A stretch of DNA of 64,000 bases from an uncultured Acidobacteriota bacterium (GCA_963741955.1 CAVUKB010000001.1:64001-128000), one strand, 5' to 3'. Numbered from the stretch's first letter, positions 1 through 64,000 are shown. Notes: generated by a model not told the origin, from the letters alone. Program-made: numbers and translations.

Positions 1-1
1 G

Positions 2-541
2 TTCTACGGGCCGAAGCTCGAGTTCCAGGTCACCGACGCGATCGGCCGGCCGTGGCAGCTCGGTACCATCCAGCTCGATTACGCCCTCCCTCAGCGGTTC
101 GATCTCTCCTACGTCGGCGCAGACAACTCCGAGCACCGTCCGGTGATGATCCACCGGGCGATCCTCGGGTCGATCGAGCGCTTCTTCGGGATCATCACCG
201 AGCATTTCGCAGGGGCGTTCCCGCTCTGGCTCGCTCCGGTCCAGGCGACCGTGCTCCCCCTCTCGGAGAAGCATCTCGAGTACGGACGGAAAGTCGAGCG
301 GGAGCTTCGGGCGGCGGGGCTGCGGGTCGAGCTCGACGGCAGCAACGAGAAGCTCGGAGCGAAGATCCGCTCCGCGCAGCTCCAGAAGATCCCGTACATG
401 CTGGTGGTGGGTGAGAAGGAAGAGACGGCCGGAACCGTTGCGTTGCGTAAGCGGACCGGAGGCGACCAGGGGGCGATGACCGTCGAGGCTCTCGTCGCGG
501 AAGCGAAGGATCTGATCGGCCTCCGATCCTTGACTTTGTAG
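2..541 (+). CDS. thrS: Threonine--tRNA ligase, C-terminal part (truncated by window start)
   Basis: The frame reads [27 protein letters not shown]...[13 protein letters not shown]...FPLWLAPVQ...KIPYMLVVG and lies upstream of infC. Confidence 0.97.
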
Positions 542-558
542 TCCTTTGTCCGTAGATT
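530..558 (+). promoter_or_regulatory. Sigma70-type promoter for infC-rpmI-rplT
   Basis: TTGACT (530-535), 17 nt spacer, TAGATT (553-558). Confidence 0.6.
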
Positions 559-694
559 TTGCCGGCGTGTCGGGACTCGTCTGTCCGGAATTTGCAATGG
601 ATCCCGGCGACGCGACCCACGTCGAGCCTGCAGCGAACCGGCAGGGTGTCCCGCCGGTCGCTGATTATTGTTTCTGATCGAGGAGGAGTGACTT

Positions 695-1249
695 ATCTAT
701 CCACCGCGCCGTTACGGCAGATTTGACCGAAGACCGGCAGAGCCGGAGAACAGAATCAACGAGCGGATCCGCGCCACTGAAGTGCGCGTGATCGACGACG
801 AGGGCGAGCAGGTCGGAGTGATCCCGCTGGTCCAGGCTCAGGAGATGGCGAAAGCGAAGGATCTCGATCTGGTCGAGATCGCCCCGAACGCCACTCCCCC
901 CGTCTGCAAGATCATGGACTACGGGAAGTTTCTGTTCCAGCAGAAGAAGAAGGCGGGAGAAGCGAAAAAGAAGCAGAAGGTCATTCTCGTCAAGGAAGTT
1001 CAGTTCCGGCCGCGGATCGACGAGCACGATTTCAATTTCAAGAAGAACCACGTCCTTCGTTTTCTGGACGAGGGAGCGAAGGTCAAGGCGATCATCCGCT
1101 TTCGCGGACGCGAAATGGCGCATCAGGAGCTCGGACGGGCGCTGCTCGACCGGCTGGTGCAGGAGATCGCCGAGATCGGGGCGCCGGAAGGCTATCCCGA
1201 GATGCAGGGCAACCGGATGATCATGATCCTGTCGCCGAAAAAGCAGTAG
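695..1249 (+). CDS. infC: Translation initiation factor IF-3, probable ATC start
   Basis: [15 protein letters not shown]...[12 protein letters not shown]...FRGREMAH. An in-frame TGA at 689-691 limits the ORF, SD AGGAGG is at 681-686, ATC is at 695, and there is no ATG/GTG/TTG before the conserved INERI motif. Confidence 0.93.
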
Positions 1250-1313
1250 AGATCAGCCAGAGGGAATCAAAACCGGACCCTTCCGGTTGAACCGCAAGCT
1301 CGAGGAATTGACT

Positions 1314-1511
1314 ATGCCTAAGATGAAGACCCATCGTGGAGCCGCAAAGCGCTTCCAGAAGACCGGCACCGGAAAGGTGACCCGTCATCACGCATTCCAT
1401 TCGCACATCCTGACCAAGAAGGCGTCAGGCCGGAAACGTCATCTCGCGGGCGAAGCCATCGTGTCGAAGGCCAACGAGAAGACGGTCAACCGGATGCTGC
1501 CCTATCTGTAG
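1314..1511 (+). CDS. rpmI: 50S ribosomal protein L35
   Basis: [14 protein letters not shown]...HILTKK; position in the operon. Confidence 0.97.
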
Positions 1512-1623
1512 GACCAACGTTCCGGCCTCGGGCCGGACCCCACGAGCGCGTTCCGGGTTCCGTTCTCACTCCTGACCCGGCCGCTCCGAAGACGCCTTTT
1601 CAGGCAGAAACGAGGAGAGAACG

Positions 1624-1992
1624 ATGCCGAGAGTCAAGCGCGGAAACAAGCGCAAAAACCGCCGTATCAAAATTCTGAAGCTCGCCAAAGGCTATTACGG
1701 GATGAAATCCCGTGGCCACCGCATCGCCAAAGAGCAGGTGGCCCGCAGCCTCAACTTCGCATACACCGGCCGCAAGGACCGCAAGGGCGACTTCCGTAAG
1801 CTCTGGATCGCCCGCATCAACGCGGCCGCCCGGATGAACGGACTGTCGTACTCGAAGCTCATCGCGGGACTGAAGGCCGCCGGATCGACCATCGACCGGA
1901 AGGTCCTCGCCGATATCGCGGTGAACGACGCGGCCGGATTTACGGCCATCGCCCAGAGTGCGAAGGACGCGCTCGGACGCCAGAGCGCCTGA
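1624..1992 (+). CDS. rplT: 50S ribosomal protein L20
   Basis: MPRVKRG...AKGYYG...[12 protein letters not shown]; SD GAGGAG. Confidence 0.97.
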
Positions 1993-2158
1993 GCCTCCGG
2001 AACGTGCTTACGGAATCTTCTGCCGGGAGGGATCTCGGCAGAAGATCTTTCTGTTTTTGAGCGTTTTTTGAGAATTTCGTTCTGTATTTGCGTGCTGTTG
2101 CAGAATGATCTTCTGCACCGCACCGGCGAGGCCCGACTCCGGGTAGAATTCGACCGCC

Positions 2159-3202
2159 ATGTCCGAGACTGACACCTCAATCCTCGACGAGATCCGCGAG
2201 ATGGAGCGCGATTTCGACCAGCAGATCGGGAAAGCCGGCTCTCCCGCCGCTCTCGACGAGCTTCGCGTCCACTACTTCGGAAGAAAAGGGGGTCTGGTTC
2301 CAGCCCTCTTCACCCGTCTGAAATCCGTCCCTCCCGATCGGAAGCGCGAAGTCGGCGACGCGATGAACCAGCTCCGCAACCACATCGAGTCGGAGCTCAA
2401 GGGACGACTCGAGAGCTCCGCGGCCGCCGAGCAGAAGCGGAAGGAAGCGGAGAGCCGGATCGACGTCACGCTTCCCGGGCGCCGTCCGCACCTCGGAAGC
2501 CTTCACCCGGTCACGCTCCTCCGCCGCGAGATCGAGCAGATCTTCCGCGAGATGGGGTACACCATCGAATCGGGTCCGGAGATCGAGACGGACTGGTACA
2601 ACTTCGAGGCTCTGAACTTCACCCCCGAGCATCCGGCCCGGGACACCCAGGACACGTTCTACCTCACCGACAAGTACCTGCTGCGGACCCATACCTCCAA
2701 TGTCCAGATCCGGACGATGGAAAAGTACCGGCCGCCGTTGAAGGTTCTCTCGGCGGGACGCGTCTACAGGCGTGACGAGATCACACTCCGCCGCTCGCCG
2801 ATGTTTCATCAGATCGAAGGCTTCATGGTCGACCAGGGGATCCACTTCGGACATCTGCGCGGCACGCTCGAGCACTTCATCCACAAGATCTTCGGGGAGA
2901 ACAGCAAAGTGCGGTTCCGGCCGAGCTACTTCCCCTTCACCGAGCCGTCGGCCGAAGTCGACATGTCGTGCCTCTTCTGCAAAGGAAAAGGGTGCGGGAC
3001 CTGTTCGCAGACCGGATGGATGGAGATCCTCGGGTGCGGATCGATCCACCCGCAGGTGCTCAGGAACGTCGGAATCGACCCGGAAGTCTGGAGCGGATTC
3101 GCGTTCGGACTCGGCATCGACCGGGCGGCCATGCTCAAGTACGACATGCCGAACATCCGGACCCTCTTCGAGAACGACCTGAGAGTGTTGAATCAGTTCT
3201 GA
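2159..3202 (+). CDS. pheS: Phenylalanine--tRNA ligase alpha subunit
   Basis: HPARDTQDTF, LLRTHTS, FHQIEG, FRPSYFPFTEPS, GFAFGLGIDR. Confidence 0.97.
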   Translation: MSETDTSILDEIREMERDFDQQIGKAGSPAALDELRVHYFGRKGGLVPALFTRLKSVPPDRKREVGDAMNQLRNHIESELKGRLESSAAAEQKRKEAESRIDVTLPGRRPHLGSLHPVTLLRREIEQIFREMGYTIESGPEIETDWYNFEALNFTPEHPARDTQDTFYLTDKYLLRTHTSNVQIRTMEKYRPPLKVLSAGRVYRRDEITLRRSPMFHQIEGFMVDQGIHFGHLRGTLEHFIHKIFGENSKVRFRPSYFPFTEPSAEVDMSCLFCKGKGCGTCSQTGWMEILGCGSIHPQVLRNVGIDPEVWSGFAFGLGIDRAAMLKYDMPNIRTLFENDLRVLNQF

Positions 3203-3281
3203 GGGTTTTCGAAGACGTCGGATCCCGGGCCGGTCCGCGCCGCGGTGCCGGAAGAGCCGATGCGAAATTTCGAATCGCGAC

Positions 3282-3551
3282 TCAGGAGAGGTTTCGCAGT
3301 TCTTTTCCCGGTTTGAAGCGGATGGTGTTCCCCGGAGGAATCTTGACCTCGACGCCGGTCTTCGGATTGCGACCGATGCCTTTCTTCCGCTGCTTGACCT
3401 GGAAGACGCCGAATCCGCGGAGCTCGATCCGCTGCCCGCGCGCCAGGGCGTTCCGCAGCCCTTCGATCACCGTGTCGACGGCTTCGGCGGCCTTGACCCG
3501 CGAGATGTCGGTTGCTTCCGCGACGCGATTGACGATGTCGGCTTTGATCAT
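3282..3551 (-). CDS. HU/IHF family DNA-binding protein
   Basis: MIKADIV...IELRGFGVF...GRNPKTG...FKPGKEL; SD GGAGG before the ATG at 3551; TATAAT upstream. Confidence 0.93.
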   Translation of the reverse strand: MIKADIVNRVAEATDISRVKAAEAVDTVIEGLRNALARGQRIELRGFGVFQVKQRKKGIGRNPKTGVEVKIPPGNTIRFKPGKELRNLS

Positions 3552-3683
3552 CGAACCTCCGAGAGGCACTGATTATAGGGGTCGCGGCGACGCCGGTCAA
3601 ATCATTAAACTACTGATTTCTATTCACTTGGAGTCGGATCAGGACGGTTCAGTGCCGTCTCCTGAAAATGGAGCCTTCCCCGG

Positions 3684-4049
3684 ATGAACGAACGTCATCG
3701 CATCGACTCGTGGCTGAAGCTCTGCTGCGTCTTCAAGCAGCGCTCGGATGCCGCCGAGGCCTGCCGCGGCGGACACGTCAAGCTCAACGGGAACCGCGTG
3801 AAGCCGTCGACCGTCGTCCGGATCGACGACCTGATCGAGCTGACGGAGCCGCGGTTTCGCAGGCTGGTGGTGCTCGGGCTGCCGGAGTCATCGATCTCGA
3901 AGGAAGTGGCCCGCACGATGTACCGAGACGAAACGCCGGAGCTCCCGGCGCGGCCGTCGGAGCTCGGCGGAGAATTCCGCGACCGCGGCGCGGGACGGCC
4001 GACGAAGAAGGAACGGCGGGACATTTCGAAGATCAAGGGTGGGCGGTAG
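3684..4049 (+). CDS. S4-domain RNA-binding protein (Hsp15/HslR-like)
   Basis: RIDSWL...RSDAAEACRGGHVKLNG..KPS and C-terminal GRPTKKERR. Confidence 0.88.
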   Translation: MNERHRIDSWLKLCCVFKQRSDAAEACRGGHVKLNGNRVKPSTVVRIDDLIELTEPRFRRLVVLGLPESSISKEVARTMYRDETPELPARPSELGGEFRDRGAGRPTKKERRDISKIKGGR

Positions 4050-4056
4050 GAGACAG

Positions 4057-4186
4057 TTCGGATTTGGGATTTCGGATTGGCTGTGCCGGAGTCGACGATT
4101 CAGCTGTTTGGCGTCGCTTCGCGGCGATCTCCGGGCGCTGGTCACGGAATCGGTCGGGCTGGCGCAGCAAATCCGAAATCCGAAAT
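4057..4186. repeat. Inverted heptamer tracts (GGATTTC / GAAATCC) flanking ~80 bp
   Basis: ttcggatttgggatttcggattggctg ... cagcaaatccgaaatccgaaat, between convergent genes. Confidence 0.7.
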
Positions 4187-4192
4187 GCGCCG

Positions 4193-5290
4193 TTACACGT
4201 TCACGAACTTTCTGAAATCGACGTTCAGGATCAACCCGATCGCCATGAAGAACATCATGGTCGACGAACCTCCGTACGAGACGAGAGGGAGCGGGATGCC
4301 TGTCGTCGGCAGAAGTCCGATCTGCATCGACACGTTGATGACGATGTGGAAGATGAAGAACGAGATCAGTGCGATGGCAAGGAAGGTTCCACCTCGATCC
4401 CTCGACGCCTTTGCGATTGCGAAGGCCTGCAGAATGAGAAAAAGGTAGAGGGCGAGGAGCACGAGGACGCCGACGAATCCCCACTCCTCTCCGAGGACTG
4501 CGAAGATGAAGTCGGTGTGACGCGCGGGGAGGTATTCGTATTTCGCCTGCGTCCCCTGCTTGAATCCTTTTCCGGTGATGCCGCCCGAGCCGATGGCGAT
4601 CTTCGCCTGCGTCACCTGGTATCCGCGTCCGAGCGGATCGCGCTCCGGATTGAGGAAGGTGAGGATGCGCTCCTTCTGGTAGGGCTTCATGACCGGCGAG
4701 AACCAGACCGCGGGGACGATCACCGCGACGAGCAACCCGGCGATGATCCAGTACCTCAGCCGGATTCCACCGAAATACATCGCCGCGGCCACCAGAGGGA
4801 AGAACGTTGCCGCGGTTCCGAAGTCGGGCTGGAAGAGAATCAGGAGGACCGGGATGCCTATGATCGCGGTCACCATTCCGAACGAGCGGAAGTTCAGGTA
4901 GGCCCTCTCATTGGAGTCGAAGTACTTTGCCAGGGCCAGTGCGGTGAATATTTTCATGAACTCGGAGGGCTGGAACTGGAACTGTCCGAGGTGGATCCAG
5001 GAGCGGACGTTCGCAGTGAGCCGGCCCCACACGAGGAGATAGGCAAGAAGCGCGAGCCCGACGGCGTAGAGGATCGGCGCCGCGTCGAACCAGACGTGGT
5101 AGTCGACGAAGAGGAATACGAGCATCAGGACGATGCCGATCGCGACCCAGAGCATCTGCCGCTGAAACACGGTGTTGCCGAGAGAGAAATATGTGGCGCT
5201 GTAGATGAGCATCAGACCGATCCCGGCGATGACCAGGGCGGTGCCCATGAAGTTGAAGTCGATCCGGGAGACGGTGCGACTGTTCAGCAT
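4193..5290 (-). CDS. rodA: Rod shape-determining protein RodA
   Basis: FQPSEFMK, QPDFGTA, AIGSGG, HTDFIF, GIPLPLVSYGGSS; downstream of PBP2. Confidence 0.96.
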   Translation of the reverse strand: MLNSRTVSRIDFNFMGTALVIAGIGLMLIYSATYFSLGNTVFQRQMLWVAIGIVLMLVFLFVDYHVWFDAAPILYAVGLALLAYLLVWGRLTANVRSWIHLGQFQFQPSEFMKIFTALALAKYFDSNERAYLNFRSFGMVTAIIGIPVLLILFQPDFGTAATFFPLVAAAMYFGGIRLRYWIIAGLLVAVIVPAVWFSPVMKPYQKERILTFLNPERDPLGRGYQVTQAKIAIGSGGITGKGFKQGTQAKYEYLPARHTDFIFAVLGEEWGFVGVLVLLALYLFLILQAFAIAKASRDRGGTFLAIALISFFIFHIVINVSMQIGLLPTTGIPLPLVSYGGSSTMMFFMAIGLILNVDFRKFVNV

Positions 5291-5339
5291 CGAGCTTCCC
5301 TTCCCGATGACGCTCTCGTGATGTCTCGGCAGGTCTTCA

Positions 5340-7292
5340 TCAGAACGACTCGTCGGGTTTCGGAGCTTCCGGCTTGGGGAGCTCGCCTTTTTTCAACTGC
5401 TGGAGCGTTTCGGGGTTCTTCAGATCGAACGTGGCCGACTTGAGTTGATTGCGGAAGTGAGCCATGTAGAGCTCTTTGGCCAGAGGAGCCGCATCGGAAC
5501 CGCCATGACCGCCGTGCTCGACGAAGACCACCACCACCAGCTGCGGATTGTCGCGCGGAGCAAACGACGCGAACCAGGCGTGATCGCGGTACTTGAATGG
5601 GAGCGATTCGGTTCGAATCCAGCCGTGCTGCGCGACGACCTGCACGGTTCCGGTTTTCCCGCAGACGTCGAGCCCGTCGATCTCGGCGTTTCCGCCGGTG
5701 CCGCCCGGTTCGTTCACCACTTTCCAGAGTCCCAGGCGGACGGCTTTCAGTGCCGACGGGTCGAGCTTCACCTGATGAAGAATTTCCGGAGCGACCACTT
5801 TCCGGACCGGCTTTCCATTCGGCCCGCGATCGTCGATTGCCTTGAGCACGTGCGGACGGTAGACGTTTCCTCCGTTCCCGATGGCCGCCATCATGTTCGC
5901 AGTCTGGAGAACGGTGACGAGGAGAGGCCCCTGTCCGATGGCGACGGAGATCGTCTCGCTGGGATACCACTTCCGGTGCTGCTTCTTCTCGGCCCATTCG
6001 ACGGAGGGGACGATCCCGGCCTTCTCCCCTTCCAGGTCGATCTTCGTGAGTGATCCGAACGAGAGCTCCTTCGCGGTCTCGGCGATGTTGTCCACGCCGA
6101 GCCGCGCTCCGACGTTGTAGAAGTAGACGTCGCAGGAGTGCTTGATCGCATCCGCGAGGGTGAGATCGCCGTGGCCTTCCCGCTTCCAGCAGCGGAACCG
6201 GCGGCCGAAGAAGACCTGGCTTCCGCCGCAGAAGAAATCCGTCTGTGGCGTGATCGCTCCATGCTCGAGCCCGGACATTGCCATGACTGCCTTGAAGACG
6301 GAGCCGGGTGAGTAGAGCCCCTGGATGGCCCGATTCTGAAGGAGATTGAACGGGTTCGAAACGATCTCTTTCCACGTCTCGGGGGTGAAACGGCGGGAAA
6401 AGACATTCGGGTCGAAAGCCGGACTGGAGACCATCGCGAGCACTTCGCCGTTCTTCGGATTCAGGACCACGGCCGCTCCGACCAGCTGTTTCTGGATGAA
6501 GTACTGCTCGGCCCGTCGCTGAAGGTCGGAGTCGATGGTGAGGAAGACGTTCCTCCCGGGAGTCGGATTGCGTCGCGCAGCGGTGTATTCGGAGATGGTC
6601 CGCCCATGGCTGTCGACGATCATGTAGCGCGCCCCGTCCATGCCGCGAAGATAGCGGTCGTAGACGATCTCCACCCCCTTCTTTCCGATCAGATCACCCA
6701 TCTTGAGAGTGCCGTCGCCGGCGAGGTCCTTGTTGGTGGCTTCTCCCATGTAGCCGAGCACGTGTGCGGCCATGATCCCGTACGGATAGTTGCGTCGCTG
6801 TACGGTCTCGACCGAGAGTGCGGGGAAAATCATGTTCCGCGCCTCGATCTGTGCGACCTGTTCACTGGTCAGATCTTCAGCCATGGGAAGAGGCTGATTC
6901 GCGAGGACCTGTTTCGCATTCCGGTCCATTCGGGCCTCTAGATCCGGAACGGTCATCCCGAGCACGCCCGCCACGTAATCGAGCATCCGCTGGCGGTGAT
7001 GTGGGTCGGTCTTGACGATCTCTCGCAGATCACTGCGCCGGAGAGTGAGGACGTAGGAGGGCTGGTTGTCCGCGAGAATCTTTCCGTTGCGGTCCATGAT
7101 CAGCCCGCGTTTCGCGCGGATCGGGACCTCCCGGAGTGTGTTGGAGGCCGAAAGCGCCCGATACTTCTCTGCCTGGACTCCCTGGACATACCAGAACGCA
7201 CCCGCCAGAAAGACGAAGGTGAGAACGATGAGCCAGGTTACGACGTTGATTCTGAAGTTCAGGAACTTCTGGTCGTCTCGATAAGCGCGCAT
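5340..7292 (-). CDS. mrdA: Penicillin-binding protein 2
   Basis: RGLIMDRNG, SxxK (PGSVFK), SCD, KTG motifs; in the mreBCD cluster. Confidence 0.95.
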   Translation of the reverse strand: MRAYRDDQKFLNFRINVVTWLIVLTFVFLAGAFWYVQGVQAEKYRALSASNTLREVPIRAKRGLIMDRNGKILADNQPSYVLTLRRSDLREIVKTDPHHRQRMLDYVAGVLGMTVPDLEARMDRNAKQVLANQPLPMAEDLTSEQVAQIEARNMIFPALSVETVQRRNYPYGIMAAHVLGYMGEATNKDLAGDGTLKMGDLIGKKGVEIVYDRYLRGMDGARYMIVDSHGRTISEYTAARRNPTPGRNVFLTIDSDLQRRAEQYFIQKQLVGAAVVLNPKNGEVLAMVSSPAFDPNVFSRRFTPETWKEIVSNPFNLLQNRAIQGLYSPGSVFKAVMAMSGLEHGAITPQTDFFCGGSQVFFGRRFRCWKREGHGDLTLADAIKHSCDVYFYNVGARLGVDNIAETAKELSFGSLTKIDLEGEKAGIVPSVEWAEKKQHRKWYPSETISVAIGQGPLLVTVLQTANMMAAIGNGGNVYRPHVLKAIDDRGPNGKPVRKVVAPEILHQVKLDPSALKAVRLGLWKVVNEPGGTGGNAEIDGLDVCGKTGTVQVVAQHGWIRTESLPFKYRDHAWFASFAPRDNPQLVVVVFVEHGGHGGSDAAPLAKELYMAHFRNQLKSATFDLKNPETLQQLKKGELPKPEAPKPDESF

Positions 7293-7293
7293 G

Positions 7294-7330
7294 GTTATCT
7301 GTTATCTGTTATCTGTTATCGAATATCTGC
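7294..7330 (-). repeat. (AGATAAC)n heptamer tract abutting the mrdA start codon
   Basis: The minus strand reads gataacagataacagataacagataaccATG. Confidence 0.85.
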
Positions 7331-7419
7331 GGTCTGGCCTCTGTCCGGTTGCAATCCGGGAGCCGATGCTGTTCCTTCGCTTCTATTGAATTCAAAATCT
7401 GAAATTCGAAATCCCCGGT

Positions 7420-7686
7420 CACAGATCCTCGATCCACGATCCACGATGCCTTTCAGATCCTCGATCCTCGATCCGCAATGCCTTTCAGATCCTCGATCCT
7501 CGATCCGCAATGCCTTTCAGATCCTCGATCCGCGATCCTCGATCTACGATGCCTTTCAGATCCTCGATCCTCGATCCTCGATCCTCGATCCACAATGCCT
7601 TTCAGATCCCCGATCCGCGATCCGCGATCCACGATCCACGATGCCTTTCAGATCCTCGATCTCAGATCCTCGATCTCAGATGCTTT
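7420..7686. repeat. Heptamer tract (GATCCTC/GATCCAC/GATCCGC) interspersed with ATGCCTTTCAGATC
   Basis: Directly visible between mreD and mrdA; reverse complement of the 53951-54115 tract family. Confidence 0.9.
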
Positions 7687-7687
7687 T

Positions 7688-8194
7688 TCACCATCCCAGC
7701 GGGCGTTTGGTCGCTTCGATCGGCTCTTCGCTCAGGAAGAGCGAGAGAAGCTGATAGACGAGCATTCCGAAGAGCGCGGTGATCAGCATCTTGAGGATCA
7801 CTTCCTGTCCCATCAGCTCGACCGGCTGGCGGAGAAGGATGTTCACCAGAACGTAGATCAACAGCTCGTTGACGATGACCCCTGCGGCGAGTGCTCCTCC
7901 GAATGCCACTACCCCACGGAGCACGATCCGCGAGTTCACGTATGCGACCATGTATCCGACGAGCGTGAGGGCAAAGGCGTGCATTCCGAAGATCGCGTTG
8001 GTGAACGCGTCCTGAACGAAGCCGGCCACGGTTCCCGCGACGATCGCCCCGACGAGATTTCCTCCCATCGAGTAGTAGATCACCAGGATCAGGTACGGAT
8101 TGAAGAAGGCGAGTGCATTCGGATAGAAGTTGTCCAGCAGCGAATGCAACGTCAGAGCGAGGATCAGGCCGACGATGTAACGGAGCCATCTCAA
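7688..8194 (-). CDS. mreD: Rod shape-determining protein MreD
   Basis: Hydrophobic protein with GFVQDAF..AIFGMHAF; TTG start overlaps the mreC TGA (TTGA). Confidence 0.88.
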   Translation of the reverse strand: MRWLRYIVGLILALTLHSLLDNFYPNALAFFNPYLILVIYYSMGGNLVGAIVAGTVAGFVQDAFTNAIFGMHAFALTLVGYMVAYVNSRIVLRGVVAFGGALAAGVIVNELLIYVLVNILLRQPVELMGQEVILKMLITALFGMLVYQLLSLFLSEEPIEATKRPLGW

Positions 8195-9045
8195 GGAGCA
8201 TACCTCACGACGTCCGACGGGATCTTGCGGGTGTGAAGCACCAGGACGTCTTCCAGACTTCCGAAGTCGACCAGGGGCTGGCAATGGACGTTCTTGAACA
8301 GATCGCTCCCTTCCGCGACCTTGTCCACCCGCGCGATGGGAATTCCTTTCGGAAAGATTCCGTCCGTTCCGGCCGTCACGATGAGGTCGCCTCGTTTGAC
8401 GTCGCTGAGCGAGGGGACGTAGAGCATCTGCAGGCCCCCTTCGCCGTCTCCGCGGATCACTCCCTGGCGTCTGGTGCGGTCGATCAGAGCACCGACTGCG
8501 GAATTCGCGTCGATCACGAGCTGGATCTTCGAGAGATCTCTCGTGGTCAGTACCACTCGTCCCACCACACCGGAGGGATTCACCACCACGTCATTGACCG
8601 CGATCCCTTTGTCCGATCCCCGATCGACGATGATCGATTTGAAGATTCCGGCGGTGTCGATCATCACCACCTGGGTGAGCATGGACGGAATCTGCAGCTG
8701 CTCTGAGTAAGAGAGGATCGAGCGGACCCGGGAGAGATCCTCGTACGACCGCTGGAGGATCAGATTCTCCTTGGTCAGTTCGGCGAGCTGGCGGCGCAGC
8801 CGCACGTTCTCAGCGACGGCACGGCGCATGTCGATGTACCCGTGATACACGTCCGACGCTGATTGACCGATCCGGTTCACGGTCCGGGGAATGGGGGAGA
8901 AGACCGTCATCACCATGCGCTCGAACATGGTGCGGGTGTCTCCGACCACTCCGCGGGTCTGGTGACTCGCGCTCATGACCAGGAACAGACCTGCCAGCAC
9001 GATCACGAGGAGAAGTGTGGGGCGTCTCTGTACGGCTACCTGCAT
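8191..9045 (-). CDS. mreC: Rod shape-determining protein MreC
   Basis: N-terminal TM, coiled coil (AENVRLR), IVDRGSDKGI, GVVGRV, GIFPKGIPIARV. Confidence 0.94.
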   Translation of the reverse strand: MQVAVQRRPTLLLVIVLAGLFLVMSASHQTRGVVGDTRTMFERMVMTVFSPIPRTVNRIGQSASDVYHGYIDMRRAVAENVRLRRQLAELTKENLILQRSYEDLSRVRSILSYSEQLQIPSMLTQVVMIDTAGIFKSIIVDRGSDKGIAVNDVVVNPSGVVGRVVLTTRDLSKIQLVIDANSAVGALIDRTRRQGVIRGDGEGGLQMLYVPSLSDVKRGDLIVTAGTDGIFPKGIPIARVDKVAEGSDLFKNVHCQPLVDFGSLEDVLVLHTRKIPSDVVRYAP

Positions 9046-9168
9046 CGCTATCGCGTCGGGAGGAGCACTCTGACTGCTCTCCCGGAGCTTCCTTCCGAAG
9101 ATTCCGAAAACCGGGCGACAACCAGGGCGGCCCGCAAAGAGCGGCCGCCCGACTGTCTGCGATGCCGA

Positions 9169-10290
<1,122 letters not shown>

Positions 10291-10296
10291 TTATTT

Positions 10297-11739
10297 CTAG
10301 TCCTCGACGCGGACTTTTTCGCTCTGAATCGTGGCGTTGCCGGCCGCGTCGACCGCCTTCACCACGACGGTGTTCCATCCGACCTTGTCGAACGAGATGA
10401 GTTTCTGGAATGACCCGTCCGACGAGACGTCCTTGCATTCTTCGTCATTGATGAAGAGGGAAGCGCCCGGTTCCACCTTCCCCTCGATCATATAGTACTG
10501 ACCACCGATCTTGAATGGACGCTTGAGCTCGAGAGTCGGTGGCGTCGTGTCGGCCTCGCTCGAAGAGGTCGAAGCCCCCAGACCGGTGACCCGGAACCTG
10601 CGGAACGACGAGAAGGGGCCGACGTCGCCCTTCGGGCTGACCGAGGCCACGCGCCAGTAGAAGGTCCCTTCGCTGGTCACCTTCGCCGTCGCGTTCGTCG
10701 TGCTCCGTCGCGCGTCGATCTCGAGGTTCGAGAAGAGCCGCGATCGAGAGACCTGCAGCTGGTAACCGGCGGCGTCCGGTACGGTGGCCCAGGCCATCTG
10801 GACGGTGAAGTTCGGTGTCGCCTGGAAGACCTGGTTGTCGGACGGCGACACCAGCGCCGGGGGAGTGATGTAGAGGCTCACGGCGGAGAGCCGGCCCGCA
10901 TCCGTCGCCTCGACTTCCTGTCCGGAGCTCAGCTGGATCGCTCCCCCGCCGGAAGAGGGCATGATGGAGGAGTTGCCTTTCAGTGCGACGATCTTCGTCT
11001 GCTGACGCGCGTCCACGCCGACCTGGGCCGCCGATTCGGAACCCACCGTCACCTGACTTCCCGGGGTCTTCACCGTCGATTCGTCGTCCGCCGTGTTGAT
11101 CGCAACCGATCCGACTTTCATCTGCACCGCGTTCTGCTTCTTGCTGGTGGCCGGATTGATCGTCGAGTAGATCTCGAGGAGTGCGTCGGGACCCACGGTG
11201 TAGAGCGAACCGTTCGAGAAGATCAGTTCCGCCGAAGAGCCTTCACCCGTCTTGACCCAGTCGCCGTTGTAGAGGAGGGTTCCGGGGTCGGCTCTCCTGA
11301 AATCACCTCCCGCGGACTTCTGGAACTGGACGTTTCCCTCCACGGTGACGAATTGTGCGTCCTGCTCCTGTCCTCCGGGCTGCCGGGCCAGCGCAGCTCG
11401 GGTGATCGTCTGCGATTCGACCGCTGCTGTTTCCGCTTCGGGATACTTGTTGCCCGAATAAAGCGTGCGGGCTTCGGCCAGTTTCGCGTTGCCCCGGTCG
11501 AACTCGGAGCGGAACGAGTTGAAGTCTTTCGATGCAGCGAGATCGTTCAGGGCCTTCTGGGCGTCACTGATGGCATTTTCCGCCCGCCGCTGAGGATTCT
11601 TCCGGTCGAAGTTGTAGTAGAGATAGCCGCCCGTGGCGACGAGCACGACCAGCACCGCCAGGCCGATCTGTTTGAGCCGATCAATCGAGATCAGATACCA
11701 GTCGATGTCGGCGGTCGTCTCTTTCGGTCTTTTCGCCAT
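10297..11739 (-). CDS. Membrane-anchored FecR-like domain protein with C-terminal Ig/FN3-like domains
   Basis: One TM helix, a helical stretch, LYNGDWVKTGEGSSAELIFSNGS (FecR-like), YQLQVS..GTFYWRVASV (FN3-like), DTTPPTL...GWNTVVVKAVDAAGN (Ig-like). Confidence 0.7.
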   Translation of the reverse strand: MAKRPKETTADIDWYLISIDRLKQIGLAVLVVLVATGGYLYYNFDRKNPQRRAENAISDAQKALNDLAASKDFNSFRSEFDRGNAKLAEARTLYSGNKYPEAETAAVESQTITRAALARQPGGQEQDAQFVTVEGNVQFQKSAGGDFRRADPGTLLYNGDWVKTGEGSSAELIFSNGSLYTVGPDALLEIYSTINPATSKKQNAVQMKVGSVAINTADDESTVKTPGSQVTVGSESAAQVGVDARQQTKIVALKGNSSIMPSSGGGAIQLSSGQEVEATDAGRLSAVSLYITPPALVSPSDNQVFQATPNFTVQMAWATVPDAAGYQLQVSRSRLFSNLEIDARRSTTNATAKVTSEGTFYWRVASVSPKGDVGPFSSFRRFRVTGLGASTSSSEADTTPPTLELKRPFKIGGQYYMIEGKVEPGASLFINDEECKDVSSDGSFQKLISFDKVGWNTVVVKAVDAAGNATIQSEKVRVED

Positions 11740-12079
11740 TTTTCCGCGGAAATGTGGAGTGGAGCGCGTTCGCTGAACCGGACAACCGGTTATAGCACGG
11801 CAATTTGCGCCTCAGCAATGGGAATCCGCGTGCCGGTGGCCAAATTCCTCGGTCCGGAACGGAGTCCGGGAAAGAGCGGCGGCGAAATGATTCGGCGTCA
11901 CAGCTGTTTATCCAGCCTGGGACCGTTGTCACGAGCTGGCGGGGCGCGATTGCGGTCCGCTCGTCGATTCGATTAAACTGCCGCGATTTTCCGAGCCGTT
12001 CCTCAAGGTCCGCCGCGAAATCCAGAACGTTACTCGGCCGGACCGGCTCTCGAGCCGGCCCTTCGGAGGTTCAGTTTCC

Positions 12080-14014
12080 ATGCTCAAGTTGATGCGCGAC
12101 AGCTTCAAGCACCTGAAGTGGATTCTCGTGTTCATCGTCTTTCTCTTCGTGCTCCTGGTTTTCGTCGACTGGGGTGGTGGCGGTGCGCGCTCAGCCGGTC
12201 CGCAGGCTTTCGCGGCTCAGGTCAACGGCGACACCATCTCCCTTCAGGAGTACGCGCGATCGTTGCAGAACTTCGAGGACCGCTACCAGCAGGTCTACGG
12301 TCAGCCGCTCACTGAACAGATGCGTCAGGCCCTCGGCATCCGCCAGCAGGTTCTCAACGGTCTGATCGACGACACTCTCCTTCTTCAGGAGGCGGATAAG
12401 CTCGGGCTCACCGCTTCCAAGGAGGAAGTCCGCAAAGCGGTCCTCGAGATTCCGGTGCTGAATCCCGACGGGAAGTTCGTCGGCGCGGAGCTCTACTCGC
12501 GCTACGTCACCACGCGCCTCGGTTACCCCTCCTCCGCCGCGTTCGAGCAGGACCTCCGCCGGAGCCTCACGCTCCAGAAGATGAACGACGTCGTCCTCAG
12601 TTCCGTCGTCGTGCCGCCGGCACTCGCGCGCGAAGAGTATCGCCGGAGGAACGAGACGGCGAGCATCCGGTACGTCCTCCTGCCGGCACAACAGGTGGCC
12701 GCGCAGGTCTCGCTCACCCCGGCCGAGGTGCAGTCCTACTACAACGAGCATGCTTCGAGCTACTCGCATCCGGAGCAGCGGAGGATCAATTACCTCCTCG
12801 CCGACGTGAGCAAATTCCGCTCGAACGTGGACGTTTCGGAAGACGCGCTCCGGCAGGCCTACGACAAAGACAAAGAGAAGTTCCGCTCGCCGGAATCCGC
12901 TCACGTCGAGCACATTCTGATCAAACCCGAGCCGAACGATGCTGCCGCCAGGCAGAAGGCGGAAGAAATCGTTCAGAAGCTCCGCAACGGTGCCAGTTTC
13001 GCCGAGTTGGCGAAACAGTATTCGGCAGATCCTGGTTCTGCAGCGAAAGGGGGAGATGTCGGCTGGATCACCAAGGGCCAGACGGTGAAGCCGTTCGAAG
13101 ACGCGGCGTTCTCTCTTCCGATCGGAACGATCAGCGATCCGGTCAAGTCCCAGTTCGGCTATCACATCATCAAGGTCGACGAGAGAAGAGCCGCCGGCTA
13201 TCGCCCGCTCGACGAAGTGAAGCCGGAGCTCCGGATGGAGCTCGCCGAGGAGCAGGCAGAGAGCAATGCACGGGAAGCGATCTCCGAAGTCCGCGCAAAG
13301 CTCGATCAGGCCAAGGTGACCAAAGCCGAAGAGGTCCGGAAGTTCACGACCGACCGCGTCACGTTCAACACCACTCCCTGGTTCAACCAGAACGCACCGG
13401 AGATTCCGGGCGTAGGGAGCGAGCCCGACCTGACCAAGTGGGCATTCTCCGCGAAGCCGGGCAGCATGGGTCCGGTAATGCAGTCGCAGCGCGGCCCGAT
13501 CATTCCGTTCGTGGAAGCCGCGCGCGAGGCCGGCGTTCCGCCACTGGCCGAGATCCGCGACAAGGTCGAGCAGGACGCGAAGATCTCCAAGGCGCGGGAG
13601 AAAGCCGCTGAGACGCTCGCCGCCGCGATGAAGAACGCCGCGTCGCTCGACGAGCTCGGGAAGTCCGCCTCCCTCACGCCGGTGGAAGCAACCATCAGTT
13701 CGAGCGGAGGCGTGGCCGGTCTCGCCGGCAACGTGCAGCCGCTCGAATCCGCGGCTCTGAATGCCCCGACCGGCAAAGTCAGCGGTCCGGTGGTGATCGA
13801 CCAGGGAGCGGTCGCGTTCGAAGTGACCTCACAGAAGAAGATCACCGACCAGGAGTGGGCGAAGATGAAGGACACCTTCACCAGGTCGGTCCGGCAGACG
13901 GAAGCACTCAAGTTGCGCCAGTCACTCCTGGCGAAGATGCGTCGTGACGCGAAGATCGACGTGAACCAGACGGTGCTCCAGTCGCCGGCGGAACAGTCGC
14001 AGCAGAATGGCTGA
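12080..14014 (+). CDS. PpiD-like periplasmic chaperone (SurA N-terminal plus parvulin domain)
   Basis: N-terminal TM, AAQVNGDTI, HILIK...FAELAKQYSADPGSAAKGGDVG...FEDAAF...SQFGYHIIKV. Confidence 0.9.
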   Translation: MLKLMRDSFKHLKWILVFIVFLFVLLVFVDWGGGGARSAGPQAFAAQVNGDTISLQEYARSLQNFEDRYQQVYGQPLTEQMRQALGIRQQVLNGLIDDTLLLQEADKLGLTASKEEVRKAVLEIPVLNPDGKFVGAELYSRYVTTRLGYPSSAAFEQDLRRSLTLQKMNDVVLSSVVVPPALAREEYRRRNETASIRYVLLPAQQVAAQVSLTPAEVQSYYNEHASSYSHPEQRRINYLLADVSKFRSNVDVSEDALRQAYDKDKEKFRSPESAHVEHILIKPEPNDAAARQKAEEIVQKLRNGASFAELAKQYSADPGSAAKGGDVGWITKGQTVKPFEDAAFSLPIGTISDPVKSQFGYHIIKVDERRAAGYRPLDEVKPELRMELAEEQAESNAREAISEVRAKLDQAKVTKAEEVRKFTTDRVTFNTTPWFNQNAPEIPGVGSEPDLTKWAFSAKPGSMGPVMQSQRGPIIPFVEAAREAGVPPLAEIRDKVEQDAKISKAREKAAETLAAAMKNAASLDELGKSASLTPVEATISSSGGVAGLAGNVQPLESAALNAPTGKVSGPVVIDQGAVAFEVTSQKKITDQEWAKMKDTFTRSVRQTEALKLRQSLLAKMRRDAKIDVNQTVLQSPAEQSQQNG

Positions 14015-14405
14015 TCCCGTGACGGAGATCCTCGGGAGATCCGCCGAGCCGGCCATCAAGGTTCTGATGATGCCGCGCGATACGAACGCGCACGGCACCA
14101 TCTTCGGCGGAGTGATCCTCTCCTACATCGACCAGGCCGGCGCGATCGAGGCGCGCCGGCAGGGATTGCGCCAGATGGTCACGGTGGCCATGGACCGGGT
14201 CGTGTTTCACGAGCCGGTCTACGTCGGTGACCTGGTCAGCTTCTGGACCGAGACCATCCGGATCGGGAACACCTCGATCACCATCAAGGTGGTGGTGAAG
14301 GCGCAAAGGACATCCAACCCTTCGCAGGTAGTCACGGTGACCGAAGCGCAGGTGGTGTACGTCAACATCGACGGGGAACGGAAGCCGACACCGATCGAAC
14401 GATGA
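14007..14405 (+). CDS. Acyl-CoA thioesterase (hotdog fold)
   Basis: MPRDTNAHGTIFGGVILSYIDQAG...FHEPVYVGD...GNTSI. Confidence 0.92.
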   Translation: MADPVTEILGRSAEPAIKVLMMPRDTNAHGTIFGGVILSYIDQAGAIEARRQGLRQMVTVAMDRVVFHEPVYVGDLVSFWTETIRIGNTSITIKVVVKAQRTSNPSQVVTVTEAQVVYVNIDGERKPTPIER

Positions 14406-14520
14406 TCCGAGACCGGTGTATCGGGATCGGGAATGAAGCATTGATCGAAGGCCGGGCCTTCCGCGTATCTGGAGACATGACCCCGGCGGTGACTCTGAAC
14501 CTCGAATTCCGAATCCGTTT

Positions 14521-15857
<1,337 letters not shown>

Positions 15858-15861
<4 letters not shown>

Positions 15862-16817
15862 GAGGCGAGGAGCCCGAGGTCGATGTTGCCGCCGGAGACG
15901 ACGATCGCCACCGCTCCTTTCGGCTTCACTTTGCCAGTCAGGAGTGCGGCGATGCCGAGGGCGCCGGTCGGCTCGATGAGGAGCTTGGTCCGGTAGACGG
16001 CGTACTTCACGCTCTCGAGGAGCTCGGAGTCGTCGACGGTGAGGATGTCCTTCACCCGCTGTCGGATGATGGCGAAGTTGCGCTCGCCGATCGATGTCGT
16101 GCGCGCGCCGTCGGCGATCGTGTCGGGAGGGTCTATGGCGACGATCCGCCCTTCGCGGAACGATCGCTGCCCGTCGTTTCCAGCCAGCGGCTCGACGCCG
16201 TAGATCTCCGCATCCGGAAGTAAAGATCCGGCCCCGATCGACGTGCCGGCGAGGAGTCCTCCTCCGCCGAGTGGCACCAGGATCGTTCCGACGTCCGGCC
16301 ACTCCTCGGCGATCTCCAGTCCCACCGTGCCGGCACCGGAGATGATCCGTTCGTCGTCGAACGGAGGGATGAGGAACGCCCCCGTCTCCGCCACGATCCT
16401 CTTCGCCGCCTCGCCCCGGGTCGCTGCCGTGATGCCGCTCTGGACGACCTTCGCTCCGTATCCTTTCGTCGCCTCGACTTTGGAGGCCACCGAGTTCTCC
16501 GGCATCACGATGGTGGCAGGAATGCCGAGGATTTTCGCGGCGAGTGCGACACCCTGGGCGTGGTTTCCGGAGGAGAAGGCGACCACGCCGCGCGAGCGCT
16601 CCGCGGCGGGGATCTGCAGGAGTGCGTTCAGCGCACCGCGGATCTTGAACGAGCCGGCGCGCTGGAGGTTTTCGCATTTGAGCCGGACTTCGACTCCCGC
16701 GCGCTCGGAGAGGGAGCGGGAGGGGAGAAGGGGAGTCCGGTGAACGTGCGGCGCGATGCGCGCGGCCGCCTCGCGAACCTGGTGGATGGAGACGGGGGGG
16801 GGTTCTGGTGCGCTCAC
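15858..16817 (-). CDS. PLP-dependent threonine/serine dehydratase or racemase
   Basis: KCENLQRAGSFKIRGA, SSGNHAQG, PLGGGGLLAG, EPTGA, SGGNID; no regulatory domain. Confidence 0.92.
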
Positions 16818-17025
16818 GATGGGGAAGTATAAGGGTTGTGCGTTCCGGGAGGCGGGTTGCCGGATGCGGGAGGGGCACGGGCTGAACGTTCCGCTGAAAC
16901 GGTCGAGCCCGACGGATGCTCGTTCTTCTCCGAGCCCCGTCGCTCTCCCGGCTCGTAGCTGGCCCGCAGACTCCCGGGAGTCTGCGCTCCGCAGACTCCT
17001 AGGTCCCCGGAAACGGAGGACTTAT

Positions 17026-17054
17026 TTGACTTGCAACGCGTGGGGGAGTATCTT
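17026..17054 (+). promoter_or_regulatory. Sigma70-type promoter for the Ig-repeat protein
   Basis: TTGACT, 17 nt spacer, TATCTT. Confidence 0.55.
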
Positions 17055-17113
17055 TTGGCCGATCGGTAAACTCCCGACGTGCCACGGTCATCATGGGGTT
17101 GGAGGTGTGGGTC

Positions 17114-18712
17114 ATGTGGAGATGGATAACCCGCGGCCTGATGTTGAGTTGCCTACTGGCGCTCCTCACGCCTGTGCTCTCTGCGCAGACGTTCGCAGGA
17201 TTCATAGAGAAGCCCGCCGAAGGGGCCACCGTTTCCGGAATGGTGCTCGTTCAGGGGTGGGCGATCGACCAGCAGCAGATCTCGAAGGTGGATCTGTTCG
17301 TGGACGATCAGTTCCAGCACTCGGCGGAGATCAATCTGCCTCGAGTGGACATCATCGAGGCGAACCCGACCTGGCCCGGAATCCAGAGCAAGCTCCCCGG
17401 ATTCCAGACCGGCTTCCTCGCCAGTCGCTTCTCGAACGGACCCCACACGGTCCACGTGATGGTCACCACGAGTGACAATCAGACCTACGAGGTGGGGCGT
17501 CGCACGGTCACGGTCGACAACACGATCAACCAGCCTCCGTTCGGCTTCGTCGAGACGCCGGATACGTCGTCGATCGTGGATACCGTCGGATCGTTCCCGG
17601 TGAGCGGATGGGTGACGGACACGGACGGGATCGACCACGTCGACGTTCTGGTGGACGACCTGAATCTGCAGGGCGCGGTGTACGGCGACGCGAGACCAGA
17701 CGTCTCGAACTCCTTTCCGGATTTCCCCGCCGCGATGTTCAGCGGCTTCGTAGCGTTCGTCGACACCACCCGGATCCAGGATGGTGTTCACACCCTCTCG
17801 ATCCGCGCCACTGACAGGCAGGGACTCTCGCGGGTGATCGGGAAGCGGAACATCCAGGTGTACAACACCGAGAACCAGCTCCGGCCATTCGGACACGTCG
17901 ACCAGCCGCTCAGGGATGCGGTGCTCTACGGCAACTGCGCGAGCGCGGCGCCGCCGATCTCGCCGGTTCCGGCCAGCCCGGGGAACCACATCACACCGGT
18001 CACCGGATGGACTCTCGATCTCGGCCACCGTGCCGATCTCGGCCGCGTCTCGTACGTCGAGCTCATGGTCGACGGAGTGCCGTGGTACTCGAGCGATCAG
18101 TGCGGCTACTACAAGGACTTCGGCGGCTTCGTGAACTGCTACGGCCTCCCGCGGTTCGACGTGGCGCGGCTGTATCCGAACTACCCCGACTCTCCGCGCT
18201 CCGGCTTCATGTTCACCCTCGACGTCGCGACACTCATGACGATGGGCGTTCCGGCCGGACATCACACGCTCAAAGTGCGCGTCGGTGATCAGGAGCAGAC
18301 GTTCGCGGACATTCCCGACACTTCGGGGATTCCGGTCTTCTTCACCTGCACCAACAGCGAGTTCTTCGACTTCGCATCGCTCGGCTACATCGACTTCCCG
18401 CACTCGATGGACTACGTGAAGGGAACCATCGATCTCACGGGATGGGCGATCGACGAGAACGCCGGGGTGAGAACGGTCAAGATCATCATCGACGGCAACT
18501 ACATCGGGAACGCGCAGTACGGAATGGTGCGTACCGATGTCCAGTCGGCCTATCCCTTCATCAACGGGAGCAAGACCGCGGGCTGGCGCTTCACGCTCGA
18601 CACCACGCTGCTGAGCGACGCACGCCATCGGCTCACGGTGCAGACCATCGACGCGTTCGGCAACACGTCCGAGATCGGCTCGATGGACTTTTACGTCGAC
18701 AATCCGCAGTAG
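17114..18712 (+). CDS. Secreted protein with four tandem Ig-like repeats
   Basis: Signal peptide (..VLSA-Q); SD GGAGGT at 17101; four repeats of G-x-[IV]-[DE]-x-P...GW..D...VDG/D...R.DV...P.....GF...D...G.H.L. Confidence 0.8.
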   Translation: MWRWITRGLMLSCLLALLTPVLSAQTFAGFIEKPAEGATVSGMVLVQGWAIDQQQISKVDLFVDDQFQHSAEINLPRVDIIEANPTWPGIQSKLPGFQTGFLASRFSNGPHTVHVMVTTSDNQTYEVGRRTVTVDNTINQPPFGFVETPDTSSIVDTVGSFPVSGWVTDTDGIDHVDVLVDDLNLQGAVYGDARPDVSNSFPDFPAAMFSGFVAFVDTTRIQDGVHTLSIRATDRQGLSRVIGKRNIQVYNTENQLRPFGHVDQPLRDAVLYGNCASAAPPISPVPASPGNHITPVTGWTLDLGHRADLGRVSYVELMVDGVPWYSSDQCGYYKDFGGFVNCYGLPRFDVARLYPNYPDSPRSGFMFTLDVATLMTMGVPAGHHTLKVRVGDQEQTFADIPDTSGIPVFFTCTNSEFFDFASLGYIDFPHSMDYVKGTIDLTGWAIDENAGVRTVKIIIDGNYIGNAQYGMVRTDVQSAYPFINGSKTAGWRFTLDTTLLSDARHRLTVQTIDAFGNTSEIGSMDFYVDNPQ

Positions 18713-18734
18713 CTGTGTGAACCTCCTGGACCCG

Positions 18735-18768
18735 AAAGACCCGGTCCCAGGGCCGGGTCTTTTGTTTT
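18735..18768 (+). terminator. Rho-independent terminator
   Basis: aaagacccgg-tcccaggg-ccgggtcttttgtttt directly after the stop codon. Confidence 0.8.
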
Positions 18769-18774
18769 CTGAAG

Positions 18775-18822
18775 ACGAATGCAGAATGCAGAATGCAGAG
18801 TGCAGAATTCAGAATTGAGAAG
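18775..18822. repeat. (GCAGAAT)n heptamer tract
   Basis: gacgaatgcagaatgcagaatgcagagtgcagaattcagaattgagaa; same family as 50251-50463. Confidence 0.85.
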
Positions 18823-18844
18823 TGAGTCGAGGCGGCTGTCGTCC

Positions 18845-21800
18845 CTGCATGTTCTCCCGTCAGCCGAAGCTCGTGGCTCTCGCGCGGCCTCACCCTCTCC
18901 ACGTCCGCACTCACGAACTTCAGCCGAGGACCGAGGTTCGGGGAGAGGGCAGGGTGAGGGGCAACCCTGAAAGTTGATCTCGCAGATCTCGCCTCTCGCA
19001 CGTTCTCCCGTCAGCCGAAGCTCACTGCTCTCGCGCGGCCTCACCCTCTCCACGTCCGCACTCACGAACTTCAGCCGAGGACTGAGGTTCGGGGAGAGGG
19101 CAGGGTGAGGGGCAACCCTGAAAGTTGATCTCGCAGATCATGCCTCTCGCACATTGTCCCGTCAGCCGAAGCTCACTGCTCTCGCGCGGCCTCACCCTCT
19201 CCACGTCCGCACTCATGAACTTCAGCCGAGGACCGAGGTTCGGGGAGAGGGAAGGGTGAGGGGCAAGCCTGAAAGTTGATCTCGCAGATCATGCCTCTCG
19301 CACGTTCTCCCGTCAGCCGAAGCTCACTGCTCTCGCGCGGCCTCACCCTCTCCACGTCCGCACTCACGAACTTCAGCCGAGGACCGAGGTTCGGGGAGAG
19401 GGAAGGGTGAGGGGCAACCCTGAAAGTTAGTCTCGCAGATCGTGCCTCTCGCACGTTGTCCCGTCAGCCGAAGCTCCCCGCTCTCGCGCGGCCTCACCCT
19501 CTCCACGTCCGCACTCATGAACTTCAGCCGAGGACCGAGGTTCGGGGAGAGGGAAGGGTGAGGGGCAACCCTGAAAGTTGATCTCGCAGATCGTGCCTCT
19601 CGCACGTTGTCCCGTCAGCCGAAGCTCCCCGCTCTCGCGCGGCCTCACCCTCTCCACGTCCGCACTCATGAACTTCAGCCGAGGACCGAGCTTCGGGGAG
19701 AGGGAAGGGTGAGGGGCAAGCCTGAAAGTTGATCTCGCAGATCATGCCTCTCGCACGTTGTCCCGTCAGCCGAAGCTCCCCGCTCTCGCGCGGCCTCACC
19801 CTCTCCACGTCCGCACTCATGAACTTCAGCCGAGGACCGAGGTTCGGGGAGAGGGAAGGGTGAGGGGCAACCCTGAAAGTTAGTCTCGCAGATCATGCGA
19901 TCACACATCGCGCCGTTCTCACGGTTCATCGCCACACGTTGCCAAGCGTTCTTCCCCTCACCCCCTGGCCCCTCTCCCCGAATTGCGATTTCGGGCTGAA
20001 GTTGTTTCGTTACGGACGGGGAGAGGGGAGTGCGACCCTCGCGAGTGCGAATCGACTGCGGCTACGGGAGCGGACCCAAGATTCGGACATCTCTTAGCCC
20101 TCGCCCTCTCCACGTCCGCACTCACGAACTTCAGCCGAGGACCGAGTTTCGGGGAGAGGGAAGGGTGAGGGGCAACCCTGAAAGTTGATCTCGCAGATCT
20201 CGCCTCTCGCACGTTCTCCCGTCAGCCGAAGCTCGTGGCTCTCGCGCGGCCTCACCCTCTCCACGTCCGCACTCATGAACTTCAGCCGAGGGCCGAGGTT
20301 CGGGGAGAGGGAAGGGTGAGGGGCGACCCTGAAAGTTAGTCTCGCAGATCGTGCCTCTCGCACGTTGTCCCGTCAGCCGAAGCTCCCCGCTCTCGCGCGG
20401 CCTCACCCTCTCCACGTCCGCACTCATGAACTTCAGCCGAGGACCGAGGTTCGGGGAGAGGGAAGGGTGAGGGGCAACCCTGAAAGTTAGTCTCGCAGAT
20501 CGTGCCTCTCGCACGTTCTCCCGTCAGCCGAAGCTCGCGGTTCTCGCGCGGCCTCACCCTCTCCACGTCCGCACTCATGAACTTCAGCCGAGGGCCGAGG
20601 TTCGGGGAGAGGGAAGGGTGAGGGGCAACCCTGAAAGTTGATCTCGCAGATCTCGCCTCTTGCACGTTCTCCCGTCAGCCGAAGCTCGCGGTTCTCGCGC
20701 GGCCTCACCCTCTCCACGTCCGCACTCATGAACTTCAGCCGAGGACCGAGGTTCGGGGAGAGGGAAGGGTGAGGGGCAACCCTGAAAGTTGATCTCGCAG
20801 ATCATGCCTCTCGCACGTTCTCCCGTCAGCCGAAGCTCACTGCTCTCGCGCGGCCTCGCCCTCTCCACGTCCGCACTCACGAACTTCAGCCGAGGGCCGA
20901 GCTTCGGGGAGAGGGAAGGGTGAGGGGCAACCCTGAAAGTTAGTCTCGCAGATCGTGCCTCTCGCACGTTCTCCCGTCAGCCGAAGCTCCCCGCTCTCGC
21001 GCGGCCTCACCCTCTCCACGTCCGCACTCATGAACTTCAGCCGAGGACCGAGGTTCGGGGAGAGGGAAGGGTGAGGGGCAACCCTGAAAGTTGATCTCGC
21101 AGATCGTGCGATCACACATCGCGCCGTTCTCACGGTTCATCGCCACACGTTGCCAAGCGTTCTTCCCCTCACCCCCTGGCCCCTCTCCCCGAATTGCGAT
21201 TTCGGGCTGAAGTTGTTTCGTTACGGACGGGGAGAGGGGAGTGCGACCCTCGCGAGTGCGGATCGACTGCGGCTACGGGAGCGGACCCAAGATTCGGACA
21301 TCTCTTAGCCCTCGCCCTCTCCACGTCCGCACTCATGAACTTCAGCCGAGGACCGAGGTCGGGGAGAGGGAAGGGTGAGGGGCAACCCTGAAAGTTGATC
21401 TCGCAGATCATGCCTCTCGCACATTGTCCCGTCAGCCGAAGCTCGTGGCTCTCGCGCGGCCTCACCCTCTCCACGTCCGCACTCACGAACTTCAGCCGAG
21501 GACCGAGGTTCGGGGAGAGGGAAGGGTGAGGGGCAACCCTGAAAGTTAGTCTCGCAGATCGTGCGATCACACATCGCGCCGTTCTCACGGTTCATCGCCA
21601 CACGTTGCCAAGCGTTCTTCCCCTCACCCCCTGGCCCCTCTCCCCGAATTGCGATTTCGGGCTGAAGTTGTTTCGTTACGGACGGGGAGAGGGGAGGGCG
21701 ATCTTCGCGAGCGCGGATCGACTGCGGCTACGGGACGATCCAGGATTCAGGCGTTCCGTACATCTCACCCTCTCCACGTCCGCACTCATGAACTTCAGCC

Positions 21801-23412
21801 GAGGACCGAGGTCGGGGAGAGGGAAGGGTGAGGGGCAACCCTGAAAGTTAGTCTCGCAGATCATGCCTCTCGCACGTTCTCCCGTCAGCCGAAGCTCACT
21901 GCTCTCGCGCGGCCTCGCCCTCTCCACTTCCGCACTCACGAACTTCAGCCGAGGACCGAGGTTCGGGGAGAGGGAAGGGTGAGGGGCAACCCTGAAAGTT
22001 GCTCTCGCAGGTCATGCCATGACATATCGAGCCGTTCTTCCCCTCACCCCCTGGCCCCTCTCCCCGAATTGCGATTTCGGGCTGAAGTTGTTTCGTTACG
22101 GACGGGGAGAGGGGAGGGCGATCTTCGCGAGTGCGGATCGACTGCGGCTACGGGAGCGGACCCAAGATTCGGACATCTCGTAGCCCTCACCCTCTCCACG
22201 TCCGCACTCATGAACTTCAGCCGAGGACCGAGGTTCGGGGAGAGGGAAGGGTGAGGGGCAACCCTGAAAGTTGATCTCGCAGATCTCGCCATGACATATC
22301 GAGCCGTTCTTCCCCTCACCCCCTGGCCCCTCTCCCCGAATTGCGATTTCGCGCTGAAGTTGTTTCGTTACGGACGGGGAGAGGGGAGGGCGACCCTCGC
22401 GAGTGCGGATCGACTGCGGCTACGGGAGCGGACCGACACGTGATTCGAGTCGTTCCTGAATCACCGTCAGAATTCGGCGGATGGCGGTTGCAGGATCTCC
22501 GACAATCTCACGGTTCTCGAATCGGATCACCTGAACACCATGCTCGCCGAGCATCTCGGTACGCTTGTCGTCGCAGCGCCGAGCGATCTCCGTGAAGTGA
22601 GGATCGCCATCGAGTTCGATCGCCAGACGCAGGCGGACGCAATAGAAGTCGACGATGAAGTCGCCAATGCGATGTTGTCTTCGAAACTTGAAATCTTCGA
22701 GCCGACGGTCTCGCAGACATTTCCAGAGAGCTCGCTCTGCGTCCGTCTGATTCATCCGAAGTTCACGCTCGTTTTCGCGGCTGGCATTTCTCCGCTGAAA
22801 TCGCATCTCATCATCGTACCTCGGACACCAATTCTCCGCTCTCGCGCGGCCTCATGAACTTCAGCCGAGGACCGAGGTCGGGGAGAGGGAAGGGTGAGGG
22901 GCAACCCTGAAAGTTAGTCTCGCAGATCATGCGATCACACATCGCGCCGTTCTCACGGTTCATCGCCACACGTTGCCAAGCGTTCTTCCCCTCACCCCCT
23001 GGCCCCTCTCCCCGAATTGCGATTTCGGGCTGAAGTTGTTTCGTTACGGACGGGGAGAGGGGAGGGCGATCTTCGCGAGCGCGGATCGACTGCGGCTACG
23101 GGACGATCCAGGATTCAGGCGTTCCGTACATCTCACCCTCTCCACGTCCGCACTCATGAACTTCAGCCGAGGACCGAGGTCGGGGAGAGGGAAGGGTGAG
23201 GGGCAACCCTGAAAGTTAGTCTCGCAGATCATGCGATCACACATCGCGCCGTTCTCACGGTTCATCGCCACACGTTGCCAAGCGTTCTTCCCCTCACCCC
23301 CTGGCCCCTCTCCCCGAATTGCGATTTCGGGCTGAAGTTGTTTCGTTACGGACGGGGAGAGGGGAGGGCGACCCTCGCGAGTGCGGATCGACTGCGCCTT
23401 ACGGGAGCGGAC
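18845..23412. repeat. Mosaic array of palindromic REP-like modules (21 forward P, 7 inverted Q; 151-bp period in the P runs)
   Basis: P = cctcaccctctccacgtccgcactcaYgaacttcagccgaggaccgaggttcggggagagggaagggtgagggg. Q = cccctcaccccctggcccctctccccgaattgcgatttcgggctgaagttgtttcgttacggacggggagagggga, a diverged reverse complement of P. Confidence 0.95.
22420..22806 (-). CDS. DUF559 / Vsr-like endonuclease domain protein embedded in the repeat array
   Basis: RELRMNQTDAERALWKCLR..FKFRRQHRIGDFIVDFYC..LAIELDG.PH....D.KRT..L...GVQVIRFEN.EI matches the DUF559 pattern; TACGAT lies 6 nt before the ATG. Confidence 0.9.
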   Translation of the reverse strand: MRFQRRNASRENERELRMNQTDAERALWKCLRDRRLEDFKFRRQHRIGDFIVDFYCVRLRLAIELDGDPHFTEIARRCDDKRTEMLGEHGVQVIRFENREIVGDPATAIRRILTVIQERLESRVGPLP

Positions 23413-24775
23413 CAATATCGATCCGTGCTCCCGGCCATTCCTGAAGGACCGCGTTCTCCCCTGTCGCCAGCGCCGCGCCGACGATCCAGAGCGAGAGTGT
23501 GGGCTGACTGATGCGTGGGAACGTCCAGACGATGAGCTGCGTCGGTTCGTACGGAAGACGAAGGAAGTAGAGGTAGTAGGCTGCGAGGAGGCCGCCGCCC
23601 GCGATGACGTACGGAAGGAGAGTGCGAATGCGTCCCCGGAACACGAGCAGCGCGATCAACGGGACGAGCCACGCGAGCCAGTACGAGCCGGCCGGCATGT
23701 TCTCCAGGAGCGATCCGACGATCGGAATCGCGTTCCGCCAGTGGATTCCCCCTCCATACTCCCGTTGGGGATCGATGATTGGAATGTGCGCCAGGAGCTC
23801 GAGCGCAATCCACAGGCCGAGGCTCACTGCGGCAATCCCGAGGGATGTCGCCAGGGAAAGCCATTCCATCCGCCGGCGCTCGATCCACCGCTGGATCAGC
23901 GCCGCCGCGATGAACGCTCCGACAATGAGCACGCCCTCGGTTTTCGTGAGCAGCGCCCCGCCGAGGCAAACCCCTGCGACGGTGGCGGTGGAGACGTCGA
24001 AGCGCGTGGAGAAGAGAAGCACCGCAGCCACGGTGGCGAAAACCAGCAGTGGAGCCTCGGCGTTTCCCGCCGACCACGAATCAACGAGAGAGAGCGCGAT
24101 CGCAAGCGACCAGAACGCGGTGAACGCGGCAGCGACGCGTCGAGTGGAGATCTCCGACAGAATCGATTCGATGGTCACCGCGCCGGCAAAGAGCCAGATC
24201 GCCGGAACCGTCAGTCCGAGCGACCAGCTGTGGCGGCCGATCATTAGAGCCTGCCATCCGTAGACTGCGGGCACCAGTTGCGGATAGCTCGGATGCATGT
24301 GGACCGCGTACTCCCAGTTGAGGAATCGCGCGTCGAAACCGCCCGCGGCGACGAAACGGGCCGCTTTCGCTCCCCAGAAGAAGAGGTAATCCGCCGACGT
24401 GGCGTACGTCGAAAACCCGGCGATCGCGAGATAGACGACCGCTGCGACGGTCAGCAGCCATGCCCAGCGGGTGAGCGCGTCGACCGGCGGGATATCGAAT
24501 CGTGGTTCCGGCCTCTTCCTCCTCGCCAGGAGAATGCTGCCGGCCGAAGAGATCACGAGCAGCGGTATGCCGATGGAGGCAATCGACCAGCGAACGCCTG
24601 CGATCGAAAGGAGCGTCATCCACGAGGTGAGGACGACCGACCCTCCGAGAAACGCGAAACCGGCGCGAGCGACGATCGTTTTCGATCGCAGCACCGCAGT
24701 GAACGCGAGAGGTGCCCCGAAGGCCGCGATCGCGACATACGCGAGAATGAACCCCGTGAGCTCGCGCGCCATCAT
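23399..24775 (-). CDS. Polytopic membrane protein, possible GT-C fold glycosyltransferase
   Basis: About 12 hydrophobic segments; FFWGAKA, HPSYP.LVP, AEAPL, LTKTEG motifs; ATG overlaps the upstream stop (ATGA). Confidence 0.65.
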   Translation of the reverse strand: MMARELTGFILAYVAIAAFGAPLAFTAVLRSKTIVARAGFAFLGGSVVLTSWMTLLSIAGVRWSIASIGIPLLVISSAGSILLARRKRPEPRFDIPPVDALTRWAWLLTVAAVVYLAIAGFSTYATSADYLFFWGAKAARFVAAGGFDARFLNWEYAVHMHPSYPQLVPAVYGWQALMIGRHSWSLGLTVPAIWLFAGAVTIESILSEISTRRVAAAFTAFWSLAIALSLVDSWSAGNAEAPLLVFATVAAVLLFSTRFDVSTATVAGVCLGGALLTKTEGVLIVGAFIAAALIQRWIERRRMEWLSLATSLGIAAVSLGLWIALELLAHIPIIDPQREYGGGIHWRNAIPIVGSLLENMPAGSYWLAWLVPLIALLVFRGRIRTLLPYVIAGGGLLAAYYLYFLRLPYEPTQLIVWTFPRISQPTLSLWIVGAALATGENAVLQEWPGARIDIGPLP

Positions 24776-25203
24776 CGTCTCCGATAGACCGTTCCGAGGT
24801 CGCAACGCATGACGGGGGTCAGGTCAGGATCGTCGAGCGTCCGGTGATAGCTGAGAACGTAGAGTGGATGTTCGTCAGGGCGACCGTGCTCGGAGCCGTA
24901 ATAGAAATGCGGGTAGGGACGATCCTTCGGGAAGAGGCCGACGGAGAGCATGTAGAGGTCTTGTTCCTCGGACGGGGAAGGAGCGGCAACCGTATAGGCC
25001 GTTCCCGGCGGAACCACGTCCCTGGCGAGCCACAGGAACTGCCACATCTGAGGATCGGTTCCGGGAGTCAGATCCACCGGCGTCGAGTGGCGCCGGAATC
25101 CATTCGAGTGCGAGATCCGGACGATGTCAGTCGCGCCGATCAGGAGCAATCCTGCTGCCATCAGGATCCAGAACTGCGGGATGGCTCGAGTGCTCGGCCG
25201 CAT
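24772..25203 (-). CDS. Hypothetical membrane-anchored protein
   Basis: One hydrophobic N-terminal segment (FWILMAAGLLLIG); translationally coupled to the downstream gene; start chosen by inference. Confidence 0.6.
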   Translation of the reverse strand: MRPSTRAIPQFWILMAAGLLLIGATDIVRISHSNGFRRHSTPVDLTPGTDPQMWQFLWLARDVVPPGTAYTVAAPSPSEEQDLYMLSVGLFPKDRPYPHFYYGSEHGRPDEHPLYVLSYHRTLDDPDLTPVMRCDLGTVYRRR

Positions 25204-25503
25204 GGCGGCAGATGATACATCAGGGCAGAGGTTCGTTGGGCGCCGGAAGGCTTCGATTCGTTGGAAAGCGACGGAGACAGCGCCCCGGTTCAATCCTGAG
25301 GCGGCGAAGCTTCGGGATCGTGAAATTGCACAGCAGCGCGCGCGGCTCTCTCCATCGTTTCGGCCGCGCGATCGACGGCTATGGGACCGTGTGGCGCCGA
25401 CCGGGCAGCGCCGACCTCGAGGATCGTGCACTCGATGGGGAGCGACGCGGTTCGCTCGAAAGCCATGGTACCATGCACCGTTCATTCGAACCGCGGAACA
25501 AAA

Positions 25504-26448
25504 ATGGCCATTCGTTCGCTCCTCTCACGGACTCGAGGAAGGCTCGGGCGTCTCAAACGAAGAGTCCTGAATCAGCCGGTCGATGCCGTCGCCGTGGCGG
25601 CTGCGAATTTCTGGGATCAACAGTCCGTCAAGCAGTCGATGTACTGGGCCGAGTACCCACTCGTCCGGCAGTACGTGAACCATTGCGTGACTGGAGTGGA
25701 GTGGTTGTGGCCGTTGAGTGCTTTCAAGGTGGGCTGGGCGTACGAAGCATTTGAGCGAGGGCTCTCGATCGGATGCGGCACCGGGGCGCTCGAGCGTGCG
25801 GTGATGCATCTGAACATCTGCCATTCAATCGAGGGACTGGATGTTTCGAAATCCTCCATCCGGCAGGCACGGAACGAGGCCAGGCGGGAACGGATGCGAG
25901 CGATTCGGTACAGAGTCCGCGACTGTGATGCTCTGACCCTGGCTCCTTCTCGCTACGACGTCGTCTTCTTCCACGGGTCGCTCCACCACGTGAGCGATCC
26001 GGATCGACTCCTTGACGAAGTCGTGCGAGCGCTGAAGCCTCACGGGATGCTCTACGTCGACGAGTACGTCGGACCTTCCCGAGACGAGTGGTCGGACGAG
26101 CACCTCGCTCACGCGAGAAGCGCATTCGAATCGATTCCCGAGGAGCTGAAGCTCTGGCCGGTGAATCCTCCACTCGACTGGAGCGACCCTTCGGAGATGA
26201 TCCGCTCGAGCCGGATCCGCCCCGCAGTCGAATCGAGATTCGAGATCGTTCACTACAAGCCCTACTGGGGCAATCTCCTCTTCCCACTCTTGTCCGCGCT
26301 CGACGGCCACCTCATGACCGAACCTGCGAGAGCGGGGCTCGTGGAATCCCTGATTCAGAGGGAAAAGGAGCTGGTGGAATCGGGAGAGTTCGTCGACCCG
26401 CTGTTCGCGGTGATCGTCGCGCGCAAACGTTCCGGTTCGAATCCGTGA
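25504..26448 (+). CDS. Class I SAM-dependent methyltransferase
   Basis: GLSIGCGTGALE, GLDVS, YDVVFFHGSLHHV, LKPHGMLYVDEYVGP. Confidence 0.88.
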   Translation: MAIRSLLSRTRGRLGRLKRRVLNQPVDAVAVAAANFWDQQSVKQSMYWAEYPLVRQYVNHCVTGVEWLWPLSAFKVGWAYEAFERGLSIGCGTGALERAVMHLNICHSIEGLDVSKSSIRQARNEARRERMRAIRYRVRDCDALTLAPSRYDVVFFHGSLHHVSDPDRLLDEVVRALKPHGMLYVDEYVGPSRDEWSDEHLAHARSAFESIPEELKLWPVNPPLDWSDPSEMIRSSRIRPAVESRFEIVHYKPYWGNLLFPLLSALDGHLMTEPARAGLVESLIQREKELVESGEFVDPLFAVIVARKRSGSNP

Positions 26449-26460
26449 TCCCGGGCCGTC

Positions 26461-29340
26461 TCAATCGAACAACTTGAGGAACACGACGTTCGCCACGAAA
26501 TCGCTGTCGGCGTTCGTACCGACCGATTTCCCGATGTCGAAGCGGAGGATCGTTCCCCACGGCCCGATGGTCTGACCGGCCAGCCCGACGCCCTGGAACG
26601 GCTCGCGACGGTAGCCTGCGGTGGCGTCGTCGATCAGCGCGTGGTCGTAGAACATCTCCACCCGGAACTGGTCGGAGAAGACGAAGCCGTACGAGAGGTG
26701 GCCGAGCATCGCGCGCTCGGCGCGTACCGCACCGGAGCGGATTCCGTGCACCCGCTGGGTTCCGAAGAAGCCGAGCTCGTACTTCGAGAAGCGATCGAGA
26801 TTTGCTCCATCGAGGTAATCGGCCTCCACTCCGATCCTCTGGAACTTCGGAAGATAGAACGTCTTCGCGAACGATCCGCCGAAGTGGGAGAAGCTCTTCT
26901 GGTCGGGGTCGTACTCGGAGAGGATCCCCCACGGCTCCCACTTCGTGCGCGTGCCGCGGTCGTAGAAGCCGGTGAGCGAGTAGCCCCAGCGGTCGTACCG
27001 CGCGTCGACCGACGGGGTGATCACGAACGTGTTCGGAGGGACGGCAAACCCGCTCGCCGTATCCTGAGCTCTCTGATAGCTGAGGTAGGCGACACCGAGT
27101 GAGAGGTCGACCTTGCCGAAACCGAGAACCGGATGCCCGGCGCGCAGAGTGAGGTTGATCGGCAGCGTCTTCACCGCTTCACTCTTCGACTCCTCGCCGC
27201 TGCGGTACATCGAGTTCTGGAACGGAACGGCGATGGCCAGGAAGTCGGCGCCGAGGTTCGTCCGGGTCTTGCGGACATTGGGGTTGGTCACGTTCGCTGC
27301 GGTGATGATTCCGGCGAAGAAGACGTTGGTCTGCAGCCCCGTCTTCGCGAGGTCGAAGTTGAAGTAATCGATCCCGCCGAGCGGCGCGACCGGGAACTCC
27401 AGCCCCGCGTCGTGGTGCACGCCTCCGAGCATGAAAAGACGCGAGGTGTCGAAGCCTTCCTTCACCACCCTGTCGCCGTCCTTGTCCTTGACCAGGTAGC
27501 GGAGCCCGTGCTCGGTGTCGCGCACCATGCGCGCGCTCGAGGCGCTCGCCTCTTCGTGGCGCGATGCGAAGTCGGACGGCGCGAGCTCGAAATGCGAAAA
27601 GTCCGTCTCCCGGAGGATCGGCGTGGCGCGTCCCGCCGCCGAGATCACCTGCTGCGCGTGGACCACGGCCGGCAGCCATAGAATCGAGCGCGGATCCTTC
27701 GTCGCGACCGTGGAGGCATCGAGGAGCTGGTGCGACTGGAGATCGAACGGCCGGTAGTCGAGCATCTCTTCGTTCGAGAGAATCTCCCCCTCGAGGTGGA
27801 GCTGGACCATCGAGATCCGGATCCGAGCAAGGCTCTTCTGGTCGATCCAGACCGTTCCGCGGTAGAGGGGGAGATCCTTCGGTGCGTTCGGCGGCGGCTC
27901 GAACCGCACCTCCCACGTCCGGTAGCCGTCGAGCGTCGTCTCGCCGGCGAGCTGATAGCGGTAGTCGTTCGTCAGATGGATGTCGAGCGGGAGCTGCGTC
28001 ACCTTCTCGGGCTGGACGAGCGGGAGCTCCGGAATCTTTCCGTACTTCCACCGCACTCCGTTGATCAGAAAATCCTTCCACACCCAGTCCGCAGTTCCCT
28101 TCGGCTCGAAGAACTGAGGTCCGGCGATGGTCGCTTCGATCGAATCGCCTCCCTGGATCGGAAACCGAAGGTTGGTGGTATTCGTCGCGATGTACGGCGG
28201 CATCACGGTCGATTCGTAGCTCCAGTACGCCTGATGGTTCCGGACGATCTCTTCGACCGGGATGCTGCGCTTCGTCGAGACCTGAATCGATTCCTTCGTC
28301 ACATTCTGCGATTCGATCGGCGGGCGGTCGAGCGCGAGCACCCACGGCGTCGCCGCAGGTTGAACTCCGACCAGGTAACGCGATCCCTTCTTCCCCGTAT
28401 CGGTGATCTTCTTCAGCCCCTCGGCGCCGACCTTCGTCGGATTGGAGAACGCCTCGTCCGGAACGCTGAGGATCACCGGACGATCGCTGTTTCCGGGCGC
28501 GACGACGAGCATCCGGAGATCTTCGCCGCGGACGAATGCGAGCGCGCTCTCGTCGATCTTCTGGCCCGTCGCGTCGAGGATCTCGACCTCGGGATTCGGA
28601 TCGGGGGAGTAGTCGCCGCGCAGCGCGTCGTCGATTGCCGCGATCGCACCGGCCGACGCTTCGTCGAGAGGGCCACGTACGAACGCATTGGTCGCGCCGC
28701 CGCGGAGTGCTGCGGCGATGTCGTAGAACGCGTTGGGATGCTCTTTCCGGACGATGGCGAAGAGACGCTTCGCCGGATCGTTCTCGGTGACCCAGCTCGC
28801 CACGCCGGAGAGTGCGCTCTCAGGGACGACGATCTGGTCGAAGTAGGCCTCCGCGCCGCTGTCGTAGAGCGCCTTCAGCGCAGCGAGAGAGTCCGCGCGG
28901 ACGACGATACTCCGGGCCAGCTCCCGTCCCTGCAGGAGGATCGAGAGCCGCTTGACCGCGTAACCCATGACCGCCGGTTCGGTTCCGGTGAGATCGATTC
29001 CGACCGCCCGGAACGTACCCTGTGTCGCGGTCCAGTCGACCAGGGTCTGGACTTTCTTCTCCGCCGCGTCGAGAGGATCTCCCTCGCCGGCGGATGCAGT
29101 GACGACGAGCACCGTTCTTGCTCTCTGCTCGGCCGTGAGTCCGGAGAGTGTGGAACCGGCTGCGGCGAGCTCGCCCTCGCCGGCTTCGATCAGCAGCGGG
29201 ACGTTCGCGGTGGGAATCGGGTCGGACGCGGTGAGCGCGATTCCGCCACAAAGGGTGCATTCACTCTTCGATTCGGCTGCGATCGAGGGGAGCGCGAGAG
29301 TGAGAAGAGCGAGTGCAATCGGGAGAATCCGGTTCCGCAT
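26461..29340 (-). CDS. Large exported protein (959 aa), central LolA/RseB-like segment and probable C-terminal beta-barrel
   Basis: Signal peptide MRNRILPIALALLTLALPSIA; YQLAGETTLDGYRTWEVRFEP...GTVWID; alternating amphipathic strands ending VVFLKLFD. Confidence 0.7.
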   Translation of the reverse strand: MRNRILPIALALLTLALPSIAAESKSECTLCGGIALTASDPIPTANVPLLIEAGEGELAAAGSTLSGLTAEQRARTVLVVTASAGEGDPLDAAEKKVQTLVDWTATQGTFRAVGIDLTGTEPAVMGYAVKRLSILLQGRELARSIVVRADSLAALKALYDSGAEAYFDQIVVPESALSGVASWVTENDPAKRLFAIVRKEHPNAFYDIAAALRGGATNAFVRGPLDEASAGAIAAIDDALRGDYSPDPNPEVEILDATGQKIDESALAFVRGEDLRMLVVAPGNSDRPVILSVPDEAFSNPTKVGAEGLKKITDTGKKGSRYLVGVQPAATPWVLALDRPPIESQNVTKESIQVSTKRSIPVEEIVRNHQAYWSYESTVMPPYIATNTTNLRFPIQGGDSIEATIAGPQFFEPKGTADWVWKDFLINGVRWKYGKIPELPLVQPEKVTQLPLDIHLTNDYRYQLAGETTLDGYRTWEVRFEPPPNAPKDLPLYRGTVWIDQKSLARIRISMVQLHLEGEILSNEEMLDYRPFDLQSHQLLDASTVATKDPRSILWLPAVVHAQQVISAAGRATPILRETDFSHFELAPSDFASRHEEASASSARMVRDTEHGLRYLVKDKDGDRVVKEGFDTSRLFMLGGVHHDAGLEFPVAPLGGIDYFNFDLAKTGLQTNVFFAGIITAANVTNPNVRKTRTNLGADFLAIAVPFQNSMYRSGEESKSEAVKTLPINLTLRAGHPVLGFGKVDLSLGVAYLSYQRAQDTASGFAVPPNTFVITPSVDARYDRWGYSLTGFYDRGTRTKWEPWGILSEYDPDQKSFSHFGGSFAKTFYLPKFQRIGVEADYLDGANLDRFSKYELGFFGTQRVHGIRSGAVRAERAMLGHLSYGFVFSDQFRVEMFYDHALIDDATAGYRREPFQGVGLAGQTIGPWGTILRFDIGKSVGTNADSDFVANVVFLKLFD

Positions 29341-29427
29341 GCGAGGCCCTTTCCGAGTCGGGACGACTCGCGCAGCTGTAACATGGCCCCCGGAATCAAA
29401 ATTCTTTTCGGGATTCGAGATCCGAGA

Positions 29428-30312
29428 GTGACCACGCGCTCCGAAGGGCTGATCGTACTGAACCAGATGGCCGGCCCGGTTCCGGTGGCGGCGGCCGTGA
29501 TCGAGCCGATGCTCGCCGGGAGGAACTTCGAGATCCTGACCCTCCGCCCCGGGCTCGATCTCGCAGCGATCATCCGGGACCGGCTCTTCCGCGGGATCCG
29601 GCATATCGTCGCGGCGGGAGGTGACGGGACGATTCATCACGTCGCGCAGGCGGTGGTGGGGACGGACGCGGTTCTTTCCATCCTTCCGATCGGGACGTAC
29701 AACCACTTCGCACGGGATCTCGGGATCCCGCTCGGCCTTCGGGATGCGGTCGGAGTGATGCTGAAGGGGCAGACGATCCAGGTCGATACGGGACGGGTGA
29801 ACCACATCCATTTCGTGAACAATCTTTCTCTCGGCCTCTATCCGGAGATCGTCCGGTTGCGGGAGAAGATGGGCCGCAGGAAGCGATCGCGATGGCGGTC
29901 GGTTCTCTACGCGGTCTACAGTGTGATGAGGAGCTACCCCCACGTCGCCTTGACCATCGACTCAGCCCATCTGCTCGAAGCAGTGAAGACGCATCTCTTC
30001 ATGGTCTCGAACAACCCTTACGACCTCTCCGGTCCGGGAATCGAGGCGGCGCGGACGTCGATTCAGCAGGGGCTCCTTTCGGTCTACTGGCTGCCGCACC
30101 GCCCCCGGCTCGCATTCGTCCGGTCGATCGCGAGGTACATCCGGGGCCGGAGCAACGAGCTCGGCGAGCTCCGGTCGACGCGGACGCAGCATCTGCGAAT
30201 CAACTCGCCGCGCCATCATCTGCACGTGGCAGTGGACGGAGAGGTGTTCGAGCTCGAACCTCCGCTGGTGATCGACGCGGTGCCGCTGTCACTCGAGGTC
30301 AAGGTCCCGTAA
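29428..30312 (+). CDS. Diacylglycerol/lipid kinase family protein (start uncertain, 29383 or 29428)
   Basis: VLNQMAG, AAGGDGTI, LPIGTYNHFARDLGIP, VDGE. Confidence 0.88.
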   Translation: MTTRSEGLIVLNQMAGPVPVAAAVIEPMLAGRNFEILTLRPGLDLAAIIRDRLFRGIRHIVAAGGDGTIHHVAQAVVGTDAVLSILPIGTYNHFARDLGIPLGLRDAVGVMLKGQTIQVDTGRVNHIHFVNNLSLGLYPEIVRLREKMGRRKRSRWRSVLYAVYSVMRSYPHVALTIDSAHLLEAVKTHLFMVSNNPYDLSGPGIEAARTSIQQGLLSVYWLPHRPRLAFVRSIARYIRGRSNELGELRSTRTQHLRINSPRHHLHVAVDGEVFELEPPLVIDAVPLSLEVKVP

Positions 30313-30317
30313 GCCGC

Positions 30318-30404
30318 ATGCGCAGGTGGGTTGTTCGTCCCGAACGATGCGCAGGTGGGTTGTTCGTCCCGAACGATGCCCATGTGGGTCGTTCGTCTCG
30401 AACG
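30318..30404. repeat. Three 29-bp tandem repeats, each with a GTGGG foot and a hairpin
   Basis: atgcgcaggtgggttgttcgtcccgaacg twice, then atgcccatgtgggtcgttcgtctcgaacg. Confidence 0.85.
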
Positions 30405-30494
30405 ATGCGGGGTGGCGTCCCGCGCCACCCCGTTGCTTCGTAGACTGAGTTTCGAATCGTTCGAACACCGTTCTCCCCAGCGCGGCACTCGCTA

Positions 30495-32168
30495 TTCATG
30501 GCACGCATCGCTCGCGGCGGGACGCCGCTCGAGTGGGTCGCGCCTCCGGGCGCGAGGCTCCCCGGCATCGTGCCGGGGAGCGATGGATGCAACCGAGCGG
30601 AGATCGTGCGGTTGATGAGTGCGCGGGTTACCGTCTCCCGCTCTCGGGAGGCACGGAGTTGCGGGGTAGACGCGATCTCTCCCAGCGGCGCGATCAGTGT
30701 TCATGGCACGCATCGCTCGCGGCGGGACGCCGCTCGAGTGGGTCGCGCCTCCGGGCGCGAGGCTCCCCGGCATCGTGCCGGGGAGCGATGGATGCAACCG
30801 AGCGGAGATCGTGCGGTTGATGAGCGCTCGTGATTGAGTCTCCCGCTCTCGGGAGGCACGGAGTTGCGGCGTAGACGCGATCTCTCCCAGCGGCACGATC
30901 AGTGTTCATGGCACGCATCGCTCGCGGCGGGACGCCGCTCGAGTGGGTCGCGCCTCCGGGCGCGAGGCTCCCCGGCATCGTGCCGGGGAGCGATGGATGC
31001 AACCGAGCGGAGATCGTGCGGTGGATGAGTGCTGGGGTTACCGTCTCCCGCTCTCGGGAGGCACGGAGTTGCGGCGTAACGCGATCTCTCCCAGCGGCAC
31101 GATCAGTGTTCATGGCACGCATCGCTCGCGGCGGGACGCCGCTCGAGTGGGTCGCGCCTCCGGGCGCGAGGCTCCCCGGCATCGTGCCGGGGAGCGATGG
31201 ATGCAACCGAGCGGAGATCGTGCGGTTGATGAGCGCTCGTGATTGAGTCTCCCGCTCTCGGGAGGCACGGAGTTGCGGCGTAACGCGATCTCTCCCAGCG
31301 GCACGATCAGTGTTCATGGCACGCATCGCTCGCGGCGGGACGCCGCTCGAGTGGGTCGCGCCTCCGGGCGCGAGGCTCCCCGGCATCGTGCCGGGGAGCG
31401 ATGGATGCAACCGAGCGGAGATCGTGCGGTTGATGAGTGCTGGGGTTACCGTCTCCCGCTCTCGGGAGGCACGGAGTTGCGGCGTAACGCGATCTCTCCC
31501 AGCGGCACGATCAGTGGTCATGGCACACATCGCTCGCGGCGGGACGCCGCTCGAGTGGGTCGCGCCTCCGGGCGCGAGGCTCCCCGGCATCGTGCCGGGG
31601 AGCGATGGATGCAACCGAGCGGAGATCGTGCGGTGGATGAGTGCGCGTGATTGGGTCTCCCGCTCTCGGGAGGCACGGAGTTGCGGGGTAGACGCGATCT
31701 CTCCCAGCGGCGCGATCAGTGTTCATGGCACGCATCGCTCGCGGCGGGACGCCGCTCGAGTGGGTCGCGCCTCCGGGCGCGAGGCTCCCCGGCATCGTGC
31801 CGGGGAGCGATGGATGCAACCGAGCGGAGATCGTGCGGTGGATGAGTGCTGGGGTTACCGTCTCCCGCTCTCGGGAGGCACGGAGTTGCGGCGTAACGCG
31901 ATCTCTCCCAGCGGCACGATCAGTGGTCATGGCACGCATCGCTCGCGGCGGTAAGCCGCTCGAGTGGGTCGCGCCTCCGGGCGCGAGGCTCCCCGGCATC
32001 GTGCCGGGGAGCGATGGATGCAACCGAGCGGAGATCGTGCGGTTGATGAGCGCTCGGGATTACCGTCTCCCGCTCTCGGGAGGCACGGAGTTGCGGCGTA
32101 ACGCGATCTCTCCCAGCGGCACGATCAGTGGTCATGGCACACATCGCTCGCGGCGGGACGCCGCTCGC
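30495..32168. repeat. Tandem array of 8 full and 1 partial 204-205 bp hairpin-rich units
   Basis: The unit's ATG recurs at 30498, 30703, 30908, 31112, 31316, 31520, 31725, 31929 and 32134. Confidence 0.95.
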
Positions 32169-32338
32169 CATCGCGCGAGACGCGCGACCCACAAGGCGCG
32201 ACCCTCATGCGCGACCCACTCCCAGCTGCTTCGTGGCGAACCACCGTCGATCACCTCCTCGATTCCGCTTTGACAGAATGGCCGACTCGCTGTTTACTGT
32301 TGCACCTCGCAGGCCCCCCGGCCTCTCGGAAGGAAGCC

Positions 32339-33631
32339 ATGGATCACGTACGAATCAACAGACTGAAGGACCATGTCGGGCAGGAAGTCGTCGTCGACGG
32401 ATGGCTCTACAACAAGCGTGGATCGGGAAAGCTGATCTTCCCGATCATCCGCGACGGCAGCGGATATCTCCAGTGCGTCGTCTCGAAGAAGGAAGTCGAC
32501 GAGGCGAGCTGGAACGCTGCGGACGGATCGACGCAGGAGTCGACGGTCCGGATCACCGGAACCGTCGCTGAAGAGGGTCGCGCGCCGGGCGGAGTCGAGC
32601 TCCACGTCTCGAAATTCGAGCTGATGTGGAAAACCGAGGATTATCCGATCACTCCGAAGGAGCACGGAACCGCGTTCCTGATGGAGATCCGGCACCTCTG
32701 GCTCCGCTCCTCGAAGCAACACGCGGTGCTGAAGATCCGGAGCGAGCTCGAACAGGCCTGCCGCGATTTCTTCTACCAGCACGACTTCGTCCTGATCGAT
32801 TCTCCGATCCTGACCCCCGCCGCATGCGAGGGGACCTCGACTCTGTTCGAGACCGACTACTTCGGCGAGAAGGCGTATCTCTCCCAGTCCGGGCAGCTCT
32901 ACCTCGAGCCTGCGGCCGCGGCATTCGGGAAGGTCTACTGTTTCGGTCCGACGTTCCGGGCGGAGAAGTCGAAGACGCGCCGGCATCTGATGGAGTTCTG
33001 GATGATCGAGCCGGAGGTTGCGTTCCTCGAGTTCGACGGCCTCCAGGACCTCGCCGAGAAGTTCGTCGAGTCGATCGTGTCGCGGACCGTCGACCGTTGC
33101 CAGGAGCAGCTGAAGATCCTCGAGCGCGACGTGACGAAGCTCGAGAACATCCGGCGCCCGTTCCCGCGCATCACGTATCGTGAGGCGGTCGACGTTCTGA
33201 AGGGGAAGGGCGTGGAGATCAACTTCGGCGACGACTTCGGAGGCGACGAGGAGACCATCCTCGCCGAGGCCTTCGACCGTCCGGTGATGGTCTCGCGTTA
33301 TCCGACCGCGATCAAGGCGTTCTACATGCAGCCCGATCCGAACGACCCCGACGTGGTGCTCGGGCTCGACATGCTCGCTCCCGAAGGTTATGGGGAGATC
33401 ATCGGCGGGTCGCAGCGCATCCACGACCATGATCTTCTTCTGCAGCGGATCAAGGAGCACGATCTGCCGGTCGAGGCGTTCCAGTGGTATCTCGACGTCC
33501 GTAAATACGGCTCCTTCCCTCATTCCGGCTTCGGCATGGGAATCGAACGGGTGGTGGCGTGGATCTCCGGCGTGAGGCACCTCCGGGAGACGATTCCCTA
33601 TCCGCGGATGCTGAACCGGATCTATCCTTGA
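32339..33631 (+). CDS. asnS: Asparagine--tRNA ligase
   Basis: [63 protein letters not shown]. Confidence 0.96.
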
Positions 33632-33647
33632 TGCGGATCACTTTGAG

Positions 33648-35324
33648 GTGGACCGGGAATTGACCGATTCTGACAGCGTGCTTCGCGTCATCCCGATGGG
33701 GGGACTCGGCGAGTTCGGGATGAACATGATGATCTACGAGGCGGCGGGACGCCTCCTCGTGGTCGACTGCGGCATGATGTTCCCCGACTCGGCGACCCTC
33801 GGCGTGGACGTGATCATCCCCGACATGTCGTGGCTCTTCGATCGGGCCGATGACGTCGAGGCCATCTTCCTCACCCACGGACACGAGGACCACATCGGAG
33901 CGGTGCCGTTCCTGATCGAGCGAGTGCACGCTCCGGTGTACGGGACGCCGCTCACCCTGGCGTTCGTGCGGGACAAGCTCGAGGAGTTCGGCGACCGCGG
34001 CGCGGCCGAGCTCCGGGAGATCGCTCCGCGTCAGACGATCGAAGCGGGACCTTTCACCGTCGAGCCGATCCACGTCACTCACTCCATCGTCGACGCGCTG
34101 GCGTTCGCCATCCGTACGCCGCTCGGGGTGATCATCCACACCGGCGATTTCAAACTCGATCCCACTCCGCTGAGTGGCGACACCACCGACATGCTCCGTC
34201 TCGCCGCGTACGGCGAGGAAGGAGTGCTCCTTCTCTCCAGCGACTCGACGAATGCCGTGGTGGAGGGATATTCGCGTTCCGAGCGGGTGGTCGCGGAATC
34301 GTTCGACCGGATCGTCTCCGGCGCGAAGGGTCGGGTGATCATCACCACGTTCGCCTCCCACATCGACCGGATCCAGATCGCGGTCAACACGGCACGGAAG
34401 CACCGGCGGAAAGTCTTCTTTCTCGGTCGGTCGCTGGTCGAGAACGTCGAGACCGCGGAGTCACTCGGATGGCTGAGGATTCCACGCGAGGCACGCCCGA
34501 GTGGCCGGCTGATCGACGAGGATCCGCGGACTACCCTGGTCCTCACCACCGGAACTCAGGGGGAGCCGAACTCCGCTCTCGCGCGGATCGCGCTGAACGC
34601 GCACAAGGCGCTTCAGATCGAGAAGGGAGACACGGTGGTCCTGTCGGCACGGACCATTCCCGGGAACGATCTCGCGGTCATTCACATGCTCGACCATCTT
34701 TTCCATCGCGGGGCGTCGGTCGTCTACGACGAGGTGCCGGGCGTGCACGTCTCGGGACACGGATGCCGCGAAGAACTGAAGACGATGATCAATCTCACCC
34801 GGCCGCGCTTCTTCGTTCCGCTGCACGGGAACTTCAGGCATCTGGTGCGACACGGCGAGATCGCGGAGGAGGGAGGAATCGACCGTTCCCGGGTTCTGGT
34901 GCTCACGAATGGAGAGATCGCGGAGATCGACGGCGAGCGCGGCCGGATCCGCGAAGAGAAGGTCGAGACGGGGAAGGTGTTTATCGACGCTCAGTTCGAG
35001 GAAGTCTCGGAAGTGGTGGTCCGCGACCGCAAACATCTCGCCGAGGATGGCTTCGTCATCGTGGTGGCGGCATTGGATGTGAATACCGCGAAGTTGTCGC
35101 GCGAACCGGAGATCATCACCCGGGGTCTGGTGCACGTGGACGAGAGCGGGGAGATGCTCGACGAGGTCAGGGGCCTGATCCTCGAGATCTTTCAGGAGAA
35201 CGCCCCTGAAGAGATGCGCGATCCGGAGATCGTTCAGGAAAAGATGCGTGCGGTGTTGAAGCGCTACTTCAGAAAGAAACTGAACCGCCGGCCGATGATC
35301 CTGCCGGTGGTGTGGGAGATGTAA
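33648..35324 (+). CDS. rnj: Ribonuclease J
   Basis: PMGGLGEFGMN, THGHEDHIGA, HTGDFK, TGTQGEP, HVSGH, RRPMILPVV. Confidence 0.95.
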   Translation: MDRELTDSDSVLRVIPMGGLGEFGMNMMIYEAAGRLLVVDCGMMFPDSATLGVDVIIPDMSWLFDRADDVEAIFLTHGHEDHIGAVPFLIERVHAPVYGTPLTLAFVRDKLEEFGDRGAAELREIAPRQTIEAGPFTVEPIHVTHSIVDALAFAIRTPLGVIIHTGDFKLDPTPLSGDTTDMLRLAAYGEEGVLLLSSDSTNAVVEGYSRSERVVAESFDRIVSGAKGRVIITTFASHIDRIQIAVNTARKHRRKVFFLGRSLVENVETAESLGWLRIPREARPSGRLIDEDPRTTLVLTTGTQGEPNSALARIALNAHKALQIEKGDTVVLSARTIPGNDLAVIHMLDHLFHRGASVVYDEVPGVHVSGHGCREELKTMINLTRPRFFVPLHGNFRHLVRHGEIAEEGGIDRSRVLVLTNGEIAEIDGERGRIREEKVETGKVFIDAQFEEVSEVVVRDRKHLAEDGFVIVVAALDVNTAKLSREPEIITRGLVHVDESGEMLDEVRGLILEIFQENAPEEMRDPEIVQEKMRAVLKRYFRKKLNRRPMILPVVWEM

Positions 35325-36155
35325 TTGAGCACACTGCAGGCGGTCGTTCTCGGTCTGGTTCAGGGACTCACGGAATACCTTCCCATCAGCTCCACGGCGC
35401 ATCTGAGAATCATTCCGGCGCTGATCGGCTGGAAAGATCCGGGAGCCGCGGCGTCGGCGGTGATCCAGCTCGGCACGGTCCTGGCGGTGATCATCTACTT
35501 TTTCCGCGACATCGTGGCGATCATCGTCGCCTTCGTTCGCGGGATCGTGACGGGGAAACCCTTCGCGGATCCCGAAGCACGGCTGGGGTGGTACATCGGC
35601 ATCGGCACCATTCCGGTGGTGGTCCTGGGGCTCGGGCTGAAGAAGTGGATCGAGACGACGTTCCGAAGTCTCTGGATCGAGGCGTTCTCGCTGATTCTTC
35701 TCGCGCTGGTTCTCGGCGTGGCCGAGCTTTGGGCCCGGAAGCGCGCGGAGCGGACGATGGAAGACGTGAGCATCGGGGATTCTCTCTCCATAGGGTTCGC
35801 GCAATGCCTCGCACTCGTTCCCGGGATGTCACGCAGCGGCTCGACGATCATGGCGGGTCTGTTCCGGAAGATGACCCACGAAGGTGCTGCGCGGTTCTCG
35901 TTTCTCCTCGGGATCCCTGCGATCTTCGGCGCAGGCGTGTACGAGCTGATCGGCGAGCGGCATCATCTCGCGGAGCTGGGATGGGGATCCATCGCGATCT
36001 CCATCGCCGTCTCGTTCGTGGTGGGGTGGGCCTCGATCTATTTCCTGTTGCGTTTCCTGAAGACGCACACGACCTGGGTCTTCATCTGGTACCGCATCGC
36101 ACTCGGCGTGCTGGTGATCGGGCTCCTGCTGGCCGGAATCCTCAAACCGGTGTGA
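35325..36155 (+). CDS. uppP: Undecaprenyl-diphosphatase
   Basis: GLVQGLTEYLPISSTAHL, IQLG, ALVPGMSRSGST, ARFSFLL. Confidence 0.95.
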   Translation: MSTLQAVVLGLVQGLTEYLPISSTAHLRIIPALIGWKDPGAAASAVIQLGTVLAVIIYFFRDIVAIIVAFVRGIVTGKPFADPEARLGWYIGIGTIPVVVLGLGLKKWIETTFRSLWIEAFSLILLALVLGVAELWARKRAERTMEDVSIGDSLSIGFAQCLALVPGMSRSGSTIMAGLFRKMTHEGAARFSFLLGIPAIFGAGVYELIGERHHLAELGWGSIAISIAVSFVVGWASIYFLLRFLKTHTTWVFIWYRIALGVLVIGLLLAGILKPV

Positions 36156-36247
36156 TCTCGCAGCCCGAGACTCCCGCGCGACCGGCGAGGGAGGTAAGGG
36201 TCGATCCCGCGTCGCACGAGCTCTATCGCTTCGATATAATCGCGTTC

Positions 36248-36451
36248 ATGAACCGCCGTTCGCGCTACCTCGTTCGGAAGATTCGACTCTCCGAGGAAGG
36301 TGGTGACGACGATGTTCGCAGTCTCCCTCCGGGCGAGCGTCTGGAAATGGTCGAACAGCTGACGCGGGATGCATGGGCCTTCCATGCCCGAGGTGAACGT
36401 GAATCGCGACTATCTCGAGATGTTGGATGCGTTATCCGCCGCGGGCGCTGA
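36248..36451 (+). CDS. Small hypothetical protein (67 aa), likely partner of the following nucleotidyltransferase-like fragment
   Basis: MNRRSRYLVRKIRLSEEG...SLPPGERLEMVEQLTRDAW; TATAAT lies 7 nt upstream; overlaps the next ORF. Confidence 0.6.
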   Translation: MNRRSRYLVRKIRLSEEGGDDDVRSLPPGERLEMVEQLTRDAWAFHARGERESRLSRDVGCVIRRGR

Positions 36452-36500
36452 GTTTCTCGTCGTAGGCGCTCACGCCGTTGCGGTCCATGCGAGACCGCGG
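36399..36500 (+). pseudogene. Truncated nucleotidyltransferase-family gene
   Basis: VNRDYLEMLDALSAAGAEFLVVGAHAVAVHARPR resembles an NTase N-terminus, but the frame turns to unrelated sequence before the expected T.D.D motif. Confidence 0.6.
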
Positions 36501-36587
36501 CCTCGAATTCCAAACCCTCACGGGGAGGAGCCACGATTGCAGGAACGCAACCGTTGGCTTCCGGCGACTCGCCTGTTTCTACCGACG

Positions 36588-36638
36588 GGGCGCCGCGGCT
36601 TCCGCCGCGGCGGGCACGGCGGAAGCCGTGCCGCACCA
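36588..36638. repeat. REP-like double hairpin (copy 1)
   Basis: cgccgcggc-ttcc-gccgcggcg ggcacggc-ggaa-gccgtgcc; related copy at 52271-52320. Confidence 0.7.
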
Positions 36639-36747
36639 GTTGCGACACCTCAATGAATCTCCCCGCTGCCCCACTCTCTCGCGGCGGGCATTTCTACCGT
36701 GCAGACACGGGGTCCGCGCTGCGGCCGCGGAGGTCGCGCGGACGGCG

Positions 36748-37311
36748 TCAGTGGGCCGTCGCGGCGCCGGAGGGCGTTTCCGCCGTCGTCGCCTCGTCAT
36801 CCACGAGGATCATGATGTCGTGGAGGTTCCGGTACTTTTCCCCGTAGTCGAGGCCGTAGCCGACCACGAAGTGCGGTTCGATCGTGAACCCGACGTAGTC
36901 CGGGACGAAGGGAACGCGACGGCTGGCGGGCTTGTCGAGACAGGTGGCCACCCGGACCACGGCCGCGCCACGCCCTTCGATGTACTTGTAGACCTCGCGC
37001 ATCGACAGACCGCTGTCGATGATGTCCTCCACGATCAGCACGGCCTTCCCGCGCATGTCGAGCTGGGGCTCCTTGAGGATGGTCACCACGCCGGAGGACG
37101 ATTTCCGGTCTCCGTAGCTGGAGACCTGGATGAAGTCGAGCGCCACGTCCACGCTCATGGCCCGGACCAGGTCGCAGGCGAAGAAGACGCCTCCCTTGAG
37201 AACGCAGAGGGCGATGATCTCGTGTCCCGCAAGGTCGGCGCTGATGAGCTCCCCGAGCTCGCGGGTCCTTTTGTCGATCTCTTGACGGGGGATTAGGGTC
37301 CTGAACGCCAT
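36748..37311 (-). CDS. hpt: Hypoxanthine phosphoribosyltransferase
   Basis: CVLKGG, VSSYG, VLIVEDIIDSGLS, FVVGYGLDY.EKYRNL. Confidence 0.95.
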   Translation of the reverse strand: MAFRTLIPRQEIDKRTRELGELISADLAGHEIIALCVLKGGVFFACDLVRAMSVDVALDFIQVSSYGDRKSSSGVVTILKEPQLDMRGKAVLIVEDIIDSGLSMREVYKYIEGRGAAVVRVATCLDKPASRRVPFVPDYVGFTIEPHFVVGYGLDYGEKYRNLHDIMILVDDEATTAETPSGAATAH

Positions 37312-37347
37312 CTGTGCCAGAATTCTAACAGAAGATCGGAGACGCGA

Positions 37348-38925
37348 ATGTCAGTTGCGGATATCAGCAGGTTGCACTCGATGTATGTGCGCCTGTCCGA
37401 TGAATTCAAGTCGCTCTGGACCTTCCATCAATTCGCGGCGGGAGTGTTCAAGAGTGTCTTTCAGAAGCCGGCTCCGTACGAGATCCGGTTTCAGGAAATC
37501 TACGAGGAGATCCGCAAAGCCAGCGACATGATCCAGTCGGCCTTTCCGGCCGACGCGTTGAAGATGATGCAGAAGAGCGAGGGCGAGCTTCAGCGGGCCG
37601 GAGTTCAGCTGCTGAAGGCCGATGCCGAGATCGGGGCCTCCGTTCTGCGCCGTTTCTTCGAGCGGCTGCGCCAGCAGGACGAGAAGATCATCTTCAATCT
37701 GATCAAGTTCTATTTCTACGTCGATTCAGTGAATGGCGAGCAGCGCGACAAGATCGACTTTCTGTTCACCCGGATCGGCGAGGAGTACATCGAGGATCGT
37801 GACGAATACTCGACCCGCGATTCGCTCGAACTGCGCAGCCAGATGCAGGGACTTCTCGCGATCCGCCCGATCGAGACTCCCTCGCCCGGTCAGCTCGAGA
37901 CGCTGATCGAGACGATTCAGCTGATCCGCAACGAGATTCACCGTGCGGCGACGTTCGAGGAGCTCTCGGAGCTCAACCTGGTCAAGCGCATTCGTGAGCT
38001 GAAGCACCGGATCGGTGATCTCTACTTCCATCCCGACGTTCTTCTTCCGATCATCGACTGCAACGTCACGGCGAAGAACCGGTTCCGGAAGCTCTACCTG
38101 ATGGAAGAGCAGCGCATCATTCACGATTCGAGCAAGCTGCTGGCGAATGAGGAAGCCATCGCCCGCAGCTTCGGTCAGAGCAACCCGGAGCTGATTGGTG
38201 AGCTGCAGCGCTTCAAGGAATTCAAGGAGAAGTTCGACGAATCGCGTGCGACCTCGAACGTCAAACAGGACGTCATCACCCGTCTGAAGGCGTCGATGAA
38301 CAGCATTCTCAACCAGCTCGACCACGACCTCGTCCCCGAGCGCGACCATCACGACCAGAGTCCGGCGTCCATTCTCCTCGATGAGGCGCAGCGGACCGAC
38401 CGGATCGAGTCGAAGTTCGGCCAGGATCCGGTCCTCCAGCCCTATCTCACCCGGATGCTCTCGGTGCTCGAGTTCTTCCCCGACGACGCATCCAGCGAGC
38501 GCATCGCGAACGCTCCGGAGACGAGCGGCCTCCGTCTGGAGCCGTGGGAGGTCGCGGCGTACCAGAAGGTCTTCGGAACCCGCTCCCTGGTGGAGAATGA
38601 GACCGAAGATCTGATGGTCATCTTCCTCCGCGCGGCGGCGCTCCGCATCAAGGTGGAGGAAGAGGCACGCCAGCTCGCCGCACTTCCTTCCGGTGGGTCA
38701 CCGACGAACGAGTTCCTCCGCTCCGTTCGTGAGACGCTCGAGCGTGCGCGAGAGCTCGACGCTGAGCTCAAGGCCTTTCTCCACGAATCGATGTTCGATT
38801 CCGAATCCCACCTTCTCCGTTGCCTCTACCGCTCCCGCCTCCGCCTCCTCCGCGGATTCTCCGGTCTCTGGCTGGTTCACGACCAGTACGCGTCCGGGCC
38901 TCCACGGCGCTCGGGAGAGATTTGA
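37348..38925 (+). CDS. Hypothetical alpha-helical cytoplasmic protein (525 aa)
   Basis: Long ORF with native codon usage and a charged helical composition; no family recognised. Confidence 0.8.
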   Translation: MSVADISRLHSMYVRLSDEFKSLWTFHQFAAGVFKSVFQKPAPYEIRFQEIYEEIRKASDMIQSAFPADALKMMQKSEGELQRAGVQLLKADAEIGASVLRRFFERLRQQDEKIIFNLIKFYFYVDSVNGEQRDKIDFLFTRIGEEYIEDRDEYSTRDSLELRSQMQGLLAIRPIETPSPGQLETLIETIQLIRNEIHRAATFEELSELNLVKRIRELKHRIGDLYFHPDVLLPIIDCNVTAKNRFRKLYLMEEQRIIHDSSKLLANEEAIARSFGQSNPELIGELQRFKEFKEKFDESRATSNVKQDVITRLKASMNSILNQLDHDLVPERDHHDQSPASILLDEAQRTDRIESKFGQDPVLQPYLTRMLSVLEFFPDDASSERIANAPETSGLRLEPWEVAAYQKVFGTRSLVENETEDLMVIFLRAAALRIKVEEEARQLAALPSGGSPTNEFLRSVRETLERARELDAELKAFLHESMFDSESHLLRCLYRSRLRLLRGFSGLWLVHDQYASGPPRRSGEI

Positions 38926-38929
38926 AGGC

Positions 38930-38998
38930 ATCTGATATCTGGTATCTGGTATCTGATATCTGATATCTGGTATCGGGTAACTGATATCTGGTATCGGG
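38930..38998. repeat. (RTATCTG)n heptamer tract
   Basis: atctgatatctggtatctggtatctgatatctg..., immediately after the stop codon. Confidence 0.85.
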
Positions 38999-39152
38999 GT
39001 CATCGTCGAGCCGACTCGCCGTGAGAGCCTGAATCGCAGCTCCGACTGATGCAGAATCCGGAGCGGATGGAGAGTATGATCCAGCGGTTTGAAGTTTCAC
39101 TCGTCCGTACTGCTTAAACGTACACGAATCACATCACGCGTAATATCACCAC

Positions 39153-39208
39153 ATAAGATAACAGATAACAGATAACAGATAATAGATAATAGATAATAGA
39201 TAATAGAT
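39153..39208 (+). repeat. (AGATAAY)n heptamer tract abutting the FAH gene start
   Basis: ataagataacagataacagataacagataatagataatagataatagataatagat-ATG. Confidence 0.9.
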
Positions 39209-39976
39209 ATGAAAATCTATCGCTACGAACACAAGGGTCACATCTTCTGGGGAAAGGGTCAGGGCGAGTCGGTCACGCCGGTGGGCGCAGGGTCGGCCGC
39301 GGAGGTACCCACTGCCGTTCCGGCCGGAGATCCGCTCTCCCTCTCCTCGGTCCGCATACTCAACCCCGTCGTTCCCACCAAGATCGTGGCCGTCGGCCGC
39401 AACTACGCGGAGCATGCGAAAGAGCTCGGAAACGAAGCTCCTCCTGAACCGATCCTCTTTCTCAAGCCGCCCTCGTCGCTCAATGATCCGGGCGGCCGCA
39501 TCGAGATGCCGCCGCAGTCCTCGCGGGTCGATTACGAAGGCGAGCTGGCGGTGGCGATCGGCAGGCGGGCCCGCCGGGTGCGCGCCTCCGAGTGGCGTCA
39601 GTACGTGCTCGGGTTCTCCTGCGCGAACGACGTCACCGCGCGGGACCTCCAGAAGAAGGACGTACAGTTCACCCGCGGGAAGAGCTTCGACACGTTCTGT
39701 CCGATCGGACCGTGTATCGAGACCGATCTCGATCCTGCAGATCTCGCGCTCACCACCAGAGTGAATGGTGAGATCCGCCAGGACAGTCGCACCTCCCGGA
39801 TGATCTTCGGCGTTCCGTTTCTTCTCGAGTTCATCAGTGGAGTGATGACGCTCGAGCCGGGAGACGTGATTCTCACCGGAACGCCGGCGGGAGTCGGGCC
39901 GGTCGCCGACGGCGACGTGATCGAGGTGGAGATCGAAGGGATCGGAGTGCTGAGGAACCCGGTCGGCGCGCGCTGA
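39209..39976 (+). CDS. Fumarylacetoacetate hydrolase family protein
   Basis: KIVAVGRNYAEH, FLKPPSS, DYEGEL, NDVTARDLQ, GKSFDTFCPIGP, GDVILTGTP. Confidence 0.94.
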   Translation: MKIYRYEHKGHIFWGKGQGESVTPVGAGSAAEVPTAVPAGDPLSLSSVRILNPVVPTKIVAVGRNYAEHAKELGNEAPPEPILFLKPPSSLNDPGGRIEMPPQSSRVDYEGELAVAIGRRARRVRASEWRQYVLGFSCANDVTARDLQKKDVQFTRGKSFDTFCPIGPCIETDLDPADLALTTRVNGEIRQDSRTSRMIFGVPFLLEFISGVMTLEPGDVILTGTPAGVGPVADGDVIEVEIEGIGVLRNPVGAR

Positions 39977-39977
39977 G

Positions 39978-41144
39978 ATGACCGACTCGCCGCTCGTTCG
40001 CGCACTCGCTCGGGTGTATCCGGAGATCGATTCGCTCTCCGCGGGAGTCTGGCTCGTCGGCGGCGTGGTCCGCGACGCGCTTCTCGGTTCTGCGCCGGTG
40101 GACGTCGATCTGGCGGCACACCACGCGGCGGCGGCGGCGGAGCTCTTCGCCCGCCGGACGCGCGGCCGGCTGGTCGATCTCGGGCGCGACCGCTTCGCGA
40201 CGTGGCGCGTAGTGGTGGGCGAGCGGGAATACGACTTCTCCGAGATCGTCGGCGCGTCGATCGAAGAGGACCTCGGGCGCCGCGACTTCACCGTGAACGC
40301 GATGGCCATCGACGTGGAGACGGGAGCGATCCTCGATCCGTTCGGCGGAGCCCGCGATCTCGAGTCGCGCATCCTCCGGATGGTGCGGGAGGCGAACTTC
40401 TCGGATGATCCGCTCCGCACCCTCAAGGGCGTGCGGATGACGGTCACTCCCGCTCTGAGACCCGAACCGGCGACCCTCGAGGCGATGGCGCGTCATGCTC
40501 CGGAGCTCGCGACCGTCGCGCCGGAGCGTGTCTCCTCCGAGCTCGAACGGATCTTCGCCTCGGGACGCGTCTCCGACGCCGTGCCGCTGATTCGCCGTCT
40601 CGCGCTCGACCGGATCCTCTTCGACCGCCAGTGGACGGACGAGACGGAGCGGCAGCTCGCGGCACTCGACACCAGCGATCCGGTGCTGATCTACGCGACT
40701 CTCCTCCGCGGCGGCTCGGCGGAGTCACTCGACGCGGTTGCTGCCCGGTGGCGCTGGAGCGGACAGATGCGGCAGGGCGTTCGTGCGCTGCGGCGGCTCG
40801 CGGAATCCGTCCGCGGCGGCGCGCACGATCCGCGGCGTCTGTTGATCGACCTCCACGACGCCGGACGCGACACGTCGTTGCGCTTGATCGAACTGCTGCG
40901 CGCGGAAGGAGCGGTCGACCTGGCAGCCCGCGTGAAGAGTGCGATCGATTCGCGGCGCGACTCGCTGTTCGACGTCGAGCCGCTCCTCGGCGGAAGCGAG
41001 ATTCAGGAGATCACCGGAACCGCTCCCGGTCCGGAGATCGGAAGAATCAAGCGCGCCCTCATCGAGGCGCAGATCGCAGGCGAGGTGCATGATCCCGAAG
41101 ATGCGGGACGGCTCGTCCGTCACCTCGCAGAGGATCCCGACTGA
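39978..41144 (+). CDS. Class II tRNA nucleotidyltransferase (probably CC-adding type)
   Basis: VGGVVRDALLG..DVDL, EDLGRRDFTVNAMA, DPFGG..DL, DDPLR, ERVSSEL. Confidence 0.88.
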   Translation: MTDSPLVRALARVYPEIDSLSAGVWLVGGVVRDALLGSAPVDVDLAAHHAAAAAELFARRTRGRLVDLGRDRFATWRVVVGEREYDFSEIVGASIEEDLGRRDFTVNAMAIDVETGAILDPFGGARDLESRILRMVREANFSDDPLRTLKGVRMTVTPALRPEPATLEAMARHAPELATVAPERVSSELERIFASGRVSDAVPLIRRLALDRILFDRQWTDETERQLAALDTSDPVLIYATLLRGGSAESLDAVAARWRWSGQMRQGVRALRRLAESVRGGAHDPRRLLIDLHDAGRDTSLRLIELLRAEGAVDLAARVKSAIDSRRDSLFDVEPLLGGSEIQEITGTAPGPEIGRIKRALIEAQIAGEVHDPEDAGRLVRHLAEDPD

Positions 41145-41150
41145 GCTGGT

Positions 41151-41828
41151 TCAGTGACTCAGGTCGAGACGGATCTCGCCCACTTCGACCGTCACTCGCA
41201 GCGTCGCCTTCCCGCCTTCGTTGAAGAACTGCATCCGTCCGGCGAAGAGCCCCTCTTTGGTGACGATGCGGTCGCCGATGTTGGTGATGGTTTTCCCGAC
41301 CCGCGCCCCGGCGTTGACCTCCCGGATCTGCTGTCTCGGCGCCGTGACCGTGACGTTGCCGACGCGAAGGTTCAGATCCATGTTCGCGTACTCGCCGCTC
41401 ACCGAGAGGTCGCCGACTTTCTGATGAACCTCGAGGTTGACGTGACGCGGAATGGTGATGCGTACCGTGAGCTCGGTTCGATTGTTGCGCGCCCAGCGGC
41501 TGGAGGCGGCGGGGCCATGCGCCGGAACGATCGTCATTCTGCTGCCGCGACGGTTGATCCGAACCGCAGTGTCGTCGACGATCTCCTGGAGACGCACCCG
41601 GTCCCCCTCGTCGTGTACCTCTCGGCTGGCGGTTCCACTGACCGAGATCGTCGCGGCGTCCCCGTTGACGATCTCGATCTCTGCGACCGGGATCTCGATC
41701 GAGATCCGGAGCACTCCTTCTGCCGGACTGCTGGTCTGAAACTGGTGGCTCACGGTCGCGTCGGCGAAGCCGGCCACGGGCAGCAGCAGCGCTGCCACCG
41801 AAAATCCGATCGTGCTGAGTGTTCGCAT
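41151..41828 (-). CDS. Exported beta-rich protein (DUF4097/adhesin-like)
   Basis: Signal peptide, VRITIP, repeated ..VGDLSV/VGNVTV/VGEIRL; SD GGGAGG. Confidence 0.65.
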   Translation of the reverse strand: MRTLSTIGFSVAALLLPVAGFADATVSHQFQTSSPAEGVLRISIEIPVAEIEIVNGDAATISVSGTASREVHDEGDRVRLQEIVDDTAVRINRRGSRMTIVPAHGPAASSRWARNNRTELTVRITIPRHVNLEVHQKVGDLSVSGEYANMDLNLRVGNVTVTAPRQQIREVNAGARVGKTITNIGDRIVTKEGLFAGRMQFFNEGGKATLRVTVEVGEIRLDLSH

Positions 41829-41968
41829 CACGTCCTCCCTCCCTGAATGATAACGATCGAAGTGCCGGTGAGGTTTCGGCCGGCGGTTGTGAATCGTGGA
41901 CTGCCGGTTGCGCCGCCGGGGGTCCTGGGCACCGATTGCGGGCGTCGTCGGGTGTGGCTGACACGCGG

Positions 41969-42000
41969 AAAAAGAGAGAGGACTCCTCACGGAGTCCTCT
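41969..42000 (-). terminator. Rho-independent terminator after the small basic peptide gene
   Basis: Hairpin agaggactcc-gtga-ggagtcctct followed by ctcttttt on the minus strand. Confidence 0.75.
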
Positions 42001-42031
42001 TCCTTACAGAAATCAGTGGTTGCTGATGCGG

Positions 42032-42103
42032 TTATTTCTTTTTCGTCTTTGCTTTGCTGGTGGACTTGGCGGCCTTCTTAGCCGGCGCCTTCTTCGTGGC
42101 CAT
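42032..42103 (-). CDS. 23-aa Lys/Ala-rich peptide MATKKAPAKKAAKSTSKAKTKKK
   Basis: SD-like AAAGGTGGTG, ATG, mostly AAG/GCC-type codons, TAA, and a terminator downstream; below the ORF-track cutoff. Confidence 0.7.
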   Translation of the reverse strand: MATKKAPAKKAAKSTSKAKTKKK

Positions 42104-42300
42104 GCTCTTCACCACCTTTCATGCCGTACGGGACCTCACGGTCGCGCCTACTTGGCAAATCCCGCCGGATCGTGCCGGCGAAAACTGACTGCGAAAACGT
42201 TTGACCGTCCGGCGGAGCGAGAGCTGTTCGTTCGTGACGACCACGCTCACTTCATCCGGACTCTCAGTGAACCTTTTCATGATCAGTGTGATTGAACACA

Positions 42301-42329
42301 AATATGGGATGCGTCAAATATATTGTCAA
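42301..42329 (-). promoter_or_regulatory. Sigma70-type promoter in an AT-rich patch
   Basis: TTGACA, 17 nt spacer, CATATT on the minus strand. Confidence 0.55.
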
Positions 42330-42394
42330 GAGATTTCTACGAAAAATCGAGATGCTTTTTCGAGTCGATCGGAAGGGATCTCTCCGCGTCTCCC

Positions 42395-43480
42395 TCACCG
42401 TCTCCCGCGAAGGAGATCGCGGTAGATCGCGAGCGTCGTCTCCGCGCACTGCGACCAGGTGAATCTCCTCGCCTCCACGATCCCCCGTGCCGCGAGGCGC
42501 GCCCGAAGAGTCGCGTCTTCGCCCGCCTTCACCATCGCTTCGGCGATCTCCTCGACCGAGGCCGGGTCGAAGACGAGTGATGCATCGCCCGCCACTTCCT
42601 CCAGCGCCGGTTCTCGCGCGATGAGCACCGCTGTTCCCGACGCCATCGCCTCGGCGACTGGGAGTCCGAACCCTTCGTGGAGACTCGGCTGCACGAGGGC
42701 GATCGCCCCGCGGTAGAGCGCGGCGAGGTCTCCTTCCGGAACGAAGCCCGCCGTCCGCACATGCCCGGATGCGAAGCGCTCCATCGGCGCACCCGCGAGC
42801 ACGAGGTCCCATCCTCGCTCCGCACCGAGCCGCCGGAACGCCTCGACCAGCCGCTCCACGTTCTTGTGCGGCTTGTCGTTGCCGACGAAGAGGAAGTAGC
42901 GCCCGGCCTTCGTCCCGTACCTGCGCGCGGTCTCCTCGATCTCCTCCGGAGTCAGGGAACGGCGGAACGTCTCGTCGATGCCGTTCGGCGTCACGGCGAT
43001 CTTTCCTCGAGATGCCGGGAAGTGCGATTCGATGTCCCGCCGGACTGCGTCCGTCACGGTGAGGATCCGTCGCGCACGCCTGACGGCGCGGCCGATCATG
43101 AACCGCGCGTAGAGCGGCGCGAGCGGCCCGCGTGCTTCTCTCCCGCTCCGGAGGTGAATCAGATCGTGGATGGTGACCACCAGAGGGAGATCGGTGAGGG
43201 GGACGACGTAGTGCGGCGCGTGGAAGAGATCGAGCTTCGCCTTCGCGGCCTTCCGCCCCAGCACCACCGGCTCGCGGAACGAGTAGCCGGGAGTGCTCTC
43301 TTCGATCACGTCGATCCGCGGCGAGGGAGGGATGAGTGATGTCGCTTCAGCGGGCGCAAAGAGGACGAACCGTTCCTCTCCTTCCGTCGCGATCAGCGCG
43401 CTCACCAGACCCCGAACGTAGGTTCCGATCCCGAAGTCGGCGATCTTGCGACAATCGATACCGATCCGGACCCCCATCAT
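42395..43480 (-). CDS. GT4 glycosyltransferase
   Basis: RIGID..GIGTY, VVTIHDL, KPHKN, PSLHEGFGLPVAEAMASG. Confidence 0.92.
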   Translation of the reverse strand: MMGVRIGIDCRKIADFGIGTYVRGLVSALIATEGEERFVLFAPAEATSLIPPSPRIDVIEESTPGYSFREPVVLGRKAAKAKLDLFHAPHYVVPLTDLPLVVTIHDLIHLRSGREARGPLAPLYARFMIGRAVRRARRILTVTDAVRRDIESHFPASRGKIAVTPNGIDETFRRSLTPEEIEETARRYGTKAGRYFLFVGNDKPHKNVERLVEAFRRLGAERGWDLVLAGAPMERFASGHVRTAGFVPEGDLAALYRGAIALVQPSLHEGFGLPVAEAMASGTAVLIAREPALEEVAGDASLVFDPASVEEIAEAMVKAGEDATLRARLAARGIVEARRFTWSQCAETTLAIYRDLLRGRR

Positions 43481-44562
43481 CTCTCCCCTTCCCGATTCGC
43501 GGCGGCTCGGATCAGTTCCCGCATTCTCGACGCGCTCGCGTCCCACGAGAAGAGCGCGGCGCGCTCGATCCCGCGCTGCAGCAGCTCGTCGCGAAGCGTC
43601 GGTTCTTCCAGCACCCGACGCATCGCGCGCCGCAATCCTTCGACGTCGCCCGGCTCGATCAGCTCTGCGGCATCGCCGAGAACCTCGGGGATCGCTCCGC
43701 CACGAGCCGCCACCACGGCGGTGCCGCACGCCATCGCCTCGAGAGGGGGGAGTCCGAAGCCTTCGAAGCGAGAGGGATAGACGAAGAGGCGCGCGCGTCG
43801 ATAGAGAGCGCGGAGATCCTCGCGCGACACGAACCCGGTCACCATCACTTCGGACGGCGCGTAGCGAGCGAGCTCCCGGCGGATCTGTCGTGTGCCCCAA
43901 CCGGGATCGCCGCAGAGGACGAGCTGCGGCCGCGGGGAGGGGAGCTGTCGCCATGCTGCGAGGAGATCTCCGATTCCTTTTCGCGGTTCGATCGTTCCGG
44001 TGTAGAGGACGAAATCATCGGAGATCCCTTCCGGGAGCGGATCGCCGGTTCCCGGAGAGAAGAACGGATCGACTCCATTGGGAACGATTCCGATCTTCCG
44101 TGCGGGGATTCCGAAGCCGCGCATCACCTCGCCTGCAGTGGTCTGCGAGACGGCTGCGACGGTGATTGCCCGCTCGAGACTCGCCCCGATCAGAAGATTG
44201 AAGGAGAGCACGGTCTTCGTGCGGTGGCGGTGCGCCATGGTGATCGAGGTCAGATCGTGCACCGAGACGACTGCCGGCACGTCGAGCCGCAGAGGAAGGG
44301 TTCCGTGGGGGCCCCACACCACTTCGCACTCGTGACGCCTCACCACCGCGGGGAAGTGAACCTGCTGCCACCACACTCCACGGAACGAGGGGACGACGTC
44401 GAACCGGCACTCCTCCACGCCCCGGCGCTCGGTGATCTCGCGATGCGAAGCGATCAGAGGGGGAGGGGTGAACCCCAGCCGTCCCGCGATCTCGGCGGTG
44501 TGGACTCCGATCCCGGTGCGGTTCCCGACCAGAGGACGTCCGTCGATGGCGAGTCTCACCAT
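43477..44562 (-). CDS. GT4 glycosyltransferase
   Basis: LAIDGR..TGIG, VHDL, GTIEPRKG, PSRFEGFGLPPLEAMACG. Confidence 0.92.
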   Translation of the reverse strand: MVRLAIDGRPLVGNRTGIGVHTAEIAGRLGFTPPPLIASHREITERRGVEECRFDVVPSFRGVWWQQVHFPAVVRRHECEVVWGPHGTLPLRLDVPAVVSVHDLTSITMAHRHRTKTVLSFNLLIGASLERAITVAAVSQTTAGEVMRGFGIPARKIGIVPNGVDPFFSPGTGDPLPEGISDDFVLYTGTIEPRKGIGDLLAAWRQLPSPRPQLVLCGDPGWGTRQIRRELARYAPSEVMVTGFVSREDLRALYRRARLFVYPSRFEGFGLPPLEAMACGTAVVAARGGAIPEVLGDAAELIEPGDVEGLRRAMRRVLEEPTLRDELLQRGIERAALFSWDASASRMRELIRAAANREGER

Positions 44563-44563
44563 C

Positions 44564-45865
44564 TCACGACCTCGCCACCCGGATCAGGAGATCCGCGGTT
44601 CGCTTCGCCGCACCGCTCCAGGTGAAGAGTCCGATCCGCTGGCGACCTCTCTCCACGAGTGTCTGCCGCAGCCCCGGATCGTGTTCGATCGACTCGATCG
44701 CTTCGGCGAGCTCCCGCGGCCGCTTCGGATCGAAGTAGAGGGCAGCATCGCCGCCCACTTCCGGCAGAGACGAAGTCCGCGCCGCGATCGACGGCACGCC
44801 GTACGACATCGCCTCGACGAGAGGGAAGCCGAAACCTTCGTAGTGGGAAGGCAGCACGAAGATGCCGGCATTCGCGTAGACCGTTGCGAGCTGCTCCCGC
44901 CGCAGATAGTCGAGATGATGGATCGCGCGGCGCCACCGGCTGTGGGCGATGCGTTCCATCGTTGCCTCCGATTTCCATCCGACCTTCCCGACGATCACCA
45001 GATCGCCGTCATAGCTTCCGCGCTCGCGGAGGAGCTCGAACGCGTCGATCAGTGTGGTGAGGTTCTTCCTCGGCTCGATGGTGCTGACGAAGAGAAGGTA
45101 CTTGCCGGGAAGTCCGGGAACGCCGGCGCCGGGCGGCACCACCGGAGGAATCCCCGAATGGATGGTCACCGCGCGCGCCGGGTCGACGTGGTACAGCTCG
45201 AGGAGGTCGCGCCGGGTCGACTCCGACACGCAGATCACCGCATCGGTGCGGAAAATCTCTGCAGTCATCTGCCGGTCGAGGTTCTCCAGCGTCTCCGCCT
45301 GGAGCATCTCGGGCATGCGCCGGAACGTGAGATCGTGCACCGTCACCACACGCTTTTCCGCCACCGCCGCGAGCGGACGCGGAAGGAAGTAATTTCCTCC
45401 GAAGAAGATCTCGCATCCCTCCAGCCGCGCCAGGATGGGGAATGCTGCCGCGGTCAGCACGGACGTGAGGCGCGAGACGGTTCGTCCCCGGAGATCGAAC
45501 ACGCGGAGAGGACGCCCCGCGGGAAGGGCGACGTGAAGACGTGGCCCCTGATCGAGAAGACGGGGATCGCCGAAGCAGACGATCTCCAGCCGCTCGTCCT
45601 TCACCAGCTCCTGCATCAGATCGTGCAGGTACCATCCGACACCGGTCAGCGGCTCGAAGAAGGGACGGACGTCGATACCGATGCGAACGCGGGTATCCCG
45701 GCGGAGAGCGCGCTGGAGTCTTCGTCGCATCGCGGCCGAGAGTTCGGCGGCGATCACGGCGATCGTATCGCCCGTTCCGAGGAGTTGCGTCACCGGAGAG
45801 GCGGCTCGCCGGGCGAGCGCCAGCAGCGCTCTCCGGATCCGTCCTAGAATACCTCGCACAGTCAC
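44564..45865 (-). CDS. GT4 glycosyltransferase
   Basis: RIGIDVR..TGVGWY, TVHDL, STIEPRKN, PSHYEGFGFPLVEAMSYG. Confidence 0.92.
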   Translation of the reverse strand: MTVRGILGRIRRALLALARRAASPVTQLLGTGDTIAVIAAELSAAMRRRLQRALRRDTRVRIGIDVRPFFEPLTGVGWYLHDLMQELVKDERLEIVCFGDPRLLDQGPRLHVALPAGRPLRVFDLRGRTVSRLTSVLTAAAFPILARLEGCEIFFGGNYFLPRPLAAVAEKRVVTVHDLTFRRMPEMLQAETLENLDRQMTAEIFRTDAVICVSESTRRDLLELYHVDPARAVTIHSGIPPVVPPGAGVPGLPGKYLLFVSTIEPRKNLTTLIDAFELLRERGSYDGDLVIVGKVGWKSEATMERIAHSRWRRAIHHLDYLRREQLATVYANAGIFVLPSHYEGFGFPLVEAMSYGVPSIAARTSSLPEVGGDAALYFDPKRPRELAEAIESIEHDPGLRQTLVERGRQRIGLFTWSGAAKRTADLLIRVARS

Positions 45866-45908
45866 GCGGGGATGTTAGCCGAATCGCAGCGGAAACCGGA
45901 GGCAGATC

Positions 45909-47036
45909 GTGAGAAAGCTCGCTCTCTTCGCCATCATCGTGGCGCTGGTCATCGCCGCGTTCGTGGCGTGGCTTCTTCTCCCGTCTTTCGGCGTGCCACA
46001 GCCGCGCGATCTCGGCGCGTCGTCGGATCTGATGGAGCTCGCGGCGCGTCTCCCGCGCGGCTCAGAGGTGATCCTCCTTCCGCGCGCCAGTGTCGACGTC
46101 GCAGCGCTCCAGCGCAATCCGATCTCCCGCTCGCTCCTCGAATCCTTCGGCATGCCGCCCCAGGCGCTCTGGGCGATGCGTATCCTCGGCGATGGTGCAC
46201 TCGCCATCGCACCGCGGAAGGACTCGTTCTCGATTGCGACGCGCACTGGCCCTCTTCGCGGATGGGTTGCATCGGCGCTGATGTCGACGGCGGGCTTCCC
46301 GTTGCGCCGGGAGGGAGGGCTCTGGATCACCGATTCGACCGCGCCTCCTGCTGAGAATGCGGAATCGGATCGCGACGCCATGAGCTCGGCGACGTCAGGT
46401 CTGGTGGGTCACCTATTCGTAGTCGTCTTCCCCTCGTCCCACAACGACGCTCCCTTCGCCGCGAGTGCTCTCCTTCTCGGCAGCACCGTACAGGCCGAGG
46501 GGCGGTGGCTGACGGAACCGGAAGGAGAGACGAACGCGCCGTTCCGCTTCGACCATCCGGCCACCGCTGCGGTCTCGATCGTCAGCAGCCGCACGCCCGA
46601 CCTGCTGCGCCAGGCGGAGCCTCTCATTCCGGAGATCCGGGGAAAGCTCGACGGCGGTTCACTCTTCGCGATCTGGGACGTCGAAACGGGAGGCGCGCTC
46701 CCGCGCCCGGTCGGCGCTCTCGTCTGGGGAAGCTCCTCCGAGCCGCAGTTGCTCGGGTTCGGAGGAGGAGCTCGACGCCTGGAAAATGACCCGAGAATCG
46801 GACCGCGGCTTCCGTCCGGAGAGTGGTCGCTGCAGTTCGATACGACCAGGACGCGACGGGTGATCCATCCGTTCGTCAAATCGCGTCTGGTGCGGATCGT
46901 AGCGTCCCGCTTCCACTCCCGGGTTGAGAGGCTCGACCGCTGGATGGGAAGCCTCCCGCCCGGGAGCAGAGGGTCGGTGGTCGCGGAGCGACAAGGGCGG
47001 CTCGAAGTCTGGCATTTGTGGGTTGAAGCGAAATAG
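45909..47036 (+). CDS. Hypothetical membrane-anchored protein
   Basis: N-terminal TM (MRKLALFAIIVALVIAAFVAWLL); fills the gap before yceD. Confidence 0.65.
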   Translation: MRKLALFAIIVALVIAAFVAWLLLPSFGVPQPRDLGASSDLMELAARLPRGSEVILLPRASVDVAALQRNPISRSLLESFGMPPQALWAMRILGDGALAIAPRKDSFSIATRTGPLRGWVASALMSTAGFPLRREGGLWITDSTAPPAENAESDRDAMSSATSGLVGHLFVVVFPSSHNDAPFAASALLLGSTVQAEGRWLTEPEGETNAPFRFDHPATAAVSIVSSRTPDLLRQAEPLIPEIRGKLDGGSLFAIWDVETGGALPRPVGALVWGSSSEPQLLGFGGGARRLENDPRIGPRLPSGEWSLQFDTTRTRRVIHPFVKSRLVRIVASRFHSRVERLDRWMGSLPPGSRGSVVAERQGRLEVWHLWVEAK

Positions 47037-47107
47037 TTTCAAAGGCTTACCGGTTAATCCGATTCGCCTCGTCCGGCTTTGTGGCTCGGGGAAGAGGTGC
47101 GTTCGAG

Positions 47108-47662
47108 ATGAGAAAATCAATTCCATTCGATGACGTCGACCAGCTCGGCCCGCAGCATGTGGCCGGGAAGGTGGATGTCACCGCAGAGGAGCTCGATTGC
47201 GAAGAGGTCAGGCGCATCGGCGAGGTGGATGTCGACGTCACGGTACAGAAGGGTGACATCCCCGCCGAGTATCTGGTCGAGGGGAGTGTCCGGTTCGACG
47301 GGGAGTTGAACTGCGCCCGCTGCCTCGGCGGAATGCCGTTTGCCAACGATTCGGGCTTTGCCGTAAGATACCGCCCCCGTTCCTCGGAAGAAGTCCAGGA
47401 AGAGGAGGAGCACGAGATCCACGAAGAGGAGCTCGACGTCGAGTACTACGACGAGCGGGCGGTCTCGATTCACGATCTCGCGGCGGAACAGATTCAACTC
47501 TCGATTCCGATGAAGCCGCTTTGCGACGAGAACTGTCGTGGGCTCTGCCCGCAGTGCGGCGCGGATCTGAACCGAGAGAAGTGTGAATGCAGCACCGAAT
47601 CGACCGACGCGCGGTGGGATGCGCTTCGGGAGATCCGGGAAAAATTGAACGAATCCAAATGA
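47108..47662 (+). CDS. yceD: DUF177/YceD family protein
   Basis: CARCL and PMKPLCDENCRGLCPQCGADLN...DARW..L; upstream of rpmF. Confidence 0.9.
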   Translation: MRKSIPFDDVDQLGPQHVAGKVDVTAEELDCEEVRRIGEVDVDVTVQKGDIPAEYLVEGSVRFDGELNCARCLGGMPFANDSGFAVRYRPRSSEEVQEEEEHEIHEEELDVEYYDERAVSIHDLAAEQIQLSIPMKPLCDENCRGLCPQCGADLNREKCECSTESTDARWDALREIREKLNESK

Positions 47663-47722
47663 ATTCGAAGCGGTCGATGCCGGCCGCGGAAGAATCCTGA
47701 AAGCCGACCGAGGAGTTTCGTC

Positions 47723-47908
47723 ATGCCGAATCCGAAACGAAGACATTCGAAGGCCCGCACGCGTACCCGACGGGCGCACGATTTCCTGACCCCCAAGTCG
47801 CTCTCGACCTGTCCGAACTGCCAGGAGGCGAAGATGCCTCACCGGGTCTGCCCCAAGTGCGGTTTCTACAAGGGTCGCGAAGTGATCGCCGTCAAGGAGA
47901 TCCTCTAG
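47723..47908 (+). CDS. rpmF: 50S ribosomal protein L32
   Basis: MPNPKRRHSKAR...CPNC...PHRVCPKCGFYKG. Confidence 0.96.
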   Translation: MPNPKRRHSKARTRTRRAHDFLTPKSLSTCPNCQEAKMPHRVCPKCGFYKGREVIAVKEIL

Positions 47909-48002
47909 CTCGCATTTCTCACAACGTCTCGTCGCGAGGAGGCCGCTCTCCGTTTCCGCAACAGAGATGGTGTGAGAGACGCGGGCTAACCCTCCAGCCG
48001 CC

Positions 48003-49118
48003 ATGACCGATGGCCGGCCTCCATCGAAACGTCCTCATCGAATCGCGGTCGACGCGATGGGGGGTGATCACGCTCCTCGGGAGATCGTGCGCGGAGCCGT
48101 GCTCGCCGCATCCGAGTACCCCGTCAGCATTCTCCTGATCGGCCGCGAAGAAGATGTCCGGCGCGAGCTGGGCGAGATCGAAGGAGCAGTGCCCCCGAAC
48201 ATCGAAGTGGTCGATGCGCGGGAAGTCGTGGAGATGAGCGACACCGCACTCTCGCCGCTCCGCCGCAAGAAGAACTCATCCATCCGGGTCTGCGCGAACT
48301 TCGTCGCCGAAGGCCTGGCCTCTGCGCTGGTGTCGGCGGGAAACACCGGCGCGGCGTGGACCTCCGCACGCATGGTGATGGGGATGATCGAGGGCGTCGA
48401 CCGCCCCGCACTCGCGGCGCTTCTCCCCCGCATCGGCGGCCGGACGGTCATCCTCGACGTCGGCGCCAACGTCGATTCCAAGCCTCGGCATCTCCGGCAG
48501 TTCGCAGTCATGGCCCACTTCTATGCCCAGATGGTTCTCGGGATCGAGCGCCCGAGGATCGGACTGATGTCGATCGGGGAAGAAGAGGGAAAGGGGAACG
48601 AGCTGACCAGGCAGTCGTTCAAGGTCATGCAGGAGGCGGGGCTGAACTTCATCGGCAACGCCGAGGGGCGCGACGTCTACAACGGCAACGCGGACGTGAT
48701 CGTTTGCGACGGTTTCATCGGCAACGTGGTCCTGAAGGCTTCGGAGTCGCTCGCCGAGATGGTCAGCCAGACCTTGAAGGACGAGCTCACCAGGACGCCG
48801 ATCCGGAAGTTGGGCGCCTTTCTCGCGAGGAATGCGTTCAGCGACATGAAGAAACGACTCGACTACTCCGAGACCGGCGGCGCTCCGCTGCTCGGTGTGA
48901 AGGGTGGTTGCGTGATCTGCCACGGCCGATCGAGCTCGAAGGCGATCAAGAACGCGATTCGCGTCGCCGCCGACTTCGTGGAGAACCAGATCGACGAGAA
49001 GATCCGGACCGGGATCAGGGACCTCCACTCGTACGAGCGCGAAGAAGGACTCGGCATCAGCGGCGACAAGAACGCCGAAGCGCCCGACTCCGGAGCGGGA
49101 GATCGGAACGGGCATTGA
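48003..49118 (+). CDS. plsX: Phosphate acyltransferase PlsX
   Basis: IAVDAMGGDHAP, SAGNTGA, LDVGAN, CDGFIGNVVLK, GGAPLLG, HGRS. Confidence 0.96.
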   Translation: MTDGRPPSKRPHRIAVDAMGGDHAPREIVRGAVLAASEYPVSILLIGREEDVRRELGEIEGAVPPNIEVVDAREVVEMSDTALSPLRRKKNSSIRVCANFVAEGLASALVSAGNTGAAWTSARMVMGMIEGVDRPALAALLPRIGGRTVILDVGANVDSKPRHLRQFAVMAHFYAQMVLGIERPRIGLMSIGEEEGKGNELTRQSFKVMQEAGLNFIGNAEGRDVYNGNADVIVCDGFIGNVVLKASESLAEMVSQTLKDELTRTPIRKLGAFLARNAFSDMKKRLDYSETGGAPLLGVKGGCVICHGRSSSKAIKNAIRVAADFVENQIDEKIRTGIRDLHSYEREEGLGISGDKNAEAPDSGAGDRNGH

Positions 49119-49231
49119 GCTCGCCGGGGGAGCCTCCCGTGGATCTGCGCTGCGAATTCTGATATCTCTCGCCCTGCATTTTTCGGCGGCTTGCAATCCT
49201 CGATGATGACTGGAAGCGGTGGTATCGAACC

Positions 49232-50170
49232 ATGAGAAGACACGAGATCGCATTCGTCTTCCCCGGGCAGGGGAGTCAGTTCGCAGGGATGGGGAAAGAC
49301 GTCGCCGAACGGTACGAAGAAGCGGCGGCGGTGTTCCGGTCGGTCGACGAAGAGCTCGGGTTCGAGCTCTCGAAACTCTGTTTCGAAGGCCCTGACGATG
49401 CGTTGCGACTGACGGAGAACACGCAGCCGGCCATTCTCACCGTCTCCTCCGCCATTCTCGCGGTGATCCGCAACCGTACCTCTCTCTCTCCCGACATCGT
49501 CGCAGGACACTCGCTCGGCGAATACAGCGCGATCGTCGCCGCCGGAGGCCTGCAGCCACACGAAGCGGCGGCGATCGTCCGCCAGCGCGGGCGATTCATG
49601 CAGGAAGCGGTGCCGGTCGGCGCCGGCGCGATGGCGGCGATCATCGGACCCTCTCTCGACGAGATCCAGTCGATCTGTGACGAGGCGGCCGAAGGCGACG
49701 TCGTCTCTCCGGCGAACGTCAACGCGCCCGGACAGATCGTCATCGCCGGATCGAAGGCGGCCGTCGATCGAGCCATCGCGGTCGCGAAGTCCCGCGGTGT
49801 TCGGCGCGCTCTTCCCCTTCCGGTCTCCGCGCCATTCCATTGCGCGCTGATGAAGCCGGCGGAGGAGCGCCTCCAGCCCGTGCTCGAGCGCGCTCCATTC
49901 CGCGACCTCTCGGTGCCGCTCGTCTCGAACGTCGATGCCAGTCCGATCGGAACCGATCATGCCGTCCGGAACGCGCTGATCCGTCAGGTCGTCTCCCCGG
50001 TCCGCTGGGTGGCTACGATCGAGAAGATGATCGAGATGGGCGTGAAGAAGTTCATCGAGATCGGCCCCGGAAACGTCCTCACCGGTCTGATCAAGCGGAT
50101 CAGTCCGGAGGCGGAGCTGGTCAACGTCAGCGATGTCAAAGGGATCGAAGATCTGATATCGGGTGTCTGA
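49232..50170 (+). CDS. fabD: Malonyl-CoA:ACP transacylase
   Basis: FPGQGSQ, TQPAI, GHSLGEYSA, VSAPFH, PVRW. Confidence 0.96.
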   Translation: MRRHEIAFVFPGQGSQFAGMGKDVAERYEEAAAVFRSVDEELGFELSKLCFEGPDDALRLTENTQPAILTVSSAILAVIRNRTSLSPDIVAGHSLGEYSAIVAAGGLQPHEAAAIVRQRGRFMQEAVPVGAGAMAAIIGPSLDEIQSICDEAAEGDVVSPANVNAPGQIVIAGSKAAVDRAIAVAKSRGVRRALPLPVSAPFHCALMKPAEERLQPVLERAPFRDLSVPLVSNVDASPIGTDHAVRNALIRQVVSPVRWVATIEKMIEMGVKKFIEIGPGNVLTGLIKRISPEAELVNVSDVKGIEDLISGV

Positions 50171-50174
50171 TTCG

Positions 50175-50535
50175 GGGGTCAGGGGTCAGGGGTCAGGGCG
50201 TATGGGGGTCAGGGGCACAGACTTGAGGAGCGAAGTGATGCGACCGCGCCCGACGAATGCAGAATGCAGAGTTCAGAATTGAGAATTCAGAGTTCAGGCG
50301 CCACCGGCGGCCGATGGCCATCTTTGAGCCAACGAATGGCGAGGGCGAATTCGAAAATCGTCGTCGCGCCCCGAAGGGCAACGGCCGGAGTTTCGCAGCA
50401 GAATGAGTGAAGGGAAGGTCTCCTTTCTCAACTCTGAATTCTGCATTTTGCATTCTGCATTCGCCGTGGACGACCCGATTCGCACGGCGGTGCAGTCACG
50501 AGAAAGCCAGAGTTTGTGCTATGGGGGTCAGGGGA
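50175..50535. repeat. Nested heptamer tracts: (GGGGTCA)n outside, inverted (GCAGAAT)n / (ATTCTGC)n inside
   Basis: 50175-50217 ggggtca repeats; 50251-50296 gcagaat-type; 50426-50463 its reverse complement; 50520-50535 tatgggggtcagggg again. Confidence 0.8.
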
Positions 50536-50594
50536 TACGTCCGAGTCTTTGAGGCTCGAAGCTTCCGGACACCTGTATCCTGCAATTCGGAGGA

Positions 50595-51341
50595 ATGATG
50601 AAGATCGATCTCTCGGGAAAGAACGCACTCGTGACCGGAGCTTCACGTGGAATCGGAGAAGGGATTGCGCGGCGTCTCGGTGAGACGGGAGCGACGGTGC
50701 TCTGCGCTGCGCGCAAGCGCGAGAGTGTCGAACGGATCGCCGGTGAGATCGAGAGCGGAGGTGGGAAGGCGATTCCGGTCGCCCTCGACATCACCGCGCC
50801 CGATCTCCGGGAACGGGTGAAAGAGATTCTGGAGCAGCACGAGCGCATCGACATCCTGGTGAACAACGCCGGAATCACCGAAGACGATCTATTCATCCGG
50901 ATGAAACCGGAGGCGTGGGACTCGGTGATGCGGACGAATCTCGATTCGATCTTCCATCTGACCCAGGAAGTGGTGAAGAAGATGATCCGTGCACGATGGG
51001 GACGGGTGATCAACATCTCCTCTGTGGTCGGGCTGATGGGCAACGTGGGTCAGGTGAATTACGCGGCATCGAAGGCGGGGATCATCGGCTTCACCAAGGC
51101 GCTCGCGCTCGAGATCGGATCGCGCAACGTCACCGTCAATGCCGTCGCCCCGGGGTACATCGCGACGGCGATGACGGACGCGATGACGGACGAGGCGAAG
51201 GCACGGCTCGAGGAGCGCATCGCTCTGCGGCGTCTCGGCAGCGTCGATGACGTCGCATGGTCGGTCGCGTTCCTCGCCTCGGAGGAAGCAGGCTACATCA
51301 CCGGGACCGTGCTCAACGTCAGTGGCGGTCTTTACACCTGA
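50595..51341 (+). CDS. fabG: 3-oxoacyl-ACP reductase
   Basis: TGASRGIG, NNAGIT, YAASKAG, VNAVAPG. Confidence 0.95.
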   Translation: MMKIDLSGKNALVTGASRGIGEGIARRLGETGATVLCAARKRESVERIAGEIESGGGKAIPVALDITAPDLRERVKEILEQHERIDILVNNAGITEDDLFIRMKPEAWDSVMRTNLDSIFHLTQEVVKKMIRARWGRVINISSVVGLMGNVGQVNYAASKAGIIGFTKALALEIGSRNVTVNAVAPGYIATAMTDAMTDEAKARLEERIALRRLGSVDDVAWSVAFLASEEAGYITGTVLNVSGGLYT

Positions 51342-51422
51342 CGAGCGGCAGCGTCGGCCTCCCTCCCCAGGCTGCACTGCGCCGAGCTCTCCATCACGGG
51401 GAGAGGCATCGTGGCTGGGGCG

Positions 51423-51734
51423 TCAGCGTTCGCCGCGGTTCTCAGTCGATCTGGCGATACTCGTCCACGACTGGAAAAGCTCCGGCGAATTGCTCGCCCA
51501 GCGGTCGAGAGCGATCACCAGCAGCTTCTCCTCTCCGGCCTGCCGGATCTCCAGGATCTGGCGGAGCAGTTCGTCGGGTGTGATGCCTTCCTTTCCGGCA
51601 ACCACCGCCCAGGCACATCGCGCAATCCGGGTGAAAGGGCCGATCGTCGAGATCGCCCGTTCGGTTCGGGATTGCCGCTCCTCGTCCATCCCGGTCAGAA
51701 TCACGACGAAACGTCGCGTCGATTTCGATTCCAT
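51423..51734 (-). CDS. Small hypothetical protein, possible ferredoxin-like (Cas2/VapD-like) fold
   Basis: Protein-like composition, SD GAGGGG; beta-alpha-beta-beta-alpha-beta pattern (FVVIL / ERAISTIG / WAVV / DELLRQI / KLLVIAL). Confidence 0.5.
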   Translation of the reverse strand: MESKSTRRFVVILTGMDEERQSRTERAISTIGPFTRIARCAWAVVAGKEGITPDELLRQILEIRQAGEEKLLVIALDRWASNSPELFQSWTSIARSTENRGER

Positions 51735-51975
51735 TCGCTGGTTCCCCTCTCGAACTGCAAAGTCCCGTCAGAGGAGTGTCGGAGAGAGCCTGAACCCTAC
51801 CCGGAGCGAAAAATTCGGGCTATGGCAGCGAGGCCAGATTCGTTCGGATTTGAGGTGCGTAGCGGTGGCGACTCGCCGAAAATCCGGACGGATTTTGACC
51901 GCTGATCCGCTTTCGCAGCAGGACAGTTTTTACCGCGCAGACTCCTATGCGCGCGCGAAGGGTGTGAAGAAACGG

Positions 51976-52051
51976 TGGTGCGCCCTGAGGGACTCGAACC
52001 CCCAACCCTCAGATCCGAAGTCTGATGCTCTATCCATTGAGCTAAGGGCGC
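51976..52051 (-). tRNA. tRNA-Arg (anticodon UCG), encoded CCA
   Basis: GCGCCCTTAGCTCAATGGATAGAGCATCAGA-CTTCGGA-TCTGAGGGTTGGGGGTTCGAGTCCCTCAGGGCGCACCA, 76 nt cloverleaf. Confidence 0.96.
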
Positions 52052-52270
52052 TCGCGGAGCGTAAGCCACGATAGCACAAACGCGGGGTGGCATCGATTTC
52101 GACCGGTCATCTCCACGAGTCTTCCAGGAGAGTCGTTCCGCTTCAGTCCGGCGCCGCCGTCCAGGGTCGCCGGGGGGGTCGGAAGACGCGCCGTGGGTCG
52201 AGACGAGAGTCACGCGACTGCCGCGAGAATGCGCGCTGCCGCCTCGCGTTTCTTCTCTCGATCGATCCAG

Positions 52271-52320
52271 CGTCGCGGCTCCTGCCGCGACGCCCGCACG
52301 GCAGAAGCCGTGCCGCCCCA
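52271..52320. repeat. REP-like double hairpin (copy 2)
   Basis: cgtcgcggc-tcct-gccgcgacg ..gcacggc-agaa-gccgtgc; related to 36588-36638. Confidence 0.7.
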
Positions 52321-52777
52321 GCGGCACCACGGGAGATTTCATAGACACTTTCGTCTGCCCTCGCGGTCATAGAGATCGCCTTGCGATATCAACCGTTCAC
52401 GCCTGTCACCGGGACGATCCGAAGCTCATGATCCGAGCCCGCCCACGCGAACGCCATCCACCGTCCCGGTCGCGCCTTCCGGCTGGAACCTGCAGCATCG
52501 TGTATGTGACTATCTCGGAACCGGGCGCACGGAAGAGTGTGAACGGCCTCCTGCACGACTGCGTGCATTACGGGTCCGTGATCCGGACCATTCACGGGTT
52601 TTCGTCGCGCGCTCCGCAGTGGACGTCCCGTGTAATCCGGACAGGGCCGGCCGGTCGTTTGAGCGCGCAGACTCCTGGGGACGGATCGGGCGGCCGGAGC
52701 TCATACACCGCCCCTGATCCAATGGGGGGGGTACCCTCCCGAGGCACTTTCACGTAGACTGTGCGGTGGAGGAAGCC

Positions 52778-53212
52778 ATGGCAAATGACGCAAACCTGAC
52801 CCTCAGTCCCAGTGAGGCCCAATACGTAATCGAAAAAGCACTCAAAGACAAGAAGCTGAAGCAGTCGGATATACGCGAGTATCGCAAGGCGCTCGACACC
52901 GAGATCGCGGATCTCGACCGCCGCCTGAGTGAGCTCCGCAGCATGAAGCGAGGTGGTGCAGCCCCGGCCCCGGCCGCCGCTCCGGCGAGTGCACCGAAGC
53001 CGGCTCGTGGCCGCCGTTCTCGCAAGCGCTCGGCTCGAAAAGCAGGTGGCTCGAACACCGCCGAGCTGGCGAATTCGCGTAAGATCCAGGGGCAGTACCT
53101 CGGATATCTCCGTCAGATCCCGGAGCGGAACCGCAAACGTTTCCAGGCGATGGCGAAGAACGAGAGCCGAGAGACCGCGATCGCAGCAATGAAGAAGACA
53201 CTCGGGAAGTAA
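52778..53212 (+). CDS. Basic hypothetical protein (coiled coil, Pro/Ala/Arg linker, small C-terminal domain)
   Basis: SD GGAGGA; native codon usage; hairpin agttccg/cggaact after the stop. Confidence 0.8.
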   Translation: MANDANLTLSPSEAQYVIEKALKDKKLKQSDIREYRKALDTEIADLDRRLSELRSMKRGGAAPAPAAAPASAPKPARGRRSRKRSARKAGGSNTAELANSRKIQGQYLGYLRQIPERNRKRFQAMAKNESRETAIAAMKKTLGK

Positions 53213-53378
53213 GTTCCGAATCAACGGAACTCGCTTTTCCGGCTGCGCCGGCACCACCCGGCAATTTCGGACCGAGCGATATCCTGTGCAGTAGCCGAAA
53301 GGGGGCGGCGACTTCAGGTCACGCCCCCTTTCCGCATTCTTCTTGCACTCTCCTTTCCCGACAGTGAAAGGAGCTTCC

Positions 53379-53951
53379 ATGCCGCAAGGAGAAGAGACGC
53401 ACGGACACGTTCCACCGATGGAATCGAGCGAAGAGGCGAGCTCGAAACAACTCACCTATGCCCGCAGACAGGGCGACACACTCCAGGATGCGATCGACGC
53501 GATGCTGAAGATGGATCGCCACAGCCAGGAGCGACGTGCGGGCGAGTTCCTGGTCAGCTGCGTGGTCGAGGATGCCGAGGGGATGTGGGTTCCCCGAGAC
53601 GACGGAGCACTCGAATGGGAGGAGCCCGACGAGCAGAATCTCCACGTCGAAGTCCTCGTTCGTGATGGTGCGGACCGCCGCTTCATTCCCGGCCTCCGCG
53701 TCACCCTCACCCTCATCGGCCCGGATGGCAACGAGATCGGAACTCACGAGCAGCCGTTTCTCTGGCACCCATGGCTGTTTCATTACGGGCGGAACTGGAA
53801 AGTTCCGGGAGACGGCGAGTACCGCGCCCGCATCCATATCGACGCTCCCTCCTTCGCGCGGCACGACCACAGGAACGGCAAACGCTATGCGCGGCCGGTG
53901 GACGTCGAGCTCGGACCGATCCACGTCGAGACCGGGAGGAAGGCATCGTAG
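53379..53951 (+). CDS. Iron-transport (P19/Tp34-like) family protein
   Basis: EDAEGMW, NLHVEV, RFIPGL.V, HYGRN, GDGEY, FARHD; SD AAAGGAG; no signal peptide seen. Confidence 0.75.
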   Translation: MPQGEETHGHVPPMESSEEASSKQLTYARRQGDTLQDAIDAMLKMDRHSQERRAGEFLVSCVVEDAEGMWVPRDDGALEWEEPDEQNLHVEVLVRDGADRRFIPGLRVTLTLIGPDGNEIGTHEQPFLWHPWLFHYGRNWKVPGDGEYRARIHIDAPSFARHDHRNGKRYARPVDVELGPIHVETGRKAS

Positions 53952-54115
53952 ATCGAGGACCTGAGAGACATCTGAGATCGAGGATCGAGGATCTGAAAGA
54001 CATCGAGGATCTGAGATCGAGGATCGAGGATCTGAAAGACATCGAGGATCTGAGATCGAGGATCGAGGATCTGAAAGGCATCGAGGATCTGAAAGGCATT
54101 CGACATCGAGGATCG
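53951..54115. repeat. Heptamer tract (GAGGATC) with GATCTGAAAGRCATC, inverse of 7420-7686
   Basis: Directly visible after the stop codon. Confidence 0.9.
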
Positions 54116-54248
54116 GAGGAGTCCCGAGGAGTGAGAGGGGACCTGTTCGGGCGGGACGGCAGTCCGCCCGCGGAGTCTGGTGGAATCTTTCCCCTTTCCG
54201 GACGTTGTAGCCGCCGTCGGCCGGACCGAACGAACGTCTCGCGGATGG

Positions 54249-54276
54249 TCGACAGAGGCGACACGATCTGTATAAT
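54249..54276 (+). promoter_or_regulatory. Promoter of tRNA-Thr
   Basis: TCGACA, 16 nt spacer, TATAAT, followed by a GC-rich discriminator. Confidence 0.65.
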
Positions 54277-54312
54277 GTCGCGCGGCTCCGGGCTGGAGCC
54301 GTTACGCAGTCC

Positions 54313-54388
54313 GCCGTTGTAGCTCAGTCGGTAGAGCAGCTGATTCGTAATCAGCAGGTCAGCGGTTCAAGTCCGCTCAACGGCTCCA
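54313..54388 (+). tRNA. tRNA-Thr (anticodon CGU), encoded CCA
   Basis: GCCGTTGTAGCTCAGTCGGTAGAGCAGCTGA-TTCGTAA-TCAGCAGGTCAGCGGTTCAAGTCCGCTCAACGGCTCCA. Confidence 0.96.
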
Positions 54389-54615
54389 CTACGACATTCT
54401 CCGAGCCACTGGCAACAGTGGCTCGTCTCGTTTCTGATCCCGGCCCACCGCCGGTCCCGCTTCCGGATCCATCGATTCTCCGTGACGCGCCCTTTCCCGT
54501 TGCTTTCCGAGCCTCGATCCCCGAGCCCCGAGCCTCGATCCCCGAGAAATGCGGGCTGGCATTTCCGGCAGAGCTCTCGCATCTTGTCCAGAGGACATCC
54601 TGACGGAGGGAAAGT

Positions 54616-55119
54616 ATGAAAGAGCAGAACGGACGAAGTCTTCTCGCCGATGTCGCGCTCGGCGCGGCTGCCGGCCTGGCGGGAGCGTGGCTGATGAACC
54701 AGACCACCACCGCGATCTACGACCATCAGTCGGAGGAATCGCTCGAAGAAGAACATCGCGTGCGGGGCGGCGAGAGCGCGTACGAAACGGCTGCGGAGAA
54801 GGCGGCCCGTGCATTCGGGCAGGAATTGACGAAGGATCAGAAATCGACCGCAGCGACGGCGATTCACTGGTCGTTGGGACCGGCCGCCGGTGCGATCTAC
54901 GGCGCTCTCCGTCACGCCATGCCTTCACTCGGTGCCGGGTCGGGAATCGCGTACGGGCTCCTCTTCTGGCTCGCGGTGGACGAAGGTGCGAACACCGCGC
55001 TCGGACTCACCCCGCCCCCGCAGAAGTTCCCGTGGCAGGCGCATGCGCGCGGCGTCGCGGGTCACCTCGTGCTCGGCGCGACGATCGAGTCGGCATTCGA
55101 TCTGTTCGACCGGGCCTAG
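54616..55119 (+). CDS. DUF1440-like membrane protein
   Basis: LGAAAGLAGAWLMN, IHWSLG..GAIYG, DEG...LGL..PP...P...H....GHLVLG. Confidence 0.75.
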   Translation: MKEQNGRSLLADVALGAAAGLAGAWLMNQTTTAIYDHQSEESLEEEHRVRGGESAYETAAEKAARAFGQELTKDQKSTAATAIHWSLGPAAGAIYGALRHAMPSLGAGSGIAYGLLFWLAVDEGANTALGLTPPPQKFPWQAHARGVAGHLVLGATIESAFDLFDRA

Positions 55120-55416
55120 GAGTCTGCGCGATAGCAACGTCCGTAGCGAGAAAGCGGAGCAACGAGCCGTCGCGCTCGGATGAGGCGTTGCCTCTGCCAC
55201 GTGCGTCCTCTCGATCCGCTCCGAACAAGACTCCGGTGGCGGATCAGAGGATCCGCGCTCTCGGCGTGCGCGGGGCGCGACGTCCACGTCGTACGCGATG
55301 AAGAGCGTGCGGTCGCGAGAATGTGGAGCAGTGAGGCCGCACGCGGTAGCGCCCTTGCAAGTACGTCGGTCTGCTGAAGCGGCGCCGCGATCGCCGCCAC
55401 TCTTTATGGAGACTTT

Positions 55417-56664
55417 TTGGAACAGGTTCATCTAGCCCTCGCCGTAACGGGCGCGGTCGTTCTTCTGCTCGGACTCTTCTCGGGAACGGTCCGCAAGCTT
55501 CCGTTCATCACCCGGCCGATCGCCGCATTGGTGGTCGGAGCCGTCCTCGGTCCGGCCGTTACCGGTGTCGTGCAGCCATCACGGTGGACGATGTCGCCCG
55601 AGTCCCTCCTCGAGGAGCTGGCACGGATCACCCTCGGCATCGCGCTGGTCAGCGTGGCGATGCGGCTTCCTCCGGGATACGTCCGACGGCGCTGGCGGTC
55701 CCTACTGACCGTGCTTCTGCTGGTCATGCCGCTGATGTGGGTGAGCACCGGTCTGGTGCTCTGGCTGTTGGGCGGCCTCCCGATCTGGCTCGCACTCCTC
55801 CTTGGGGCCATTCTCACCCCGACCGACCCCGTGGTCGCCGGAACGATCGTCACCGGAGACGTCGCAGAGAAGAATCTTCCGCCGCGACTCCGGCACCTCA
55901 TCACCGCGGAATCGGGAGCGAACGACGGACTCGCTCATCCGCTCGTCTTCGCCAGCATTCTACTGATCGCCCCGGCGAGTCACGGGACGGCCAGTGAATG
56001 GATCGTCGAGTACGTGTTGAAGGATGTCGTCGCGACGATCGCGTTCGGGATCGCCCTCGGGTACGCAGTCGGATGGATCATGACTCACATCGAAGGGGAC
56101 GAGATCAGCATCAAAGGTGCGCCATTCGTCGCATATGCGGTGGCACTGTCGCTCACCGTTCTCGGCGGAGCCGAACTGATGGGGATGAATGGCGTCCTCG
56201 CTGTGTTCGTGGCGGGCGTCGCATTCAATGACAGCGTCAAAGGTTCCCAGCGGACCACCGTCGATGTCGTCGAGCAGGCCGTGAATCAGTTCTTCATTCT
56301 GCCGATCTTCATCTTTCTCGGCTTCGCCGCGCCGTGGCACGAATGGACCAGGATCGGCTGGCGCGCGCCGGCCGTCGCGATCGCGGTGCTCCTCTTTCGT
56401 CGTATCCCCGTTCTCGCTCTCACCGGACGTCTGATCCCGGCGGTGGAAGGAAAGAGGGACCGTCTCTTCGTCGGCTGGTTCGGTCCGGTCGGCATCGCCG
56501 CGGTCTATTACGCCGCGGTCGCGGAACGCCATCTCCAGGACCCGAGAATCTGGCCCTTCGCCAGTCTGGTCATCATCACCTCGATCTTCGCCCACAGCCT
56601 CACCGCAACCCCGTTGACGCGGCGTTACGGCCGGATGACCGAGCACGATCGCACGGAAGAATGA
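55417..56664 (+). CDS. Cation:proton antiporter (CPA1, NhaP-like)
   Basis: LTPTDPVVA, AESGANDGLA, GWFGPVGIAA; about 12 TM segments; TTG start. Confidence 0.9.
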   Translation: MEQVHLALAVTGAVVLLLGLFSGTVRKLPFITRPIAALVVGAVLGPAVTGVVQPSRWTMSPESLLEELARITLGIALVSVAMRLPPGYVRRRWRSLLTVLLLVMPLMWVSTGLVLWLLGGLPIWLALLLGAILTPTDPVVAGTIVTGDVAEKNLPPRLRHLITAESGANDGLAHPLVFASILLIAPASHGTASEWIVEYVLKDVVATIAFGIALGYAVGWIMTHIEGDEISIKGAPFVAYAVALSLTVLGGAELMGMNGVLAVFVAGVAFNDSVKGSQRTTVDVVEQAVNQFFILPIFIFLGFAAPWHEWTRIGWRAPAVAIAVLLFRRIPVLALTGRLIPAVEGKRDRLFVGWFGPVGIAAVYYAAVAERHLQDPRIWPFASLVIITSIFAHSLTATPLTRRYGRMTEHDRTEE

Positions 56665-56823
56665 GCCTCCGGTTTCGGCCTTGCGTGATGTTGAGGATCC
56701 CGCAACGCCCGCAGAGCACCCACCCCTTGCCGTGGCAACGATCATCTCCTTCTCTTCGAGAGGATCAATTCTTCTGTTGCGGAAGCGATCCAGTGAACTT
56801 TATTTGGCATGTGCCTTCAGTCG

Positions 56824-56838
56824 CAGAATTAAATTCTG
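56824..56838. promoter_or_regulatory. Palindromic Lrp-type operator
   Basis: CAGAAT-TAA-ATTCTG, 34 nt upstream of the Lrp gene, in an AT-rich patch. Confidence 0.6.
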
Positions 56839-56872
56839 TATACTGGCCGAAATTCAGAACGAATGAGGTGAG

Positions 56873-57331
56873 ATGATGCAGCTCGACGCCACAGACAGAA
56901 AGATCCTCAAGGCGCTTCAGGACGACGCTCGGATGCAGAATGCCGATCTTGCGCGCTCGCTCGATCTGGCGCCTTCCGCGACGCTGGCGCGGATCAGGAA
57001 GCTCGAGAATGCGAAGGTGCTGCAGGGATACGAAGCGCGGGTCGACCCTGACGTCATCGAGGCGGGGCTCCTCACGTTCGTCTTCATCCGCACCGACGAA
57101 GCTGCCGGAGACACCGCGGCGGCGAAAGCGATGGCAAAGCTTCCCGAAGTGCTCGAGGTCCACCACGTCGCGGGTGACGACGGCTACCTGGTGAAGATTC
57201 GGGTCGCGGACACTGCGGCGCTGGCGAAGCTTCTCCGGGAAAAGCTCGGGAAGATCCGCAACATCCGGAGCATCAAGACCGCCATCGTGCTCGAGACGGT
57301 GAAGGAGTCGGGAAAGATCCCCATCGCCTGA
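56873..57331 (+). CDS. Lrp/AsnC family transcriptional regulator
   Basis: LDATDRKILKALQDDARM...RIRKLE...PEVLEVHHVAGDDGYLVKI...T.IVLETVKE. Confidence 0.94.
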   Translation: MMQLDATDRKILKALQDDARMQNADLARSLDLAPSATLARIRKLENAKVLQGYEARVDPDVIEAGLLTFVFIRTDEAAGDTAAAKAMAKLPEVLEVHHVAGDDGYLVKIRVADTAALAKLLREKLGKIRNIRSIKTAIVLETVKESGKIPIA

Positions 57332-57430
57332 GCCTCGATGAACACGCGCGCGTTCAGAGAACCCTTCGACGCGAGTCTCACGAGCGCATCTCATGCCGGT
57401 TTCTGAGCCGTCGTCCGTTCCGACGACGGC

Positions 57431-58582
57431 TCACCGGATCGTTGTCGTTGCGCGATGCCGCTCGGAACCTTCGTGGATCCCTTTCTTCCGGTCCCTCAGG
57501 AATCCGCCGTCACGATCGGAGAAGACGGCCCGGATCTCGGCCACGATGGAGACTGCGATCTCTTCCGGTCCGTCGGCGCCGAGGTCCAGTCCCACCGGCG
57601 CGTGAAGACGCTCGAGAAACGAAGGGGAGGGACGTGCGCCTCTTGTGACCGCCTCTGCCAGAAGCCGCTCGCTCCTTCGTTTCGGACCGAGTATGCCGGT
57701 GTATCCCGGCTCGTGCGAGATGAGCTCACAGAGCGTCGAGACGTCGTCTTCGAACCGGTGAGTCATGACCACGACCGCGGTGCGGCGATCGATCTTCACC
57801 GGCAGCGGTCCATCACCGACCAGCACGACTTCGTCCGCCATCGGGAAACGTTCCGGGCTCGCGAATGCGGGACGCCGGTCGGCCACCACGACTTTCCATC
57901 CCAACGAGATGGCGATGCGGGCCAGAGGCGCCGCGTCGGCGCCTCCCCCGAAGATGACCAGAGCGGGACGCGGCTCGAGCACTTCCAGGAGCACGTCCGC
58001 CGAACCGCCGGTGACATCGAAATGTTCGACGTGCGAACAGCCGACGCACATCCACTCGCGGAGTGCGCTTCGAACGGCTCCGCCGAGCTCCGGCGGCTCG
58101 ATCACTCCCGCCGGGTCGGATCCCTCGCGAAGATGAATCCGTCCCCCCAATGCAGCACACGCCGCTCCGGTCGTGCGGAACACGGTCGCACTCGCGGCCG
58201 GGATGCGGCTGATCAGCGCGTCCTGGAGGAATGCGAGATGGGCCCGCACGTGAGGCGCCGCCGAGTCTTCGAGGAGGATCTCCAGCGATCCGCCGCAGCC
58301 GAGGCCGAGTCCCCAGAGGAGATCGGCGGCGTCGGAGGAGTCGTAGCGGACCACGTGCGGCGTGCCGCTCGCCACGACGCGTTGTGCATGAGCGAGAAGA
58401 TCGCTGTCCATGCAGCCGCCGCTGATCATGCCGTGGAATTCACCGTCGAGCGTGACGAGCATGCGTGCTCCGGGACGACGGTAGCTGGATCCTTCGGTTC
58501 CCACGACAGTCGCGAGAACGAACTTCCGGTTTTCGTTCTCGAGCCGTTGAAACGTGCGCGCGAGAGAGATCAGGTCACTCAT
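57431..58582 (-). CDS. XdhC/CoxI family molybdoenzyme accessory protein
   Basis: LATVV..EGSSYRRPGARM, ISGGC, GLGCGG, FGGGADA, MTH, GILGP, APVGLDLGA..PEEIA.SI. Confidence 0.92.
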   Translation of the reverse strand: MSDLISLARTFQRLENENRKFVLATVVGTEGSSYRRPGARMLVTLDGEFHGMISGGCMDSDLLAHAQRVVASGTPHVVRYDSSDAADLLWGLGLGCGGSLEILLEDSAAPHVRAHLAFLQDALISRIPAASATVFRTTGAACAALGGRIHLREGSDPAGVIEPPELGGAVRSALREWMCVGCSHVEHFDVTGGSADVLLEVLEPRPALVIFGGGADAAPLARIAISLGWKVVVADRRPAFASPERFPMADEVVLVGDGPLPVKIDRRTAVVVMTHRFEDDVSTLCELISHEPGYTGILGPKRRSERLLAEAVTRGARPSPSFLERLHAPVGLDLGADGPEEIAVSIVAEIRAVFSDRDGGFLRDRKKGIHEGSERHRATTTIR

Positions 58583-58747
58583 CGGGTCTCCGTCTCGAGG
58601 TCTCCGCGGCGGATGATGCGGCTCGCGGACGGGAGGATCTCGGGCAGAGAAATCATACACCCGGGAGGCGAGAGGCGAGAGAGAGTCGAATCCTCATTCG
58701 GATTCAAGAATCCAATCCTCGCCGCTCGCCGCTCGCCCTCGAGCCTC

Positions 58748-59548
58748 GAGAAAATGGGATCGTTCAATCGCCCCTACGGGGCTCTCCGATCGTGCTCTTC
58801 CGCGATCAATCCCAGGACTGCGTCCTGGGCTATTGTCAGACGCCCCTACGGGGCTCCCCGAGCCTCGAGCCCCGAGCCTCGAGCCTCGAGGAAATGGGAT
58901 CGTTCAATCGCCCCTACGGGGCTCTCCGATCGTGGTCTTCCGCGATCAATCCCAGGACTGCGTCCTGGGCTATTGTCAGACGCCCCTACGGGGCTCCCCG
59001 ACCCCCGATCCCCGATCCCCGAGCCTCGAGCCCCGAGCCTCGAGCCCCGAGCCTCGAGCCTCGAGAAAATGGGATCGTTCAATCGCCCCTACGGGGCTCT
59101 CCGATCGTGGTCTTCCGCGATCAATCCCAGGACTGCGTCCTGGGCTATTGTCAGACGCCCCTACGGGGCTCGCCGACCCCCGAGCCTCGAGCCTCGAGCC
59201 CCGAGCCTCGAGCCCCGAGCCTCGAGCCCCGAGCCTCGAGCCTCGAGCCTCGAGAAAATGGGATCGTTCAATCGCCCCTACGGGGCTCTCCGATGGTGCT
59301 CTTCCGCGATCAATCCCAGGACTGCGTCCTGGGCTATTGTCAGACGCCCCTACGGGGCTCCCCGATCCCCGATCCCCGAGCCTCGAGCCTCGAGCCTCGA
59401 GCCTCGAGCCTCGAGCCTCGAGAAAATGGGATCGTTCAATCGCCCCTACGGGGCTCTCCGATCGTGGTCTTCCGCGATCAATCCCAGGACTGCGTCCTGG
59501 GCTATTGTCAGACGCCCCTACGGGGCTCCCCGACCCCCGATCCCCGAG
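58748..59548. repeat. Five copies of a ~110-bp three-hairpin REP-like unit joined by variable heptamer linkers
   Basis: The unit has gcccc-tac-ggggc twice around cccaggac-tgc-gtcctggg; unit starts at 58748, 58888, 59063, 59252 and 59420. Confidence 0.95.
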
Positions 59549-59566
59549 TGATACCATCCCACGGCC

Positions 59567-60409
59567 ATGCGGTACGCTCTGATCCGATTTCTCAACGCCC
59601 GTCCGCTCTGGTGGGGACTGACTCACCGTCCGGGGCAGGACGACCAGCTTCGCTTCACGTCTCCCGCGCTCTGTGCCGACCTCGTCGCGGACGGCGCGGT
59701 CGACCTCGGGTTGATTCCGGCGATCGAGCTCGCCCGGATCCCCGACGTGGTCGCGGTTCCCTCGATCTGCATCGGTTCGAGAACGGAAGTCCGGAGCGTT
59801 CTTCTCGTCTCTCGCGTTCCGTTCGAAGAGATCCGCTCGGTCGCGCTCGATCCGAGCTCGCGAACGTCCGTCGCGCTCACCCGGATCCTTCTCGCGGAGA
59901 AGCTGGGAGAGGAGACCTACCGCACGATCCGTTTTGATCCGAGCGAGCGAGGGCGTCTCCTCGCTCTCGAGGGTCACGATGCGGCGGTGGTCATCGGCGA
60001 CCCGGCGTTGCAGATCTCGCGGGATCCCGGCCCGTCGATCCGTTTTCGCTACGACCTCGTGTCGGAGTGGAACGCGTTGTTCGGTGATCCCTTCGTTTTC
60101 GCCCTCTGGGCGGGGCGCCGCGACTCCCTGGAGCGATTTCTGGCGGAAGAGGTGCATGAACGGCTTCTGGCGAGCCGTGCGTTCGGAATCTCACAGGAAG
60201 AAGTCATCGCGCGCGAAGCGTCGGAGGAGCTCGCTCTTCCGTACGAAGAGCTGCTGGATTACTTCCGCTCCGCTCTGCATTACGAATTCGGCGAAGACGA
60301 GCGCCGCGCGCTTGCGCGTTTTTACGACCTCGCGGCAAAATACGCCCTCATCGAGGGGAGGAAGGAGATCGAATGGCTGTTCGATCCGAAGAAGTCGCAG
60401 ACATCCTGA
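59567..60409 (+). CDS. mqnA: Chorismate dehydratase (futalosine pathway)
   Basis: FLNARPL, VRSV, SRTSVAL, VIGDPAL, DL..EW...PFVFALW; adjacent to mqnC. Confidence 0.88.
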   Translation: MRYALIRFLNARPLWWGLTHRPGQDDQLRFTSPALCADLVADGAVDLGLIPAIELARIPDVVAVPSICIGSRTEVRSVLLVSRVPFEEIRSVALDPSSRTSVALTRILLAEKLGEETYRTIRFDPSERGRLLALEGHDAAVVIGDPALQISRDPGPSIRFRYDLVSEWNALFGDPFVFALWAGRRDSLERFLAEEVHERLLASRAFGISQEEVIAREASEELALPYEELLDYFRSALHYEFGEDERRALARFYDLAAKYALIEGRKEIEWLFDPKKSQTS

Positions 60410-61503
60410 ACCGAGCGGTTGCGGGCGAGCGGATCACGGAGCCGGAGGCGGTGACGCTGTTGCGTGACGCCGATCTCCTCGAGCTCGGACAGGCGGCGAA
60501 TGCGATCCGGAATCGCCTCAATGATCCGTCGGTGGTCACTTACATCATCGACCGGAACATCAACTACACGAACGTCTGCGTCTACAAGTGCAAGTTCTGC
60601 GCGTTCTACCGGAAGCCTGGTGACCCGGAAGGGTATCTTCTCTCGAAGGACGAGCTGCGCAGGAAGATTCAGGAGACGGTGGACCTCGGCGGAACGGGAG
60701 TCCTTCTGCAGGGCGGCGTTCACCCCGAACTCCCGCTCGAGTACTACACCGATCTGATGTCGTGGATGCGGGAGGAGTTCCCCGACGTGCACCGGCACGC
60801 CTTCTCGCCTCCGGAGATCCTCTTCATCTCGCGCTTCACCAAACGGCCGCTGCGCGAAGTCATCTCGGCGCTCATCGACGCAGGGCTGCAGTCGATCCCC
60901 GGCGGGGGCGCGGAGATTCTGGTGGACAAGGTCCGCCTCGAGTCGCTGTCGTATCCGAAGGCGTCGACGGAAGGATGGCTCGACGTGATGCGGGTGGGAC
61001 ATGAGCTCGGCCTCCGCACCACCGCGACGATGATGTTCGGAATGGGTGAGACGGTCGAAGACCGCGTCGAGCACCTGCGCCGGATCCGCGATCTTCAGGA
61101 CGAGACGGGCGGGTTCACCGCATTCATCGCCTGGACATTCCAGAACGAGAACACCGAAATGCCCGACATCCCGGAAGAGAGCGGCTATTCCTATCTCCGG
61201 ATGCAGGCGGTGGCGAGGATCTATCTCGACAACGTCCGCTCGATCCAGTCGTCATGGGTGACCCAGGGGACGCGGCTCGGGCAGCTGGCGCTGAAGTTCG
61301 GCGCGAACGACATGGGCTCGATCATGATCGAGGAGAACGTCGTCGCGGCCGCCGGCGCGAAGAACCGCGTGACGACCGAAGAGATGAAGCAGCTGATCCG
61401 CGAAGCGGGCTACGAGCCGGTGCAGCGTCTGACGCTCTACCAGGGCTACGTCGACGAGGCGACCCACGCCCGGGTTCAGCGCGAGGCCGGCGCGGTCGGG
61501 TGA
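60373..61503 (+). CDS. mqnC: Cyclic dehypoxanthine futalosine synthase (radical SAM)
   Basis: VTYIIDRNINYTNVCVYKCKFCAFYR, LLQGG.HP, IPGGGAEIL, TATMMFG, IQSSWVTQG, EENVV. Confidence 0.92.
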   Translation: MAVRSEEVADILNRAVAGERITEPEAVTLLRDADLLELGQAANAIRNRLNDPSVVTYIIDRNINYTNVCVYKCKFCAFYRKPGDPEGYLLSKDELRRKIQETVDLGGTGVLLQGGVHPELPLEYYTDLMSWMREEFPDVHRHAFSPPEILFISRFTKRPLREVISALIDAGLQSIPGGGAEILVDKVRLESLSYPKASTEGWLDVMRVGHELGLRTTATMMFGMGETVEDRVEHLRRIRDLQDETGGFTAFIAWTFQNENTEMPDIPEESGYSYLRMQAVARIYLDNVRSIQSSWVTQGTRLGQLALKFGANDMGSIMIEENVVAAAGAKNRVTTEEMKQLIREAGYEPVQRLTLYQGYVDEATHARVQREAGAVG

Positions 61504-61777
61504 GCCCGTGGACGAGCGGCGAGTGGTGAGAGACGAGCGGTGAACGGCGAGTGGTGAGTGGCAACGGGAAGCTTCCTTTCCAGTAAACCGGGACCTTCCT
61601 TTACATCCGCTTCGGGCTTCGTCTCTCCTCCCCGACCCCTGGCCCCGAGCCTCGAGCCTCGAACCCGTCCCGGAATGAATTTGCCTTTCCCGGCATTTTC
61701 CCCGTAGAATCGCCCGCTCGCGTCTGTCGGACGCGGGAGGATTCTGACAACCTGCATCAGTCCATCACCGGACTGGA

Positions 61778-61829
61778 GCTCCTTGGGCCTCGTCGACACG
61801 AGGCTCCGCTAAGGCCAGAAGGAGGCACA
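61778..61829 (+). promoter_or_regulatory. rpsF leader (S6:S18-binding RNA motif)
   Basis: Hairpin ggcctcgt-cgac-acgaggct followed by an unpaired CCG (61806-61808); 5' CTCCTT can pair with the SD AAGGAG. Confidence 0.7.
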
Positions 61830-62363
61830 ATGAGGACCTACGAAGTCCTGGTCATTCTCTCTCCGCGTATGACGGAAGAGGAGATCAACAGCACCATCTC
61901 CGATCTCAAGGGAATCGCCGAGAGCACGGGTGCCACGCTCGCCACCGAGGAAGCGTGGGGCCGTCGCCGACTGGCGTACCCGATCAACAAAGTACAGGAC
62001 GGGACCTACCACCTGTTCGTTTTCGAGAGTGAGCAGGAGCTCGCCGAGCTCGACCGGCGCATGAAGAACATGGAGTCGGTGATCCGGCACATGATCGTGC
62101 GGACGGATCTCGAGCAGCGCCGCGCCGTGAAGCTCGCCAAGAAGCGGAAGCCGCGCCGTCCGGCGCCGGGAACCGCGCCTGCGGAGACCGCGACGCCCGC
62201 GCCTGCGGAAACGGCGACGCCCGCGCCTGCGGAAACGGCGACGCCCGCGCCTGCGGAGACCGCGACGCCCGCGCCTGCGGAAACGGCGACGCCCGCGCCT
62301 GCGGCCACGCCTGACGAGGCGCCCGCCTCGAAGCCTGCCGCCCCCGAAGCGGCGGCGGAATAA
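61830..62363 (+). CDS. rpsF: 30S ribosomal protein S6 with a repetitive C-terminal tail
   Basis: MRTYEVLVILSP...WGRRRLAYPINK...VIRHMIVR. Confidence 0.95.
   Translation: MRTYEVLVILSPRMTEEEINSTISDLKGIAESTGATLATEEAWGRRRLAYPINKVQDGTYHLFVFESEQELAELDRRMKNMESVIRHMIVRTDLEQRRAVKLAKKRKPRRPAPGTAPAETATPAPAETATPAPAETATPAPAETATPAPAETATPAPAATPDEAPASKPAAPEAAAE
62175..62304 (+). repeat. 24-bp coding tandem repeat (APAETATP) x5 plus a partial copy
   Basis: gcgcctgcggaRacSgcgacgccc repeated in frame. Confidence 0.92.
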
Positions 62364-62381
62364 GGAAAGGGGGAGAAAGAG

Positions 62382-62648
62382 ATGGCTGACGATCGTTCAT
62401 CAGGTCAGGGGCGTCGACCGGGAAAGAAGAAATTCTTCTACCGCCGGAAGCGCGTCTGCAAATTCTGCGTCGAAAAGATCGAGTACGTCGATTACAAGGA
62501 CATGAAGATGCTGCAGCAGTTCATCCCCGAGCGGGGAAAGATCCTGCCGCGGCGCATCTCCGGCACCTGCGCACTTCACCAGCGCAAGCTGCAGAACGCG
62601 ATCAAGCGCGCGCGGACGATGGCTCTGCTGCCGTTCGCAACCGACTGA
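62382..62648 (+). CDS. rpsR: 30S ribosomal protein S18
   Basis: CKFC...VDYKD...[17 protein letters not shown]...AIKRAR..ALLPF. Confidence 0.97.
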
Positions 62649-62678
62649 CGCCGCGTGATCTGAGGAAAACGAAACGCG

Positions 62679-63680
62679 ATGATCGAGATCCGAGCCGGCA
62701 ATCCGCCGGTTTCCGCGACGGACGCCGGCGCCGCACGTGAGATGTGGAGCATCGTGCTCCACTCCCTCACCGCGGTGCTGATGTACGTCACGCCGTTCGC
62801 ACTCTTCGTGCCGGCGGTGTACATCCACGCCGCGCTGCGGCGGCGGCAGCGTGCCGCCGTGCTGTCGGTGATCGGATCGGCGGCGATGCTGATCGGAGCG
62901 TTCGCGTTCGGATCGGGCGGGGCGGTGAAGACGGACCAGATCGCGATGGTCGCGAGGCTGGTTCTGGAGATCGGAATTCCGTCTCTCGTCGCATCGCTGC
63001 TGATCGAGCGGGCGGTGAAGTTCGGGACCATTCTGATCGCGGCCACGGGAACCAGTGCCGCGGGAATCGTGGTCGGCGAGCTGCTCATGCGTGCGCTCTA
63101 CTCGTACTCGCCGTACGACGCGCTGATCGCGAATTTCCGGCAGGCGTCGACCGGGACGATCGAGCTGTGGCGCTCGGCCGGGATGGCGAGCGAGAGCCTC
63201 ACTGCGATGGCGCAGTTCTCCACAGCGATCGCGGGCGGCTACATGCAGTCGCTGGTGATCTCGATCTCGATCTTCACGTTCGTTTTCAGTCTGATCATGA
63301 TTCCGCGGCTCCGGGCGGGACGGATCACCGGTCCGACATATCTGTTCCGGAGTCTGGCGCTTCCCGACTGGGTCCTGCTGCTGTTCGTCGTTTCCGGACT
63401 CTCGCCGCTCGCGCACGGAGTGCTCCGTACGGTGGGATTCAACGTGCTGACGGTGGTTGCGGTGCTCTACTCACTCCAGGGGCTGGCGGTGTTCCGGATG
63501 CTTCTGGTCCGGAGCGGCGCAGGGCTTCTCGCCTCGTCGGCATTGTGGCTGGCCCTGATCGTTTTCTGCATCGCCGGAGTGGGGTTCTTCGTCCTCTTCG
63601 CCGGCGGCCTCTTTGATTCGTTCTTCGATTTCAGGCATCTGAACCGAAAGGAAGTTTCCGATGAAAGTAATTCTGACTGA
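62679..63680 (+). CDS. DUF2232/YybS family membrane protein
   Basis: Polytopic protein between rpsR and rplI; LQGLAV...GLFDSFFDFR signature. Confidence 0.8.
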   Translation: MIEIRAGNPPVSATDAGAAREMWSIVLHSLTAVLMYVTPFALFVPAVYIHAALRRRQRAAVLSVIGSAAMLIGAFAFGSGGAVKTDQIAMVARLVLEIGIPSLVASLLIERAVKFGTILIAATGTSAAGIVVGELLMRALYSYSPYDALIANFRQASTGTIELWRSAGMASESLTAMAQFSTAIAGGYMQSLVISISIFTFVFSLIMIPRLRAGRITGPTYLFRSLALPDWVLLLFVVSGLSPLAHGVLRTVGFNVLTVVAVLYSLQGLAVFRMLLVRSGAGLLASSALWLALIVFCIAGVGFFVLFAGGLFDSFFDFRHLNRKEVSDESNSD

Positions 63681-64000
63681 CGAGATCCATGGCCTCGGCA
63701 GCCGCGGCGAGATCGTGACCGTGAAAGACGGCTACGCCCGCAATTTCCTCTTCCCGAAGAATCTCGCGCGCGCAGCGACGGCCGGGAATCTCAAAGCGAT
63801 CGAGCAGGAGCGGAAGAAGTGGGATCTGCTCGCGCAGCAGGAGCGGGAAGCCGCACAGGCTGCAGCGGAGAAGGCGAACGGGCTGAAAGTCACGGTGCAG
63901 AAGCGCGCCGGTGAGAGCGGAACGCTGTTCGGCTCCGTCACCGCGAACGAGATCGCCGACGCTCTCGCTGCGAACGGCATCGAGGTCGACAAGCGACGCA
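63661..64000 (+). CDS. rplI: 50S ribosomal protein L9 (truncated by window end)
   Basis: MKVILTDEIHGLGSRGEIVTVKDGYARNFLFPK...GTLFGSVT. Confidence 0.96.
   Translation, partial: MKVILTDEIHGLGSRGEIVTVKDGYARNFLFPKNLARAATAGNLKAIEQERKKWDLLAQQEREAAQAAAEKANGLKVTVQKRAGESGTLFGSVTANEIADALAANGIEVDKRR

What the first reader, a model, noticed from the sequence alone, without database searches (positions are those of the whole stretch)
18845..23412. Candidate DUF559 endonuclease plus palindromic repeat system (RAYT/REPIN analogue with a different enzyme)
Seen: a 4.6 kb intergenic array ordered P7-Q-P7-Q-P2-Q-P2-Q-P-Q-[DUF559 gene]-P*-Q-P-Q. P and Q are diverged inverted copies of one module (CCCTCTCC stem, ~40 nt interior sharing cgtccg and aacttcagcc, GGGGAGAGGG, then a GGGTGAGGGG tail). 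The only protein-like ORF in the array is an intact-looking DUF559 nuclease. It sits where other Q-to-P junctions carry a short spacer, so it is bracketed by inverted modules. Known: DUF559 is a Vsr-like restriction-fold nuclease family of unclear function, and REP/REPIN arrays are propagated by an adjacent HUH enzyme (RAYT). Inference: this nuclease recognises or nicks the module and drives its amplification, forming a nuclease-plus-repeat selfish or domesticated element. I cannot check whether this has been described.
Basis: partly seen in the sequence, partly recalled or inferred. Interest (0 to 1): 0.88.

Follow-up and report, generated by a model that had tools for sequence, protein, structure and literature searches.

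The report
DUF559 nuclease inside triplex-repeat array
A small Vsr-like nuclease gene sits inside a 4.6 kb array of hairpin-plus-G-tail repeats that are a long-looped form of the old, unexplained BoxC/PIT "triplex" repeats of bacteria, and related genes in many phyla carry the same repeats on both sides, which gives these repeats a candidate enzyme.

Summary
Window 18845-23445 holds 21 P and 7 Q modules in exactly the stated order, and one intact DUF559 gene (22420-22806, minus strand).

The repeat is not new. Its core is C-strand, G-strand, then a GGGTGAGGG tail. This is the BoxC / PIT / "TM" intrastrand-triplex motif (Holder 2015, PMC4666352). Here the first loop is 40-42 nt, not 3-6.

The gene-repeat link is real and general. 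Of 74 DUF559 loci from many phyla with both flanks readable, 67 carry the motif within 250 bp and 44 carry it on both sides. Density is 4.3 per kb near the gene, 0.05 per kb at 5-10 kb, and 0.007 per kb in shuffles.

Thirty-one cassettes lie in frame inside host genes (tRNA synthetases, HrpA, restriction methylases). One of these lies in an intein. The nearest solved folds are 3HRL and the homing endonuclease I-Bth0305I.

That the nuclease cuts the module or drove this array is untested. The array has the shape of segmental tandem duplication. No copies are dispersed in the other 59 kb. E. coli ycjD is a static single copy.

Nine literature searches found no paper linking these repeats to DUF559. 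Verdict: partly supported, and interesting.

The parts
18733..18764 (+). Terminator-like hairpin that ends the upstream Ig-domain gene (17093-18712). It marks the left edge of the intergenic space.
   Evidence: 14-pair stem followed by a T run; Big_7 domain
18777..18815 (.). 7-bp microsatellite GAATGCA, 5.6 copies, directly left of the array.
18845..19867 (+). P1-P7: seven 151-bp units. Each unit is a left arm, CCCTCTCC, a 40-nt interior, GGGGAGAGGG, a 2-nt spacer (CA in P1-P2, AA in the rest) and GGGTGAGGGG, plus a 35-nt extension.
19954..20077 (+). Q1: the inverted, diverged module. It reads CCCCTCACCCC, CTGG, CCCCTCTCCCC, a 38-nt interior (42 nt between the 7-mer cores), GGGGAGAGGGG, then the right arm ending GGGAGCGGACC.
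20104..21078 (+). P8-P14: second block of seven P units. Together with Q it forms a 1211-bp higher-order repeat of the first block.
21165..21288 (+). Q2
21314..21533 (+). P15-P16
21620..21741 (+). Q3, with the second type of Q-to-P junction. Together with P17 it is repeated at a shift of 1368 bp as Q6-P21, with 100% identity over a 300-bp window.
21767..21986 (+). P17-P18
22040..22163 (+). Q4, reached from P18 through the short P-to-Q spacer.
22190..22258 (+). P19
22312..22435 (+). Q5. Its right arm supplies the last codons (GPLP) and the stop codon of the DUF559 gene.
22420..22806 (-). DUF559 gene, 128 aa, Vsr/I-Bth0305I-like PD-(D/E)XK nuclease fold. It looks intact.
   Evidence: E 1.7e-33; all invariant columns present; 3HRL, E 1.7e-17; pLDDT 89.8; Foldseek 3HRL 2.8e-8, 3R3P 6.8e-5
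22838..22901 (+). P20 (P*): the copy next to the gene start. It lacks 21 nt that include the CCCTCTCC stem, so it cannot form the hairpin.
22988..23109 (+). Q6
23135..23203 (+). P21
23290..23445 (+). Q7 plus its roughly 30-nt extension, which is the right edge of the array. It supplies the last codons (including GPLP) and the stop of the 468-aa membrane-protein ORF 23399-24805 (minus strand).

Best explanation
The locus is one member of a widespread unit: a small DUF559 nuclease gene bracketed by two inverted copies of the BoxC/PIT/TM motif. That motif is a CCCTCTCC/GGAGAGGG hairpin followed by a GGGTGAGGG third strand.

In this genome the motif has a 40-42-nt first loop and sits in units of 151 nt (P) and about 150 nt (Q). 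The two bracketing modules were then multiplied by segmental tandem duplication into a 28-module array around the gene.

I think the unit is a selfish cassette, and this is how I think it works. The nuclease recognises the module, as duplex, extruded hairpin or triplex, and breaks DNA at or beside it. Repair from another module copy then has three possible outcomes:
- it copies the gene into gene-less doublets;
- it deletes the gene and leaves doublets or solo copies;
- with misaligned templates, it expands tandem copies, as seen here.

Shown here: the gene-motif association and its geometry, gene-less dispersed copies, in-frame insertions in host genes, one intein-borne member, the fold likeness to a homing endonuclease, and the block-duplication pattern of the array.

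Inferred only: recognition and cleavage of the module, copying by repair, and any role of the nuclease in building this array.
For: Association across loci. In 80 DUF559 loci fetched by protein pattern only, 74 had both flanks readable.
- 67 of 74 have the composite motif within 250 bp of the gene core on at least one side.
- 44 of 74 have it on both sides.
- 37 have tails facing the gene, and 13 have tails facing away, as in the window.

Density by distance from the gene core is 4.3 per kb at 0-250 bp, 0.71 at 250-500 bp, and 0.046 at 5-10 kb. Block shuffles give 0.007 per kb. The tail ends a median of 65 nt before the core and starts a median of 67 nt after the codon for residue 100.

Dispersed copies. 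113 composites lie more than 600 bp from the gene, and no second DUF559 is present in any flank. In 28 of 37 loci the near and far copies share an identical core variant.

Insertion in genes. 31 of the 37 long open frames, out of 80 loci, carry host Pfam domains in frame with DUF559. Hosts include MetRS, LeuRS, ValRS, HrpA, HsdM, MmeI-type enzymes, MetH and RecQ. In at least 17 the host domains lie on both sides. In L060 the domain sits in an intein.

Fold. Foldseek gives 3HRL at E 2.8e-8, then the homing endonuclease I-Bth0305I at E 6.8e-5.

E. coli K-12. Motif copy number 9 of Holder's Table 1 lies 168 bp from the stop of ycjD, the strain's DUF559 gene.

Tandem copies elsewhere. Fourteen of 80 loci have tandem repeats of period 25 bp or more within 2 kb of the gene. 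In about 10 of them the printed unit carries the motif's stem core, by my reading of the table.

The window's own clade. P0106, a partial Thermoanaerobaculia protein that is 68% identical over 57% of the query, has an N-terminal extension. By my reading that extension translates a tail-first, long-loop module upstream of the same MRxQxR start.
Against: - No biochemical or genetic datum links any DUF559 protein to this motif.
- No P or Q copy, or even a core 10-mer, lies in the other 59 kb of the window.
- A proxy search with a spurious P-array ORF found nothing among 5.8 billion proteins.
- The array's periods of 151, 302, 1211 and 1368 bp are what unequal recombination or slippage gives without any nuclease.
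- Holder 2015 links the motif itself to instability (abstract).
- E. coli ycjD is present once in each of 3378 of 5426 genomes, with a median of 1 place. Seventeen of the 18 K-12 motif loci are not beside it.
- Whole P and Q units do not fold better than shuffles, with z from -0.1 to -1.3.
- Seven of 74 loci lack the motif under my pattern.
- A PD-(D/E)XK nuclease alone is not a known transposase.
Confidence: 0.55

Rival explanations
1. Passive co-location. The triplex or hairpin repeats are fragile, recombinogenic DNA that collects insertions and rearrangements. DUF559 is a passenger that ends up there, or an ordinary Vsr-type repair enzyme. The array grew by replication slippage and unequal crossing-over alone.
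For: - Holder 2015 reports that TM loci are more rearranged than control sites (abstract and discussion passages).
- The array shows a block-duplication pattern.
- No copies are dispersed in the window.
- ycjD is static in E. coli.
- Caulobacter VsrA, a DUF559 protein, is functionally tied to cytosine methylation and not to repeats (passages of PMC12907096).
Against: - A passenger would not keep a fixed geometry. The motifs lie on both sides in 44 of 74 loci, with median tail-to-core distances of 65 and 67 nt.
- Motifs and gene arrive together inside conserved genes such as metG, leuS, valS and hrpA. Whether gene-free alleles of those genes lack the motif was not checked here.
- The motif sequence stays the same across phyla while the protein is only 37-57% identical to the query.
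Confidence: 0.28
2. The flanking modules serve the gene rather than mobility. They could be a cis-regulatory or insulating structure such as an operator, a transcript-end hairpin or a translation control. Where the cassette is in frame, they could be sequence that happens to encode tolerated Pro/Gly-rich linkers.
For: - The modules abut the domain borders.
- Their translations (PSP..., GEG...) appear as N- and C-terminal extensions of many predicted proteins.
- The gene-proximal P* has lost its stem.
Against: - The motif is conserved as DNA in both orientations and in all reading frames.
- It also occurs without any gene nearby, with 113 far copies.
- As cited in Holder 2015, an earlier study found no promoter or terminator activity for PIT elements in E. 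coli (introduction and discussion passages).
- A regulator does not explain 21 tandem copies.
Confidence: 0.1
3. Assembly artefact. The array, or its copy number and order, comes from misassembly of a shorter repeat.
For: - The 151-bp units are about 95% alike over 4.6 kb, which is hard to assemble from short reads.
- One related locus, L027, breaks into Ns right after three printed tandem motif copies.
Against: - The units carry ordered, non-random variants and two junction types that recur consistently.
- There are no Ns in the region read.
- The gene and both flanking genes read through cleanly.
- Shorter arrays of the same kind occur next to DUF559 in independent assemblies.
Confidence: 0.07

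Closest known systems
BoxC / PIT element / TM_ECO intrastrand-triplex motif. Source: Holder et al. 2015, PMC4666352; I read the abstract, Table 1, sections 12 and 15, and passages. The earlier BoxC and PIT work is known to me only as cited there.
   Same: - The same three blocks occur in the same order: CCCTCNCCC, GGGNGAGGG, GGGNGAGGG.
- Copies occur singly and as inverted doublets.
- The motif is spread over many bacterial groups.
- It is linked to local instability.
- 24 of 80 DUF559 loci match the published consensus exactly within 300 bp of the gene.
   Different: - The window has no match to the published consensus.
- The first loop is 40-42 nt, not 3-6. The second is 2 nt (P) or 6 nt (Q), not 3.
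- The motif sits in about 150-nt units that form a tandem array.
- The paper reports no mobility gene near the motif, and its main text never uses the words endonuclease, DUF or Vsr.
RAYT / REPIN systems (REP-associated tyrosine transposases).
   Same: One small nuclease gene is flanked by inverted copies of a short palindromic repeat. The same repeat is dispersed in the genome as singlets and inverted doublets.
   Different: - The enzyme has a PD-(D/E)XK (Vsr-like) fold, not an HUH/Y1 fold.
- The repeat carries a third strand (triplex potential).
- Cassettes sit in frame inside genes.
- Here the copies are tandem, not dispersed.
Vsr-like homing endonucleases (I-Bth0305I family). Sources: PMC2677866 and PMC3239194, seen as search listing and abstracts; PMC3424549, seen as a table row that groups VSR, DUF559 and DUF2726 with 1cw0, 3hrl and 3r3p.
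   Same: - The fold is alike: Foldseek 3R3P at E 6.8e-5, TM-score 0.55/0.68.
- One DUF559 relative, L060, lies inside an intein in a DNA methylase gene.
   Different: - There is no intron or intein in the window or in the other cassettes.
- Sequence search does not reach 3R3P.
- The flanks are repeats, not a split host gene.
E. coli Vsr and Caulobacter VsrA (PMC12907096, passages read).
   Same: Same nuclease superfamily. VsrA carries a DUF559 domain and causes DNA damage when its partner methylation is lost.
   Different: - No cytosine methyltransferase lies next to the window's gene. The methyltransferase ORF at 25381-26448 matches Pfam Methyltransf_11/25/12 and related small-molecule-type families, not a DNA methylase family.
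- No repeat link is described for VsrA.
- Foldseek to 1VSR is weak, at E 0.13.
Rickettsia palindromic elements (recalled, not read here).
   Same: [quoted passage not shown]
   Different: Those elements carry no gene. Here the repeats bracket a nuclease domain that is inserted with them.

Membership tests
Pfam DUF559 (PF04480) | Match to the family HMM above the gathering score | tested here: met
   115.2 bits against a cut-off of 20.6; E 1.7e-33; profile positions 4-108 of 109
Pfam DUF559 (PF04480) | Conserved core residues of the nuclease (D53, E64, D66, H70, D79, R95 and the N-terminal R17/T21/E24/W28) | tested here: met
   All 14 invariant columns of a 45-sequence alignment are present in the window protein. 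The model has pLDDT 89.8.
TM_ECO / BoxC intrastrand-triplex motif (consensus of Holder 2015) | Three blocks in order: CCCTCNCCC, GGGNGAGGG, GGGNGAGGG | tested here: met
   Twenty P and 7 Q copies fit the three-block pattern when loop lengths are freed and the first block is cut to 8 of its 9 positions (CCCTCNCC). P reads CCCTCTCC-A in the first block, which is 8 of 9.
TM_ECO / BoxC intrastrand-triplex motif (consensus of Holder 2015) | Loop 1 of 3-6 nt and loop 2 of 3 nt | tested here: not met
   No match to the published pattern on either strand of the window. Loop 1 is 40-42 nt between the 7-mer cores.
TM_ECO / BoxC intrastrand-triplex motif | Forms an intrastrand triplex | not testable with these tools
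   The folding tool models base pairs only. The stem appears in the centroid fold, but whole units fold no better than shuffles.
RAYT / REPIN system | HUH / Y1 transposase gene | tested here: not met
   The only Pfam hits of the gene are DUF559 and MTES_1575. None of 8 other array ORFs hits Pfam.
RAYT / REPIN system | Gene flanked by inverted copies of the repeat | tested here: met
   Q5 and P* bracket the gene in inverted orientation. The same is seen on both sides in 44 of 74 related loci.
RAYT / REPIN system | Repeat dispersed genome-wide as singlets and doublets | tested here: inconclusive
   No copy lies in the other 59 kb of the window, and the source genome is not at hand. In related loci 113 gene-less composites lie more than 600 bp from the gene.
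Homing endonuclease gene (intron- or intein-borne) | Sits in a self-splicing intron or intein | tested here: not met
   There is no intein or Hint match in the window gene and no intron family in Rfam. One relative, L060, does sit in an intein.
Vsr-type mismatch repair endonuclease | Genetic or functional link to a cytosine-5 methyltransferase | tested here: inconclusive
   No DNA cytosine methyltransferase was found among the ORFs I scanned between 9 and 34 kb. An unlinked partner, as in Caulobacter, cannot be excluded.

The most novel reading that the evidence does not exclude
DUF559 nucleases are the missing enzymes of the BoxC/PIT/TM triplex repeats. Together they would form a new class of single-gene mobile element built on a Vsr-like PD-(D/E)XK nuclease. 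The element would spread by breaking DNA at a structure-forming repeat and being copied by repair. It would leave gene-less doublets and solo repeats across the genome. It could enter essential genes in frame without any splicing. It could blow up into tandem arrays such as the one in this window.
Probability: 0.35. Interest if true: 0.9.

Novelty: new variant of a known kind. Interest (0 to 1): 0.78.

Why it matters
BoxC/PIT/TM repeats have been catalogued since the 1990s and occur in hundreds of bacterial genomes. Their origin and means of spread are unknown. The main study states that no mobility function was ever found beside them (PMC4666352, passages). DUF559 is a very large nuclease family with almost no assigned function.

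A tight pairing of the two, conserved in geometry across phyla, gives each a testable partner. The tests are direct: does YcjD or this protein cut the motif, and do filled and empty doublets interconvert?

The in-frame cassettes inside tRNA synthetases, helicases and restriction methylases are a second point of interest. They would be nuclease domains carried inside essential proteins without an intein.

For genome annotation, the finding also explains many odd N- and C-terminal extensions on predicted "endonuclease domain-containing" proteins.

Tried and rejected
1. Idea that the arm of each P unit is a relic of the gene's 5' end. The local alignment score of 14.25 was reached by 326 of 3000 dinucleotide shuffles and by 11 of 141 control segments. 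Rejected.

2. Known RNA families. An Rfam E-value search over 18000-24000 gave only weak plant or animal microRNA look-alikes far below their gathering scores. Rejected.

3. Proxy search for P modules elsewhere, using a 127-aa spurious array ORF. It found 34 word-sharing candidates and none scored. ORFs of this kind may simply not be called, so this is weak evidence of absence.

4. Promoter scan of 18600-23600. No sigma-70-like site was found. This is uninformative for this phylum.

5. Unusual stability of whole units as single strands. z-scores ran from -0.1 to -1.3. Not supported.

6. E. coli check of dependence of the motif on the gene. ycjD is in 3378 of 5426 genomes. The hrpB-mrcB motif doublet is covered at 80% or more in 3536 of 5426. 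I could not cross-tabulate the two sets, and both follow phylogroup, so no conclusion was drawn.

7. Two first attempts at the genome scan failed because the alignments lacked a conserved stretch. A six-sequence alignment worked. They contain neither the source genome nor any relative above 57% identity.

Not checked:
- The supplement of PMC4666352, which lists flanking genes, could not be searched. It may list ycjD as a neighbour.
- The paywalled BoxC and PIT papers were not read.


Full report
**What is in the window**

The stretch 18845 to about 23445 lies between two genes. On the left is a secreted Ig-domain gene (17093-18712, plus strand, Big_7), which ends in a terminator-like hairpin at 18733-18764. 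On the right is a 468-aa membrane-protein ORF (23399-24805, minus strand, no Pfam match).

- GGGGAGAGGG occurs 35 times against 0.34 expected. GGGTGAGGGG occurs 28 times against 0.16 expected. Every copy lies inside 18940-23363.
- Tandem Repeats Finder reports a 151-bp period with 21.0 copies.
- P aligned to the reverse complement of Q gives 93/130 identical columns, and none of 1000 shuffles reaches the score. So Q is a diverged inverted copy of P.

The one real gene in the array is ORF 22420-22806 on the minus strand.
- It matches Pfam DUF559 at E 1.7e-33.
- It keeps all invariant residues of a 45-sequence alignment.
- It has one solved relative by sequence, 3HRL.
- Its model has pLDDT 89.8.
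- None of eight other array ORFs matches Pfam.

The wider neighbourhood is ordinary chromosome: MreB, a SurA-like isomerase, MgsA, and a class II tRNA synthetase. The best protein relatives, at 53-59% identity, come from Vicinamibacteria, Thermoanaerobaculia and other Acidobacteriota assemblies.

**Details of the anatomy**

- Each P has CCCTCTCC, a 40-nt interior, GGGGAGAGGG, a 2-nt spacer (CA in P1 and P2, AA in the rest) and GGGTGAGGGG. Q has the mirror order on the plus strand.
- The gene fills a Q-to-P junction that elsewhere holds about 50 nt of spacer.
- The Q right arm supplies the last codons (GPLP) and the stop codon of both the DUF559 gene and the membrane-protein ORF. A further 30 nt or so after the arm is still alike at Q5 and Q7, so the array ends near 23445, not 23412.
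- The P copy next to the gene start lacks 21 nt that include its left stem, so it cannot form the hairpin.
- P cores are on average 94.6% identical.
- Self-comparison shows strong periods at 151, 302, 1211 and 1368 bp. At the 1368-bp shift, a 300-bp window is 100% identical (Q3-P17 against Q6-P21).
- This is the pattern of repeated segmental tandem duplication. Some of those duplications are very recent, and one repeat period spans the gene.

**The motif is a known one**

A literature search with the motif words led to Holder et al. 2015 (PMC4666352; I read the abstract, Table 1, sections 12 and 15, and passages).
- Their TM_ECO consensus is CCCTCNCCC N3-6 GGGNGAGGG N3 GGGNGAGGG. It is the element earlier called BoxC and PIT.
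- It folds into an intrastrand triplex in vitro.
- It has 23 copies in E. coli K-12, five of them as inverted doublets.
- It occurs in more than 260 genomes and is linked to local instability.
- The authors state that they never found transposase or integrase remnants near it. The words endonuclease, DUF and Vsr do not occur in the main text.

The window's modules have the three blocks in the right order. They fail the published pattern because loop 1 is 40-42 nt. They are therefore a long-loop variant, not a strict member.

**The gene-motif link is general**

The first hint came from the proteins. Many of the 120 best homologs carry N-terminal extensions such as SLSRLRERAGVRA or LSPIGGEGRVRGQ, and C-terminal ends such as PSPLP...GEG. 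These are translations of the motif.

I then fetched 80 DUF559 loci from species-representative genomes, using protein patterns only. Identity to the query is 37-57%, G+C is 0.35-0.70, and many phyla are present.

The pattern I used allows one mismatch in each 7-mer core. Results for the 74 loci with both flanks available:
- 67 have the composite motif within 250 bp of the gene core on at least one side.
- 44 have it on both sides.
- 37 have the tails facing the gene, and 13 have them facing away, as in the window.
- 7 have none. By eye, six of these carry variant stems with the same layout, and the seventh is the intein case.

| Distance from gene core | Composites per kb |
|---|---|
| 0-250 bp | 4.3 |
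| 250-500 bp | 0.71 |
| 0.5-2 kb | 0.22-0.24 |
| 2-5 kb | 0.11 |
| 5-10 kb | 0.046 |
| block-shuffled loci | 0.007 |

The motif abuts the domain. The tail ends a median of 65 nt before the core and begins a median of 67 nt after the codon for residue 100.

Gene-less copies are common. 113 composites lie more than 600 bp from the gene, and no flank holds a second DUF559. Among these, 44 neighbouring pairs are less than 200 bp apart, mostly inverted. In 28 of 37 loci the near and far copies share the same core variant.

In E. coli K-12, TM_ECO copy 9 lies 168 bp beyond the stop of ycjD, the strain's DUF559 gene. ycjD itself ends ...SPSP inside a degenerate hairpin.

**Signs that the unit is a selfish cassette**

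- In 37 of 80 loci the DUF559 core lies in a long open frame.
- In 31 of those 37 the same frame carries host domains: MetRS (5 loci), LeuRS (2), ValRS, HrpA (3), HsdM (3), MmeI/Eco57I-type enzymes (8), a Type ISP enzyme, N6_N4 methylases (3), MetH, RecQ, a UvrD-like helicase, an aminotransferase and DUF1156.
- In at least 17 the host domains lie on both sides of DUF559.
- One of the 31, L060, has no motif. Instead it sits in an intein that interrupts the DPxGSGTT motif of a DNA methylase. Intein_splicing scores E 3.4e-6, below its gathering cut-off, and the ends read ...DPT|C and VHN|C.
- The second-best solved fold for the window protein, after 3HRL, is the homing endonuclease I-Bth0305I, at E 6.8e-5. 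E. coli Vsr is at E 0.13.
- A published survey already groups VSR, DUF559 and 3r3p in one cluster (PMC3424549, one table row read).
- Fourteen of 80 loci have tandem repeats of period 25 bp or more, with 2-5 copies, within 2 kb of the gene. In about 10 of them the printed unit carries the motif's stem core, by my reading of the table. The most composites within 1.5 kb of a gene is 11. The window's 28 modules are therefore the extreme of a recurrent tendency.

**What is not shown**

Nothing here shows that the protein touches the motif.
- The array's shape needs no nuclease.
- The window has no dispersed copies.
- A proxy search for P-like ORFs found none.
- Whole units do not fold better than shuffles.
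- In E. coli the gene is a static single copy in 3378 of 5426 genomes, and 17 of the 18 motif loci are not beside it.

I therefore rate the association and its geometry as well supported. Action of the nuclease on the module is plausible. Its role in building this array is open.

**Novelty**

Nine searches found no paper that links BoxC/PIT/TM repeats to DUF559, YcjD or any nuclease. The search terms were:
- DUF559 with "repeat";
- DUF559 alone, 25 papers;
- the motif words;
- REP with Vsr;
- ycjD;
- intrastrand triplex with endonuclease;
- homing endonuclease with Vsr and intein;
- BoxC with REP;
- COG2852, PF04480 and YcjD-like.

The library lacks most subscription journals, and the supplement of the Holder paper could not be read. 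The claim "not described" is limited to these searches.

Noticed in passing
window 18777-18815: A 7-bp microsatellite (GAATGCA, 5.6 copies) sits between the terminator of the Ig-domain gene and the first P unit.
   Followed up: no
window 23399-23445: The last 15 or so codons and the stop of the 468-aa membrane-protein ORF are encoded by the Q7 module and its extension. The array seems to have replaced the gene's original 3' end. The DUF559 gene ends in the same GPLP-stop from Q5.
   Followed up: partly
L060:9440-10900: In a Leptospiraceae assembly the DUF559 domain sits inside an intein (ends ...DPT|C and VHN|C). The intein splits the DPxGSGTT motif of an N6_N4 DNA methylase. No triplex motif flanks it.
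   Followed up: partly
L021, L067, L068, L075, L078 (metG); L035, L072 (leuS); L010 (valS); L004, L009, L057 (hrpA); L044 (metH): Motif-flanked DUF559 cassettes lie in frame inside essential or conserved genes, with host domains on both sides and no intein signature. Five betaproteobacterial metG genes carry the cassette in the same linker.
   Followed up: partly
L081:1700-1930 (E. coli K-12, downstream of ycjD): A second, partial copy of the ycjD 3' end (GAGACGGTGCTGGAGAATATT...) lies between the ycjD stop and TM_ECO copy 9. It looks like a relic of a duplication or of a second cassette. A published study reports that ycjD occupies the place of the eefRABCD operon in some phylogroups (PMC12817139, passages).
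   Followed up: no
L027, about 230 nt downstream of the codon for residue 100 of the gene: A Cellvibrionaceae assembly breaks into a run of Ns right after three printed tandem motif copies next to DUF559. This suggests that such arrays defeat short-read assembly.
   Followed up: no
model m8c949421a307 (window 22420-22806): Foldseek places mitoribosomal proteins of Tetrahymena and Toxoplasma (6z1p_AS, 9i05 chains) among the nearest folds. DUF559-like domains seem to have been recruited into protist mitoribosomes.
   Followed up: no
L006, L019, L020, L022, L026, L034, L040, L043, L049, L064 flanks: In this variant of the motif, the loop between the G-strand and the tail holds its own small G+C hairpin (such as GGCGCGCNNNGCGCGCC). 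In L039 the first loop is about 50 nt. Long-loop forms are therefore not unique to the window.
   Followed up: no
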